Source of the DNA: Trichoplax adhaerens
Taxonomy: Eukaryota > Animalia > Placozoa
Reading direction: 5' to 3'
Length of the DNA: 64,000 nucleotides
NCBI RefSeq assembly: GCF_000150275.1
Contig: NW_002060946.1
Coordinates: forward strand, 8,089,554-8,153,553
The notes under the pieces are model-generated. The model saw nothing but the letters and a program-made list of their open reading frames with translations, was not told the origin of the DNA and did no database searches. A program made the position numbers and the translations under genes. Below, piece after piece: positions 1 through 64,000 of this stretch (positions within the stretch are counted from its first letter, which is position 1; each line of letters starts with the position of its first letter).

Positions 1-62
1 AAAAAATTTTATTTCATCCTCTTTTATGTCTTTCTTTCTTATTGTCTAGTAAATCAACTTAC

Positions 63-140
63 CAATTCTAGAGGGTCGGGAACAGTCAGTAAGTTACTTG
101 ATTTTTGAACTTCAGTACTTTTACTTGATCCACAACCCAT
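63..140 (-). CDS. First coding exon of a gene continuing beyond the left edge; N-myristoylation/palmitoylation-type N-terminus (MGCGSSKSTEVQKSSNLLTVPDPLEL)
   Basis: Manual translation: ATG at 140, 26 open codons, then a GTAAGT donor at 62 (phase 0). An upstream acceptor (~178) and a CAG|GTAAGA donor (~317) suggest a non-coding leader exon. MGCxxS is the classic dual-acylation motif. Confidence 0.7.
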
Positions 141-635
141 GTTGACATTTATTGGTGTTAACGTTAATTTTCTAAGCTAGAAAAATAACCATATTGTCAA
201 CAAACAATTAAATGCAATTTTGTCTCGCTACGATAGAGATTAATGTTTGATACTGTAAATCATGACTAATCGCCATATTGTTGGATTGTATTTGATGCTT
301 GCATTAAAGCTCTTACCTGATGATAATCTTGGACTCTATGGATGAAGTTTTAATTGATGGATAATATACAACGACGATTAAATTGATTTATTACAACTTC
401 ACGTTGTCATTAAATTAAAATAATCATGTCATTAACTTAAACATCAATTAATGGACAACGGCAAAATGTAACTACTGTAATAAAGTAATCTATATGTGGT
501 CTATACGTCTTTTTTCCTTTAGGGTTCTGCCAATTCTTTGATCGCAACAGGCTATTGCTTTCTTCTCATGGAATACTCTGGTCAATAGTTCTCAAGTTAC
601 CATAGTAATTGGATCCATCATGCAACAGGGCTGAT

Positions 636-880
636 TGATCATTTCAATGCTTTTAATTTGCTACCAATTATGTTATTCTACTATTGTTATGATAACAATA
701 CAGCTACGTTAACTATTATTAATGACATGTAAAAATAAAATTTTATCTAACATAAATGATCATTTCAATGCTATTAATTTGCTGCCAATTGTGATTATTC
801 TACTATTGTTATGGTAACAATGCAACTACGTTAACTATTATTCATGACATGTAAAAATAAAATTTTATCTAACATAAATG
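636..880. repeat. Tandem duplication, ~121-bp unit x2
   Basis: tgatcatttcaatgct...aaaattttatctaacataaa starts at 636 and again at 757, near-identical. Confidence 0.9.
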
Positions 881-1699
881 CTAATAGCATTCTTTTAATT
901 GGTTGGTCAATTTGTATATTATGTTGTACATTAATAGAATTATAATTAGGAAATAATAAATTGTGACAGGAATACTATAGCTTAGATGTTCCTTTCCTCT
1001 TTTTATCTTGTTTTTGGCTAAAAATTCTTTTATATATTGATCGTTGCTCATTGTTTGATTTCCAATATGATATGATGCTACTCCATATACAGTTGATTGA
1101 CTTTAGCAAATGCCAAGCATGCTAGGTTGCATAGTGTTCCGATTTTCAATTGTATTCGTGAATAAATGATAGCAAAATAATAAAAATAATAGCACAATTT
1201 TTAAAGTTGATGGCGCTATCGAATTATTTCTGCTCCTTTTTTAACGTTTTCAAAGCTGTAGAATTGCAGATGCTCATAGTTGAGATAAAAGATTTCGCTG
1301 ATACTATTATTTTTACTTTGATATAGCAGTCAGCTATTGACATTGTAATTGAACGCAAATTTAATACCTAAACTTGTTTGACCTTTGAGCTTACTTAGTA
1401 GAACAGGAATGCAGTATTGTATGGTAAAGTATACATTGTATAAAATTCCTATACTAGTACGGAATAAATTACGTCATGGACGTAAATTTTTGAAGGATTG
1501 GTAGGCTGTTTACTCTTGATATCCAAACTTGATAAAATAAATAGTATCAGGTTGCTAATTTTGAATAGCTTACTAAGTGATTATTTAGACTTTCTATGCA
1601 TATTTTGCATGAACTGCCGATGCGTTTACTTTAAACCGTTAATTGTACATAGTTTACTGAGAGTTATTCCAAATGCCAAAAAGTAACAATAAGAAATGA

Positions 1700-2570
1700 T
1701 TAAGATTTTGAGTATGATTTGCTATAAGTGTAAAGTGCTGCTTTTACTGATATTCGAATTGAAGTATTCAGTTTAAACGTAAGAAATATTATCGTAGTAT
1801 CGAATCTCTGCGTTGCGTAAATTAAAATGGTTACCCTAAGTATGAGTACAGAATAAATTCTATCATAGTATCGAATGGTAAATATAAAATAGTACATGTG
1901 TATCATGATTAGATAGAAGTAACTACGATTTTGAGTTTAGTTTGTTGCCGGTATAAAATCTAATCTTCCAGTTGTGTCAATTAAAAATAATTATCCTTAA
2001 TCGAGCGTACGATAACTGCTATCACAGTACAGAATGATAAATATAAGAAATTACTTGTACAACATGGTACTGGTTATCGATAACGTAGCTCATTGAAGCC
2101 GTACAAACTCTTATTCTATCATACACTACCGTAGCCATTTAAAATCAATTCTATACCAAAGTTCTTTCCAAATCTAATATTACGTATTAATAAGAAAATT
2201 ACTACGATTATGAATTTGATTTGCTACTTGTATTAAATTCTGATCTTTGCTATTTACTAATAGTCGGAGCTGTAGAAGTATAATAACGGTATAAAACTTT
2301 TTATCTTATTGAAATATAGATATATTTAAAACATTTATCTTGGATATAATCCAGGCTATCATAGCATCCATTTGCAGATGTAAGAATGCAAAGTCAATTA
2401 CAATTCTAATCATTGATAGTACAAGTACCGCAAAGAAAACTGAACGAAATATTATCATAGTGTAGCCTTCTTGAAACTAACCTCTTTCCGAGGTTTGTCT
2501 AAAGTTATGATTTGGCAAGATACTGCTGCGATTTTGAATTTGATTTGCGAATGGTATAAAGTTCTTATCA
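1700..2570. repeat. Degenerate dispersed repeat, about 4 copies
   Basis: Motif (c)gattttga(g/a)tttgatttg...gtataaa recurs at ~1703, ~1923, ~2201 and ~2526. Confidence 0.5.
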
Positions 2571-3510
2571 TACTGATATACAGTACAAACTATTTACTAT
2601 CAATCTAAATTTGTTACATATATTAAGTTCTTATCTTACTGGTCTAAAACTATAACATATATCATAAATATGGTCCAAAAAAATCATAGCATCGAATAAT
2701 GAATTTAAGAACGTGAAAGTATATCATCATTTCTTATAGATGAAGTATGTTTTAATAGCTAATTCATCTAGGATTAAATCAGGCCATAATCTACTTATCA
2801 TTCGTTTTGCTTTGGTATGCCAGAAACCAACTAATACCAGTGCGTACTCATAACGTACAAGTATCTACCAGCATTATTATCTAGCTTGCAAAAATGATTA
2901 TTTCGGGCTTGTCCGGGATGTATCTCGAATTAAGAGCCTCGAATGAATGCGATTGCCTTTTATAGACTATAATCTATCGTTAAAAATCAGTAAAATAGGA
3001 TGATTTATAACGTCCTAATACAGAGCTATAAATAAACCTATTACATCACCTAAGATTTCAGGGTATTTTTATAGCAATCATTGTGCTGTTTACCGATGAT
3101 TTAATACATAAATCTACGCGTATGGTGTTATTGTGTTACAGTAAGCTGCCGTCCTATATGTTGTAGCCAATTTCAGAATCTTAAATTAAAGATTTAACGG
3201 CAAGCTTAGATTAACTATATTGCTCATTTAATCACTAAATGATAACCGATAAATAGGAGGAACAACTGTTTGGATAATAGGTGAAATTATCGATTGTTTA
3301 GACATCTCCACACGGGGACAAAAGCGGACTTATTTTTAGAGCACAAAGAGGAATTAAATATCCTAGTAAATTACCCGTTTAAATGAACGGGAATATAATC
3401 TGCACAAAGCAGTGAATGAAAAGAAAGTCCACAGCTAGATTATCTTAATGCGGGTATAACTTAATATTAGTACTGTGCCTTACACTCTCTGATGATTAAA
3501 TTACGAAACG

Positions 3511-3904
3511 ATATAGCTACATTCTATCGTTTATTTCCTATCGAACAACTTTATCAATCTTGAACACCAGCGATTATAAAATTAGAGGATTTTCAGAGCG
3601 TAAAGAGGAATTTGACATACGAGTATTAGTCATCTCTATCTTAGACTTGATAGACTATAAAATTATATAGCTACATTCTATCTTTTATTTCCTATCGAAT
3701 AACTTTATCAATCCTGAACTCCCGCGATTATAAAATTAGAGGATTTTCAGAACGCAAAGAAGAATTCGACACACGAGTATTAGTCATCTCTATCTTAGAC
3801 TTGATAGACTATAAAATTATATAGCTACATTCCATCATTTATTTCCTATCGAATAACTTTATCAATACTGTACTCTTACATCCCCGGATTATAAAATTAG
3901 AGGA
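3511..3904. repeat. Tandem repeat, ~154-bp unit x ~2.5
   Basis: atatagctacattc...tttatttcctatcgaa...gattataaaattagagga starts at 3511, 3665 and ~3819. Confidence 0.9.
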
Positions 3905-4737
3905 CCTGATTACGTCATTTATGGTACATAGAAAGTTTTACCGTAACCTCTATTCCTGATTATTAGAAATTGAATTACTTAATGTAATCACTTATTCTTT
4001 CCGTACTTGGCTAGATGCTAATCAAGTATGCTAAAAGAACAGATGGAAAGGCTTAGGTATTCTATACTACTCCCTTTAGATGTATTACAACATCCTACCG
4101 CAGTTGGATTCATGCCATCCTGATAGGACTAGCTAAAAGTAAATTCACTAAAATAGATTTCTCTCAATCGGATATTAACGTCTTATCCTACATTCAGTAA
4201 TTTAATATTTCCAATTTTTGATTAAGAAGGGTAAAAACAATCATGCAATATGTTATCATTAATTTATTCTCCAATCTCTATACCAAAGCTATTTTAGATG
4301 CATGCCTCTACTGACGGCTTAACATTGATATGACGATTTCTACGGGAATGAGGCAATTACTTTCAATCATTTAGTTTATTCATTTGGACGTTATGCCATT
4401 GGAAAATTACTAACTACAGTACTATAGATTACACAATATCAATCTAACCTACTCAATGTACAGCTTAATATTTTACTTCATCAATACGAGTAATGAGGGA
4501 AAAATTGCTAAAGATAGTATGTAGTAATGTCCTGCGGTTATCCTGTTATGATCAAGTCTATTCAGGCGCTGGCATCATGCTGATTTGAGACTATTGTTAC
4601 TTTTCTAGTCAAATCAATAATAAAAGTGTTTACGTATGATTACATTATCATGTCTACTTTTACAGCCGCTTCAAAAGTTATTAAACAAGCTTTGACACGT
4701 ATTTAGATTGATGACGTCCATTGACTATCTTCATGCA

Positions 4738-5075
4738 AAGCCAGGAGAAAAAGTGGATACGTTCAGTTTAGTCATTCAATATAGACTTTTATTGGCATTT
4801 TTAAAAATTTGGTATAGGACTTGTATCTTACTATTAGATACGTACAAGAATGAATTAGAATATATATATATATATATATATATATACCCTTTTCATGTGC
4901 CATATTACCAAGGCCAGGGGAAAAAGTGGGACACATTCAATTTAGTGATTCAATATAGACTTTTATTACCATTTTCAAATTTGGTACAGGATTGTATTTT
5001 ACTATTAGATACGTACAAGAATGAATTAGAATATATATATATATATGTGCGTATATATAACCTTTTTATGTGCTA
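4738..5075. repeat. Tandem duplication (~174 bp x2), each copy containing a (TA)n microsatellite
   Basis: ccagg.gaaaaagtgg...attcaatatagacttttatt...gatacgtacaagaatgaattagaatatata occurs twice. Confidence 0.9.
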
Positions 5076-6077
5076 TATTACAGTTAGATCGTAGTCATTC
5101 TTCAAACCAATTTACTTTATTTTACGTCATTTTTTGGGGGGGGGGGTTTGGATTTGCACAGAGATAGATAAAGTGATTACCCGTAATGACTTTTGAAGCT
5201 CTGTACTTGAGTCTATAGCTTCAATTTGGCTTAGGAGTGCAAAATCATTGACATAACCGCAATACAGGATGCAGCAGCTTCAGTACTTGGGAATAACAGT
5301 TTCAGTTCAAGATAGATGATCTTGAATGCGAATATTAAACCCTATATATCATTTGTTGGCATACGTCTAGAGGATGGAAAATAGATCGAGTAATTACAAA
5401 CAAAATATAAAGTTTAATATCCGCAATACTATATTATTTTTGTCAGGTATGGCATAGCCGATGAATGCATCACGAAACGTACAATATTGCTATGGCTCTA
5501 TACAGAATGAAGCAAGTTTATCCACGCTAAGGTTGCAATAGAACCTTAGTTCAATAGTGTTTTACAGCAACTAAGAAGTACAATAAATAGCTCGGTTATA
5601 CGATCATGTAAAATTGTATTAATTTGTAGAAGTTAGTTCGAGTGAATTCATTTTCAATGTTTGTTTAATTAAAGAGATATGATAAGATTAAGTTGGCAAT
5701 CTAGCCAATAAGAGATACGGTCTAGAGCTTGATCTTATTCTAACTGCTGTAGTTGATGCTTGTTGTTGAAGCGAAAGAGATACTGTGGATAGTTGATGGA
5801 GAAATGAAGGCAAGTCGGAATGATCAATTGATCATGTCTATCGCCATGCGATGCCATTCGACAACATTGCATGCACCTTAAATGGCATCACCATGATGCA
5901 ATCGCCATTCAGCATAATGATTTTATTATTCATTTGTAATGTATTAAACTAGTAAGATCAAGTCGTTTATTTTATCCTCTACGGAGTGGACGATGATGAA
6001 AGAATTGGATGAGAAAGGGTAAAGAGGATCGATGAGTTCCCATGCAGAGTGGTTGGAGTTTGTTTGCTAGTTTGAAA

Positions 6078-6428
6078 TTAACTATTTGGATTGGGTTGTG
6101 TAACAAACCACAGTACACCACCCAGGAGTAAACCACGGACTCCAAATACCATCAGCAAGATGAGACCACCTACTAAAGCGATCGGTTCAACAACTCGATT
6201 AGCAATAGTAAATTGAGGTATACCAAATGATGTTAATTGCTGATTGATTTGGCCGACAACACCTTGTGTGGCTTGAGGTCGAACACGATTAGCATGGCGA
6301 CCACTGGCTGCAGCTATATTGGAACGGTAGTTGGGATTGGCTTGGCGTGGTTGTTCGCTACTTCTTTTCCGCTGTTGTACGCGTGGATCATCATCCTGCA
6401 AGACCTGACCGTCTAAAATATACACCAT
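6078..6428 (-). CDS. FAM241: FAM241-family (DUF4605) small membrane protein, 116 aa
   Basis: The true ATG at 6428 gives MVYILDGQVLQDDDPRV, matching the FAM241B N-terminal motif MV.IL..G.IVQDDDPRV. The C-terminal VEPIALVGGLILLMVFGVRGLLLGGVLWFV hydrophobic hairpin is typical of the family. Confidence 0.85.
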   Translation of the reverse strand: MVYILDGQVLQDDDPRVQQRKRSSEQPRQANPNYRSNIAAASGRHANRVRPQATQGVVGQINQQLTSFGIPQFTIANRVVEPIALVGGLILLMVFGVRGLLLGGVLWFVTQPNPNS

Positions 6429-9389
6429 ATTAAGACCACAGTAATCAATGCTTTCTAGCAATCTCACTGAAGATGAATTGGGCAAAAGCGAGAACCACCA
6501 AATAGAGAAGATCTCCTTGTTCCTTTGCAAAGCCCTTGTCTAGAAGATGACGAAACGTTCAGCCAATATCACCTTCTACTGCTGTCGTAATTCCCTTATT
6601 AGCGACTGTCAATATCAACCTGATGCTCTTAGCGACAATATCGTTGGCAAATAGCAAGCAATTAGTGACTAATAATTCAAGAACTGGAATGTGCCAATGC
6701 CTTGATGAGGAGCACAAATTGGAAATGGATGTTGATGCACAAGCTTAAATGCTAACCTTGCCCATGGGTGAGGATGGGGGCGGGCTTAAATAGACATGGT
6801 CAGAGTAGATGACGCAAGGCGCCACCACGTCCAGCCATACTACAACCACGCTTGTGACGTGGTGTATGGAACTGAAGCGTTAGCGTGACGGTGGGCAAGT
6901 TGACACCCACTTTTCCGCTCGATTTCACTCCAATACGCTAGTCAATCCATAGGGCATACTGGTACCTAGGTAGAGGACAGCTGAATGAGTGGGTTGATCA
7001 ACTGCTACTATCGATCTCGATCCAAGACTCAGTCACCGGGAGGGTGGTCGTCGGCCGGCCATCGGTCACATGATGCCAACGTGAGCACGGACTGACAACA
7101 GTATGGACGCCGATGCCTTGTGATACTGATAGAGTAGAGTGTATGATGTTGTCGTTAAGACACCAGTATCCAGTATCGAGTAGGGTACATGCGTTTTGGG
7201 CTTGCGTAGATTGACACATCGCTTGCCTATGACGCTTGTGTCTAAAAATAACTTTTGAGTCATGTCTGTATGAATAAGACTACATCATCACTAGTGATAC
7301 ACTACTACTGTTTAGGTATGGTATGGTACAGTTGCTAAGGAGGCGACAGGTGGGCAATACGCAGGCGTGGAATGGCCACCGGTTGGTGTCGATGACTCAC
7401 AGACGCACGCTACTGATCGATACAAAAAGCTGTATTTTGTTGTCATCTTGGATACACTCTATAGCGATAGTCCACTTACAAACAAGGCCTGACGTAATCG
7501 CTCGAAAATAGCGCTTGACTTGGCTTGATCTCATAGGTAAACATGGCAATGGCTCATCACTAGTCTGATGTATAGAACGGAGAGCGCGATTTGCGTGGTC
7601 ATCCTGGCAGTTCATGCAGCCGCTATGACTCTCACCTGACCACGGTTGACGCGCAATGTTTCAAACCCGGGGTCAGCCATACGTCACAATGTGATGGTGA
7701 CACTCGCTCGGTGCTCAATAGACTGTTTAAAACAGTCTATTAAGCCCTATACAATTCCTCTTACTACCATCGCTTGTCTAGAATTGACTGGACAATCTCC
7801 ATCCATTATAGTGGCTACCCTAACCCACACCGCTCACCCTGGTCGTTCACAACCAGGCCAACCGGTCCTTCTACATCTGCTCGTCCATCATGGCTACCCA
7901 ATAGCTGCAGCTAGCCAGCAAGATTAATTGCAATTTAGGCTCTATTTGGCATTGATTTGCAAGGGAGATTATTGGAGATTGTTAACTGTATTCTGTATCT
8001 CTTCGTTATCGTTGATCTTTGTCTCTACGCCACGGTAAACACTAAGAGACATCGTATAGCAGCAGCAGCAGCAATTGTCATTGTTGGTCCATTTCATTTC
8101 CAATCACCTTGGTCCAAGAGAGAAGGAAAAATTCAAACTGCGATACTGTTCCTATGATGGTAAGGCATATCATAAATTGTGTTGTAGTCTGTCATTTTAA
8201 GGCTGCGATGGACGTTGATAACGTAGAGGAGCATCAGTTACGATTAGAAGAGGATTCAATGTGTCATTATTAAGGGATAATTTGGAGGTTGAGATGGACG
8301 TTGAGAAAGGATAATCGCAGAAGCCAAGACGGTAGTGCAAAGTGATGATGAGAGATGCTTTTATCCTACCACAGTATTCTGCTTGCATGGTGATCGAGAC
8401 AAGGCTACAGTAGGATACATAACGAGGTGATAGAGCAGGATACATAACGACGTGATAGAGCAGGTAGTAATCGTGTAGTTGAATTCATTTCTCCAAGTTC
8501 ATCCAAAATCAGCCAGCAATGTTGTCTTTACCATCATCGTGTTTACATCAGTCGTATCTACTGGCAGAAGAAAACAACATTGATAGGCAACGTTATGATT
8601 GAATTAGCAGTTATCCTATATGACTTGATGGTAGTTCAAGACTTTGAAGAGAAAATTGGAGAGTCGCAGGGTCGTTCCATCAGATAGGATGATTATGATG
8701 GACATGACTATCTAGACGGTAGCTTACTTTAATGGGGCAATATCCATACGGAACCAAATTGCAATGATTGGCATCGGAGTGATGCTGATGGACGATGTTG
8801 CTACCTGAATATTGCAGGCTATAGCTTATGCTCATCTACAATCATAGCACCTGGCACAATGATAGGAAGGTTCTAGGTTGTAGTCATGTCCATATGTTTA
8901 GGATTCTTATCGACAGTAGTTTAGAATCATGTACGTCGATGCCATCAAGCTCCAGCTCGTATCGACTTCAACATGGCTACAACATCGATATATACACTTA
9001 CTCTTCCTGTAGAATAATACAATTCCAGCAATGGACTAAACTCCTGTCATAGCGATACTGTCCACTCTTTTATTTCTCGTTCATTCTAGTTTCATATTAA
9101 AATTGATTTATTTTCTGTTATACCGATCAACATAACTTTCAACATTGGAATATTGACATGGTTTCACATTGCGAAAAGTAAAAGATGTGAAGGGAGCTTT
9201 CTAGATTTGGATTGTGTTCAAATATCAGTACAAGGAGTCGATAAAATGGGTCATCGTAAATCGCAACATGGCTATTAATCGTACATGTCAATGGCATGGT
9301 TAATCCATACTTTCGACACTGAAAATAGCAAGTCGTAGTCGATAGCTAGTCGATGTTTCCCAAGGAATGATAAAAAATCAATTTTCTTA

Positions 9390-9845
9390 TGCAAATTGAA
9401 TAGTGAACAAGGTAGAATAGAAATGGATAAAACTCTCTTGTTCTACAGTATAATCGATGCAAATTGAAAAGTGAACAAGGTAGAATACGAATGGATAAAA
9501 TTCTCTAGTCTCATCATAGCCAAGTTTAAAACGTTTCAAAATACTAAACAGGAAGGCACTTTTGACTAGTCAAGACGTGATCAATTTACTGATGATGATA
9601 AACATATTGACGATGACTACGATACCGTATACTGTCATGGCGAAATTGTTAATTAATATTGAAAGGATAAAACACTCTACTACTACTACTTTACAGTATA
9701 ATAGCCAAGTTCAAAACGTTTCAAAATACTAAACTGGAAGGCATTTTCTGCTTGTCAAGACGTGATCCATTGGCTAATGATAATGATGGTAAACGTATTG
9801 ACGATGGCTACGAAGCCGTTTACAGTACAGTGCGAAACTACTAAT
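9390..9845. repeat. Nested local duplications (~70 bp x2 and ~185 bp x2)
   Basis: gcaaattgaa.agtgaacaaggtagaata at ~9391 and ~9459; atagccaagtt.aaaacgtttcaaaatactaaac at ~9516 and ~9701. Confidence 0.8.
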
Positions 9846-10044
9846 TAATTCATTTATATCAGTCGATTAATCACTTTTGTAAACATGGCTCTCATGATCG
9901 TCGATAAAGCTGTAGTTTATGTCATGGCAATCAGAGTTAACTTTGTAGCAAGACTATCATAATTGCTGGCAATGATTGTCAACCGTAGTTGCCTAATTTG
10001 TGGATAATGATTACGTTAGGACCGATCATTCTTGCGTCTTGACT

Positions 10045-11260
10045 CCAATTGAATTTAATCCATTTGTCAACATCGTCTTGATGGCCATTTGAACAACAAT
10101 ATTATTATGGAGTTTCTATCCAAATAAACGTAGTAGGCCAACGGTGATATGGAACTACTTACAACGCCAGTCGATAGGAACTGACTAAAGCGATGATGAT
10201 GATGATGATGAACGATGAGAATGGAATGATTAACGGCCAATCTCGCTCATAATCGAATTCATTTTGTACTAAACAAGTTATCCATAGTCATTTTAACAAC
10301 TGCTCAAGTTGTTCCTATTGAAACAAACTTTGTAGTAGAACCATTCGACGCCATTACTTAAAATGCTAGTCGATAGAAACGGACAAGTGTGTTAATGATT
10401 CTTCCGATGATTATTTGTGAGAGTACACGATAACTGTAGAGCCATGGCGAGAATTGAATTAATCCAGTTGTAAACATCTTCTGGATGGCCATTTTAACGC
10501 CAGGGTGTGCCAATTGGAACAAACTTTGTAGCAAAATCATAGTATACGTACAACTGCGAAGAATGCCGGTCGATAGAAGCTGATTAATGCTTTGATGAAT
10601 ACTGAGAGAAGACGAGGATGGAATGAAGCAATTTTGTAATCATCTTGTGAACTTATGAATGGCCATGATAGCAACAGTTTATGCAGTGCAAATTGCAACA
10701 AACTTTACAGTAAAATCATTGTGTGTAACTGCTAAGAATGGCAGCCGACAGAAGCTGACTAATGCGCTGATGATTACTGAGAAAGTACAGATAACTAACT
10801 GTAAAACCACAATGAAAATTAATCTATTTGTAAACATCTTCTTAACTTTGTAAATTTATAGCCATTTGAACAACCGTGTGTCCAGTGCTAATTGCAACAA
10901 ACTGTGTGGCAAAATTAGAGTATACGTACAACGGCTAAGAATATCAGTCGATAGAAGCTGACTAATCCGCTGATGATTACTGAGAAAGTACAGATAAAGC
11001 CACGATGAGAATTAAATTAATCTATGTGTAAACATCTATTTAACTTATTCAATATCAATGGCCATTTTAACAACAGTTTGTGCAGTGCTAATTGCAACAA
11101 ACTTTGTCGTAAAATCATAGTATACGTACAACTGGTAAGAATACCAGTCGATAGAAGCTGACTAATCCGCTGATGAATGCTGAGAGAAGACGAGAATGGA
11201 ATAGAGCAATTTTATAAACGTCTTATTTAAGAGTTATTTGAATAGGAGTTTGTTCAATAC
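10045..11260. repeat. Degenerate tandem array, ~180-200-bp unit, about 6 copies
   Basis: Recurring cores gccattt..acaac and g(t/c)cga(t/c)ag.a.ctgactaat.cgctgatga at ~10169, 10368, 10569, 10745, 10947 and 11147. Confidence 0.8.
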
Positions 11261-12471
11261 GATCGGAACAAATTGGGTAGCAAAGCATAATATGTAACTG
11301 CTTGAAATGCCAATCGCTCCTTTTTATATCCTACGAGATACGCGTATATTAAGGAATAGCTATTTTAACATTATTTAGACTTTTTGGGAGAGTAAAACCG
11401 TAATAACGACTTAGAATAACGATCGATAATTTAATAAATACAGTAATTTCCAGTACAGTCTTGTAGAACTAATTATAAAACAATTAATGGCAGGCAATAT
11501 CGTAGCAAATGTTAACGTTGAAGAAGTAACAAATGCAGTCATTATGACTATTGATCAAATCGCTATATTTAATCAGAAGAAGGTCGAGTAATGGTATTTC
11601 AAATCACTACAAAGCCATTGGGATCAAAGCGATTGGTAGTAAAATTATATTTGAAGATAGATTGTTGTATAGGACAGGAGAATGGACATGGATACCTTGA
11701 TTGAAAGTACAGTAAGGTGCAATCGTTCAAGTTCAAAGCATGGAAAGGTTGATAGAAGCTACGGTAAAATGACTGAAAATGATACAAGTATAATGAATAA
11801 CTAAAAGGAAACTACCCTTTACTAATCAGTCTGGATATAATATTCGTTATTGGACAACTTGATCTCTATCGTCCTCTTTTGCTATTGAAAAAAGTAAATA
11901 TGATAAGTAGGATAAATAAGAATATCAACAATAATCTCAGCCCTACATGGGCATGAAATTGTGCTATAAATGGGTATAAAAATCGACAATTTCACATTAT
12001 CTGACACGTTCTATCAAGATAATCGTCAGCATCGAAAGCGTTGATCGTTTAACTTCTTCAACAGCAATAGCATTTCCTACACATAACGATTTCATTAATA
12101 ATGATTGAATCATGTTAAGCTTTATCGTACTAAAGCTTTTTGATGTTATGCTATCGTAAGGCATCCAGAATTTGCAAGGGTAGTAGTCTTACATTCTATC
12201 TGCTATCTCATTTTCAATTTCCTCATGACTAACTTTATACAGACATTTTTTATTTCTGATCCTTCTGAGACGAGGCTAGAACAATTTCACAACGTAAATA
12301 CTGTTACGACACTAGAGTAGTATTAATAAGGATATATGCTATGTGACAGAGAATGTTGAGTAGAGCGATAGGATACATTTTGGTAAAAATATCTTGCATA
12401 TATCAAGACTTCGACAACAAACTCACTTGGTGAATAACTCATCTTTATGCATATCTATTTGTAATGTTTAG

Positions 12472-15400
12472 AATTTAGGAAGGAGAAATAAAGGTGGCAA
12501 AAATAATGCCAAGCAATGGCGCACTGTCCACCTATTTGGTAAAAGTCGTCGCCCGAAAGAATCGGCTGTTGTTATCGATCAAACTGATACGACTGGATAT
12601 TTAAGATCACACAGCGGCGTTACTACCAAGACTATTTTAACTGAAGAAAAGTTTCCTGACAATACTATTGTCACTTCTAGGGTAAGACCACCATTGGATC
12701 CATGTTCACTCATGTTAATATTAGTTTCTTCCAGCTATTTTATCGGATAACGGATTTCAATTGATCATTTTCTTAGTATACTATTTGGAATTTTATACCA
12801 AAAAATCTTTTCGAACAATTTGGCCGAATCGCAAACTTTTACTTTCTTTGCATTGCCGTAGTGCAGGTAAAGCAATTTATTTTATGAAGACTTCTAGTAT
12901 ATATTATTTCTTCATTTTAATCCAGTAGATTGGAATCATTCTAATTGCCATGCAGTTATTACTTCTATTCTACTCATCCTAACTCCTATAAACAAATCTT
13001 CTGGTTAGCTTTCATTAAGAAATTCCCCTGTTAGTCCAGTAACCAGCGTAGCACCATTACTCTTCGTCGTTACCATCACTGCTATTAAACAGGTAATTAT
13101 TCTAAGTATGGAAATCACAATCCAGTTGTAATTTCTAAGACATTTGGAAAAAATAGAGACTGTATCTTGTAATCATTATAAATATATTTGGTACTATTTC
13201 TGATAAATCTCACCGATAGATAATTGACTTCCTTACACCAAATCAATACTGACTTCTATCGGAATAAAATAACATTCCTCTCAATGTTATTCCTATTTAA
13301 TAGGCCTACGAAGATTGGTTAAGACATAAATCTGATAACAAAGTCAATAATCGATCAATCGAAGTTGTTCGTGATGGCACTCTGAAAGGCGTTCCATCAC
13401 GAAATGTTGCTGTAAGCAATCAATCAAAACTAGACGAGAATTGAAATGATGCTAGTGTAAAAACAATGAATGCATTTTTTTTTACAAAAATTAAAGGTGG
13501 GAGATGTAGTTCGAGTTTCTAACGAACAAGAACTACCTTGCGACCTTGTACTCTTATCTTCAAGCGAAGTGGATGGCAGTTGTTACATCATGACCATGAA
13601 CCTCGATGGCGAAACAAATTTAAAGCCACGATTAGCATTATCAGATACTGTAGCATGGCGAAGCTGTGAAGATATAACTTCTTCATCACTCGATATTGAT
13701 GTAGACTGCCAACTCCCGACACCTGATCTCTACAAGTAATACATTCTGCCGATTTCGGCACTGACTAATAAATCATCGTTGATCATTATTTTACCCTTTA
13801 CACTAACTATACTCTTTTCAACTCCTACTTGAAAATAGATTTGATGGCCGCATGAATGTTTATTCCGACTCTTCAACGCCTATGTGTCGGTATGCTAATA
13901 ATAGAATATGTTTTTATCTATCCATTGTAAGAACCAAACATATTGTTATTTGTTCACTTATAATTATTTATCAATTGATTTCAATATAGTTATACGTATA
14001 TATCTTACTTCCTGTAGATCGCTATGCTCGGATAATTTACTACTACGTGGTGCGCGGTTGCGAAACACTGATTATATTTTTGGAATGGCGGTGTATACGG
14101 GTGTTGATACTAAGGTCAGAAGTGATAGCAATCGAATTAATTTTTTGCTATGAATTTAAAAAGTATGATTCTAGCTTATTACCCTATCTAACACTGGTTC
14201 TCATTAAACAGGTTGCTCTAAACCAACAGCAAAAGAAACACAAATTTTCAGCTGTTGAAAAGTTAGTCGATTCCATAAAACACAAACATTCAAAGTTGAT
14301 GTTGCCTAATAAAATAAGCTGATGTAATAATTTATATCATGACACTATTCTAGAGCATTGAATAAATTCTTGGCCGTCTTTATGGTTTTGCTAGTTATTC
14401 AAGTAATATTCTGTGGTATTGCTAGTACTGTATGGCAAAGACTAGAATTGCCAGCATATATGGGCATATCTCGCGCGACAGAAGTGAGCTGAATTATCGA
14501 ATCATTATGGAATGACTACTTTTAAACTAATGCTATGTTTTAAACTTTTTTGTAGGCTTCTGGAATAATCAACATTTTCCTCTCATTTTTAGTCTTATTT
14601 AATTATATTATACCAATTTCACTTTATGTCACAATTGGTATGTGGTAATTTTACCCTTACATTGAGCGTATTGATAGAATGTATTCAATGTTGAACGTAC
14701 GATAAATTAAAGGAAGATTTCTATCTTCAGAATTACAGAAATTTTTCGGAGCCATGTTTATTGGCTGGGATATAAAAATGTACGATTCGGTAAGCACTTG
14801 GATAGCCTACGATAGGATGATCACAATCTACTTTTACCTTTCAATAGACCTGGCTCTCTTATAATTTCAAGCTAATTATAATTTAAATCGGATGACTTAT
14901 TATAGAAAATGGATGAAGTTGCAAAAGCAAATACTTCAGATTTAAATGAAGAACTTGGACAGGTATTATTTGCTATAACTATAGTACATGGTATTTAAAT
15001 TTCAAAATTAGTTACCGCACATCTACCCAAATTAGTATTATCAGCGTAATCTTGATGTAAAAATTTCCCGCCGACGCACATTCTTGATGCGCTCTTGTCA
15101 TCTATTCCACGCGTATATAGATTGAATACTTGTTTAGCGACAAGACAGGAACTCTAACACAGAATGATATGCAATTTCGGCAGTGTTCAATATATGGAAA
15201 ACGATATAAGGTTAGTTATAACATTAAAGTACACGATTATGTTTAAATTTTTCTTTTATTAAATAATTTTTGATCGCAATTTACACATTGACTAGGAAAT
15301 TGATGGCAACTTGCAGCTTTTATTGGATCAAAACTATGAAAGTTTGGAAGATTCATCGGTTAGCAATATATCTTACTACGAGCGGCGTTATAATAAAATA

Positions 15401-18400
15401 GATATTATTACCCATGGAATCAATTTTATATCCCATTATAGGATTCACTGCAGCAATTTCTCATTGCTCTAGCAGTGTGTCACACTGTCAAAACAGAACA
15501 TGAAGCTTCAACAGATAGTATTGTATATCAGGTAAGAATAATTAAATTTGCTCTAAAATGATACTTGTACATTTGGCAGTCCTATCTTGTACTCCAATAA
15601 TAAATGACCTATTTGACTTGTAGGCTTCATCACCGGATGAAAAAGCTCTCGTTGAAGCCGCTTCAAAGTAATTATTTTATATGATGATTCTCATATGGTT
15701 TAGATATTATGCAAATATCCTGGTGGTAGAAACTGAAAATAATTAAATAAATCCTGACATGTTTATTTCGTTTGTTTGGCAGATTTGGTGTTAGCTTTCG
15801 TGATTGTGTTGATAACGCTCATGTCGTTTTGGTACATGGGAAATTACAAAGGTTTCATTATAAACATCTTTGCTTCTTTAATATATTTTAAATAAGAATC
15901 TGTCATAAAGTGAGTGCTACGCTTCATATTCGTAATGTAGGTTCAAAATTTTACACGTTCTTGAGTTTGATTCTGATCGTAAAAGAATGAGCGTTATCGT
16001 CAAAGATCCATCGGGTAAAATTTATTGCCTTTGTAATAATATACAGAGTACTTTTATTACTTTTATAACAGCTATGTGACAAATTTACTCGCCTTTCTGT
16101 AGGTAATACTATTTTGATTTGCAAGGGCGCTGAATCTTCTGTATTAAGTCGGGCGAAAGATGGCGCTATTACTCACACTAATAACGACGTAAACTATTAC
16201 GCAAAGGTTATTAAATAACAATGCTTCATAATGACTGGAAATCATATACTCGTATTGATTAGCTTATTGTAATCGGATGTTCTACCTTAAACAGCATGGA
16301 TTAAGGACCCTTGTTATTGCCTTTCGTCGGTTGTCAGTTGCAGATTATGAAATGATGAATGAAAAGGTGAGAAAATATTATATGATCATCTATAACGTAT
16401 TAAATGTATGCATGATGATTTTATTAAATTGAGTCGATTATCTTATGGAATGGAATTTTTTCTATTATTAAACAGCTTCATGAAGCTAAAACCGCTATTG
16501 GCGATAGAGATGCAAAGGTAATGTATTGAAACCTTTAGTAAAGTCAGCTAATGTAAACGCTTATTTCTTGTTAACATTGAAAATATTGAGTATTGTTCAT
16601 TACGATTATATATCATAGCTTGCTAGTGCATATGATTATGTTGAGAGAGATTTAACAATTATTGGAGCAACGGCTGTGGAAGATAAGCTACAGGAATGCG
16701 TTACTGAAACCCTAGAGTCGTTACGCGAAGCTGGAATTAAGGTTTGTCGCACATTACGTTTTACTTTAAAAGTAAATACACGTAAGAGTGATCACTCTGT
16801 CAGATAAAAACTTAATTTAATAAAATGATAACATAATTCGGGTTTACAATTATTTCAGGTGTGGGTTCTGACCGGTGACAAACAGGAAACTGCTGTTAAT
16901 ATTAGCCATTCCTGTGGACACTTTAGTGTATGTTTTCTACAATCATCTAAAATTTCATTTTAAATTACCATAGCAACGTACTGGTAATATCTAAACATTT
17001 TCGCTTGAAATATTATAGACTGGCATGGAAATCATGACTGTAAATGCTAACAATAACGTGGAATGCTCGTCACTATTGCAAGATGTCAAAGTCAAGTACG
17101 TCATTATTTCGATAGAATCTATCGAAACTGTTTCGCGGCTAAATTTATTATCTTACATTCCAAATGCAGTCATTAGCTAATGTATTGAGCTCAACTATTT
17201 TAATACATCATGCGTTACTGATCTAATTAACTTACGTGTCTATTTCAATCAGAATTGATGGAAGCCCAGGTGGAACTAAGTTCGCACTTGTTATTAACGG
17301 AATGAGTCTATCATTTGCGTTGAGCAGTTGTCAAGGTAGGTCATAAGCATATCTTGTTCTACTAATTCTTGATTAGGCATTTGTTAATGGCGTTTTGTTT
17401 CTTCATAGATCTACTGCTTAGTGTTACGAAACATTGCGAAGCTGTATTATGCTGTCGTATGTCACCGCTACAGAAAGCTAAAGTATGAGTTGACTTTAAT
17501 TTCTAAATTATGACTCTAGTTCTAGCTTATATAAACAAGTAAATAAGCAGACTAATTTGTGCTTGTAATTTCTAGATTGTACGAATGGTAAAAGAAAATG
17601 GCCATCACCCAACAACGCTTGCTATTGGTGATGGAGCGAACGATTGTAGTATGATCCAGGAAGCTCATGTCGGAGTTGGTATCATGGGTAAAGAAGGCCG
17701 TCAAGCTACGCAATGCAGCGATTATGCAATCGCCAAGTTTAAATACTTAAAGCGTTTATTACTTGTTCATGGTCACTGGTACTATATTCGTATCGCAACC
17801 TTAGTTCAATACTTTTTCTATAAAGTATGTACAAAGCTTGTTCATTCTATTCGTACTTTAATTGCAAATTACCGTCAATGGTAGCGATAGAAATAAATAA
17901 TTACACTTCTATTTCTATCTAATGACAGAACGCCGCGTTCATAACTCCAGAATTTTATTTCGCATTCTTTTCCGGATTTTCAGCGCAGGTAGATCTAACA
18001 TAATATGGGTATATAGTTGCATTTTATCAGTAATACAATTTGAAGATCAATACCTTGTAAGTATTAAATTCTTTAAATATTAAATATTTCAGTCGATGTA
18101 CGACAGTATTTTCCTCATGTTTTTCAACCTGGCTTTTACGTCGCTACCTATCCTAATCTTTGGAGTATTTGAACAAGATTTCAATGAACATCATCTATTG
18201 CGGAATCCTTCGTTATATAAAATGCTTGCCAGGAATAAATATATGACTATGAAGGAATTTGCTTGTTGGGTTCTTCTAGGTTAATAGATATTTATTTTGA
18301 TATCATATCTGGTGAAATCAACTAAATCAATAACCTTATCTATTGTACTTTGCCAAATTACGTCATTTTAGGCTATTGGCATTCATTAGTCTTCTTTTTC

Positions 18401-19408
18401 GGTGTCTACTTTTTATTTGCTGAACAAGAAGGTGTTTTATCGGCAGATGGCAAGGTAGGAATACCTGTACTGTATTTAATTTTGAGTATGTGGTTATGAT
18501 TTTTATGTTGAATAAGCTAATACAACTAGTCCCTTTATTTTTATTGTAGACATTTGATCTTTGGTGTTTTGGAACAATGATTTATACAATGACTGTGGTA
18601 GTCACCAATCTGAAGGTATGCTTATGACTTCTGGGATAATGCTACCTAAAACTAATTTTGTGATTTATAACAACTATTATAATAGCAATGCCATCAATCG
18701 TTTTATTATTTTATGTTTAGCTTGCTTTGCACACTGAACATTGGACATGGGTTAATCACTTTGCTATATGGATATCCATTTTGTCTTATTATTTATTTAC
18801 GCTATTTTATTGCGGAATTTATTGGTAAATAATAACATTCGATGATAAAGTATCACTGTCTGCCAATGTTAAAGTCATTAATTTTTATTTTTTGATTTAT
18901 TATCATTAATATTGGCTACTTTAGGCCAACTTTCCGCAATGGTAGTTCTGATTTATTTTGGATATTTCTAAAGTTGGTAGCTACGCCTGCAGTTTGGTTT
19001 AAGACATTTTTACTAATTCTTGTTAGTCTTCTGCCAGATATTATTTTACGTATTTATTCCACGGAAAAGGTATGATTAATGGTAAAATTCATGGATTTAT
19101 GATACGGTGTTATGAAATATCGTTACGTATTCTGGAACGATTACGTCACGCTACGGCTAATATTAAAATATCTCGAGCAAAGTGGCTCAACACTAAAATA
19201 ACGTTCTATTTAGGTAAAGATTTTGAATTTAAGTCTTGAAAAAATGGCTAGAACAAGAATGCTGGGAGATCGATTAGCCTCTGAGAATACTAGCCTAAAT
19301 CGTGATTTAAGAAAACGTAATTATTCCACTGGAGACCCTAGAAATCCATTAATATCATCTGATAATAGTATTTTAGATATCTCTGATTCACATCAGACCA
19401 TAGTTTAA
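12472..19408 (+). CDS. ATP11: P4-type phospholipid-transporting ATPase (ATP11 subfamily), ~30 exons; start exon lies upstream and is not firmly placed (candidate ATGATG|GTAAGG at 8154-8159)
   Basis: Spliced exons give [10 protein letters not shown]|[80 protein letters not shown] and [24 protein letters not shown]. The last motif is ATP11-like. Last exon is 19214-19408. Confidence 0.93.
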
Positions 19409-20598
19409 CAGAAATTATAACGCTACTGATTTTTGTTGCAGCGAAAAACGTGCAACTTTTGTTGTTACCTAATATTGACAGTCATTTCCGCGAAATAGGA
19501 TATTTTCTCGATCAGTTATTAAGAAAAACTGTTAAAATGTAGCTTTCCTAATGTGTAATTATACTATTTGAAAAGTTGTAGAAACTATCTTTAAACGATC
19601 TAATCCCAATCTAATATGCCCTTTGTTAAAACTAACAAAGTTTTTCATACGTATCATGTCTTTAAATTATCAAGGATAAGATTGTAAGGCAAATATGAAA
19701 ATTGTAAAGCTCTAGCTGAATATTTTGTAAATTGTTTGACGAAAGAATCGTTTTTACATTGAGCCGTATTATTTGGTTAGCAGTTTTATCTCCATTACTA
19801 TGTGTTGTTTATATTAATCTCCATTCCGTGCATTTAGTTGTAAATCAAAGGATTTCATTTCTGTTAAATATTTATATAGCCGTTTCTGTATACATGTTTG
19901 TAAGCCGACCGACTGTAACGGAAACTGTTGCCACTATCTGCTGTGGGTGACTGTAAATTGAAATATACGTATGTATGAATTGCCAGAACTTAGCCTATCC
20001 TATAGATCTCAATTTTTATGCCTAATTATAATCCTTTTGGCATAGCCATTAACGAACTGATTTTCATTTTTTGTAATTCAAAACATGTGTAAACGGTGTA
20101 TCTTCCTATTTTATATTGTACAATATGATAACATCCACACCATTACTTAAGGGTTACTGGTATTGAGGGCTTCGAATGTTAAGCAATAAAGAAATAATGG
20201 TTTTTATCACAAGTCTCTATTTTATAGGAAAATGGATGAAAATTGGTGTAATTCACTTCTATTTTAGATTACGCATTGTATGAGATTTGCGAGCATCCAA
20301 TAAGTGTCTTTAATGTCGATATAGTATTTAGACACTTCAACATTACTATAATTATTTAAGATATTACTGGGAAAAAAAGTCAACCAAAACGTATACGTGC
20401 ATACGGTCATTGGTAAATGGCTAAATTTTTTCGGTATTTATTTAAATTACATAATATTACCATTTCAAAATTTACATTCAAAATTAAGGATGAAAATCAT
20501 TACTACTGTATAAATAAAGATAGTTAATCTATGATGGCATTTGTTGCGGTAGTGTAGCAATTCCTTATTGCATTGCATACACGTGAATGTACAATAAG

Positions 20599-21453
20599 TT
20601 AATCGGCTGTAGTTTTCATAGTTAGGAAATGATTTCGTAGATATTCCAAGGCTTTTTGACAAGCTTGATGTTGATCTTTTTCACGATCTAATTCTAATCT
20701 TATTTTTTCCATTCTATCATTGGCTAGTTTCATTTTATCATCGTGAAGTTTACGTAATAATTCTTCTTTCCTATCTAAATCTAACTGGAATTGAATTCGT
20801 TGACTATCTGATGAATCAGCTAGTTGATCTCGTTGTATAGTAACACGATGTAAGCCTTGCTTTAATTCTTGATTTTCTTTCACAGCTTGATAGTATTTAG
20901 GTTTTAAATGTTTCATTTCTAAAGCTAGTGATTTTAACTTTTCATGATACTGTAAAAGTTGTTCTTTATAGTGATCACACTTGATGCGAGTTTTCTTGTA
21001 ATTTTTTTTATTTTCTGTTGCTAACTGTGAATAAGTTTGAATTTGATCCTGTAGTTTTTGAACCACTTCATTTAAGCGACGGATTTCTTGTTGATTGACT
21101 TGATTTTGAGCAGCTGCTTTCATATTTTCTTGTTGAGTTTTTGTCAATAGTTGTCGAATGGTTTGTATTTCAGTTTGATTCCATATACATCGATCACTGC
21201 CAATAGGTATTTCAACATGATTTTTAGCCTCTTCTTCAATCATCTTTTTCTTTTCTTCTTCCTCTCGTTGACGAAGCTCTCTTGCTAAATCATCACGGAC
21301 TTGTGAGTGGATTTGATCTAATGGCTTATGATATTTAGCCAAAAGCGTGTCCAGAACGCTTTGGCAATCTTGGTTGAAATTTTCATTCAATATATCCTGG
21401 ACGGTAACGAATGGATAATTGGTAGGAAATATTTCATCCTTAATATCTTCCAT
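20599..21453 (-). CDS. CCDC160: Coiled-coil protein, CCDC160-like (284 aa)
   Basis: Long heptad-rich ORF. N-terminal IFPTNYPFVTVQDILNE and C-terminal KIRLELDREK..QACQKALEYLRNHF resemble the CCDC160 termini as recalled (F.PFFSAQDVLEE; ALELLRK.Y). Non-coding leader exon with a GTAAGC donor near 21935. Confidence 0.65.
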   Translation of the reverse strand: MEDIKDEIFPTNYPFVTVQDILNENFNQDCQSVLDTLLAKYHKPLDQIHSQVRDDLARELRQREEEEKKKMIEEEAKNHVEIPIGSDRCIWNQTEIQTIRQLLTKTQQENMKAAAQNQVNQQEIRRLNEVVQKLQDQIQTYSQLATENKKNYKKTRIKCDHYKEQLLQYHEKLKSLALEMKHLKPKYYQAVKENQELKQGLHRVTIQRDQLADSSDSQRIQFQLDLDRKEELLRKLHDDKMKLANDRMEKIRLELDREKDQHQACQKALEYLRNHFLTMKTTAD

Positions 21454-22216
21454 GACGATGTTTCCTGCTTTTAGCTTAAATATGAGACGATAAAATTAAT
21501 CAAGATCTTACTCGTAATAAAATTATTGTCAAGAGTTTTATGTAAGCTTGATTACTATTCTATCTTTATTATTGATGATATTACTATAGTACTTTTACAA
21601 TCGAAATTGTAGCAGTAACATTTTTACTGCGGCAAATGATCGATCTAGCAGGTAACTTACAGTATCAAAAATTATAATGATGTACAAAGTAAAGCAGAAT
21701 TCATTGTAGTAAATATACCAGCAATACCCGAATGATGATATTTACAGGCTTTAATTTAAAGTTGATTATTGCGCCTTAACCATCAAATAACTGTTTAAAT
21801 AATATGCATCATTGATTTACTCTAAGCTGATGAAATACTGCAAATCTATTACTGTGTTACAACTTTATAACAAACGGATAATGAGCAAACCATGACTACT
21901 ACGTTCACGAATGATATCCTGATCTTTATGCTTACCTCTTTCGTGGATTAAAATCGCTGATCAGTAGCAATTAGGATTCACTCTTGTTTCGAATTGTCCA
22001 TATTTCTTATTCAATAACTACAGCGTTGAAATGATCGATACGATGGTAGACAAGTTATTTTACAATTTCTACAACATCGACACAACTCTGAGCTGGTTAG
22101 CATGACAGAGTATATTAGGATACACAATATATAAGGGGAAATAACGTCAGGAAAATATTCAAATTGGACTATTATGTTATCAGAATAACTGGAAATTGGG
22201 CGTGAAATAAGCAAGC

Positions 22217-22230
22217 GTTGCCATAACAAC
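22217..22230. promoter_or_regulatory. RFX X-box upstream of CCDC160-like gene
   Basis: GTTGCCATAACAAC matches the palindromic X-box GTTGCCATGGCAAC at 12 of 14 positions. Confidence 0.6.
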
Positions 22231-23285
22231 GTGAAACTGCACCAAGTCCTCTATTAGTCCTGGTTCTAAGAGGGTAGCCAAAACGAAGTTAATAGAAAAA
22301 GAGCTCGCTATAAAAGTAAATCCAATTTATCTGAGGAGATATAGAGAGCAAAAAGAGAGTACATACTAACTAGAGTTACTGCCCATTAGCCTTGCTGCAG
22401 TGATCGATAGAAGAACATACTTGTACACTAGTATAGGACTAGGACTCACATTGATACAATTTACTATTGATGCATGCAGACACTAGACATGATGCAAAAT
22501 CAAGAATAACAGCTCCAAAATAGAGAGATTTCGAGTTGCTGTCAATGTTTACGAGCAGATTGGAGTACGTATAGTTAGTTTTTATGTAGAACTTGCATCT
22601 TAAGGGCAAATATAGAGTAGTAGTAGGGTTCAAATGACTCCTAAACTTGAGGAAAAAATTAAAATCGAACCCTCTTCCACCTACTCCCATACGATCATAA
22701 ATCAATATAACTCACGGACAATGCTTTGCGTATCATGACAGTGATCATTGAGGAAAATTGGACACCTTGGCTGATTTCAGTCAAAGCATACTGTGCAAAA
22801 TAGATGTCATTAGCCAAAGGCCGTTGTTGTGCCAGTTGACTATTTTAGCAGTCGCTTTACAGTACCAAAAGACTAAAAGTGTACACTATACTGCATGCAA
22901 CCAACCTTGGAAGCGACTTGAAAGAGCGCAGTGCTAGACAGGGTAGTGTCCAATCCTATAGCTAAAAAAGAGTTAAAATAACCAACAAAATAAGACGTGT
23001 AAAGTCGCTATCCAACACGTGCTAGATAAATGATCTGGCAGACACCGATTTCCTACCATGGGCAGTATAGAAACCAAATCCATAGGCTGCTATACAGTAA
23101 ATGTAGTGCTGGATAGCATGCCGATTGAGTTTTGCTATTGCAGCTTTAACGATTGCTGCTACAGGTTGGCTGGAGATTTTAAACTAGTTATTGCTGGCTG
23201 TGCATCCACCAAAGCTGCATACGAGTGCTTAGCTGCGATCTGAGCTATCATCAATCATCAACATTGCCATCAATAGATAAAGACG

Positions 23286-26000
23286 ATGGAAGATAATTCA
23301 TTACCTAGTTATCTCTTGTCCATGATCGATAAGGGACATGATGATGAGAATATCATGCATTGGATAGATTCCATCGATAGTCTCCAAGTATTCAAGCGAA
23401 GTGATAATGATTGCAGACCTGATCAACATCTAATCAAGCAATTGGAGGAGACTTTCAATCAATCATCTTGGTCAAGTAAGGTTTATGCTTTAACGATCAT
23501 GATTGCTTTATTGAAACAAGATCAATCCTCTGCTTATCAAGATTATTATAAATCATGGTATAAAATGTTGATGCATTTACTGCAAGGGAAAATAGCATCG
23601 ATGAGACCCAACTTCAAGCGATTAGTCAATGTAGCTATAGCGAAATTGCTAGTTAGAATAGCACGCGTAAGTGATACTGCTAATCAATTTATAACTCATC
23701 ATTTATCTGCATTAGTTCAGTATATGACTAAGTTAGATTCCACTCAGGTCGATGGATCATTCTTAGCACTATTGACGACATTGTTGCAACATTATTCTTC
23801 TGCATGTGGACAATATCATAAACCGTTAAGGAGATGGATTATTCAATGCATGCAACATCAGCATGATCTAATTTGGCCTTTAGCATGTCAAAATTTAATT
23901 GCATTAACAAAATGCGGTGGAAGTGGAAATGCAGGGAGTAAACATATTGAAAATTGGTATCAATTATGCAATGAATTAATCGCCACACTACAATCGGATT
24001 GGCATCAATTATATAAAGATATCGATCAATTAAAAGGAGAAGGCATGGTCTTAATACCATCCAATGCATCGATATCACCTATTCAATGGCAACCATTGCC
24101 AACGGATGAACCCAATCGTACGTATACCTTAATACATCAAGTACAGGTTGGATGTACATGTTTAACCTTGCTATTACAACAAGAATTTGCCTATCCTGTA
24201 TCAATTCCCATTGCTACGTTGATCAAGATTATTTCCAACATCATCAATGTCAATCATCGCAATATTCAACAAGATCAACATCGTAACATTGAAACAACAT
24301 TGCTTTTATCTTGTATATCTAAACTCCATTGCCATGCCATTCATTTATTATCTGCATTAATTCATAGTAGTCGTTGCCATCTTCTACCATATTATTCACT
24401 TATAACGAAAATTCTTCTCAAAGTATTGGAGATAACACAACAACAAGATTGGCCTCAGGATTGTCGAAAGCCCTTTTTAACATTACGAAAATTAACTTAT
24501 CAAGTCCTGTCTGAGTTATTATTACTTGTATCAACAGATACTTTACAATATACTGATGAATTCATTCATCATATCATGTATGATATGAAGCCTAATGTTT
24601 ATACTACAAAGTTACAAGCTTCCACTACTGCCAATAATTCAAGTCAATCCAAAGTTGGCCAAAGTAAAAAGAAGCGAAAAGGTCGACAATATCAATATGA
24701 AGATATCAATTCTAACTTTAGAAATGACAACAGGATAAATCCTTTTCTTAATCAGGAGATATGTACAGCAGCTTTGAAATTATTACAGACGATGATTATA
24801 TGTTTAGGTTCTTCTATTGACGCTACGTTATTCCAAACGATCACTAACTTTATTACTCAATCGCTGATGCAGATTCAGCAAGGATTCACTTGCAATCCTA
24901 CTATATCGTCTGGTAATACTATACCTGTACCATATTCAAGTGGAGCGTGCCGATTAGAGCTTTATCGTAGCTTATTATCATGTGTTCAAGTATCCTGTTG
25001 TAGTAAAATGCCGACCATACTACGTTATGCAATTCAGATTTTAAGCCACGGAAAGCGTGATTTCGATATAGAAATTATTAAATTTTGCTATGAAGCACTG
25101 GCAACTTGTACGATGTTAATCCATACCACTAGACCTACTTTGCCAACAACTGTACCGACTAATAGCAGCCTGACTAGTGGGCAAGACCTATTCAATAAAG
25201 TTAACAGTCTTAATCACTTGAATACAGTTAGAGATACACTTAAAGATAACAAGAATTTAGCTCTATCAAATCAGTTTATTACTACTGTGGATGAACTAAA
25301 AGTTGTAAAAAATCTTAGTGATGATAACGATGATGGAAATGGGATAGCGAGTAACAGTAATAAATTTGAAATCATTAAGGATTCGTCAACAACTGAAGAC
25401 CAAGACAATAAACATGTTATGTCATTTCAGGCATCGAACGCGATACAGCGTCGTGAAATTGCTATGCAAGATCAGCAAAATGATGATAAGGGTGTTGTAG
25501 TTCCAAACGTAAATGTTAGTGAAACGGTTACTATGAACTCTGTTGAAAAAGTTGCAGCCATGTCTAGTAGACAACAGGAAGATAGTCCGAATACATTGAC
25601 AAATCAGATACCAACGCTAAAAAGAGATATGGATAGTATTGATGAAGGTGCCGGTGTTGGGAAAAACTTTACCAGTAAAGATACAGAACCAGTTAGTAAG
25701 CGTGTTCGATTCAATATCAATAACCAACAAACAGATACATGTGATGATCTCGAACAATCGGAGATGCAACTTACAAACACAAATGAAACTGCTAAACCGG
25801 AGGTAAGAACGTTGTCCAAAATTATATTGCCGTATTATTTCGATGAACTGTATGTGGAGCACAAATGGACATTATTTTATTATGTCTTATATCAATTTTA
25901 GGACAGTACCGATGATGATCGTGTGAAAGCTATGCTAGACAGTTTCGTCGATTCTCAACCCGATTCCGATGATGTTGATGATAACGATGGCGATGCTTAA
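23286..26000 (+). CDS. PELP1: PELP1/Rix1 homologue (rixosome subunit), exons 23286-25802 and 25902-26000, 871 aa
   Basis: Helical Rix1-like N-terminal domain with LxxLL motifs, GGSGNAGSKH..W and PYSSGACRLELYRSLLS. Splicing GAG|GTAAGA...TTTTAG|GAC yields DDDRVKAMLDSFVDSQPDSD, which matches the PELP1 C-terminal AMLADFIDCPPD motif. Confidence 0.88.
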
Positions 26001-28173
26001 TTTTAGATAGAGTAAATTGAATACTTGATGGTTAGGACCATAAATAATTGTAATTTAAATCTGCATTCTACTGTATGATAAAACTCAAATATAAAGGATT
26101 ATTAATAACATATTATAGTTGTTGTGATTGGCAGTTGGATATCGAACGATAGTATAATAGATTTCACCTTTATGGTGACTACTCACTCAATTGCATCAGT
26201 CACATAATATCTAATTACTTTTATACCGTTGTATTTCTACCGAGTACATTAACTAGCAAGCTGATTATTTTAAATGTATAAGTAATCCAGTCATTTAATT
26301 TCTTCGATTGAATTCGGAATGAACTTTTTTATGGCAATTTTGAGTGCCGTACTCTTATACTAAAAAGTGCATTATTATATCAAATATCCTACTAATGATC
26401 ATACTATGAAGCAACAGTAACGTTATCGTAAACTTCTGTACAGAGAAAGACGGAAGAGATGATCAGCAAAATAATTATAAAATGACCTCAATTTATTATT
26501 CTGAACTGTTATTACATGTTATGTAACTGCATGCGTTGTGCTGATGTTATCCGTTATTTGCATTATACGCCGTTGTATACAATTACAACTGTGTAGCTGC
26601 AAGTTATGTAGAGGCATTATTGCTGATAATAAAATTCTATTCGGAGCTCAGCTTCTGTCGTATACCGTTAACTTAATTTTATCATCTGTCAAGGCAAAAG
26701 AAAAAATTCCACTTGTAAATACCGTCTATGATTTGCATCTTTACATTATATAGGAAACAGAAATTGTAATATCATGTAACTATGTGCAGTATACGCATAT
26801 ATGTATGTGTGTATAACATATGTGTCTGTCCGCAAGTCCCTTTACAGTATTTAGAATTAGAATCAACTAGTAGAACCCCGCTCGTTATACTTTGCGTATT
26901 GTATGTACTTGTACTATTTGCCTTATAATTGTTTACCGCCCCTCCAGATAAAACTGTCTAAACTAATGATCTAATTTCTGTCCTAACCTTTAAATTGCAA
27001 AAATTCTATAACTAATTTGTACTACCAGAGTGTAAAAATTAGTACGTGTTAAATGTGACTGAAGTTAGTTTAAACCCAAGTGAGAGAAGACTTTTACCTG
27101 TAAGCCAAGCAAATTGAAATCCATCATATAATTTTGAAAATATATGTAAGTACATTATATTGATGCCAGAACCGTAAATGTATATCATTTAACGTCAACA
27201 AACACTAAAAGGGTTTCAGTGATCAAAAAATGCCAAACTAAGGACCCTGCTAATAAGTACGACCATAACACATAATATCGAAAATCTTCAAACACAACAT
27301 AACCAATACTATCCACATATTCATGTAGACCACTAGAAGTAATCCGATAAAACATCAGCGTTAACGTTATGGCTGCCACGTCTATAATTAATGCAAATAT
27401 TAAATATCAAAATTACCTCCAGCAATCGATCAACAGTAAGGTGGCAGGCAATGAACTAGTGTAATATAAACTGCATAGGCACAAAAAAGCTATATTTGAG
27501 TATAGTAGGAATAGACTGTAATGTAAAGCTATCTAGTACTGTATATTCAGTGCAATACAAAATGTCTATATTTAAGAATATGCTAAAGACAGGAGTGAAG
27601 TCGAAAAATACTACAGTATGAATATACTACAAATATAAATATACTACAGTATTCCCGAATTAGTGTTATAGAACATGTAATTGCGCTTGATCTTGCCCCT
27701 GGTTCCTTCCCCATCAAAAGGCTTTGTTATGCTGATTTTGTAGAAAAGTTATACTAGTGGATGGTAATTTAATGTTATTCTTATGCTAACTATTATTCTA
27801 TTCTGTAATAAAGGGTATAATGTATAATTGCCAAATTAAAATTGGAAACAGTATAATAATAAGGGTAATAGGTTTCTATAAGGCTGATAATTAGTGAACG
27901 GTACACATTACGATACATCTATTTCATTTTTTAGCACTAATTAAACCTAATGTTAAAAATTAATAGAAACCGGTAGTTGAAATATAGATCATATGACAAT
28001 CTAATAAATGAACTATAGCTTATTTATGCAACAGCATTAATAGAAGTCATCTACTGTATCTGGAATAAAACTTGACTGATTCGTACTTTAAAATAGTGTA
28101 AGAAGGAAGGAGTAGTGTCATAGCATACAGTGTTTAATGTTAAACTTATTGTAATACATTTAGAATATAAGGT

Positions 28174-30105
28174 ATGGCAGATAAACCATCAAAATCAACT
28201 ATCCCTCAGCAAATACAATCTCCATTTGAGATAGGCAAGAAAGATTACGAGACTGGCAATTATAACGAGGCACTCTCTCATTTGACCCAAGCACTTGATC
28301 AAATTCCATCAATATCAAACCCTTCCGCTGATCTTGACCATCTTCAATGCGATATTTATCTTTATATTTCTGATATCTATATCAGACAAGGTGATCTTGT
28401 AAAAGCAGATGAGTTTAGCCAGAAAGCACTAAAACTGGCTAATCAACTACAAGATCAAATAAAATTTGCTCGATATTTAGATAAACAAGGCGGTATTAAA
28501 AAACTACAAGGTAATATCAGCGAGGCCTTAGAGGATTACAAGAAATCACTTGAAATTAAGCAAAAATACATGAAAGACGAAGAATTAGACGTCGCTCATT
28601 CGTATACTAACATTGGGAATATCTATTTTAGCCAGGATAAATTTGATGATGCACTGTCTATGTTTCAAAAATCGCATAAAATCTTAGTAAAGCTGTTTGA
28701 TCATAATCATGAGCATGTTGCTACAGCATATAACAACATGGGAAGTGTGTATGGCTTACAAGGCAAGTATAAATATGCTCGTTCTATGTTTGAAAAATCT
28801 CTTCAAATCAATTTGCAAATACTGGATGAAAATGATCCTGAACTTATAGCAACTTATATGAATATTGGTAATGTTGATCGGAGCCAAGGCAAATATAATG
28901 ATGCTGTTTCTATGTATAACAAAGCTTTGAAAATAGCACTACAAAGGTTTGGTAATGATCATGTTCAAGTTGCTCAGTTATATAACAATTTAGGGATTGT
29001 TCACGATCAGCAAGGAAAATACGATGAGGCTCTTTCTACACACCAAATGGCGCTTAAAATTAGACTGAAATTATTTGACGAAAATCATCCTGATGTTGCC
29101 CAATCTTACCAAAATATAGGAAATATATACAGTGATCAAGGCAAATATAAGGAAGCTCATTCTATGTATGAAAAGTCGCTGAAAATTGGCTTGCAAATAT
29201 ACGGTGAAAATCATACTGTTGTTGCTAATGCTTATAATAACATTGGAATGTTGCAAGCTCAACAAGGCAAATTTCAGGGTGCTGTATCAATGTATTATAA
29301 ATCACTTCAAATTCGAATGCAACTATTTGGCGAAAATCATTCTATCGTTGCTCAATCCTATGAAAATCTGGCAACTACTTATACTGAGCTGAATGAGATT
29401 GATCTTGCTCTTCGTTTGCATGAAAAATCACTCCAAATTTATTTGCATGCACTCGGTAATAACCATCCTAATGTTGCTAGTTCATGCCTCAACATTGGCA
29501 ATGCCTATAACCATCTTGAGCAATATGATGAGGCTCTTTCTATGTATAGAAAAGCAGTAGAAGTTTACATACAAGTACATGGCGATCATCATCCTGATGT
29601 TGCTACTGTTTGGAATTGCATTGCTAGCGTTTACAATCTGCAAGGCAATTATGATGACGCTCTTTCGACGTATAAGAAATCGCTTGAAATTACTCTGCAA
29701 ACGCATGGCGAAAATCATCCTAGCACATCCTTGTTATATTACAACATTGGGACAGCCTATGATAGTCAAGACAAATTTGACGAGGCTCTTGATATGTATG
29801 AAAAGTCGTTAAAAATTGATTTGGAGGTACTGGATGATAGTCATTCTCGAGTTGCATCGGCATACAAAAGTATTGCGGGCATATACGATACTCAGTCGAA
29901 ATTTACTGAAGCTATATCAACGTACGACAAAGCTATTAGTGTCTTGATTAATGTTTACGGAGAGAATGATCCAGAAATTGCAGAGTTATATGAAAATATC
30001 GCAGTAATTTATAAACAACAGAATCTCCTTGAAGACGCAGCTGCTATGCAACAAAAGGCGGATAATATTTATAGCAATCTACCTGGGGAAAACTCTACTG
30101 ATTAA
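28174..30105 (+). CDS. Tetratricopeptide-repeat protein with 42-aa (kinesin light chain/NPHP3-type) repeats, 643 aa
   Basis: Tandem 42-residue units such as HPDVAQSYQNIGNIYSDQGKYKEAHSMYEKSLKIGLQIYGEN; single coding exon. Confidence 0.92.
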   Translation: MADKPSKSTIPQQIQSPFEIGKKDYETGNYNEALSHLTQALDQIPSISNPSADLDHLQCDIYLYISDIYIRQGDLVKADEFSQKALKLANQLQDQIKFARYLDKQGGIKKLQGNISEALEDYKKSLEIKQKYMKDEELDVAHSYTNIGNIYFSQDKFDDALSMFQKSHKILVKLFDHNHEHVATAYNNMGSVYGLQGKYKYARSMFEKSLQINLQILDENDPELIATYMNIGNVDRSQGKYNDAVSMYNKALKIALQRFGNDHVQVAQLYNNLGIVHDQQGKYDEALSTHQMALKIRLKLFDENHPDVAQSYQNIGNIYSDQGKYKEAHSMYEKSLKIGLQIYGENHTVVANAYNNIGMLQAQQGKFQGAVSMYYKSLQIRMQLFGENHSIVAQSYENLATTYTELNEIDLALRLHEKSLQIYLHALGNNHPNVASSCLNIGNAYNHLEQYDEALSMYRKAVEVYIQVHGDHHPDVATVWNCIASVYNLQGNYDDALSTYKKSLEITLQTHGENHPSTSLLYYNIGTAYDSQDKFDEALDMYEKSLKIDLEVLDDSHSRVASAYKSIAGIYDTQSKFTEAISTYDKAISVLINVYGENDPEIAELYENIAVIYKQQNLLEDAAAMQQKADNIYSNLPGENSTD

Positions 30106-31009
30106 GGAGTTACATACGTATTGTCCTAAGCTATTAATTATTCGAAAATTTTATTTTTCTATACTACGATAGGATTGTTAGGTACGGTATTATTTTCATG
30201 TACTTTTTATGCATATAGGGTTAATAAGGAGATATTGTACATCTAAAATAGGGTCCTATCCCAGTTTGGCACGTTTATGAAGATGATACATGAAGGACCG
30301 TAAAAACTTCGATAAATCTTGCTAGATTGAAAGCGGTATAACTCTAGCAAGGTGTCGCTTTAATCTATTTTGCACGATATGTCAACAGATACTGCAGACG
30401 ATGAGTGAATACGCTACAAAATAGGAGTTTAATGTAAATCTGTTGCGTTATTAGTAATATATAATGCACAATAGTAGCATATTCTCAAAATTAAGGTACT
30501 CGTAATTTATAACAGTAAAGGTTAGCTAGAAAGCTTCTGTAAAGCTGACTAGTGCCTAACGTATTTTGTTTAATTTCGATCAAATCTCCAGGACATTTTA
30601 AATTTTCGGAGATTAGTTTATTAATGAAAAATGACCGCAAGGTTACTAACTATAACAAAGACTCAATCATGAATTGCTATCTAATCAAATTTATGAATTT
30701 TTTTTGCTGGCATACAGTTGTCGATGTCTTGTTAATAATTATTATTTATATTATATCAAGTAATAAACCTATTGCTAACTCCTATATTCTTCGTATATAT
30801 ACAAAATAAACAATCGCTAATCTTTAGCGTTCCTTATTACTATTCGTTAACGGTATTTGATTGCTGGGAAGGTTTTTAAGGATTGGCAATGCTGAGAATA
30901 TTCACGAAGGGTAAATATTATTCTAACTAAGCCAACAATCAATAAATAGGGCAATACACGTATACTGCCAATATCTGCGCAATAAAGATTCAGTATAATC
31001 CCTTGGGAA

Positions 31010-34000
31010 TCAATCGTCCGAAACTTTGCGTTTCCGAGATCTCTTCTTAACTTCATCGCACAACTGATTTGTTGCATCAATAGCAGATCTGCCTTCACCA
31101 TTTCGTAGAAAATTTACTACACGACGCAATCGTTTGCTTCTGATAATCGCAGGTTGAGGATTATGTATGATAGGAAAATATTGACCTAATTCATTTTGCT
31201 AGAAATTTAAAATTAATCCATGGTTAATAGCAATGACCTGATTACCATGGATTGGTTGTCACAGTTGCAATGTTACTTAACTCACCTTCGAATCTTCCCG
31301 ACGGTTGAACTTTTTAAGTAAAGGCAACAAAATGTCATCGGTTTTAGACTGTGACCAATAGAATTTTGCATGGGTAAATCTGTAATATACGCATAAATGC
31401 ACAAAATAGAGACTTTGATCTCCACCAATACTTTTTTGGCTACTTAAGTAGAGATATACTAGTAAGCTTAGAATAATAACGTAGCTTACTCTCGTAGTCC
31501 AGCCAGGTCAGGCATTCCCCATTCAAACGCTCCTTTTGAATGATCAACCGTAGGATTTAAGTAGGCGTCTTTAATTCTAGCATCAGGGAAACTATCACGA
31601 AGATCTAACTTTCTCTTTTCGAAAAAGAAAGAACGAATATAACTGCAATCGCCAGCTTAAAAATACAGTTTATAGCGTAAGGTTTACCAATTTCGGCACA
31701 TATCCTTGAGTTTTATCGATTGATCGCTTTTTCAGATCAGAAACTCTTTCTCTGAAAAATTAAGGATATCTTTATTTTAAAGTTCTGACTTTGGTAGAAA
31801 TATTGCTTTTTACTGAGCTAGTTTATTGTTGTTGAAATTATATAATGTAATGATCGGTTAAGTAAACCACTACATTACATTAATTTAATCTTATACACCT
31901 AATTTTATCTTATACTACGGATAGAATGCATATTGAGAATAATTGTAACGAATGCTTTAATTGTTTTTACTTTATTTTTTGCAATCCTGTCAGGTCGTCA
32001 CCAAATGTACTAAGAAGTTCCATAGCCATCACAATTCCAACATCTATGATAAATATAATATAGTTACATAAAGTAAAGATAATTAAAAGGTATAGATACT
32101 CGTATAAAGAGATAGAATGAAGCTACGTTACTTTTAATTCCGTCGGTGTAATCGCTGCCAAGTAGATAAGCTAAAGTAATCATCTTTTTACGATCAAGAC
32201 CTGCAAGATAGTGCGCGTATAGTTTGACATTAAAAGTCAGCTATAGGTTCATGCTTTATTTTTATGAATAAATTCGTCTTCTAATTAGCTCAACGTACCC
32301 ATAAGCCTCTGAATTCTCTGAGAATCGTAAAATTCTGCAAGTTTACTTTCTCTAAAGACGTATCTGTAAATATTGCGCCCTCCAAAAAGGAAGATATCGC
32401 TATCATCTGTAATTGTTCCATCGGTTTGGTTGGTAAAATCTAATACAGCACACTGGGCCTCAGCTTCCATTGGACTTACAATGTATGGAATACCGAATAG
32501 ACTGAGAAGTTCCTTTGATGTTTTCAAAAAGAAATAGTTGCATAGCTATCAAGCATATGCCCGTTCAAAATGGTTCATTGAAAGCATTATGGAATTTACC
32601 TGGCATTCAGAATACATTTCGTTGGAAACAGAAGCAGCCATTCTTTCTTGCCTTTTATGTTCTTGAATAAGCGAAGTTTGCTGTTCTTCCAAGCTACGTT
32701 GGACATCTACTAATTTTGACTAATAATGATAAATAGTGGCAAATTAAAGCACGCAATACATAAATTTTGTTCACATTTTTCGTTCTAAAAATACCATATT
32801 TGCTCCATCCCATTCCGACACAGTTTCCACAAGCCAATCTTCAACTTCAGCCTCACTATCACCTGCTTCGTCATCTTCAGCTACCTCCTCGTATACAATT
32901 TCTGTTTTGATTTCATCCTTTTTCCCTGGAGACTTGGCTGCGTTTTCTTGGCTGCCCTCTGCTTGGGTTGGATGTAATTCTTCAAGAACTTTACGATAAG
33001 GTTCGTCAGATACTTCAATAAAATCATCTACATATTTATTAAAAGAGCCATACCACATACGCTCATTAGTGCTAATACAGCCAATACTAAACAATATTCA
33101 GACAGATGTAATTTACCTTCACTCTCACTGTTACTTTCGACGACTGGCGCATTGTTCGAATTATCCTTCGTGACTTTTTCAATACTCAGATCATTTGATG
33201 GCGGTAGCTGTTCTTCTTGTATACACCGTATATCATCCTCATTGCTAGTAGCAGCTTTTCCTATTTCCGCTATTGCTTCATTATTATACGTTTGAAAAGT
33301 AATTTCTTTGTCTGGGTTTTCAAATTCTTCACTTTGGGATTCTTTCTGTTCAAAATCACTTTGAAGTACATTTGATGGTTGCTGTGAATCTTCTGCTACC
33401 TCAATCTTAATTTCAATTGGAGACAGTTGTGATTTTTTATCTATCGAGTCGATATTGACACTATCGCTAGATTTGTCTACATTCTGTAATTCTTGATATG
33501 AAGACGTATGAGGCTCAAGGGATATGTTTTCTCTTTGTTTATCCTTAGATTGATTCAGTACCGATGGTGTACTTGTATCCTTCATAACTAAGTTAGACTG
33601 ATAACTGGAAGCATTTTTATCGGATTGCATGGCTAAGTCCATATATTCAACATTGTCATTCCGCTGAGGCTGGTTTTTCACCAGTAAATAATGAGTAGCA
33701 TCTTCGGATACAACACGCCGTGACTCGAGACTTTCTAATTCGAACATGGTTGATATATCTCCAGAATCAGCATTATTCAATTGTCGCCTAATATTATCGA
33801 GCTGGCGCGTTAATCGACTACGTTGCATTAAATTACTTAGTTGATAGCTTGAGAAATCTTTCGATTCTTGCGGTAAATCATCCATTCGTACCATTGAATA
33901 ACTTTTATAGGATGACTGAACTTCTAAGACAACTTCATATTGTATTTCAGGCGGTAAAGCCTTAAATTCGTCTGAATTAACGTCAAGTTGGCTTAAATCG

Positions 34001-35838
34001 CCGTAAACATGATGCAGGTGTTGCTTCATTTCAATTCTTTTATCCCACGTTACTTGTTCTGAATTGTCTTGATCCTCCTCCTTAACGGCACTGATACTAC
34101 AAAGAGATAATTGCATTAGATGATCGTCCGCTACTATACGCGTAATAAATATAAAAAATTCTCTATACGATAATTCGTAGATAGTTTTATATTTTTGTTA
34201 GTCCACCACATTATACAATACATTTCAACGGTATCACAGTATATGTGCTGCCCATGATTTTATTTATCTATGTAGTAATTTGACTTCAATAGACTATTAA
34301 AGCCAATTTCTTTTGCTTAAGGTTGATTCTATCATAATACAGTAAACAGTGTCGTATAGTAAGTCTCCTATGCAGTATACTGTAATGTGATAACTGTACA
34401 TGATATTATATTTGAGTAGCAAGCCATCGCTCAATTGATCTCTTTTAAGATTCTGTTATTTAGTATCACTTACAAAGCCTTGGCTTTGCTAGATACACTA
34501 AACATGATAATTCATTGTAAATTATGATCAATCAATGTAGATAATTAGTCTATTTTACAAGTGTAATCGACACTATTCGTATTCCTATTGAGTAGACCCA
34601 TTTGTTTCGGGCATGTCATGTTTAACATCTACTTTTCTAGTAAGTTAATTTTGTGTACCACGACACTAGAGATGTTATTATGATCTGTCCTATTCAAAAC
34701 ATACTTTAGCAGTAATCAGGTTATGGCTGTAATGCATCAATTTTTGTTATTTAATGTTCAAAACATTGAGACAATAGACAATAAAGTTCCTGAAAGTTAT
34801 TTTTCTATCATTACAGTAGATACACATTCTACTACGATTTTTACCCACAAACTAATGCACTATATTAAGTTTAATATAAATCCAATGTCTAAGAAAGGGC
34901 CAAGGCTTGACATGTGGATGATTAAACAGTATATCAAGTATTGAAATAGGCAATCAATCTCGCAGTCAATGGAATAGCCCTAAAATAGTCGTTTACATTT
35001 ATCGATTACCTGCTATCATCGGTTGAACTACTAGGTATTGGTGGTAATTCAAACATGTTGGAATGGATAACTTTTGCGGTCTTGATTGGATTATTTCGAT
35101 CTGTTTTACCGGTGACACCACCTAAGGCGCGCTTTTTCATGTAATTTTGCAAGATTGTTCGAACTGTTTTCTCATGCTTGGCTACAGCTAATTCATGTCG
35201 TTGTCTCCTATTGGCCTAATGAGGATTTCATGATTGATAAAAATAAACATTGCATGTGAGAACAAGATTTATTTTATGCGGCTATTTTAGACTGTTTGAT
35301 AGTAGGCTAATCTTTGTATGATGATCGTACTATCGTTTGCTTCTTTAGCAGAGGTACACCACCATCGAAAACAAATACTGGACGGATTTTAAAGAATAAG
35401 AGCTTGCACAGACGATAGAATAGGCCCAATAAATGGGCATTTTCTATTAAACTCCCTTGATGATCTCTCATCCCTCGTAAACTTTCATTGAGCCATAAGC
35501 TAATATCTGTAAAATACGACAATCGCTTATCATCAATACCAATGATGTAGAATGAATTGATTAGTTGATGGGAATACTACACTTCTGCATCTTAATACGC
35601 GTAATTATTATTTCCAGTTGATTCCTTTGCTGAATTACTGTTGGCAATCCATTGATAGGAAATACTTATTCCTGTACAGTCGTTGTATTTATAGCTTGAT
35701 ACATAGGCATGGCTTGAATATAAAATTTATTTCTATTGACTTTAACTCACCTACAGCCAAGATCTTATTCTCTAGCGATTCGAGAGTAATCGGCTGTCCA
35801 GCCGATTCCAATAATTTCCATAAGCCTTTGACTCCCAT
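31010..35838 (-). CDS. ERCC5: XPG/Rad2 structure-specific endonuclease, multi-exon
   Basis: [29 protein letters not shown]|[34 protein letters not shown]-like [37 protein letters not shown] and [10 protein letters not shown]. Last exon has a PIP-box-like QNELGQYF and basic KKRSRKRK; stop at 31010-31012. Confidence 0.95.
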
Positions 35839-36613
35839 TGGCGTGTAGGATTAGACCGTCTTATTTTGGCCAGCTACAAGTATCGAGTACAACTTACTGC
35901 ACAGAATGATTCCCTTGTCTAATCTCCTAATCACTTAAGGATTGTTATCATCACTGATAGATAGCCTAACTATCCATCTATTGGTAGCATTTCCAATGGA
36001 ATGATTGCCTTGCAATGGCTTCCACCATTTCGAATATGCTCGATGCTTGCAATCCAGGTTTGTATGAAAAGTATCCTAGTTTCAATCATGTTTATACATG
36101 TTGAGTACAGGAAAGATTCTGTCCGTCTGCGTTTTCATCTCCCTCAATCAAGTCGAAAAAACCAGAGGTAGTACTGGGACTATAGCCAAATACCCTTATT
36201 CTACTCAGGAAGGATGCTAGTATGCAAAGGTGCCTTCCAAAATAGTCACCGAGAATTTAGTCATGAAGCTAATAGTGGAATACACTACTCATTGCTGCCT
36301 GCAAGCAGCCAAGTCTATCGAGTAGTATTAACTCTTACTATATTATTAGAGCCGAAATGAGGAGGCCTCGCTCCGTTTAATCGAGGGCAAGCTGTTGCAA
36401 TAGTAACTAGAATTGAAATAATCCTGCTCGACAGGGCTAGTCTGGGACTAGTACAGCATGGTATAGCTAGGGATAGATAGTATTATACAAGGAAAATTTG
36501 TTCATTTTCCCTTAAAATTCATTGAAATAATAATGAATCGCGTTTTAGGAAAACGCAAACGAAAAGACGAAAAGACCTTCCGTCATCGCTTTAGTCGCCA
36601 TAGAAATGCAAAA

Positions 36614-36830
36614 GTGTACAGAGATCTGGACGACAGTACACCAGACCACGGCCCTGTACAGTGTACAGTGCCGAGATTTTCTTTGCACTGTACTATACTG
36701 TACTGTAGTACAGTATTCAGTACAGTACCGTACAGTACCAAGTCAGAACTTCTGCATACTGTACACTGTACAGTGTGAGAAGCCTCTGGTACAGTACAGG
36801 CCGTACCGTACCGTACCGCACCGTACCGTG
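36614..36830. repeat. GTAC-rich low-complexity tract (tgtacagt/actgtac/ccgta units) in a bidirectional promoter
   Basis: Dense GTAC cores, e.g. ctgtactatactgtactgtagtacagtattcagtacagtaccgtacagtacc and ccgtaccgtaccgtaccgcaccgtaccg. Confidence 0.75.
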
Positions 36831-36938
36831 ACATCAGGTGATGACGAATACGCTAGCTTGCCTTACCAATCTCATCACACATTGCCTCAGCTTGTGCAGC
36901 GCATGGTGGATTAGAAATGCTGCCATTAACCACTCAAC

Positions 36939-37377
36939 ATGCTTGGTTTATTAATCAAAGTGGTGGCTTTCTCGTTGTCTAAGAAGGCTGCAGTTTATTT
37001 ATTAGGACGTGTAAGTAGTTCTTGTTGTGCTATTGAATCGTTGATTGTATGCGTACGGTCGAATTACAGATGGTCAGGGCGTCATGTTGTAGTCTAGTGG
37101 CTAGCTAGCGGAAGTGGCAAGGTCGCAAGGATGCGGATCTGATCGATCAGCTCGACTTCTTGGATGCCAATTCGTTAGCCTTCGGAGAGGAAAGGGACTG
37201 TACTCACATTCTATCTTCTTTTCATTAATTTAGGCTTACGGTTATCCGCGACTCTATAAGCGTATTATCACCATTAGCAATAGGTTGATTCAAAACCCTC
37301 AGAGAAGAGTCTCCATTCGAAATGGTGTCAAATATATCTTTCGATTGCCCAATCGATTATTGCCAATATTAAGGTAA
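36939..37377 (+). CDS. Two-exon basic microprotein, 71 aa (MLGLLIKVVAFSLSKKAAVLLLGR|AYGYPRLYKRIITISNRLIQNPQRRVSIRNGVKYIFRLPNRLLPILR)
   Basis: ATG at 36939 in context caacATG; donor CGT|GTAAGT at 37011; pyrimidine-rich acceptor tttag ending 37233; phase-0 join stays open to TAA at 37375-37377. Confidence 0.7.
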
Positions 37378-39414
37378 TCATCTTGAAATGGATAGATCCT
37401 TATTCTTGCTATCATCTTTACTTTCAATCGGATACCGTTCTACTGTCTAACATATTGCCTGTTTCCAATGATTCAGAGGTAGAGATCATATCAAACCTTT
37501 GCCTAAGAAGCCATCATGACCTCACTGCATCGTCTATTCCTGGCTTAACTGTTCTTATTTATTGGCATACAAATGAGGTACAACAAGGCAAAGGACTACT
37601 TATACCACTGTAGCTTATACGTTTTAAAGACATAAATAAGCATGTAAAATACGTTAGAGAAAGTAGCATAAAGCTGTTATTATTTATAATTATTTGGGGA
37701 TGATCAATCTCAACGGTAGCATTAGCATTCAATTTTCAAGAAAATACTCGTATTATTGAATATTGCAATCATTTTCGACTTCAAGAATTTGCCCAATTCC
37801 ATTAACGACTCTTCTACGCTATGTACAATATGATCAGGATGGATAACCTGTAAAGATACACCTTCGTTCTAGCGCAGGAAATCTTAATGATAGCTCTTTA
37901 TTGCCATAGTGCAATCATTTATAGACAAATGTCCCAGCATCGAGTAGCGATTGTCTTTGGTAAAAGGTTATTTCATCACAAAAAATGCTTACTGGATATG
38001 ATATTAGGAGCAGTGAAACTTGGCGACCCAAATTCTCGTTAATCAAAGTCTGTAAAGTGCAATAACTGAATCAATTTCTCCGTTAGTGTTCACGAATTCT
38101 ACCAATGCGCCTGTAAATTTCTCCCCCTTATTTATGTCAGCTTTGACAAATTACTGATGCCGTTCTATAATTGTAATGAATAGGTAATGATATACTACGC
38201 TGATATCAAATACATGTGTATATAAATTCTATTAGATATAAAAGTTGTTTTATGGTAGACCAGTTACTAACGGAGCCACGCTCCTACAGCTCTCATTCAG
38301 AAGATTAGCGATAAATAGAAAACGGTTTTTAGAAGATATTTTTAGTTTTATTCCCTAAATTCATTTGTTATTTGTCCTATTTATTTTCCTAATGGATAGG
38401 AAAAGGTTTTTCTTGAATTGCAGTGTCTAAAATTGTTATTGCAGGTGTAAAAAATCCGTGTACTTAAAAATATACTGCAGATAAACTATGCTTTATGGTA
38501 TGACATGTTGACACTTTTATCTTTCGTAATTAAAAACCTTAAGCCTGCTGGAAATCAACATCCTTTTTAGATCATGTCCGCAATTAAAAAATATCAATAA
38601 AGATGTTTCTAAAAGTGACGTAATTATATCTTAATGACTAAATTGCACGTAATAGAATAGATACTTTTTATAAGATAGTGAAACTACAAGTTGAAGAAAT
38701 TGACTGGATTAAGGTATAAAAGCAATTTTATTACAGATTAACATACAGCTGAATTACAAGACCATACTATCAATAGATAAGTTTAGTCCATCAGATATGC
38801 GTTAAGGAAGGAGCAATTAATCTATTATGTATAGCAGGATTAGTGGTAGTTAATGTGAACAATTATATTCCAAGAATAAAATAAACGTAAAAATTAAACA
38901 TTAAGTTGGCTATTTACTATTTTAATATGATGATGAAATCCATAGTAGACGAGAAAATAGCCTTGTTATTCATCACGTAATGTCCGATAATTTCTAACAC
39001 CACCGTTAGCGCTAATGTTTGTGTAAGAATCAATGCATTATTACCATTACAACGTATGGTGCATTAATATTTATGTATTATTTTGCAATTATTATGGTTA
39101 TGGTACGATTAGTTCGTCAACTTAACTTTAATTCTAAAATTTACATTTCAAATGGGTTGATAAAGATCAGTCCATGTCATACTTGCTCTTCAAAGGCAAA
39201 TACTTAATTAACTTGCATAACCTCGATAAACTTATTAAAATTTTTCTAAATTGAAGCTTCTAAGGTTATCAATTTTAAGTTAGCCGAATATTTTAAAAAT
39301 GTATTTAAAATTACAGAATGAGTTAGATTTGATATCTTCATAATAATTTTTTTTCCTAGCCATGATTATATGTTAATTTAAGCTCTTATAAGGACAATAA
39401 CTGTCCATGACAGA

Positions 39415-42400
39415 TTATGATTCTTGGCCACATACATCATTTAAGAAATTTTTATAGTAAACAAGATTGACACTTTGCGGCTTGGATTGATCATTTTCTT
39501 GGTCATCCCATCTCTCAGTCGCCAACCTGTCAAGAGTCTGTTTGACTTTTGGAGGAGTTCTTACATCAACTACAAGATTATAGAAGAGTTTATAAAAATA
39601 AAAGTTTAATTTTACTGGTATCAATGCAATCTATTATGAATTTCAACTTTTATTTTTAATTCCTATATAACTTTAACTATCGTACAGAAGATAACTGCGT
39701 TTGTTTGTAGTGGCTATCTTTTAAATGTCAACTTACTTGGATTAACTGTCCAGTTGATAAGGTGAATAAATTCATTATAAGATACCATCTCTCTTTTATT
39801 ATTTGGCATTCTAGTCATGAGAAAGTATCATACGTTATCACTGATGTTTATATTTTGGAATATCATAACAAGTAAGGCTTATCATACTGTGTACAGTTGC
39901 GTTTTCTATATAAAGCCTTATGTTATATTTGAGTCTTAAACGCTACTTGATGATAGTATTTATAACTTCATTTGAAAGCCTGCCGAAAATGAATAGTCAA
40001 TATGATTAGACTAACCTAGCGATCAATGCCCACAGTAAACCGTTCTTAACTGGCAGTTGATGAGATCGGCACAATCTTAACAGTTCATATTTATCTAAGC
40101 AGCCACTCCTATAAAAAATCATGAAAGATTTCGGATATCAGACCTTGAAACTGAACAATCTTGACTATGAACCTCATATTGAGGGATAATCCAGCAGAAC
40201 ACTTGAATTTCTAAATTAGAAAACGTTCAATTCATACTAGATTTGTGTAATTTTACTTACCTATCATTATCGTAGTGTGTAAAAATATCCCTTAAGCCTT
40301 GGTACCTGTCGTATCCACTCTGCTTTAACTGAAAACAAATAATTGCTAAATTAATTGCAGGCCTAGCTTTGAAGAAATTAAAAAGAGAATCTATACTATC
40401 TACTGAAATACACATTCAGCAACTACAAAGAAATTCTTGAATCCATGCCGAGAATATATTTTAATAATTAATAATAACTTAATAAGCTCTCGTTCGGTAC
40501 TAGGCGTATTTTTGTATATGATGAATATCGAGTTTTTTATTCACTCGAAGTTGATTTTATTGAACCAGTAACTATATCACTTACTTGCTCTTGCATAGCT
40601 GCCGCTAAATCTTCTATAGTTGTATCATCCTATAATTAATTATTAAAATAAAATTAATAATCTTTAACACAATAAATTTTTATAGGGAAATTGCAATAAT
40701 CTTACTGTATATTTTAATATGAGAAAACTTTATTGATTTGGGTTAAACAATAACTGATTAAGAATCTGTAGTGTTTCAGTATTTCTTATCACTCTCTTAC
40801 TTTGAGAATACTACAATGTGTACTCGTGTATATAGTAGTTATAGTAAATTATTTAATATCGCACCCGAACATCTCCGTAATATCGCCCAAGAGTCATCAA
40901 TTCGTGCTCATTCAAAGTATTGCCAGTAATTTGGCGAATAGCATGTCGTAGCGCTTCATATGGAATTTCACCAGCACCAGTTGGATCATGATTTATCAAT
41001 AATCCTTTGACTTTCTCTTTATCTGTCATGTGATTCCTTAAGACATTTATAATTCGGTTGATATCGGAATATGGAAACTAGAAGCAAATAATATATTCGA
41101 AATTTAGATAAAGAGGTCCAGTAATGCCGTCGCTTAGTTTATAAAAAATGCCAATTAATTTATTGATTGCTATGCAACTGCTTAGTGATGATTGTAGTTT
41201 TAACCGTTTCTAACTAGATAGGCTGGCTAACCTCACGAGCATTTTTCTCCATATATCTAAATGCGTATTCATCAGCATCAATTAGTATAAATTGATGACG
41301 ATAAAAGATAACTCTTGCACCAATAAATAAATCCTATTAATTTAAAAAAAGGTTGCTTGGTTTTAATTTCTGCTCATTAATGACAACTATTTTTAGATTT
41401 CACTACGTATTTGACCATTACCACTTTCAAGATATACGTATATTTCGGTTCTACAATACTTACGTTAGCACTGTAGTAAGTGGTATTGCCTTCTGTACTA
41501 CGGCTAGGATCAGCCACTCTTCCTCTTTCAAAAAACTTGCCACCAATGATACCTGCAAATGCACAGGAAAGAAGCACATTTTAATATTTACCTTATCATC
41601 CTATTCTAGTTCCTTATTGCATTTTAATATACATGAAAACATTCTCAATCAATCTCTAACATCGATTGAGCACGATATTATAATGATGCATTACTCGTTC
41701 GCATATTTTCAATTTAAAGTAGTAAATCACCGTAGTTACTAATAATGGTTATATATTTATACTTTAAAGTAGCTTTACAGATACAATTTCTAACTTATGA
41801 AATATAAATGAAGAAAAATTTTTATCTTGTAACGTAGGAAGATTGTATCTCCAATTCCTGCTATGCTACTTAAACATGCATCACTCAATTCTCACCTGAA
41901 TTCCTTTGTGGTGGTTCAAAAACCTTAATTGTATCATCCGAAAGAAAGTACGAGACAATGAAACGTCGATCAACATCAATTGGCTTAGCCGTATCCATCT
42001 TTGCGTAGAATCGCAAAATGTTGGTCTCCAAACCCTTTCTGCATTTTACATATAACCATTATAATAGATTCACGTAAATACACCCCATTCTAATATAGCG
42101 ATACATATACAGCTTTAATGTAAGATACTTACCGATCCTTCTCTACGAATTTAATGAAATCTCTTCTCGGTGGTTTTGGAATTAAGCTTAAACAGTTACC
42201 CAAGGAGTCTTCCTCAGAACCAAATCCGTTGTAGGGTGGGTACTGTCTTGGAGGTAAAGGTTGTGGAGGGGCTCGGATTTGGATTGGTTTTATATCTTCT
42301 GCAGAGCAAGAATCTTTATGTTAAACACTTATAGTGAACAAAATTTACAATTTCTTATGAACTTAAAAATTAATTATTTCATGGCATATACAATATCTTA

Positions 42401-44895
42401 CTTATTCCATATTTTGTACTGTAATATTCTTTGGTGAATTCATCACAGTCACATAGCAAAAATCGTCGACCATATACGTTTAAAACGTTTCCAATAGCTA
42501 GATCGCGCTCTGTATAGAAATCGCTAGCAATAGATCCGGTCTATACGAAAAACACATTTATCAGATACTCATTCGCTTAAGTGTTGTAAAACATAAGGAG
42601 ATAAAACAAAAATTAAATGACTGGACAGGTAACAATATAAACTCACCTTTAAGCTATCAATAATATAGCGTCCACCACGGCTAGCTGTGCCAAATACATT
42701 TAAGACAGTTCGATTCGTCTTCTCGCCAGGCTGTAGTAAAGGTGTAGGGCCCCTTGGCAACTTCTGGCGATGGATAAAGATAGATGTGGTATCCCGGCCA
42801 GCATTGGGAGGTATAGCTTCACGTATTTCAATGGTTTCATCAGCTAAGAAGAAGTGTAAGATCATTTCCCGCTCGTCGCCAAACATACTGTAGAGTTACA
42901 AAATGAGACAACATTAGCTGTAGACCACAGGTCGTAAATCAAGTTAATTGCCAAATAGGTTTTAACAATGTTTACAGCATGTAACTAAATATGTAGCAGT
43001 TACTTTTCTGTGTCATCCCATAAGCAGTAAAAGCGCAAAACATGTCTATCATGTTCTAAGAATTGCTTAAGATTGTCTTCTTTCTCATATGGCCGCCTAG
43101 GCTGCATGCTGTCATCCAGCTGGTAAAAATAATAAATAAATTTAATTGAGCAATTCCAGGTAGAATTATAATTATAAATATAAAATATTTAGATGATGCA
43201 AATCATCTTTCTAGGATAATCTATTTACGTATAATTCTTGTCTAATTTTTGTTTTATAATGTAGTTTGATATCATTAGCTTTGAATTAATAAAATACGTT
43301 TAATTAGAGCATTCTGCTTACTTTTCTGCGATGTTCAGTGTAAGGATCTTTCGGAGCTCCAATAGGATCATTAAGTTTAACTCCCAATTTTTTTAGAAAA
43401 TTACGAGTAAAAACATCACAATCCTGCATAAAATGACAAAATAGAATTCAGTTCAATCAAAATTGGATTGTGGATTATCAATGAATTATTTGATTTGTCC
43501 TAATATTTTGTTATATTCACTTTACTTACCACAATTTTAAATGTTTTACCATAAAAGCTGAGTTCGTTTCCAATGTTAAAATGATCCACTGAATAAAACT
43601 CGTCGTCATTAGGTGAAGGTAGCGCAATACGATGGCGGCGAAGAATAGTGCCTAAACGGTTGTTTTTGTGATTAGGAAATTGGAATCATGCATATGTTTC
43701 GTAAACAGACGGCATCATTTTGCATCTTTATCAATTCTATGATTATTAGTTGATTAAATCCTGTGTATTCTATCTAGGAAATTCTACCTTGTGGCATACC
43801 ACTGTTTCTTTGCTGTGATTCTACAACTTGGATGGTGTCATCTTCCAAGTAAAATAAGACTTTACACCTTTATAAGTTTATAAATTAAATTCATAAGGGT
43901 TTGAAAATATATTACAGTATGCAATTGAATCCTATTAATGCATTAAGCCTTCTCAATAAAAACGCGACGTTATATCAATAATTTATTAATGTAATATAAC
44001 TGTAAGGCATTACATTCGAATTCTGTAGTTTTCTTCGCGTCGTTCCTGAACAGCCTCTTGAAAGTAAGCATCAAATCTTAAAACCTGTAAAATAGATAGG
44101 TATATACTTTCAACAATAGTAGAAAAGTGTGCGTTGAAATCATGGATAAAAACCCGTTGTGTAATTACTTGTTTGTCAAATGCGATCCAGGCCGGTGTAC
44201 TACCAAAACCATCGGATTTTGGATAGGTAGTAAACTTTGGCTTGAGTTTCTGTCCTTGTACAGGCTCTCCACCTAAATATAGTTAGCATTATTTAACACT
44301 GGGAGATTACGCCAAGAATTGAATATTCTTCATAATAAATTGTAAATTGTCTATCAAGATTTCGTATAGATGCAACAAATTTTAATTAAGTAAACAATTC
44401 CAATACTGCGTTCAACTTGCACTATCATTCCATTCTGATTTAATCATCATCAGCGTAAAACTTACCGATACCGGGTTTTTCTTCTCCAACAAACACTGCA
44501 ACGCCATTTTGAAGATCAAACTGATGTGATTTGCTAAAATTGTTTTTACCAAGCTATAGCGCATAGAAGAATTGATGTAAGTGTGTTATTTCAAAGGTTT
44601 TAAAATATATTGTTAATATTTTATCGTAACCATCGTCATTAAGAATATTCATTTCTGTATAATTATTTCGGTGTATTCATTTATTAAGCAATGGATGATT
44701 ATATTAGTAGCAACGTATTGCCCTTTCAATTGTACTATCAACCCTCTTAAGACATTTTATAGAGATAAAAAAGGGAAACGTTATCATGCTTTACTAGATT
44801 ATACATTTACTCTATTTAAAAAATGATGATATTAATTTAAGAGTGCTTACATTTTGGTTAAAGGAAAGTCCTGGTAGGAATGGTAAATTACTCAT
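39415..44895 (-). CDS. EFHC2: EF-hand domain-containing protein 2 (three DM10 domains; Rib72-type microtubule inner protein), ~20 exons
   Basis: MSNLPFLPGLSFNQN|LGKNNFSKSHQF...EEKPGIGGEPVQGQKLKPKF..YPK..PAWIAFDKQVLRFDAYF matches EFHC2 rather than EFHC1. DM10 motifs FYLEDDTIQV, FFLADETIEI and YFLSDDTIKV are present. Confidence 0.93.
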
Positions 44896-45247
44896 GATTT
44901 CTTGCCTATCGTTGTTGATGATTGCTGATAGTTAAAACTGTAACTGAAGAAATTAACGAATGATCCAAATTAAAATTAAGTAGAAATACTTTTAGGCCTA
45001 AATAAGATCGCAACAGCACCCTAATATTCAAGTAGAATCGATCCTGAAATCATCAAGACTCTTAATTTACCTGCAAATTGTTTCAAAATTACTTGTATTA
45101 CTCGATTGCAATATGGTATATAATTCAGAGATGATTAGTGTGTGAGATGACAGCATTTAACGTAGAAGTGTAGCAAGTAGCCAAGGCGTTAGTCTTCTAT
45201 ACAACTTTCATACAAGTTCCAATACGGGCTAAAGTAATAGCATTTTG

Positions 45248-45345
45248 GTCGACATGGCAACTGAGTCAGCTAAGGGACTATTTGTTGACAGTGTGGCTTC
45301 GTGTTGCTTAGATACGATGGCTACAGTGATTTCCAGCTTGTTTAC
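45248..45345. promoter_or_regulatory. RFX X-boxes plus forkhead-type site upstream of EFHC2
   Basis: GTCGACATGGCAAC (45248-45261), GTTGCTTAGATAC (45303-45315) and TGTTTAC (45339-45345). Confidence 0.6.
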
Positions 45346-45411
45346 AGTGAATTTTATAGCTACAGTACTGTACATTGTGTAGTATTGTACTGTACTGTAC
45401 TGTACTGTGTG

Positions 45412-45775
45412 TGAACGAAAACTGATGTCACTAAAAGTGATAGGATTAGCCTATCGTTCCAATAATACTCGTATAAGAAGGCATCCCATAGGTGACATTC
45501 ATAGTGCTAGCTATACTGCGGTCTCATGTTTACTGTACAGTAAATAAATTTCGAAACTATGGGTGATGTTTAAACGAAAGTGATGTCACTTAAGAGCATA
45601 AGAGAACATATCACTTAGGTGACATGCATAGTGCTAACTGTATAGTATTTGCAAACATGCGATGCGATTATGCTTTCAACGAAAAATAATTCTCACTGGA
45701 ATATATATATTTAGCCATATTTTTACCACTACTTCTGTCAAGAACGTATCACAAAGGTGACATCAATAATGCTAA
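45412..45775. repeat. Three degenerate copies of a unit aacgaaa..tgatgtcact...aggtgacat..atagtgcta
   Basis: Copies start at ~45415, ~45572 and ~45677; two contain the inverted pair atgtcac/gtgacat. Confidence 0.65.
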
Positions 45776-45989
45776 GAGACCCTGATATCATAAAACATGG
45801 AGTACTTTCACGCATAAATAAAGACAACGGCGATATTCTATAGATCACTTCTCTTTGAGGCTGGTCTATCCAGACAATATTTATAATAAATTATATTATA
45901 TTATATCATACTTATTCTACTCTAATATTATCTATAACGTAGATTTATTTAATGTTCAAACCAAGATACAAGTCTAAATACGTCATGAT

Positions 45990-46250
45990 CTCAGCTTATT
46001 ACAGGAACTGCGTACCTTAAAAGTATGGCAATAGTCTGCAGTGCAAGATTATATGACGTAGAAAAGTCGATTTTTAACCTAATAAATTATTTGCAGCCTA
46101 TAATGATTTCACTAGATTAGAATCGTCAGTTTTTAACCTAATAATGTAATTGCAGATTGTTGTGATTGCAGCTTATTACAGGAATTGCCTACCTTGGAAG
46201 CCTGTCAATAGTCTGCAGTAACAGACTGTATGGCGTAGAATAATTGGTTT
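45990..46250. repeat. Local duplication (~80 bp x2, ~177 bp apart)
   Basis: cagcttattacaggaa.tgc.tacctt..aag..tg.caatagtctgcagt at ~45992 and ~46169. Confidence 0.75.
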
Positions 46251-46939
46251 AAGACTATTAATTAATTATCAGACATAATTAGTCAATACTGCTAAAGACA
46301 GCAATTTCCCTGCGGCTAATTTTAGCTGTATTATGGAATAGGAATACTTTCTCTTATGACCAAAACAAATGGCTCAAAATGCCATCCCCTTCTACCACTT
46401 GCCTTTGCAATAAACGTTGTATGCAAAAACGAAGAATTGACAGGCAAATAAAGTATTGAATGATATTATGATATTTATTGTTACAAGTTCTATATCTATC
46501 ACGTAGAACTTTACTATTACTAATGCGCTTGTCTTTCGTCAAGGTGCTGGCTATCATACTCATAGCTAAGCATATTAACGTTGTTAAGTGACTGAATGAA
46601 CCATCCTAATTAGCATTCGTAAACTATCGGAAGATCTAGCTCGCATACTGTCACTAATCTGTAAGTAGTAGTTGAGAAAACGAGGATTATTTTAATTGCA
46701 ATAACGGAGCTAAGGCCAAGATAAAGTTTAAAGTCTTCTCCAGCGTAGCCATTCAATCAGATAAACAATGACACCTTTCCATCACACTATAGACAATAAC
46801 CAGCCATAAATAGAGAAGGGGGCATTCTCGAATAGAGTATATTTGCATAGCGGTCCTTAGTAAAGTTGCCGATTCATGATATTCTTTCTAGTCAGAAGCA
46901 ACAACCTGTAATATCATTCTCTACACCCATCCCATTTTG

Positions 46940-47150
46940 AGAATTTGATTGATAGAGATACAGAATGCTGTACCAATTCAATTACATTACTTATACAACA
47001 GTTTACAAGCTGTAGGATAACATTACCGCAACATCATTATTGTCACCCGTCCAATTTTATGAATTTGATTGATAGGCAAACAGAATGGTGTGCCAATTCA
47101 ACTAGGTTACTTATACAGCAGATTAGATGCAGTAGGATAATATCGCCGTA
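46940..47150. repeat. Tandem duplication (~120 bp x2)
   Basis: gaatttgattgatag...cagaatg.tgt.ccaattcaa.ta..ttacttataca.cag at 46941 and 47061. Confidence 0.75.
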
Positions 47151-47428
47151 TATTTCCGATCACACCACCTTGTGCGTAGGAGAGACGAGCTCCTATTTTC
47201 AGCCAATCAGTCGACAAGCCATCAACTGTTCATCATTTAACGTCTTCTGGTTAAACTTGTTTATAGCTTTGTGGCAGGATTGTGATATTGTACGTGAAAG
47301 ATAAACATGTAAAGATGATATGCCATAATTTGATCATTAAGATATAGGATCAGATAGTTATGCACTACACGTAAGGACCGTTTTGATCGAATATTTATTG
47401 AAAACAACGATTCTTTATAGGTCAAACT

Positions 47429-48034
47429 ATGAAAGCAAATTGGACATTAATCGCTATTAGCGCTATATTACTTGTTGCAACCATTTTGGGTCCTGAACAA
47501 GAACGTCAAAGTATGGAGCAGCCTGAATCCGAAGAAGAAGACTATTTCTATCCTGATGATGTCGATGATCCTGATCAGGGAGAACCTAGGGGATTACCAT
47601 CACGGAAAATGTATTCGGGTGGTACAACCAAAAAACCACGAACCTCGAAAATGGTAAGAATTAAAACATCGCTTTCGTTGACACCAAATGCTCCTTTACG
47701 CAACATCCATATAGTTATAATAATCGTATAGTCATAAAATCAAACTACAGTTATAATTTTAGCGATGACGAAAAATTCATACGAATAGATCACTATAATT
47801 TAGGTTAGGCCTCTACTAAAGTTAACTAAGTAGAAATATTACGGCATTTCATTTCGCTAGGGTAAAATAACTTTTAATAATGATATCTCAATTGCTTATA
47901 TAGCAATTTCATCTTGCTTTATTGTCATTCATAAATGACTATATTTGCTTTTAAAGGGATGGGGTATGGATCGTTTGATGGCCTATGTGCACAAATTATC
48001 GAATTTGTTTAAATCAAAAATGAAGAAAAAATAG
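47429..48034 (+). CDS. Secreted peptide precursor A, 100 aa: signal, acidic propiece, basic linker and amphipathic Lys-rich C-terminus GWGMDRLMAYVHKLSNLFKSKMKKK; exons 47429-47653 and 47957-48034
   Basis: Hydrophobic signal MKANWTLIAISAILLVATILG; acidic ESEEEDYFYPDDVDDPD; donor ATG|GTAAGA at 47654; acceptor ttttaaag ending 47956; phase 0 open to TAG. 5'UTR acceptor at 47420. Confidence 0.72.
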
Positions 48035-51000
48035 ATTATAGGCCTTAAAATTTACGCGATGGCATGATAACCGCTTTAAATTGGATGATGCTACTCACCG
48101 TTAATTTCATGTCGAATTTAGGCCAGTTTAGTTTTATAACAATAATATTGGATTGATCAATTTTTTGGATAAAAGTCAGATCTTAATTTATTAGCCATTC
48201 TTTGTTTTTTCGAGATATTTAAATAGTTATTACCTTGCAATATTAGTAATTTTATTATAGTACTATTTTAATGTTATGGTTCTGTAATGTATTGGAGAGA
48301 TTTATAATATCACATTCAACGATTTAGCCACTATATTTATAACGTACTGGAAAATTAAATGATACGTAACGCTTCGTATAAATTTTAGAGTAGTTTAATT
48401 CACTCTGTTTGTATGCATTAGATCATAACGCGATATTGGCTTTTACTCTAGTGCTTACTGCTTAAAATAACCTACATGCTATTCATGTAGGTATAGATAT
48501 ATATGTAGCTATCATTGTAAATATGACTAGTAATGTTGGATAAATTTATAAATAAAATAATATATCATTCTGTATGGATCCATGGACATATCATTCATTA
48601 GCCATATTCAAAATGACTATATTAATACTTCAAGCATGTTAGCAGCTGAGATATGCCATTTCACACAGTTGCAAGCTAAGTTGACTGGATTGATCTATTC
48701 TCAACAGATATTAGCATCTGCTATGAGTAAATATAGAATCGATGTAATTCCATCTACATGCAAAAATATCATCTAACGATGCAAATCTCTTATGATATAA
48801 CGAAAATAGTTTTATCATGTCTAATTTATGTAATTTACTTGCTTATCAAAGAAAATATGCAAGGCACATCTAGTATCCTCTTTACTACTCTAGTTGAAGT
48901 GCTATATTGGCTTCATACATTTTACTTTTCATGCGATCTCTATTAGTGGTGTTAATGACTGTCAACGATGCAAAAGTGTATTTGCCGTTCGATAAACCAA
49001 CTTCTACTGGTAAAATAAGGTGATACTAGATAGATTTAAGAAGTAATAGACAATGTACTTTTGGTAATAGTGGATGAGTCTACTAATTTGTTTAGTACGT
49101 ACTGTAAATACAAATTGTAGAGTCTCACAGCACAAAAGTACACCAATTTCTATTACTGATAGCCAATAATTATTAGTAGCGTACCGGTAGTTCTTACCAT
49201 TTATCATAATGAGCTCGATCGATTCGATATTTCTGTTTCCATTTTCAAGCTATTTGATTACCTACTACAAGTTTATAAACAAGGAGCATACAATATAAGA
49301 GAAACAAGTATAAAAAATTACGGATTAATTGGAAAGCCCATATCATGGCAATGCTTAATTGGTTAAATGATTGTTCAAAAACTATACCGTATCTTTATCC
49401 TTAAGGTTACCTTCTTTACAAATTTATTACAAGAGATAGAAAATCAATTCTAAATTATAATTTGTATTTTATAAACTAGTATGGTACCCTTTCGATAGAA
49501 AAAAGCTACTGAGAAGTAAGCCTTGATGACTGCATTTATTTGCAGTTATATATTCACTCTATTTAACAATTGAGCTGGTTAAATAGCTTCTTTTTAATAA
49601 TTATAATTGTTGTACCTGTAAGAAGGTGTATAAGAAATGACCTCCCTTAATCGGGTGAAACGCTGTAGTTACTTACTACCATGGTTCTCATACATTACAT
49701 AAAGCAATAAACTTTGCTGCTGTTGGAAGGGTAAAATATTATATGCAAAATTACTGAAAATAAATAATATCTATTTTCTAATGAAGGATCCTTTGAACTA
49801 AGAATATAAATTTTTAATAAAATGTACAGGTATAAAAAGTAATTGACCTGTCATTACACCTTAATAGTTTGAATCTCTATGCTATAGGCTACCCATATTC
49901 GTTAAATATATCAAATATTGTGCAGCCTATGATTCATCTCCATTACTTTTTTCATGAGAGGTATTAAAATAATAATGTCGAAAATCATAGTCATAAAGTG
50001 CTATCTAGTTAGGATGAGCTTAACGAATAGCTATCATTCGACATTGATAGTACATAAATAAAGGCTCAAAGTAAGCATATTAATAAATCTAATGCTATAC
50101 CATGAAGAATTTGTGATTGATTAAGTAATATATCTAAAGTTGTACAGTTAAGGATTTGTGGCTGATTAAGTAGAGTAAAAATAAATGTGAACTGGCCGAT
50201 AGGTCTACAATTTTTAGCCTAGAGTCAAATCAAAACTGACTTGACTAAAACTACCGGAATTGTAAAGTGTCCATAGTTCTTCATTCTAGTTACTAAAAGT
50301 GAGTTAATATATCAACATTTGCTGACATTATGACGTACAATATTTCGAAAAATTTCTGAATATCTTACTATGATGACTATGTATCGAAATGAAAATCCCA
50401 CTAGAAAGATCAACATATATACATAAGGAATAGTTTATGAGAATGTAGATAAAAAATATTTATCTAAGGCCAAAATGAATCGTTTGATTTATTTCAAGTA
50501 TATTAATTAAAGTTAAGTTTTTATGCTTGAATTACTGCAATCCAGGGGAAAAGACAAACAGCGATTAAGCTATGAAGCCCTTTAGCTTTATCTGTCATAT
50601 AAATTATTTCACCGCAATTAATAATTAATAATTTTATTATTGTTTTAAATATCATTTTTATTGTCAGATATCCTTTCACATTGCCGTCGTAGTATAAGGT
50701 TTTTAGTATCATTGTGTTTAGAGTAATTTCTTTGTGTGCGAAATTGAAGTGAATTAAAATAGCTTTGAATAATCATTTTACCATGAAACGACAATCGACT
50801 TTTCATAGATTATTTCCCATTTAATTCATAAGAAATATCAATAAAATAATGCTATAATCCACATGAGACAGATCTAGACTAGTAAATATAATAATCTAAT
50901 GATAGACGAAAGCAATTAGAAGATTAAGTATATATATAGCTATTGTTAATTATCGAAAGCACTTGCATATTATGTATTTTACCGTATTACTTCACATGAA

Positions 51001-52807
51001 AAGTATAGAATTTATGATTTATACCTACGGAAAGAATAAATCTATACAGTATTTGACCTTTTCATTACCTTAACATGAGAGAGCGGAGCTACCACCATAG
51101 GTAGTGGATGAAGGTATTATGATTTATTAGTGAAATGATAGGATGTTAACAATGATGAAGCGCAAATCTTATTTATGGAACGGCAGTACAGTACTAGAGA
51201 TAAAAAATGAATGATTCTTTATAAGTGATCTTTGTATAATTAAAGGTAAGTATAAAAACCTAACTCTAGCTTGTTCTAAATGAATACATAATGATTTATT
51301 GACGAAGTTTCGGAATGTAAACAAGATGAGACACAAATCTTATTAATAGTATACGAGTAGGACTAAAGGTGGTAGATAATTTATATATGATCCTTATAAA
51401 CCATCTTGCATAATTAATACCGGTAGTAACATCCGAATATCTATGCCTATATTGTTTATTCAAAATTATTAATTCAGGATTACTTTCGTATTTACATACA
51501 ATCTAAACTACTCTGGATATGTTACGTTCAGAATTATAATCAGTAATTCGGTATCATTATTTATTTCTATAAATAAAACAAAGACGCAACATCATAAGCA
51601 ACTAGTAATGAAATAATCATTCGGAAGTTGTATCAAATTGTTTGTACATTTTATGAGTAATTTTTGAAGGTGTTATACTGTATATCAAAGAAAGCACTCC
51701 TTAACATTATGTCAACCAATTAATTTACTAAGTAAATCTGCCCCCATGACCAAAGCCGTTTCATCTGAAGTTTTGGATTATTCATCTGATTCTTATCGTG
51801 GCCTAATTTCATATTCCACAATGGTAGGCTATTGCTATTGGCATCACAGTTTGATAATCAATAGACTACATATATTATGCTTTCGGTCAATTATATTATT
51901 ACTCATTAATGGACAATATTTCGGTCCATCTTGTTTAAAGGCTCATAATGATATTTTGGCAGATTATACAATTTAGGTACTGAATGGATCTATCCTTTTC
52001 TAGCCTTCCGTATTGCACTCCGCTAAAACTAATTTTAAAAGCTCCATTATGCCCCATTACTATAGCAGCTACCGGTACTATGAAGGCCAGAAAATGGTCT
52101 TATGGTACTATTCTATAAGCTAATATTCGCAATTTACCCTAGCACTCGAAATTGTCTGAAGACCATCTTATAGACTCCATAGCAACGATAACTGCTAAAT
52201 TATTCAATTCTTAGTGATATTATTAAAGTACTCTTCTATATTTAATACTGCGTATGAACTAGTTGATTTCAATGTGATTATAAAATATCTTCAAACGTTT
52301 ACCATGTAAAACAGTACTATGGTAATAAAATGCTATTCTTAAATCACCGTTAAAGTCTTTTAAAATTAACCGCTGCTATCCTAGAAAAGACAATACATGC
52401 ATTAGCAATTAACAAATGAAGTTACTCAGTTGTATTACGTTTATCTATATCTAGAAGAATAATATATGAATAAAATAACATTTCTTTTTTGTCTTAGCAA
52501 AAGTATTCAAGTAGCTAAATCTCCACGAAATTACAAACATTTTACTTTGTCTCATAATAAGGTACGAAGTGATTAGTAGTGAGTTTGATTACGTGTAGTA
52601 ATAAAATTGACAGGTCTTATTGGTAGAAATAAGTTAGTTTTTTACTAACAAAATTGTGTTTGCAAGTATATATTGAGTACGGATCACATAATAGTATGAA
52701 TCGATTAACAATATTGTGTCTTATTTACTTTTGAAATTAACTAGCGTAAGAAATTTATCGATCACTGTCTAACTTCTCTCTTCATGATTACAGGTGCAAA
52801 TAGGAAA

Positions 52808-53307
52808 ATGAACATTAAATTGGCCTTGATAGCGTCGCTGTTTCTCTTTGCGGTGGCAAATGCTACCGAAGAAAATTACTCTGAATTCGAAAATCAATTA
52901 AAGGAAGAAGATGCAACCGATGATGCAACTCTCATGGATAAAGATGAAGGCGATGAAGATGATGAGACTGAGCAGCCAGTGGATATGATTGATGCTGATA
53001 AGGACCGCGAAGAGCTTGAAACACCAATGAAAAAATCGGTTAGTGTTTAGTATGCATTAATTGCTATAGCTTTTGTATCCCGTGACTAGTAAGTAATTTG
53101 CCTGCTTTTGAATATATTCCACTATTGTTATTAATATGAATTTTTATTACTGAATATTTTGGCATTTCTCAACTTAATGCCTATTTCTAAATTAAAATAT
53201 AGTTCTGGTGGCGCCGTCGTCGTCGTCGTCGTCATGATCGTCGTCGAGTTATCATTATTCCTCAACGTCCATTTTGGCGTCGTCGCAGCCATTTTCATGT
53301 ACCATAA
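52808..53307 (+). CDS. Secreted peptide precursor B, 111 aa: signal, 58-aa acidic propiece and FWWRRRRRRRHDRRRVIIIPQRPFWRRRSHFHVP; exons 52808-53038 and 53203-53307
   Basis: Signal MNIKLALIASLFLFAVANA; 25 D/E in the propiece; donor TCG|GTTAGT at 53039; acceptor atatag ending 53202. Exon 2 is a GC-rich CGT-codon island open to TAA. 5'UTR acceptor at 52793. Confidence 0.85.
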
Positions 53308-55538
53308 AACGTTTAGAATGCAGACAAGATAAGGTTACTTCGTACTCCCCTTAATAGTATGTAAAGTGCAGGTAGTTCATAGTAGCATTAGAGACAGCAT
53401 ATTTACCTTATGCAAAACTAGATAGATAATTGTTATTACTTATGAGGATTTATGTCAAAGTAGAATATACAAAATTCTGCACGCGTAATTCATAAATAGG
53501 CGAAATTGAAATACCTATGTCTAAAAATGCAGATATTGGCCATACTATTTTATGTATTTTTATCAATATTTTATAATTTACGCAACCGTTATCTTTGTTT
53601 GATTGAGAAATAAATCTTTAAAATTTAAATTTCTTGGATCAATCATTGATATTGAGGAAAGTGAACAATTTAAATTCCATTGCTTTAGAGATGTTTAAAT
53701 TTAGTAATGGCTCTATGGTCTCATAGATACGCTTTCAAATAAACGCATTTAGCTGCAATAAATAGTACATGTCGTGATGATATACCGTAGTATTTATTGA
53801 GCGATATCATTAATAATCCGGGATAATATTGAGATTATAGTGTCCTCATTTTTGTTAGTAACCAATTAATCATGAAAGACCTAACAATAACTATTGAGAA
53901 GGTTAACTGTCAACAAATTCATAGAATGCTTAGGCTTACATTAATCATAATTTACATATATTTAAGTTGATTATAGTCATTAGAAAATATAAAAATTTGT
54001 CGATGAATAGTCATGTTATTAACGCTTGAAACAAACACTATTGTTATGAGAAAGTAAACTATGTTCAACTAGATCTTAATAACATTATATTTTGATTCTT
54101 TACTGAGAATAAATTACATCAGATGTGCGCAAAGATGAAAAAGTAAAACATTTCGTGAATAAGAATGCATCATTTTAACTTATCAAAAGACCGAACTCTC
54201 CATTAGAAAGGTTTCTTTTGGCACATAACTATAAATGCTGTAATTCTAAATATGAAAGCTTGACTTTAATTTATTACTACTAAGGATGATATTTAGTTAT
54301 GATTTAAATTCTTACCAATGATAAAGACAGCCTTAAGAGATCGTGAATAACTCACAAAAAATTACCATTCCCGGATTGATGTTATTTTCTCCTTTCGACT
54401 ACTGTATGGCATTAAACAATTTACAAGTTGATTAGATTTGTAAACCTATCAATATTGCAATGCAATATCAATACCAGAATCAGTGTTCATTTTAGTTAGG
54501 AGAATTTCTTCATATTATTTATAACGAAATGTATACTCCGTAAACAAGTAATGTTAAGAGTAAATAGTGCTAAATGTGTGCAAGTCTTAGCGTATCCTCT
54601 AATAGAGTTTACTACACAAATAAACGTAAATTACTGCATTTGTTCTATGCATACGAGTACAAACTACGCGAATCCTTTCTTTATTAATTATTTGAATTGT
54701 ATTCCGAATTTTTTCTAAATAATAGGTTAGTAAAGCTCAACAGAAAATTTATATATTCTTCTAGAACTATTTGTGCTACGCTTCTTATGATTACATTTGC
54801 TAACAGCAATGTATGCGGTATTAAAATTTGCAAATATATTGCTATTTTAACATTCTAACTGTAAAATAATAAAAGCTGCATAAATCAGGGCATGAAATAT
54901 TTGATGATAATAGTTACTATAAACTTTAATGAATGCATTATATCCAAAGTCTAGTAATAATCTATTTACTATAGCTAAACTTCATTTATATGGTACATTG
55001 TTCTTCCATTTGTATACAATCTGCATCATCTGGACGAAAATTAATTATTCCATAGTATAATACGATCTGGTTAACTTTTTCCCCAATAAATGTAATGAAA
55101 GGCATAATTAGGGCTGTACGTCAAGAACAACAACTCCATGCTTAAGCATCTCTTTTATTTTCTTTCACTTGAATTAATGTTACTAAACTTTCTATACCGA
55201 ATGTACCGCAATTAATATGATTAAAGGATATTCGTGGAAGTATAGGCAGTTTGAGACTTGTCAAGTTCATTAACGTCAAGACCATGATTAGCGTTTATAT
55301 TTTTGATCTGTGGTACGATCATACAATGATGAATGGTCAGCATTTTATTCTTGTATTCACAAATTAATTTCCCCGGCGTATAACTCAAAACACTTGCAGA
55401 CTTTACCACAGGGTAAATTGGACAAAGAAGTTTGGCTCCAATACCAGTTCAATGTCTTTAATTTACTGAATAACTTTAACTATTTAACGAAGACCGTAAC
55501 GATTATCTCGAATTCAAGATTAAGTTCCAGAATTAACC

Positions 55539-56483
55539 ATGGCTTATATTTTTTTGGCTGCAGTAGGAGGATTTGGCGCTTTATTATGTTTTTCTCTAGT
55601 GATATTTACGTTAAGCCGCCGCCAGCTACGGTCACCAAGTTATGCTTCCTTTATAAGCTTATGTACTAATGGGATACTCTTTGGTAGTTTGTATTTAATG
55701 CCAAGGTATGGCACAGATTTTTCTCGTGATACTCCTGTAATTTGCCATATGTTACCACGATTAGGTCAAGCACTTTTACTTAATGTTGGTCTCCACGTTT
55801 CTGTAATGACTATTGAACGATATTTCGCTATCGTATATCCATTCAAATACCAACGATTTATAACTAGAGGAACTGTAATGGTTATCATCTTATTTTTATG
55901 GTTTCTGGTTATTGGCTTGCAAGCAATTGTTAGTGGACTCGAATTCATTCAAATTAATCAGACAGTTGCTAATAAATGTGCTTATAGTAGAGGATTCGAA
56001 AACACCAGCAATCTTATTAATGCCGGATTTAGCGTTGCATTAAGCTGCTTAACGCTAATCATCTTAATTTACGTATATACACTTGTTTTAATCATCATAA
56101 GACGCCACCAAGACAAGATTCGTCGGCAACTTACTCTATCGAATCCAGATAAAATAGCAGTTAAAACTCGTAAAAAAGCAGTATTACAAACTGGTTTGCT
56201 TTTTGGTGTTTACTTGGTCTTCTTTTTACCTTTTCTTTTTGTGACTGCTTTTTTACCTCGTTTGCCATTCAGCAAGCCGTTATATTATTTTTATATCAAC
56301 GTTTTGCGAAATATGGCGTTCATTTTTCCGTTTATTCAACCCTTGTTATATTTAAAATTTACGGCTAATATTAACAGAGAGTTAAAAAGCATTCTAGGAA
56401 ATCTTTCAGTACATAAAAGTGCTGCTAGTAATCCGAATATTGCTATACTTACTTTTGAAAAATCGATAGGTATGCAGATATAG
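55539..56483 (+). CDS. Orphan rhodopsin-like (class A) GPCR, 314 aa, single coding exon
   Basis: Seven hydrophobic segments, ICL1 LRSP, TM3 Cys (VICH), MTIERYFAIVYPFKY (DRY variant), TM4 Trp, TM6 FFLPF and TM7 QPLLY (NPxxY variant). Confidence 0.9.
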   Translation: MAYIFLAAVGGFGALLCFSLVIFTLSRRQLRSPSYASFISLCTNGILFGSLYLMPRYGTDFSRDTPVICHMLPRLGQALLLNVGLHVSVMTIERYFAIVYPFKYQRFITRGTVMVIILFLWFLVIGLQAIVSGLEFIQINQTVANKCAYSRGFENTSNLINAGFSVALSCLTLIILIYVYTLVLIIIRRHQDKIRRQLTLSNPDKIAVKTRKKAVLQTGLLFGVYLVFFLPFLFVTAFLPRLPFSKPLYYFYINVLRNMAFIFPFIQPLLYLKFTANINRELKSILGNLSVHKSAASNPNIAILTFEKSIGMQI

Positions 56484-59090
56484 CAAGATTTAAAACCGTA
56501 CGTGATCATGTACTTGGGTGTAGGATTGAACAACTATTCTGTGCCTATTTTATTTCTTAGCGACATAGTTACAAGCAGTTTCAGATAGATTGGTCTATTT
56601 TGCTGTCTTTATTACTCAAGATAGAATAATATCTGTTGGGTTTGGATTAGCAAGACTGATCTAAATAGTCACTACCGAGTACAGCCAATAATTGTATGAT
56701 TACTGATACATTGATATACTTTTGCGCATTTATAATATAGTTTAAAATTTTTAAATGGCTTATTCGATATCGATATAGTTTCTTAAGTACTCTTATATGT
56801 ACACAATCCATAACTGTAGATAAAAGTTACGGTAGCCAATTCAAAATTATCCAAGATAAGTTCAAGCTCGCGAGAATCTCGTAGACTATTAGTAGTAGGC
56901 GTAATTAAATTTTAAATTATCTATCCCTGGTAGTACACACGGTGCCGCAAATGTACTAAGATTTTGTAGTAATTTGGTACTATACCGCTTTATACACGTA
57001 CAGTATATCCTTATTAAACTCGTCATTTTATTGAATAATGATTACCGTGGCATTAATAGAGGAAATTGAGAATTTACTCTTTTCTATAGGCGACAGAAAC
57101 TGAAATAACTGAAATGAAGTAGTTTCTTTGTTTACTATTAATTATTACTAATTTACTATCCTAAGAAGTGAAAAATGCTACTATATCTGTAATTAAGTCA
57201 ATTGATGCAAATGAAATAAAGACAGTGCATTCGCACCTCCTGCTAAGATATATTGATACAGATGGATTTTCTGAACATAATCTACTGGTATAAAATAATT
57301 ATTGAATCATAATATCCCATATATAGAATAAAACTAATAGACGCATATCCTTTTACCTATCTGAGATATTATTGAAGTTTCGTTATTAACTTAAAATTAT
57401 GGATAGTACCATAATAGACTCCATGAAATGATCAAGATCGAACGCGTAGGATATTTACAGAGCATGCATTCATATAACTTAAACAATTAATAAGCTATGG
57501 TATATTATAGGCTGTTATCATCACAACGTTATATTGACTATCTGCCATTTTTTTCCTATCAGTAGAGTTGTTAGATGGATTATTTATAAGAATTATAAGA
57601 ATAAAGTATTTTACTGTCTCTTCATTAAAAATGTGTTTACATATATCGGTTCAAGTAGGTAAGATTACTCCAATCGTATATAATTTCATAAATCACAACT
57701 CATGGTATGCTATGATGTAAATTAGACGTATTTTCGTGCTTTACTATCCATGACATAAAGCCAAGTTATCCTAACATTCTCATAATTAATTGTGAATTGT
57801 AATTTTTCGCAACTAGATCTATCTTAATATCAAAATGACTTAAAGATCTTATACGCATATAGCAAGTTGTGATATAACTGATCATGAAAATCCAAAAGTT
57901 ATAGAAAATTAAAACTTTATTAGATCTTTATACAAATATAATCTACGCACGCCTCTACTCTAGCTGAATATAACTACTAAACACTTCTAGAAAGAACTAA
58001 TAGAATAATCTAAGCTGCCAGCTCGTATACTTTTGGTAACATTTACAACGACAATCAGCATAGTTGCAACATTCTACCATATTTTATAGATATTCAGATT
58101 ATTACTAGTGACACCATTTTAAAGCGGATCATCATCAATCCAATGTTGAAACTACTAAAGTATTTACGTACGCATAATTTTTACTAGTTAGAGTACGATA
58201 AACTAGCCATATCATAATATATGAGTATGAATTACAGTTCTATTTTTACCTCTAACCTCAATAGTAACTCGAAACCCTACTGTACAGTGTATAATCATCT
58301 GTACTCTAGCGTAGAATCTTTCATTACAGTCCATGCTTATGAACTACTAAATATGTATTAAGTATTAAGAAAAAATATCGAAAGTCACGCTACCGTATAT
58401 CATACTAAACATGGCTAATAGTCTACAATCCCAATACAAAGTTACGTTACAGGCAACTATGAAGATTTTACTTCCATATCCGGCTTCAATAATTATCATT
58501 GCACTAAAAGCTTGAGCTCATAGGATCATGATGTGATTGTTATATTACTATAGAATTAAATATTAATTTGTTGAAATTTTATTTGTTGACACCTGGATAC
58601 TAATGTAAACATAGCTATCGAATGATCAAAGGCATAAATTAACTAAAATTAGCTTTGTAATACCCGTTGTAAAAGAGATACAGTTAAATTTTACTTAGTC
58701 TACGTTGATTAGATTGCCAAATTTTATAAGTATATATACGTATTTTGACGATACTTCATTATCCTGAACGTAAGTCTATTCTACATAGGCAAGTGGCTTG
58801 TTAATCTTAGTAGAGCGATAGGAATGTGGCCATTTCTAGAGATTATTAAAACAACATTAGACGAATCCTTATATATCATAGGATATTATATGTAGCCATC
58901 TAGAATGGATACTTACGTAACATCGACACACAATTGTTAATCCAATCATATTTGAACTCATTATTTTAATATTGCTCTCAGGCAGATTAGACTGACTTGA
59001 CAAATAAATAGGATATTTTGGTAGAGCAAGATACTCAAGCCATTTTACTTCGTACTTGAATTGATCGTATAATAGAATAATTATAAAAGA

Positions 59091-59767
59091 ATGAATTTTT
59101 GGCTGATCTTGATCGCGTCTTACTTCTCTTGATAATTACTTACGCTGCTAAGATCATTTTGAATTCAAAAATCAAGTAACGAAAAAGAAAACATAATTAA
59201 AGTTAGCGATGTTGGCGATAAGAGTGTTGTAAGACAGTGAAATATCGTATTCTAAGTTGATAATATATTTAGTAATGTCTACCGTAGATATTGCGTTTAT
59301 TTACACGTAGGTATTGTGTTCAACGTGTAATAGATATTTCGTTAGAGGCTTAAGTATTAAATACGAATATAGCTAGCTTAGTAACTGTATCGTTTTGAAG
59401 AGAACTACTACAATGCTCACACTAGAGCTTCACATGAAAGGTGTAAATGATTCTGTATTTAAGATGCTAATAATGGAGTGTGTAGTAAGTAAGGTGCTAA
59501 GATTGTTAAGGCGGAAAAGTATATAAGCGAGTAGTTTAGTACAATAAAATACTTCTTTCTCGTTAGTGATCCTCAGCTGATCGATTACGTTGTATCTTTG
59601 CAAACAAGGTTTTTTTCAATAAACCTTAATTTTCGATAGGTTTGAAGATTCTTGATCTATCAACCTCACAAGTGTATATGAGTGTATATGAAGTCGAACA
59701 ACAGGATCAAGACGCTAATATTGAAGAACTAGAAAAAGTCGCATCTTCTATAAAATAGATGGTTAGT
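59091..59767 (+). pseudogene. Decayed paralogue (C) of precursor B exon 1, interrupted and frameshifted
   Basis: atgaatttttggctgatcttgatcgcgtct...gaattcaaaaatcaagta aligns with B (atgaacattaaattggccttgatagcgtcg...gaattcgaaaatcaatta) with frameshifts and a stop. An acidic remnant EVEQQDQDANIEELEK lies at ~59690, followed by a stop and the same GTTAGT donor at ~59762. Confidence 0.6.
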
Positions 59768-59984
59768 ATTAGAGTGCCATAGCTGTTATATTGTTGATAT
59801 GAATCTACTAATCTATAAGCCCATGAGTGAAATGCAGTATCTGATGTTTGTATGCTTATAAAGTCTGGCAGTCAATTATTAGTTAAAAAAGTTCCAATAT
59901 TAAATCCGGTTCTATTGCCTATCAATGGAACTATGTTCAATATTACTATAGTAACTTATGTCGTATTTCTGATATGCCTTGCCT

Positions 59985-60275
59985 TGCCTCAGGCCTATAA
60001 TCTCAGACAATTTGAAGCGAATAATTTAGCGCATTGCATTATTATAACTGTATAGGATTGAAGGCTGTAAAATTTCAGACTCACTCTTTTAATGCTATAT
60101 CCTGTACCATTACTAATGCAGTTTTTATACTATACTATAACTTATACTACGTTATATGATATTTTCGACAAGTCTTGCCTAAGGCTAATATCTCAGAAAA
60201 TTTGAAGCAGATAATTTAGTGTATTACATTATTATAGCTGGATTGAAAGCTGTAAAATTCCAGACAGACTCTTTT
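59985..60275. repeat. Local duplication (~105 bp x2, ~190 bp apart)
   Basis: cttgcct.aggcta.a.tctcaga.aatttgaagc..ataatttag...ctgtaaaatt.cagac at ~59983 and ~60174. Confidence 0.75.
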
Positions 60276-60992
60276 TAGAATGTAATCCAGGAGCAAGTTA
60301 GCACTTTGGCAGAGATAAGACCCTTCATAAAAGGATTAGGCTTTAGTAAAGTTCTAAATGCAATATTTTAATGGATCCTTAGTGGATGAATAAACAAGAG
60401 AAGTCTAATTATACGGAGTCTCATGCAGCCCATTAAAGCTCTGTTAAATTGCAATGTGTTCATTCAGCTATTAAGTTAACTTAGGATCTGATATTGGAAA
60501 GTGAATTTCGTCCGTAAGAAAATTGCAACTATTGCTCTATTTGGAAAAGAGTTTCCATTTACTTAGCACTATGATAATTATTATAATAAAACATGCGTGG
60601 AAACCAAATTTAGTTTTAGGAGTTTGCTACACCAATGCTATTCTATGATTTGTACTGGACAAAAAATTTTTTTTTTGGATAATGATGAGAATCGGCACGT
60701 AAAATTTGCATTAACGGCCAGACAAAGAAGTCATAGCATTTTACTCACTAAGAATGAGTCGGCATTTAATATTGGAGAAAGTAAGAAAGCAAGTGAAGAG
60801 TCGAAAGTAATCTCCTGTTATCTAGCTTAATGATAATGGCATAATTTTACTGAGAATAGAAATTACAATAATTTTAGAGTTACTGCTATTTAATAATCAT
60901 TTATAAGATCGCTAGTGTAAACAAATCAAATAAATATAGTCTTATCGCTGTCTTGGCGTTAAAAAGTGGTGAATGAATACAGGTCTAATAAT

Positions 60993-61460
60993 NNNNNNNN
61001 NNNNNNNNNNNNNNNNNNNNNNNNNNNNNNNNNNNNNNNNNNNNNNNNNNNNNNNNNNNNNNNNNNNNNNNNNNNNNNNNNNNNNNNNNNNNNNNNNNNN
61101 NNNNNNNNNNNNNNNNNNNNNNNNNNNNNNNNNNNNNNNNNNNNNNNNNNNNNNNNNNNNNNNNNNNNNNNNNNNNNNNNNNNNNNNNNNNNNNNNNNNN
61201 NNNNNNNNNNNNNNNNNNNNNNNNNNNNNNNNNNNNNNNNNNNNNNNNNNNNNNNNNNNNNNNNNNNNNNNNNNNNNNNNNNNNNNNNNNNNNNNNNNNN
61301 NNNNNNNNNNNNNNNNNNNNNNNNNNNNNNNNNNNNNNNNNNNNNNNNNNNNNNNNNNNNNNNNNNNNNNNNNNNNNNNNNNNNNNNNNNNNNNNNNNNN
61401 NNNNNNNNNNNNNNNNNNNNNNNNNNNNNNNNNNNNNNNNNNNNNNNNNNNNNNNNNNNN
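60993..61460. other. Assembly gap (N run)
   Basis: 468 consecutive N. Confidence 1.
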
Positions 61461-62993
61461 TAATCAAGAATAGTTTTTACCGATTATCTGTGTACATTCT
61501 AGCTGAATTGGTAGATTAGCTTTCGCAGTGCAACTATCCAAATTATAATATTTCGATTACCCTAGATAAGAGCATCAACACTGGTGATAAAATGAATTCT
61601 ATAAACATAAGGAAAATTTAAAGGTAAGTCCGGGTTAGAGTCATATTTTTCATGTAGCAAACTAACTCCTTCCGCCGTTCATTTGATTTCAATAGATCGT
61701 TTATTGAGTATTCATGTTACCTTATTAGTCATAATTTAAACAGACTTTAATAATTTCAATAGCGGCAGACTTTGGTATCATTGATGACTATCCTATAACT
61801 AATTAATTTGGCTAAAGTAAATGAAAAATATAGGAATGAAACTTCAATAAACAAGTTTTGAATTAGGATTATTTTTTCCTTGTGATATCATCACGATATA
61901 CTGAATGTAATTGTAGCCATGATTAATTTATTCCATTGTTATCTCAGAATATAGATAGCAAGCTCAACACTTGAATTATAAAGATTAGTGTATATGTTCC
62001 TATATACAGTATAGTTAGTAATATATATGTAATGTTTATATTAATTTCAACTCAAATCCTAATTACCCTGTCCACAAGGCTCTTATAAAGTAAACAACGT
62101 CAATTTTCTTTGTTTATTGATATGGAACTACATGTTGCCTAAGGCATCTGGTAATCGTATGCTATTAGAAATGTTCACAATCAGCATCATGTATGTAAAA
62201 CTGTCATTATTCCATCTTAGTACTTTAAATAACAATCTTAAGAGAAATTTTATTGAGATCAGACTAATTTGTAACAACCCATTGAAAATATTATCTTAAT
62301 ACTCCATTTATTATGTGACTTCAACCCGTCGTTAATACTTTCATTTCCCTGATTTAAAACACAAAGAATTGTTACCTTCCTCTTTATTACCTTTTCGTTA
62401 TCCAAAATGCACTATTTTTACAATAAAGCATATAAAATTGAAGATAATAATAAGCGTGTGAACAAATAAAAACGATGTTTTTTAGTTGAAATTTTCCTGA
62501 ATTATCGAAATTAAAGATATCGATACTGAGGAAATTACAATGCAAACACTCTCAGATTGATTAGAACTATGACTTTATTTTAATTTCGCTCGAATATTTA
62601 TCAATCATTTATAAAAGTAAGACGTTCCTTTTGTTAAAGCTAGGATATATAAACAGCTATCTTGCAGCTCAAAATCTTAACCACTGGAAATCGAACACTA
62701 AGCTTCCTTAAAATATTGTCTATTGCTTTACTTTGGAAATTCAGGAAGGATCGCAGAATTTATCTCAAGAATTAATTTAGAAAATTAAAAGTTGTTGAGG
62801 TACGTATTAACATTAAGCGTTTTTTAAAAATCAAGGTTATAGTCGCAATAATATGTATTAATCATTCAATCTATACTATATTCGAAGATGCCGTATATTC
62901 ATCATTTCAATTTCAATTCGAATACTACAGTCCATCCAGTACTAAAAATTAATCTTTATTTCATTGACTATACAGAAGGATCATTGCAAGAAA

Positions 62994-63243
62994 ATGAATA
63001 CTAAATTGGCTCTCATTGCGTGTCTATTTCTCTTTGCATTTGCTTACGCCACTTAAAAATTTTTTAAATATATCTATCTAAATACTAAAACTCTTTTCAA
63101 CTTGAAATTTACTATAGCAGGCCTTTTGGCGCCGTCGCCGCCGCCGTCGTCGTGCTCCAGCCCCTGCTCCGAAACCTCGACGTCCCATCATCTTCCATTT
63201 TTATCGTCGTCGACAGATTTTCGTCTATGGCAAAAAACGATAA
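62994..63243 (+). pseudogene. Paralogue D of precursor B: signal MNTKLALIACLFLFAFAYAT then stop (62994-63056), propiece and donor missing, but intact cationic exon 63121-63243 (AFWRRRRRRRRAPAPAPKPRRPIIFHFYRRRQIFVYGKKR)
   Basis: Signal is nearly identical to B, with TAA where B has GAA. No GT lies between the stop and the TAGCAG acceptor at 63115-63120. The last exon is open for 40 codons. Confidence 0.72.
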
Positions 63244-63660
63244 AATATTCACTACAGAATTAAACTAGTTTATAAGGTCCATTTTCCTAAAATTAGAGAG
63301 CAACCAAGACAGATAAGAATCGTATACTGTCTATATTTTGCTAAACTAAGAATGTAGAATATTTAAATGCTATTTTATCGCATCTTGTTAACAGTAGTTT
63401 AAAACTGAATGATCCGTAAAGTATTACTGCTAGTTCATGGCTAGACGAAGTAGTCTATAATTGCAATATCAAATTAAAATTTTTCAGTAATAATATGTTA
63501 TTTACGTTATGTACCTGATATTGCCTGTATCTGATCCTAGTCTTCTTTTTTGGTCACAAAATAAACGTTTCATATACGATGAATTCAAGGCCTTGAATGT
63601 TGGAATCAGATTTTGATAGTTCTCCAATCAATTTTTCCAAGGAATAATTGTTATACCAAC

Positions 63661-64000
63661 AAGTTCAGCCAAGCTAATTACTAATGATAGTTCCTAGTCT
63701 TTATAATATCGAATTACTCTTTAGCCATATGAGCTTAGATAAGCTCTTTGTGATGTCTTTCCAAATAGATATGGTGCCGATTCTATAAAGTTACTTTACA
63801 AATTGATACGATTCCTGAGAATGCGCTCATACAGTACTCTATATGAATACTGGAATTATTCATAAATAAAGTTTAGTCAAGCTAAATTACTAATGATGGT
63901 TCCTAGTCTTTATGGAATCGCTTAAATTACTCTTAGTTGTATGTACTTAATAAAGCCTTTTACGTGTCTTTCCAAATAGACATATTATCGATTGTATAAG
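63661..64000. repeat. Local duplication (~130 bp x2, ~208 bp apart)
   Basis: aagtt.ag.caagcta.attactaatgat.gttcctagtcttta...gtctttccaaataga at 63661 and ~63869. Confidence 0.8.

What the first reader, a model, noticed from the sequence alone, without database searches (positions are those of the whole stretch)
47429..63243. Hidden cluster of secreted acidic-propiece/cationic-peptide precursor genes undergoing birth and death
Seen in sequence: four same-strand loci (47429, 52808, 59091, 62994) over 16 kb. The two intact genes share one design: 5'UTR intron, an exon with signal peptide plus D/E-rich propiece, a phase-0 intron, then an exon holding only a strongly cationic peptide. B, C and D are alignable paralogues; A shares the architecture only. 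The ORF track misses all cationic exons. Established: signal/anionic propiece/cationic mature peptide is the layout of Hydra arminins, frog dermaseptin-family precursors and placozoan trichoplaxin, where the propiece is thought to neutralise the toxic peptide. Inference: this is a fast-evolving innate-defence or prey-lysing peptide cluster with an exchangeable payload exon. Arminin-like precursors have been reported in placozoans as I recall, so novelty of these members needs checking.
Basis: partly seen in the sequence, partly recalled or inferred. Interest (0 to 1): 0.9.

Follow-up and report, generated by a model that had tools for sequence, protein, structure and literature searches.

The report
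Known placozoan cationic-peptide genes, partly decayed
Two working genes and two wrecks in Trichoplax encode secreted precursors (signal peptide, acidic spacer, short strongly basic peptide); they belong to an already published family of putative antimicrobial peptides and both working genes already have public gene models, so this adds new members, not a new kind.

Summary
The four loci exist. They are not hidden. Locus A is TRIADDRAFT_56104 and locus B is TRIADDRAFT_56105. Both public models contain the cationic exon. B's model carries a 102-residue N-terminal extension that the transcript contig does not support and that buries the signal peptide.

B, C and D belong to a family of at least 20 loci in this genome. 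Members have a conserved signal peptide, an acidic propiece, a phase-0 intron, and an exon starting with Trp plus 5-13 Arg. The family includes trichoplaxin-2 (synthetic peptide MIC 0.25-2 µM, 2020) and the "arminin-like" AMP3 and AMP4 (2025).

- D is a 99% copy of AMP4 with a ~672-bp deletion that leaves a stop after the signal peptide. It sits on a 2.5-kb island between runs of N.
- C is a ~90-nt relic.
- A is only weakly similar to the family and carries a predicted helical payload.

Propiece and payload charges balance across the family (r = -0.78, n = 11). The antimicrobial role of A and B is untested. This scan met the same family earlier on other DNA.

The parts
47262..47289 (+). Gene A (TRIADDRAFT_56104): 3' end of the 5'UTR exon. 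The start of this exon was not determined.
   Evidence: A 28-letter loose end of an X8 contig at 47421 maps to 47262-47289 and is followed by GTACGT.
47290..47420 (+). Gene A: 5'UTR intron, 131 nt, GT..AG
47421..47653 (+). Gene A: exon with the ATG at 47429. It encodes the signal peptide and the acidic propiece (75 codons, 14 D/E in the propiece).
   Evidence: Contigs X8 record 13 and X10 record 1 cover it. It is identical to residues 1-75 of P0008.
47654..47956 (+). Gene A: phase-0 intron, 303 nt, GT..AG
   Evidence: Joint 47652>47956 (cut +1) in X10 (side 230) and X8
47957..48034 (+). Gene A: payload coding part, 25 aa with net charge +6, plus the stop codon. The exon continues as 3'UTR to about 48747.
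   Evidence: X10 record 1 reaches 48747. AlphaFold2 on P0008 gives a helix at 76-98, which matches this exon.
51587..51823 (+). Gene B (TRIADDRAFT_56105): first 5'UTR exon seen. It holds five upstream ATGs.
   Evidence: X10 record 5 and joint 51822>52497; upstream ATGs and their stops
52498..52561 (+). Gene B: second 5'UTR exon. The reading frame from the ATG at 51746 stops here.
   Evidence: Joints in X10; translation of each exon separately
52794..53038 (+). Gene B: exon with the ATG at 52808. It encodes the signal peptide and the acidic propiece (77 codons, 25 D/E).
   Evidence: A family profile built without B scores it at 40 bits, E 3.5e-12.
53039..53202 (+). Gene B: phase-0 intron, 164 nt, GT..AG
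   Evidence: Joint 53037>53202 (cut +1) in X8 and X10, side 149 in both
53203..53307 (+). Gene B: payload exon, 34 aa, starting F-W-W plus seven Arg, net charge +13, with no C-terminal Gly signal, plus the stop codon.
   Evidence: identical to the C-terminus of P0017
59088..59190 (+). Locus C: decayed relic of a family signal exon and the start of a propiece. A stop follows 13 codons, and frame shifts are present.
   Evidence: nhmmer E 1.8e-4; local alignment to B with z = 5.3; translation; no payload exon before the gap
60993..61460 (.). Assembly gap (N run) between C and D; it lies in no gene part.
   Evidence: Homology of the D island to the AMP4 locus starts at 61494.
62968..63056 (+). Locus D: 5' leader and signal-peptide codons 1-20 of an AMP4-type gene (ATG at 62994), then a TAA stop created at the deletion junction.
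   Evidence: 99.3% identity to the intact copy L032 up to 63056
63057..63117 (+). Locus D: remnant of the last ~60-68 nt of the intron. About 672 bp are missing (the whole propiece, the donor and most of the intron).
   Evidence: blastn of D against L032 shows L032 755-1426 absent; about 688 bp is absent relative to the C1378 copy
63118..63243 (+). Locus D: payload exon of AMP4 type with a tandem acceptor (63118 or 63121). It has eight Arg, a Pro-rich stretch and ends G-K-K-R plus stop. It has no donor to join.
   Evidence: The annotated intact copies P0010 and P0013 start this exon with Q-A-F-W.

Best explanation
This is a small cluster of secreted-peptide precursor genes of Trichoplax adhaerens. 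It holds two working genes and two wrecks. B, C and D belong to the placozoan family that includes trichoplaxin-2 and the "arminin-like" AMP3 and AMP4. A is a distant or merely similar neighbour with the same build.

**Likely mechanism**
1. The N-terminal signal peptide takes the precursor into the secretory pathway.
2. The acidic propiece offsets the charge of the basic C-terminal peptide while it is made and stored.
3. Prohormone-convertase-type enzymes cut at the basic run.
4. In members that end in Gly plus basic residues (D type, but not A or B), the C-terminus is amidated.
5. The cationic peptide is released from epithelial or gland cells and acts on microbial or prey membranes.

**Shown here**
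- Gene structures and splicing in contigs.
- Family membership and charge balance.
- Decay of C and D.

**Taken from papers**
- In vitro antibacterial activity of synthetic trichoplaxin-2.
- Expression of AMP1-4 in ventral epithelial or gland cells.

**Inferred**
- Secretion, processing sites and any activity of the A and B peptides.
For: - Splice junctions of A and B are seen in contigs of two runs from two studies.
- G000 fits T. adhaerens, and A and B are on the same 8.16-Mb contig as TRIADDRAFT_56104 and 56105.
- B's exon 1 finds 14 paralogous places in the genome. A search for Trp plus six Arg codons finds about 22 family exons.
- All 11 members examined have a GT..AG phase-0 intron between propiece and payload.
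- Trichoplaxin-2 maps to C1378 with the same gene build, 10 kb from an AMP4-type copy.
- The D type equals TRIADDRAFT_64402, which is AMP4. AMP3, TRIADDRAFT_60631, equals locus L043.
- A family profile built without B scores B at E 3.5e-12.
- Propiece charge against payload charge gives Pearson r = -0.78, p = 0.005, n = 11. A is exactly balanced at -6/+6.
- AlphaFold2 on P0008 gives a signal helix at 5-20, a disordered propiece and a helix at 76-98, which matches the payload exon.
- Synthetic trichoplaxin-2 has MIC 0.25-2 µM (PMC7436000).
- In situ data place AMP1-3 in peripheral ventral epithelial cells and AMP4 in gland-type cells near the rim (PMC12013895).
Against: - No peptide from A or B has been detected or tested.
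- B and D payloads are not amphipathic as helix or strand. Their hydrophobic moments lie below those of shuffles, so a classical pore-forming helix does not fit them.
- A's helical moment is only moderate (0.47; 8% of shuffles reach it).
- A and B lack the C-terminal Gly signal of most members.
- The 11 members used for the charge correlation are related, so its p-value is optimistic.
- The long 5'UTR isoform of B holds five upstream ATGs, which may limit translation.
- X8 and X10 are RNA only by guess. The one certain RNA run, X11, shows B's exons and an unspliced piece but no joint.
- No signal-peptide predictor was available.
Confidence: 0.6

Rival explanations
1. The peptides are signalling molecules (neuropeptide-like). 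The Arg runs and RRR blocks would be cleavage sites that release short, partly amidated peptides acting on receptors.
For: - Family payloads are hydrophobic tri- to pentapeptides separated by RRR. Most end in Gly plus Lys/Arg, a standard amidation signal.
- In L049 the same G-K-K motif lies inside the precursor between two payload modules, so it looks like a true processing site.
- D's payload ends in a typical Gly-Lys-Lys-Arg signal.
- Metacells expressing AMP4 were classed as "peptidergic" or "epithelial unknown".
- A rhodopsin-type receptor gene lies between B and C.
Against: - A and B have no amidation signal.
- Payloads are hypervariable between paralogues (25% identity), unlike the repeated conserved copies in known placozoan precursors.
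- The published RWamide and YYamide peptides are different sequences.
- Full cutting at every RRR would yield di- to pentapeptides.
- The receptor's position alone is not evidence.
Confidence: 0.12
2. The peptides serve external digestion. They would lyse or permeabilise algal and bacterial prey under the animal rather than defend it.
For: - Published family members are expressed in the ventral, feeding epithelium.
- Trp plus poly-Arg heads resemble cell-penetrating sequences.
- The animal digests externally (PMC12013895).
Against: - AMP1-3 cells are peripheral and overlap little with the central digestive-enzyme cells.
- No lysis data exist for any member.
- This reading is hard to separate from a defence role.
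Confidence: 0.15
3. The Arg-aromatic block peptides act as condensing or sticking material together with polyanions (their own propiece, mucus, nucleic acids). They would pack granules or help adhesion, not kill.
For: - Payloads are blocky, with three Arg followed by three or four aromatic or aliphatic residues, and are not amphipathic.
- Charge is matched by the propiece.
- Peripheral ventral cells have dense granules.
Against: - This rests on composition only.
- Synthetic trichoplaxin-2 is antibacterial.
- A's payload is an ordinary Lys-rich helix.
Confidence: 0.07
4. A and/or B are transcribed but make no functional peptide; they would be decaying members like C and D.
For: - Two of the four loci are dead.
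- B's long leader has five upstream ATGs.
- B lacks the family's C-terminal signal.
Against: - Reading frames, splice sites and signal peptides are intact.
- A is 99/100 identical in Trichoplax sp. H2, and B's 213-aa model is in the same 90% cluster in H2.
- The coding parts carry few differences: 2 in A and 1 in B. A's 3'UTR piece carries 17 in 792 nt.
Confidence: 0.05

Closest known systems
Trichoplaxin-2 precursor (EST GR418172.1; Juretić et al. 2020, PMC7436000)
   Same: It has the same gene build: a signal peptide of the same type, an acidic propiece of 71 residues in exon 1, a phase-0 intron, and a payload exon starting W-W plus 13 Arg. It is the same family as B, C and D, and it lies 10 kb from an AMP4-type copy.
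   Different: The payload after the Arg run is different (21% identity to B's). Trichoplaxin-2 ends in Gly-Lys, and B has no such end. Only trichoplaxin-2 has been synthesised and tested.
Placozoan "arminin-like" putative AMPs: AMP3 (Ta 60631) and AMP4 (Ta 64402) (Mayorova et al. 2025, PMC12013895)
   Same: D is a 99% identical copy of AMP4. AMP3 is family locus L043. They share the signal peptide, acidic propiece and Arg-rich payload.
   Different: D has lost its propiece, donor and most of its intron. B is a separate paralogue with its own payload. That paper does not mention Ta 56104, Ta 56105 or trichoplaxin. Membership of AMP1 and AMP2 was not tested directly.
Hydra arminins
   Same: They share the layout of signal peptide, anionic N-terminal part and cationic C-terminal peptide. 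They also share clustered paralogues and very high expression in a feeding epithelium.
   Different: Arminin genes are reported as confined to the genus Hydra (PMC10945409). No sequence comparison was run here. The likeness is one of design, not of descent.
Frog dermaseptin-type precursors and cone-snail toxin superfamilies (from general knowledge)
   Same: They have a conserved signal region next to a fast-diverging mature peptide. Here the figures are 53% for the signal against 25% for the payload. The frog precursors also have an acidic spacer.
   Different: They are unrelated in sequence. Here the boundary of propiece and payload is an intron, and the payload begins with a Trp-polyArg head.
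Mammalian alpha-defensin propeptide (Pfam PF00879)
   Same: It is an anionic propiece that balances a cationic peptide. One family member (exon 1 of L053) just reaches the Pfam threshold, at 23.7 against 23.6 bits.
   Different: A and B give no Pfam match. The payloads have no defensin fold or cysteine pattern.

Membership tests
Placozoan trichoplaxin-2 / AMP3 / AMP4 family | Conserved N-terminal signal peptide of the M-N-x-K-L-x-L-I-A type | tested here: met
   - B and D: met. Their signal peptides are 80% identical to each other. B scores E 3.5e-12 against a profile built without it.
- C: a relic, E 1.8e-4.
- A: only weak, 13 bits, E 8.6e-4 among 131 window ORFs, and E 0.009 at DNA level.
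Placozoan trichoplaxin-2 / AMP3 / AMP4 family | Acidic propiece whose charge offsets the payload | tested here: met
   Propiece and payload charges are A -6/+6, B -19/+13 and intact D type -15/+18. The family correlation is r = -0.78. D in the window has lost its propiece.
Placozoan trichoplaxin-2 / AMP3 / AMP4 family | Phase-0 GT..AG intron between propiece and payload exon | tested here: met
   Present in 11 of 11 members examined, introns 146-533 nt. Seen spliced for A and B.
Placozoan trichoplaxin-2 / AMP3 / AMP4 family | Payload exon begins with Trp or Trp-Trp followed by 5-13 Arg | tested here: met
   B (F-W-W plus 7 Arg) and D (A-F-W plus 8 Arg): met. A: not met, because its payload is a Lys-rich helix with no Arg run. 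A is therefore not filed as a full member.
Placozoan trichoplaxin-2 / AMP3 / AMP4 family | C-terminal Gly followed by basic residues (amidation signal) | tested here: not met
   D type: met (ends G-K-K-R). A ends in Lys residues without Gly, and B ends H-V-P. L043 (AMP3) also ends differently, so the feature is common but not universal.
Hydra arminin family | Sequence homology to arminin genes | not tested
   No arminin sequence was at hand in the tools. PMC10945409 states that arminins are confined to Hydra. Only the layout matches.
Known placozoan neuropeptide precursors (RWamide, YYamide and others) | Encodes the published peptides | tested here: not met
   The published peptides differ from every payload listed. 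The idea that the family equals those precursors was dropped.
Alpha-defensin propeptide (PF00879) | Pfam match above the gathering score | tested here: not met
   No match for A (P0008) or for B's exon 1. Only the paralogue L053 reaches the threshold.

The most novel reading that the evidence does not exclude
The family would be a modular "chassis plus payload" system. The acidic propiece co-evolves in charge with an Arg-aromatic block peptide that works by condensation with polyanions or by cell penetration, not as an amphipathic pore-former. A would show that a quite different, helical Lys-rich payload can ride on the same chassis. That would make this cluster a natural case of payload replacement at a conserved phase-0 intron.
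Probability: 0.12. Interest if true: 0.6.

Novelty: new member of a known kind. Interest (0 to 1): 0.3.

Why it matters
Placozoans are among the simplest animals, so their secreted effector peptides bear on how early animals handled microbes and prey.

This window adds two uncharacterised, transcribed members (Ta 56104 and Ta 56105) to a family known from trichoplaxin-2 and AMP3/AMP4. It also gives a clear example of gene death in that family.

Practical points:
- The public model of Ta 56105 buries its signal peptide behind an N-terminal extension that the transcript contig does not support. Secretome screens would likely miss it.
- The two papers that describe family members do not cite each other's genes as one family. 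Here they map to one family and even to neighbouring loci.
- Charge matching of propiece and payload across paralogues can be tested at the bench.

Tried and rejected
- **RWamide and YYamide.** I considered that the family encodes these published peptides, because several payloads would end in such amides. The published peptides are different, so I dropped the idea.
- **B's exon 1 in the word-indexed protein search.** It found nothing. This was a length-window blank, because the annotated model is 213 aa. The exhaustive profile search found it.
- **B against C by plain blastn.** It found nothing. Only local alignment with shuffles and nhmmer showed the relic.
- **ESM Atlas look-alikes of A.** Only weak bacterial hits came back (0.77), below any useful level.
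- **Pfam.** No hit for A or B.
- **Paper searches.** Searches for the peptides and the gene ids found no mention. The one "56105" hit is a catalogue number.
- **Supplements of PMC12013895.** They hold no sequences.
- **Joined spliced models.** I did not search or fold my own joined models. Exons were used one by one by reference, and the whole precursors were taken from database proteins (P0008, P0017). The frame check across B's leader exons was done exon by exon.
- **Limit of read laying.** Only 47400-53350 could be laid on reads (one call, at most 6 kb), so transcription of C and D and the reality of D's deletion were not tested.


Full report
**What is there**

The window is AT-rich eukaryotic DNA. 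It lies at C1411:8089554-8153553 of a 105.6-Mb assembly of 1414 contigs. Proteins encoded on that same 8,164,392-base contig are named Trichoplax adhaerens by NCBI.

- **Locus A.** The ATG is at 47429. A 75-codon exon ends at 47653 before GTAAGA. After an AG at 47955-47956 comes a 25-codon exon ending with a stop at 48032-48034.
- **Locus B.** The ATG is at 52808. A 77-codon exon ends at 53038 before GTTAGT. After an AG at 53201-53202 comes a 34-codon exon ending with a stop at 53305-53307.
- **Locus C.** At 59091 it reads 13 codons and then a stop.
- **Locus D.** At 62994 it reads 20 codons of a signal peptide and then TAA. A 40-codon Arg-rich frame follows at 63121-63243, behind an AG.

**Transcripts**

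One call of read laying was allowed, with at most 6 kb. I laid 47400-53350, which holds both intact genes, on four runs from four studies. All are assembled contigs, so depth says little.

- 47653/47957, GT..AG, in X10 (a 1026-nt contig with 230 letters on the shorter side) and in X8.
- 53038/53203, GT..AG, in X8 and X10, with 149 letters on the shorter side in each.

The 5'UTR introns are also real.
- For A, a 28-letter loose end at 47421 in X8 maps to 47262-47289 and is followed by GT.
- For B, the X10 contig joins 51587-51823, 52498-52561 and 52794 onward.

Some limits apply.
- X8 and X10 are RNA only by guess.
- X11 is the one run recorded as RNA. It covers B's exons but shows no joint, and it holds an unspliced piece at 53009-53231.
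- X9 looks like thin DNA.
- Contigs of X8 and X11 run unspliced for 10-27 nt upstream of B's 52794 acceptor, so a nearer start site may also be used.

**Not hidden**

The profile and exact-sequence look-ups show that both intact genes have public models.

Its Trichoplax sp. H2 twin is 99/100 identical.
- **B** is TRIADDRAFT_56105 (XP_002111748.1, 213 aa), with an H2 counterpart, TrispH2_010013, in the same 90% cluster. Its last 111 residues are exactly exon 1 plus the payload exon. The model starts at an ATG at 51746 and runs through exons that the X10 contig does not show.
- In the X10 contig, the frame from 51746 meets a stop six codons into exon 52498-52561. The other four upstream ATGs also end early.
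- The start shared by the whole family is the ATG at 52808. The public model thus buries the signal peptide at residues 103-122.
- My first search with B's exon 1 was blank only because of the length window of that tool.

**The family**

B's exon 1 finds 14 weaker matches in the genome, with the same signal peptide and an acidic continuation. Behind each lies an exon that starts with Trp or Trp-Trp and 5-13 Arg. A pattern search for Trp plus six Arg codons gives 33 matches, against 15 for the reversed control. About 22 of them are such exons, lying in small clusters.

In 11 members examined, the propiece and payload are always split by a GT..AG phase-0 intron of 146-533 nt.

Published genes in the family:
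- **Trichoplaxin-2.** The paper's peptide maps to C1378:35695-35757. Its gene has a 71-residue first exon, and its second exon starts W-W plus 13 Arg. This fits the paper's remark on residues 71-86.
- **AMP4.** The intact form of D is TRIADDRAFT_64402, which Mayorova et al. 2025 call AMP4.
- **AMP3.** TRIADDRAFT_60631 is locus L043.

That paper never mentions trichoplaxin. An AMP4-type copy and trichoplaxin-2 lie 10 kb apart on C1378.

Arminins themselves are reported as confined to Hydra, so the likeness to them is one of design.

**Each locus in that light**

- **B.** It is a clear member. A profile built without it scores it at 40 bits, E 3.5e-12. Its signal peptide is 80% identical to the D type.
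- **D.**
  - It is 99.1-99.4% identical to the intact AMP4-type copies on both sides of a clean internal loss of about 672 bp.
  - The loss joins codon 20 to the last ~68 nt of the intron and creates the TAA.
  - The payload exon is intact only because the copy is young. It has no donor to be spliced to.
  - The annotated intact copies use an acceptor 3 nt upstream, giving a tandem acceptor at 63118 or 63121.
- **C.** It is a relic. The family's DNA profile hits 59088-59176 at E 1.8e-4. A 30-nt stretch matches B's propiece start in the right order. Nothing more can be aligned, and no basic exon remains before the gap.
- **A.**
  - It has no paralogue in the genome and no Trp-polyArg head.
  - It scores only 13 bits against the family protein profile (E 8.6e-4 among 131 window ORFs) and E 0.009 against the DNA profile.
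  - It shares the build, including an intron just before the ATG.
  - I treat it as a distant relative or a look-alike.

**The gap**

The N run 60993-61460 cuts no gene part. The stretch to its right matches the AMP4 locus from 61494 on. In G000 the window's end is followed at once by 3.6 kb of N, and another N run lies further on. These could be gaps or withheld letters.

D therefore sits on a 2.5-kb island, and its membership of this cluster rests on scaffolding. More AMP4-type upstream sequence lies near the contig's end. AMP4-type copies also sit on several small contigs. This fits a recently amplified, poorly assembled array.

**How it probably works**

- Charges are matched. Propiece charge ranges from -6 to -24 and payload charge from +6 to +35, with r = -0.78 (n = 11, related genes). 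A is exactly balanced.
- Signal peptides are conserved (mean 53%), while propiece (27%) and payload beyond the Arg head (25%) are not.
- AlphaFold2 on the database protein for A, without an alignment, gives mean pLDDT 65. It shows a signal helix, a disordered propiece and a helix at 76-98 that coincides with the payload exon, with pLDDT about 84 over residues 81-90.
- A's helical hydrophobic moment is moderate: 0.47, reached by 8% of shuffles.
- The payloads of B and D are blocky and Pro-containing, and they are not amphipathic. They resemble Arg/Pro/Trp-rich linear peptides more than pore-forming helices.
- In L049 a G-K-K motif lies inside the precursor between two payload modules. This supports G-K-K as a real processing and amidation site in the family. 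A and B lack it.
- Function rests on relatives. Synthetic trichoplaxin-2 kills bacteria at 0.25-2 µM. AMP1-4 are expressed in ventral epithelial or gland-type cells.
- No paper in the library mentions Ta 56104, Ta 56105 or their peptides.

**Rivals**

- A signalling role is suggested by the RRR blocks and amidation signals. The published RWamide and YYamide peptides are different molecules, and the payloads are too variable.
- A prey-lysis role cannot be separated from defence with the present data.
- A packing or adhesive role for Arg-aromatic blocks is speculation from composition.

**Verdict**

The cluster, however, consists of annotated genes of a published family plus two wrecks.

What is new is modest:
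- Two untested members.
- A corrected start for Ta 56105.
- The link between trichoplaxin-2 and AMP3/AMP4 as one family.
- Charge matching across paralogues.

Earlier follow-ups of this scan reached the same family on other DNA. I re-derived the trichoplaxin-2, AMP3 and AMP4 links myself.

Noticed in passing
window 55539-56483 (+): An intronless 314-aa reading frame between B and C matches the rhodopsin-type seven-transmembrane receptor family (PF00001, E 2.6e-18). Nothing links it to the peptide genes other than position.
   Followed up: partly
window 46924-47140: A 120-nt unit is repeated 1.8 times (82% match), about 120 nt upstream of A's 5'UTR exon. It may be a duplicated promoter element.
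   Followed up: no
window 47665-49791 (-): Low-depth contigs in X8 and X10 carry CT..AC joints (47692/49197, 49264/49388, 49264/49616). This indicates a spliced minus-strand transcript running antisense across A's intron, payload exon and 3'UTR.
   Followed up: no
window 47958: In X8 a second form of A's junction has A instead of G at 47958. It is reported as joint 47654/47959 with one extra letter. It would change the first payload codon from Gly to Glu. It could be an allele or an assembly error.
   Followed up: partly
window 51608-51823: The long 5' leader of B holds five upstream ATGs. All end in stops before the main ATG in the observed exon structure. The public 213-aa model starts at one of them.
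   Followed up: yes
window 63110-63121; loci L032, L007: The AMP4-type payload exon has a tandem acceptor (TATAG-CAG). Annotated proteins include the extra Gln (P0010, P0013). Both forms stay in frame.
   Followed up: partly
L049 (C1410:625016-628035) and L055 (C1411:7400494-7403513): Some family genes carry two or more Trp-polyArg payload modules, separated by acidic spacers and introns. They are multi-payload precursors.
   Followed up: no
P0007 (TRIADDRAFT_63910), P0016 (TRIADDRAFT_64292): Public T. adhaerens models of other family members read the payload exon in a wrong frame or run into the intron. The Arg-rich peptides are therefore missing from the reference proteome.
   Followed up: partly
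L053:1100-1336: Exon 1 of this paralogue just reaches the Pfam threshold for the mammalian defensin propeptide (23.7 against 23.6 bits). This fits the paper's remark that AMP1 was labelled "alpha defensin". It is probably similarity of signal-plus-acidic composition.
   Followed up: partly

What the first reader, a model, noticed from the sequence alone, without database searches (positions are those of the whole stretch)
52808..53307. Trp/poly-arginine peptide FWWRRRRRRRHDRRRVIIIPQRPFWRRRSHFHVP behind a 25-acidic-residue propiece
Seen: the 34-aa final exon has 14 Arg, 3 Trp, 3 Phe, 3 His and 1 Asp (net about +13) and follows KKS, a candidate dibasic cleavage site placed almost exactly at the intron. 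The FW-RRR motif occurs twice. Established: R/W-rich peptides (tritrpticin, indolicidin) are membrane-active, and oligo-arginine is a cell-penetrating motif. Inference: a natural cell-penetrating or nucleic-acid-binding antimicrobial peptide charge-masked by its propiece. Alternatively the Arg runs are convertase sites releasing SFWW, VIIIPQRPFW and SHFHVP.
Basis: partly seen in the sequence, partly recalled or inferred. Interest (0 to 1): 0.82.

Follow-up and report, generated by a model that had tools for sequence, protein, structure and literature searches.

The report
Trichoplax arginine-rich secreted peptide gene
This is a real two-exon coding unit of the placozoan Trichoplax adhaerens for a secreted peptide packed with arginine and tryptophan, but it is already an annotated (uncharacterised) gene and belongs to a published family of putative antimicrobial peptides, so it is a new member of a known kind.

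Summary
In detail: 52808-53038 encodes a signal peptide plus a 25-acidic-residue propiece ending KKS, a 164-nt GT..AG phase-0 intron follows, and 53203-53307 encodes the 34-residue Arg14/Trp3 peptide. The window is Trichoplax adhaerens. The same splice junction is already in the public model TRIADDRAFT_56105 (213 aa, "predicted protein", with a doubtful 102-residue N-terminal extension) and in Trichoplax sp. H2. The gene belongs to a placozoan family of about 30 loci (35 profile matches) sharing the signal peptide MN.KL..IA, an acidic propiece, a phase-0 intron and a payload starting with Trp plus an Arg run. Named members are AMP3 (60631) and AMP4 (64402) of Mayorova 2025 and the trichoplaxin-2 precursor, whose synthetic C-terminal peptide kills bacteria at 0.25-2 uM. 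So the antimicrobial reading has published precedent in paralogs but is untested here; processing into small signalling peptides remains a live rival. This copy is the only one of 14 compared that lacks a C-terminal Gly-basic signal, probably through a 1-nt frameshift relative to AMP4. The scan had already met this family on other DNA of this genome.

The parts
52808..52864 (+). Signal peptide, MNIKLALIASLFLFAVANA (19 residues; cleavage after ANA is inferred from the -3/-1 rule, no predictor was run)
   Evidence: translation; M1 N2 K4 L5 A9 A15 invariant in 11 of 11 aligned paralogous first exons; signal-peptide part alone scores 33.7 bits against a profile built without this gene.
52865..53038 (+). 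Acidic propiece, 58 residues, ends PMKKS; candidate dibasic site KK at the exon end
   Evidence: 25 Asp+Glu in exon 1; net about -19. Exon 1 ends KKA in the trichoplaxin-2 locus and L086 and KKS in P0017/P0019.
53039..53202 (+). Phase-0 intron, 164 nt, GTTAGT...ATATAG
   Evidence: a phase-0 intron lies at the same place, just before the Trp/Arg-run exon, in the 14 two-exon paralogs modelled; the junction KKS|FWW is present in the stored public proteins P0007 and P0020.
53203..53307 (+). Payload exon: FWW, R7, HD, RRR, VIIIPQRPFW, RRR, SHFHVP, stop
   Evidence: identical in Trichoplax sp. H2.
53215..53246 (+). (CGT)n tract coding most of the first Arg runs
   Evidence: Tandem Repeats Finder, period 3, 10.7 copies, 86% matches.
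53281..53307 (+). C-terminal hexapeptide region that looks frameshifted relative to AMP4-type copies (1-nt gap in the last Arg codon; the other frame reads Q.F....KR like AMP4's QIFVYGKKR)
   Evidence: Two-sequence MAFFT alignment and my reading of it; weak because only two low-complexity sequences.
51746..52807 (+). Upstream exons and open frame that the public 213-aa model TRIADDRAFT_56105 adds in front of MNIK (about 51746-51823, 52004-52104, 52498-52561, 52745-52807); probably 5' UTR or an ab initio artefact
   Evidence: tblastn of stored protein P0007 on the window, sequence; all 10 other aligned paralogs and the 'expressed protein' models of AMP3 and the AMP4 cluster start at MN.K.
62995..63243 (+). 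Second family member in the window: AMP4-type copy with a 675-bp deletion (signal peptide codons 1-20, then TAA; payload exon intact)
   Evidence: blastn: window 62226-63053 = L003 1-828 (99.8%) and 63053-63953 = L003 1504-2405 (99.1%); profile match E 2.6e-5 with 1 TAA.

Best explanation
The stretch is the coding core of Trichoplax adhaerens gene TRIADDRAFT_56105, a diverged tandem relative of AMP4 (TRIADDRAFT_64402) in a placozoan family of about 30 secreted prepropeptide genes. Shown: signal peptide, acidic propiece, conserved phase-0 intron, last exon opening with Trp plus an Arg run. Inferred mechanism: translation starts at MNIK (111-residue precursor); the signal peptide is removed; the acidic propiece partly neutralises the payload during transport and storage in secretory granules; a prohormone-convertase-type enzyme cuts at the conserved KK at the exon end and possibly in the Arg runs; the released Arg/Trp/Phe-rich product is secreted by epithelial or gland cells and acts as a cationic, membrane- or polyanion-binding defence peptide on microbes of the biofilm the animal feeds on. 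Family membership I hold at about 0.95; the antimicrobial function at about 0.45.
For: Identity: neighbour ORF is in the cluster of TRIADDRAFT_56106 on a contig of 8,164,392 bases, the length of this contig; stored protein P0007 = TRIADDRAFT_56105 holds both exons joined at KKS|FWW, H2 orthologue 210 of 213 identical, payload identical. Family: 11-sequence alignment with invariant M1 N2 K4 L5 A9 A15; 35 matches in the own genome at E<=1, 32 of them at E<=1e-3; 17 proteins at E<=1e-3 among 1.84 billion, 10 of 17 named and all of those Trichoplax, 7 unnamed; leave-one-out profile 45.1 bits vs 7.5 for the best of 200 shuffles; phase-0 intron before the Trp/Arg head in 14 of 14 modelled paralogs, Trp within the residues before the first Arg run in 12 of 14. 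[quoted passage not shown]
Against: The public model starts 102 residues upstream, which would bury the signal peptide. It is the only 1 of 14 compared paralogs without a Gly-Lys/Arg signal near the C-terminus, and its tail looks frameshifted relative to AMP4, which fits relaxed constraint. The payload has three Pro and no amphipathic helix, so T2's activity cannot simply be carried over. AMPs of Mayorova 2025 are 'putative': the passages I read report no killing assay. AMP4 metacells were classed 'peptidergic' or 'epithelial unknown'. Propiece charge does not significantly track payload charge. The homology signal sits mainly in the signal peptide.
Confidence: 0.55

Rival explanations
1. Regulatory (neuropeptide-like) precursor: the Arg runs are convertase sites; after carboxypeptidase trimming the products are small peptides such as VIIIPQRPFW and SHFHVP that signal between cells, and the acidic part and FWW head are discarded.
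For: 13 of 14 compared paralogs end in Gly followed by Lys/Arg, the amidation-type signal. AMP4's last unit is RRR, then Q....Y, then GKKR, i.e. the N-terminal Gln plus C-terminal amide pattern described for placozoan peptides such as pQPPRWamide. After the first long run the later runs are mostly exactly RRR at regular spacing. AMP4-expressing metacells were classed 'peptidergic' or 'epithelial unknown'. An intronless rhodopsin-type GPCR gene lies 2.2 kb downstream, though Trichoplax has very many.
Against: This gene has no terminal Gly and no repeated identical unit. Runs of 7-13 Arg are far more than a cleavage site needs. In paralogs ending RRRRF-G-KK full cleavage would leave a single amidated residue, and internal units of three residues (LYY, FYY) carry no Gly. 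The Trp before the first run is kept in 12 of 14 paralogs, odd for a discarded spacer. None of the twelve placozoan preprohormones discussed in the passages of PMC9545775 that I read resembles it.
Confidence: 0.25
2. Decaying or silent duplicate: a diverged copy of AMP4 that lost its C-terminal signal by a frameshift and is little or not expressed; or the 213-residue public model is right and the product is not secreted.
For: 'Predicted', not 'expressed', protein; frameshift-like relation to AMP4 and a 12-nt gap; only copy of 14 without Gly-basic end; a neighbouring family copy 10 kb away carries a 675-bp deletion; no exact or similar protein of 42-133 residues in the 5.8-billion collection and the exon-1 read-through ORF is not there either.
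Against: Both exons are open, splice sites canonical, signal peptide keeps all invariant family residues, payload identical in H1 and H2 (these two lineages are very close, so this is weak).
Confidence: 0.12
3. Physical rather than antibiotic role: Arg/aromatic peptides that condense granule contents, stick to polyanions (mucus, algal walls, substrate) or help lyse prey during external digestion.
For: Family payloads are Arg plus Tyr/Phe/Trp in strict periodicity, e.g. RRR-LYY eight times in L073; AMP1-3 are the top transcripts of peripheral ventral epithelial cells with dense granules. That Arg/aromatic sequences associate strongly is general knowledge, recalled.
Against: No test of any kind; this copy has little periodicity.
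Confidence: 0.08

Closest known systems
Trichoplax AMP4 (TRIADDRAFT_64402 and near-identical 64427, 62560, 62241) of Mayorova et al. 2025, PMC12013895
   Same: Closest paralog: first exon 42% identical, signal peptide 16 of 20 residues the same by my count; same intron place and phase; same block order in the payload: aromatic head, long Arg run, spacer, hydrophobic block ending in two aromatics, RRR, short tail. A deleted AMP4-type copy lies 10 kb downstream in the window.
   Different: AMP4 ends QIFVY-GKKR (amidation-type signal); this gene ends SHFHVP with no Gly, apparently by a 1-nt shift, and lacks 12 nt in the hydrophobic block. AMP4 is 'expressed protein' with FISH data; this gene has neither.
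Trichoplaxin-2 precursor (EST GR418172.1), PMC7436000
   Same: Same family: signal peptide MNMKL.LIA, acidic propiece ending KKA, phase-0 intron, WW plus Arg run. The authors describe the same tripartite design and note the polyarginine head.
   Different: T2 has 13 Arg and then a predicted amphipathic helix ending GK; this payload has 7 Arg and a Pro-containing, non-helical tail. T2 peptides were synthesised and tested; this one was not.
Trichoplax AMP3 (TRIADDRAFT_60631), PMC12013895
   Same: Family member by profile (best hits); WW, R9, then a short tail.
   Different: [quoted passage not shown]
Hydra arminins
   Same: Architecture only: signal peptide, acidic N-terminal part, basic C-terminal peptide, as Mayorova et al. 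point out.
   Different: No sequence relation seen: none of the 10 named proteins among the 17 profile hits in 1.84 billion is from Hydra. Arminin details are otherwise taken from the paper's passages, not tested.
Trp/Arg-rich antimicrobial peptides (indolicidin, tritrpticin) and oligo-arginine cell-penetrating peptides
   Different: Those come from cathelicidin precursors; no Pfam family matches either exon at E<=0.01. Analogy, not membership.

Membership tests
Placozoan signal peptide / acidic propiece / Trp-polyArg precursor family (AMP3, AMP4, trichoplaxin-2) | Conserved signal peptide MN.KL..IA..L...A | tested here: met
   Invariant M1 N2 K4 L5 A9 A15 in 11 of 11; 33.7 bits for the signal peptide alone against a profile built without this gene.
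Placozoan signal peptide / acidic propiece / Trp-polyArg precursor family (AMP3, AMP4, trichoplaxin-2) | Strongly acidic propiece in the first coding exon | tested here: met
   25 Asp+Glu of 77 residues; paralogs 14-33.
Placozoan signal peptide / acidic propiece / Trp-polyArg precursor family (AMP3, AMP4, trichoplaxin-2) | Phase-0 intron directly before the payload exon | tested here: met
   14 of 14 modelled paralogs, introns 130-530 nt.
Placozoan signal peptide / acidic propiece / Trp-polyArg precursor family (AMP3, AMP4, trichoplaxin-2) | Payload opens with Trp (or aromatic) followed by four or more Arg | tested here: met
   FWW + R7; Trp present in 12 of 14, Phe in 1, 1 ambiguous.
Placozoan signal peptide / acidic propiece / Trp-polyArg precursor family (AMP3, AMP4, trichoplaxin-2) | C-terminal Gly followed by Lys/Arg (amidation-type signal) | tested here: not met
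   Ends HVP-stop; 13 of the 14 compared have the signal, this gene is the exception. I treat it as a usual, not a defining, feature.
Placozoan signal peptide / acidic propiece / Trp-polyArg precursor family (AMP3, AMP4, trichoplaxin-2) | Expression in epithelial or gland cells; antimicrobial activity | not testable with these tools
   No transcript data at hand (closed); supplements of PMC12013895 closed.
Hydra arminin family | Detectable sequence homology to arminins | tested here: not met
   17 hits at E<=1e-3 in 1.84 billion proteins; 10 named, all Trichoplax; 7 unnamed (ENA/Logan) with the placozoan-type signal peptide.
Neuropeptide / regulatory peptide preprohormone | Signal peptide and basic cleavage sites flanking peptides | tested here: met
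Neuropeptide / regulatory peptide preprohormone | C-terminal Gly for amidation, repeated copies of one peptide | tested here: not met
   No Gly in the payload; only the FW-RRR motif recurs.
Cathelicidin-derived Trp-rich peptides | Cathelin-like prodomain | tested here: not met
   No Pfam family for either exon at E<=0.01.

The most novel reading that the evidence does not exclude
The Trp-Trp/oligo-arginine head is kept on the mature, secreted peptide (cleavage at the conserved KK, the Arg run resisting the convertases), so that Trichoplax makes natural oligo-arginine 'cell-penetrating' peptides, of which this R7 peptide with a new frameshifted tail is one, and uses them to enter or condense microbial or algal prey rather than only to perforate membranes.
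Probability: 0.15. Interest if true: 0.65.

Novelty: new member of a known kind. Interest (0 to 1): 0.3.

Why it matters
Placozoans have no organs or immune cells and graze on biofilms, so their secreted peptides are their main interface with microbes. This gene adds a divergent, non-amidated member to a family that includes the most highly expressed genes of the ventral epithelium, and the family view assembled here (one signal peptide, one intron position, a Trp/poly-Arg head, about 30 loci linking trichoplaxin-2 with AMP3 and AMP4) is not stated in the passages I read of either paper. It does not open a new kind of system: design and hypothesis are in print for paralogs.

Tried and rejected
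Pfam on both exons and five neighbouring ORFs: nothing for the two exons. The search for homologous proteins with exon 1 (76 residues): no candidate; explained later by the length window, since the public model is 213 residues. Exon 2 alone against the own genome: only itself. Pattern TGG + five MGN codons in the own genome: 81 hits against 61 for the reversed control, noisy because MGN includes Ser codons, but it led to the paralogs. Charge-masking test across 14 paralogs: positive trend only, Spearman 0.46, p 0.10; my automatic donor choice for the T2 locus in that script (75 residues) differs (71 residues), so its propiece charge is approximate. Whether AMP1 (55945) and AMP2 (56030) are members: not shown; a search with a first exon of the 6.6-Mb cluster found TRIADDRAFT_63910 and two H2 proteins, not 55945; accession arithmetic (XM to XP offset of 36 from 64402; 63910 = XP_002111678, five after the number expected for 55945) only suggests that AMP1 lies in that cluster. 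RWamide precursor considered for the paralog ending RRRWGKK and rejected: the published one is a multi-copy QPPRWGR protein. Literature: no paper holds TRIADDRAFT_56105, B3RU00, XP_002111748 or TrispH2_010013; Trichoplax together with polyarginine or trichoplaxin occurs only in the two papers of the Juretic group among the 20 listed of 202. Mayorova et al. speak of five arminin-like genes and the passages I saw name four; the fifth could be this gene, but supplements (S7 Fig, S8 Text) are closed. Their probe table labels Ta-64402 'AMP3' while the text calls it AMP4; I follow the text. Papers were read as passages only (PMC12013895, PMC7436000, PMC9495127, PMC9545775, PMC5612019); others as search listings. 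Recalled, from no call: genome statistics of Trichoplax before one search confirmed the species, indolicidin/tritrpticin, stickiness of Arg/aromatic sequences.

Full report
What is there. The window is AT-rich eukaryotic DNA (about 31% G+C) with large single-exon ORFs. At 52808 an ATG opens a frame that reads MNIKLALIASLFLFAVANA, then 58 residues with 25 Asp/Glu, ending PMKKS at 53038. The next bases are GTTAGT; if they are not spliced out the frame stops at 53048-53050. After ATATAG at 53202 a frame of 34 codons reads FWW, seven Arg, HD, RRR, VIIIPQRPFW, RRR, SHFHVP and a stop at 53305-53307. The intron is 164 nt and phase 0.

Whose DNA. The window is G000:C1411:8089554-8153553 in an assembly of 105,631,681 bases and 1414 contigs. 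The ORF at 55539-56480 is, by exact look-up, in one cluster with TRIADDRAFT_56106 of Trichoplax adhaerens on a contig of 8,164,392 bases, the length of C1411. It is not human DNA.

It is already a gene model. A profile of 11 paralogous first exons, searched against 1.84 billion representative proteins, returned 17 proteins at E<=1e-3. One, P0007 (213 residues), holds this gene's two exons joined exactly at KKS|FWW behind 102 extra N-terminal residues; it is TRIADDRAFT_56105 / XP_002111748.1 / B3RU00, 'predicted protein', and Trichoplax sp. H2 has TrispH2_010013, 210 of 213 identical with an identical payload. That length explains why the word-based search with exon 1 found nothing. The extension maps to three small upstream exons and the open frame just before the ATG. 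I think it is an artefact or a 5' UTR: all 10 other aligned paralogs, and the 'expressed protein' models of AMP3 and of the AMP4 cluster, start at MN.K, and an internal signal peptide makes no sense.

The family. Exon 1 alone finds weak relatives in the own genome. Reading these loci showed the same plan each time: MN.KL..IA signal peptide, acidic stretch, intron, then an exon opening with Trp and a run of 4-13 Arg. In the alignment M1, N2, K4, L5, A9 and A15 are invariant and identity to this gene is 27-42%. The profile has 35 matches in the genome at E<=1, 32 at E<=1e-3, in clusters on C1410 (0.62 and 4.75-4.78 Mb), C1411 (4.73, 6.59-6.63, 7.40-7.42, 8.14-8.15 Mb), C1399, C1378 and small contigs. 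Built without this gene, the profile still scores it 45.1 bits against 7.5 for the best of 200 shuffles; 33.7 bits come from the signal peptide, so the propiece adds little sequence signal beyond its composition. For 14 two-exon members I modelled the splice: all have a phase-0 intron of 130-530 nt directly before the head, and 12 of 14 have Trp just before the first Arg run.

Named relatives. By exact look-up, P0004 is TRIADDRAFT_60631 and the cluster of the L003-type copies holds TRIADDRAFT_64402, 64427, 62560 and 62241. In Mayorova et al. [quoted passage not shown] The locus at C1378 encodes WW, 13 Arg and then exactly the 20 residues published as trichoplaxin-2 (against Table 1); that paper (PMC7436000, passages) took the precursor from EST GR418172.1, described signal peptide, acidic propeptide and C-terminal peptide, called the cut after the 13 Arg 'a subjective choice', and measured MICs of 0.25-2 uM for the synthetic peptides. 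The passages I read of the two papers do not connect trichoplaxin-2 with AMP3/AMP4, nor describe the shared head and intron.

Closest relative and what changed. AMP4-type copies are the nearest (42% in exon 1). The payloads have the same block order. A DNA alignment of the two last exons shows this gene lacking 12 nt in the hydrophobic block and 1 nt in the last Arg codon; read in the other frame its tail would be Q.F....KR, matching AMP4's QIFVYGKKR at Q, F, K and R, while the real frame (SHFHVP) shares only F. Since 13 of 14 compared paralogs keep a Gly-Lys/Arg end, I infer that this copy lost it by a frameshift. This rests on two low-complexity sequences and needs an outgroup. A second family copy in the window (62995-63243) is an AMP4-type gene with a clean 675-bp deletion of codons 21-90, the donor and most of the intron.

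How it probably works. Shown: the anatomy. Inferred: secretion, partial charge neutralisation by the propiece (net -19 against +13; across 14 paralogs the sums range from -6 to +27 and the correlation is weak), cleavage at KK and perhaps in the Arg runs, and action of an Arg/Trp-rich product on microbial envelopes. The tail has three Pro and low helical moment, so if active it would work as an extended Trp/Arg peptide, not as a T2-like helix. The main rival is processing at every Arg run into small signalling peptides; the Gly-basic ends, the Gln after RRR in AMP4 and the 'peptidergic' label of AMP4 metacells speak for it in the family, the absence of Gly here, the excessive run lengths and the conserved Trp speak against. 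A silent or decaying copy is a third possibility.

Verdict. Observation confirmed; interpretation partly supported but not new. It is a new, somewhat aberrant member of a known, functionally untested family. Earlier notes of this scan on other stretches of the genome reached the same family assignment; I saw them after my own.

Noticed in passing
window 62995-63243: AMP4-type gene copy with a 675-bp deletion relative to locus L003 (contig C1150): 20 signal-peptide codons, then TAA, no donor, payload exon intact and ending QIFVYGKKR. Flanks are 99-100% identical to C1150, so C1150 may be the other allele or an unplaced duplicate of this place.
   Followed up: yes
window 47429-48034: Another two-exon secreted precursor with a different signal peptide (MKANWTLIAISAILLVA), acidic middle and a Lys-rich last exon; not matched by the family profile, so a different family with the same design.
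   Followed up: partly
window 55539-56483: Intronless rhodopsin-type GPCR ORF (7tm_1, E 2.6e-18), part of TRIADDRAFT_56106, 2.2 kb downstream of the peptide gene; the H2 versions of both genes sit on one 94,042-base contig.
   Followed up: partly
L065 (C1410:~0.62 Mb), L073 (C1411:~4.745 Mb), L068 (C1411:~7.40 Mb), L077/L078/L080 (C1411:~6.6 Mb): Paralogs whose payload ends RRR(R)F-G-K would, if amidated, carry a C-terminal RFamide. Senatore et al. [quoted passage not shown]
   Followed up: partly
L073, minus strand, payload about 415 nt after the ATG: Payload with RRR-LYY repeated eight times, then YI, YYI, YYY units and RRRRFGKK: a strictly periodic Arg/Tyr peptide of net charge +41.
   Followed up: no
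L054 (C1412:~7.467 Mb): A Trp/Arg head (WGWRRRRRYYIRRRR) continues in one open frame into more than 200 residues of Lys/Arg/Gln/Leu-rich, coiled-coil-looking sequence: a long-form relative.
   Followed up: no
window 60990-61460: Run of N (assembly gap) between the two family copies.
   Followed up: no
window 28174-30105 and 23286-25901: Large single-exon ORFs (643-residue TPR_12 protein; 871-residue ORF without Pfam match) whose exact sequences are not in the protein collection, so public models there differ from the plain ORFs.
   Followed up: no
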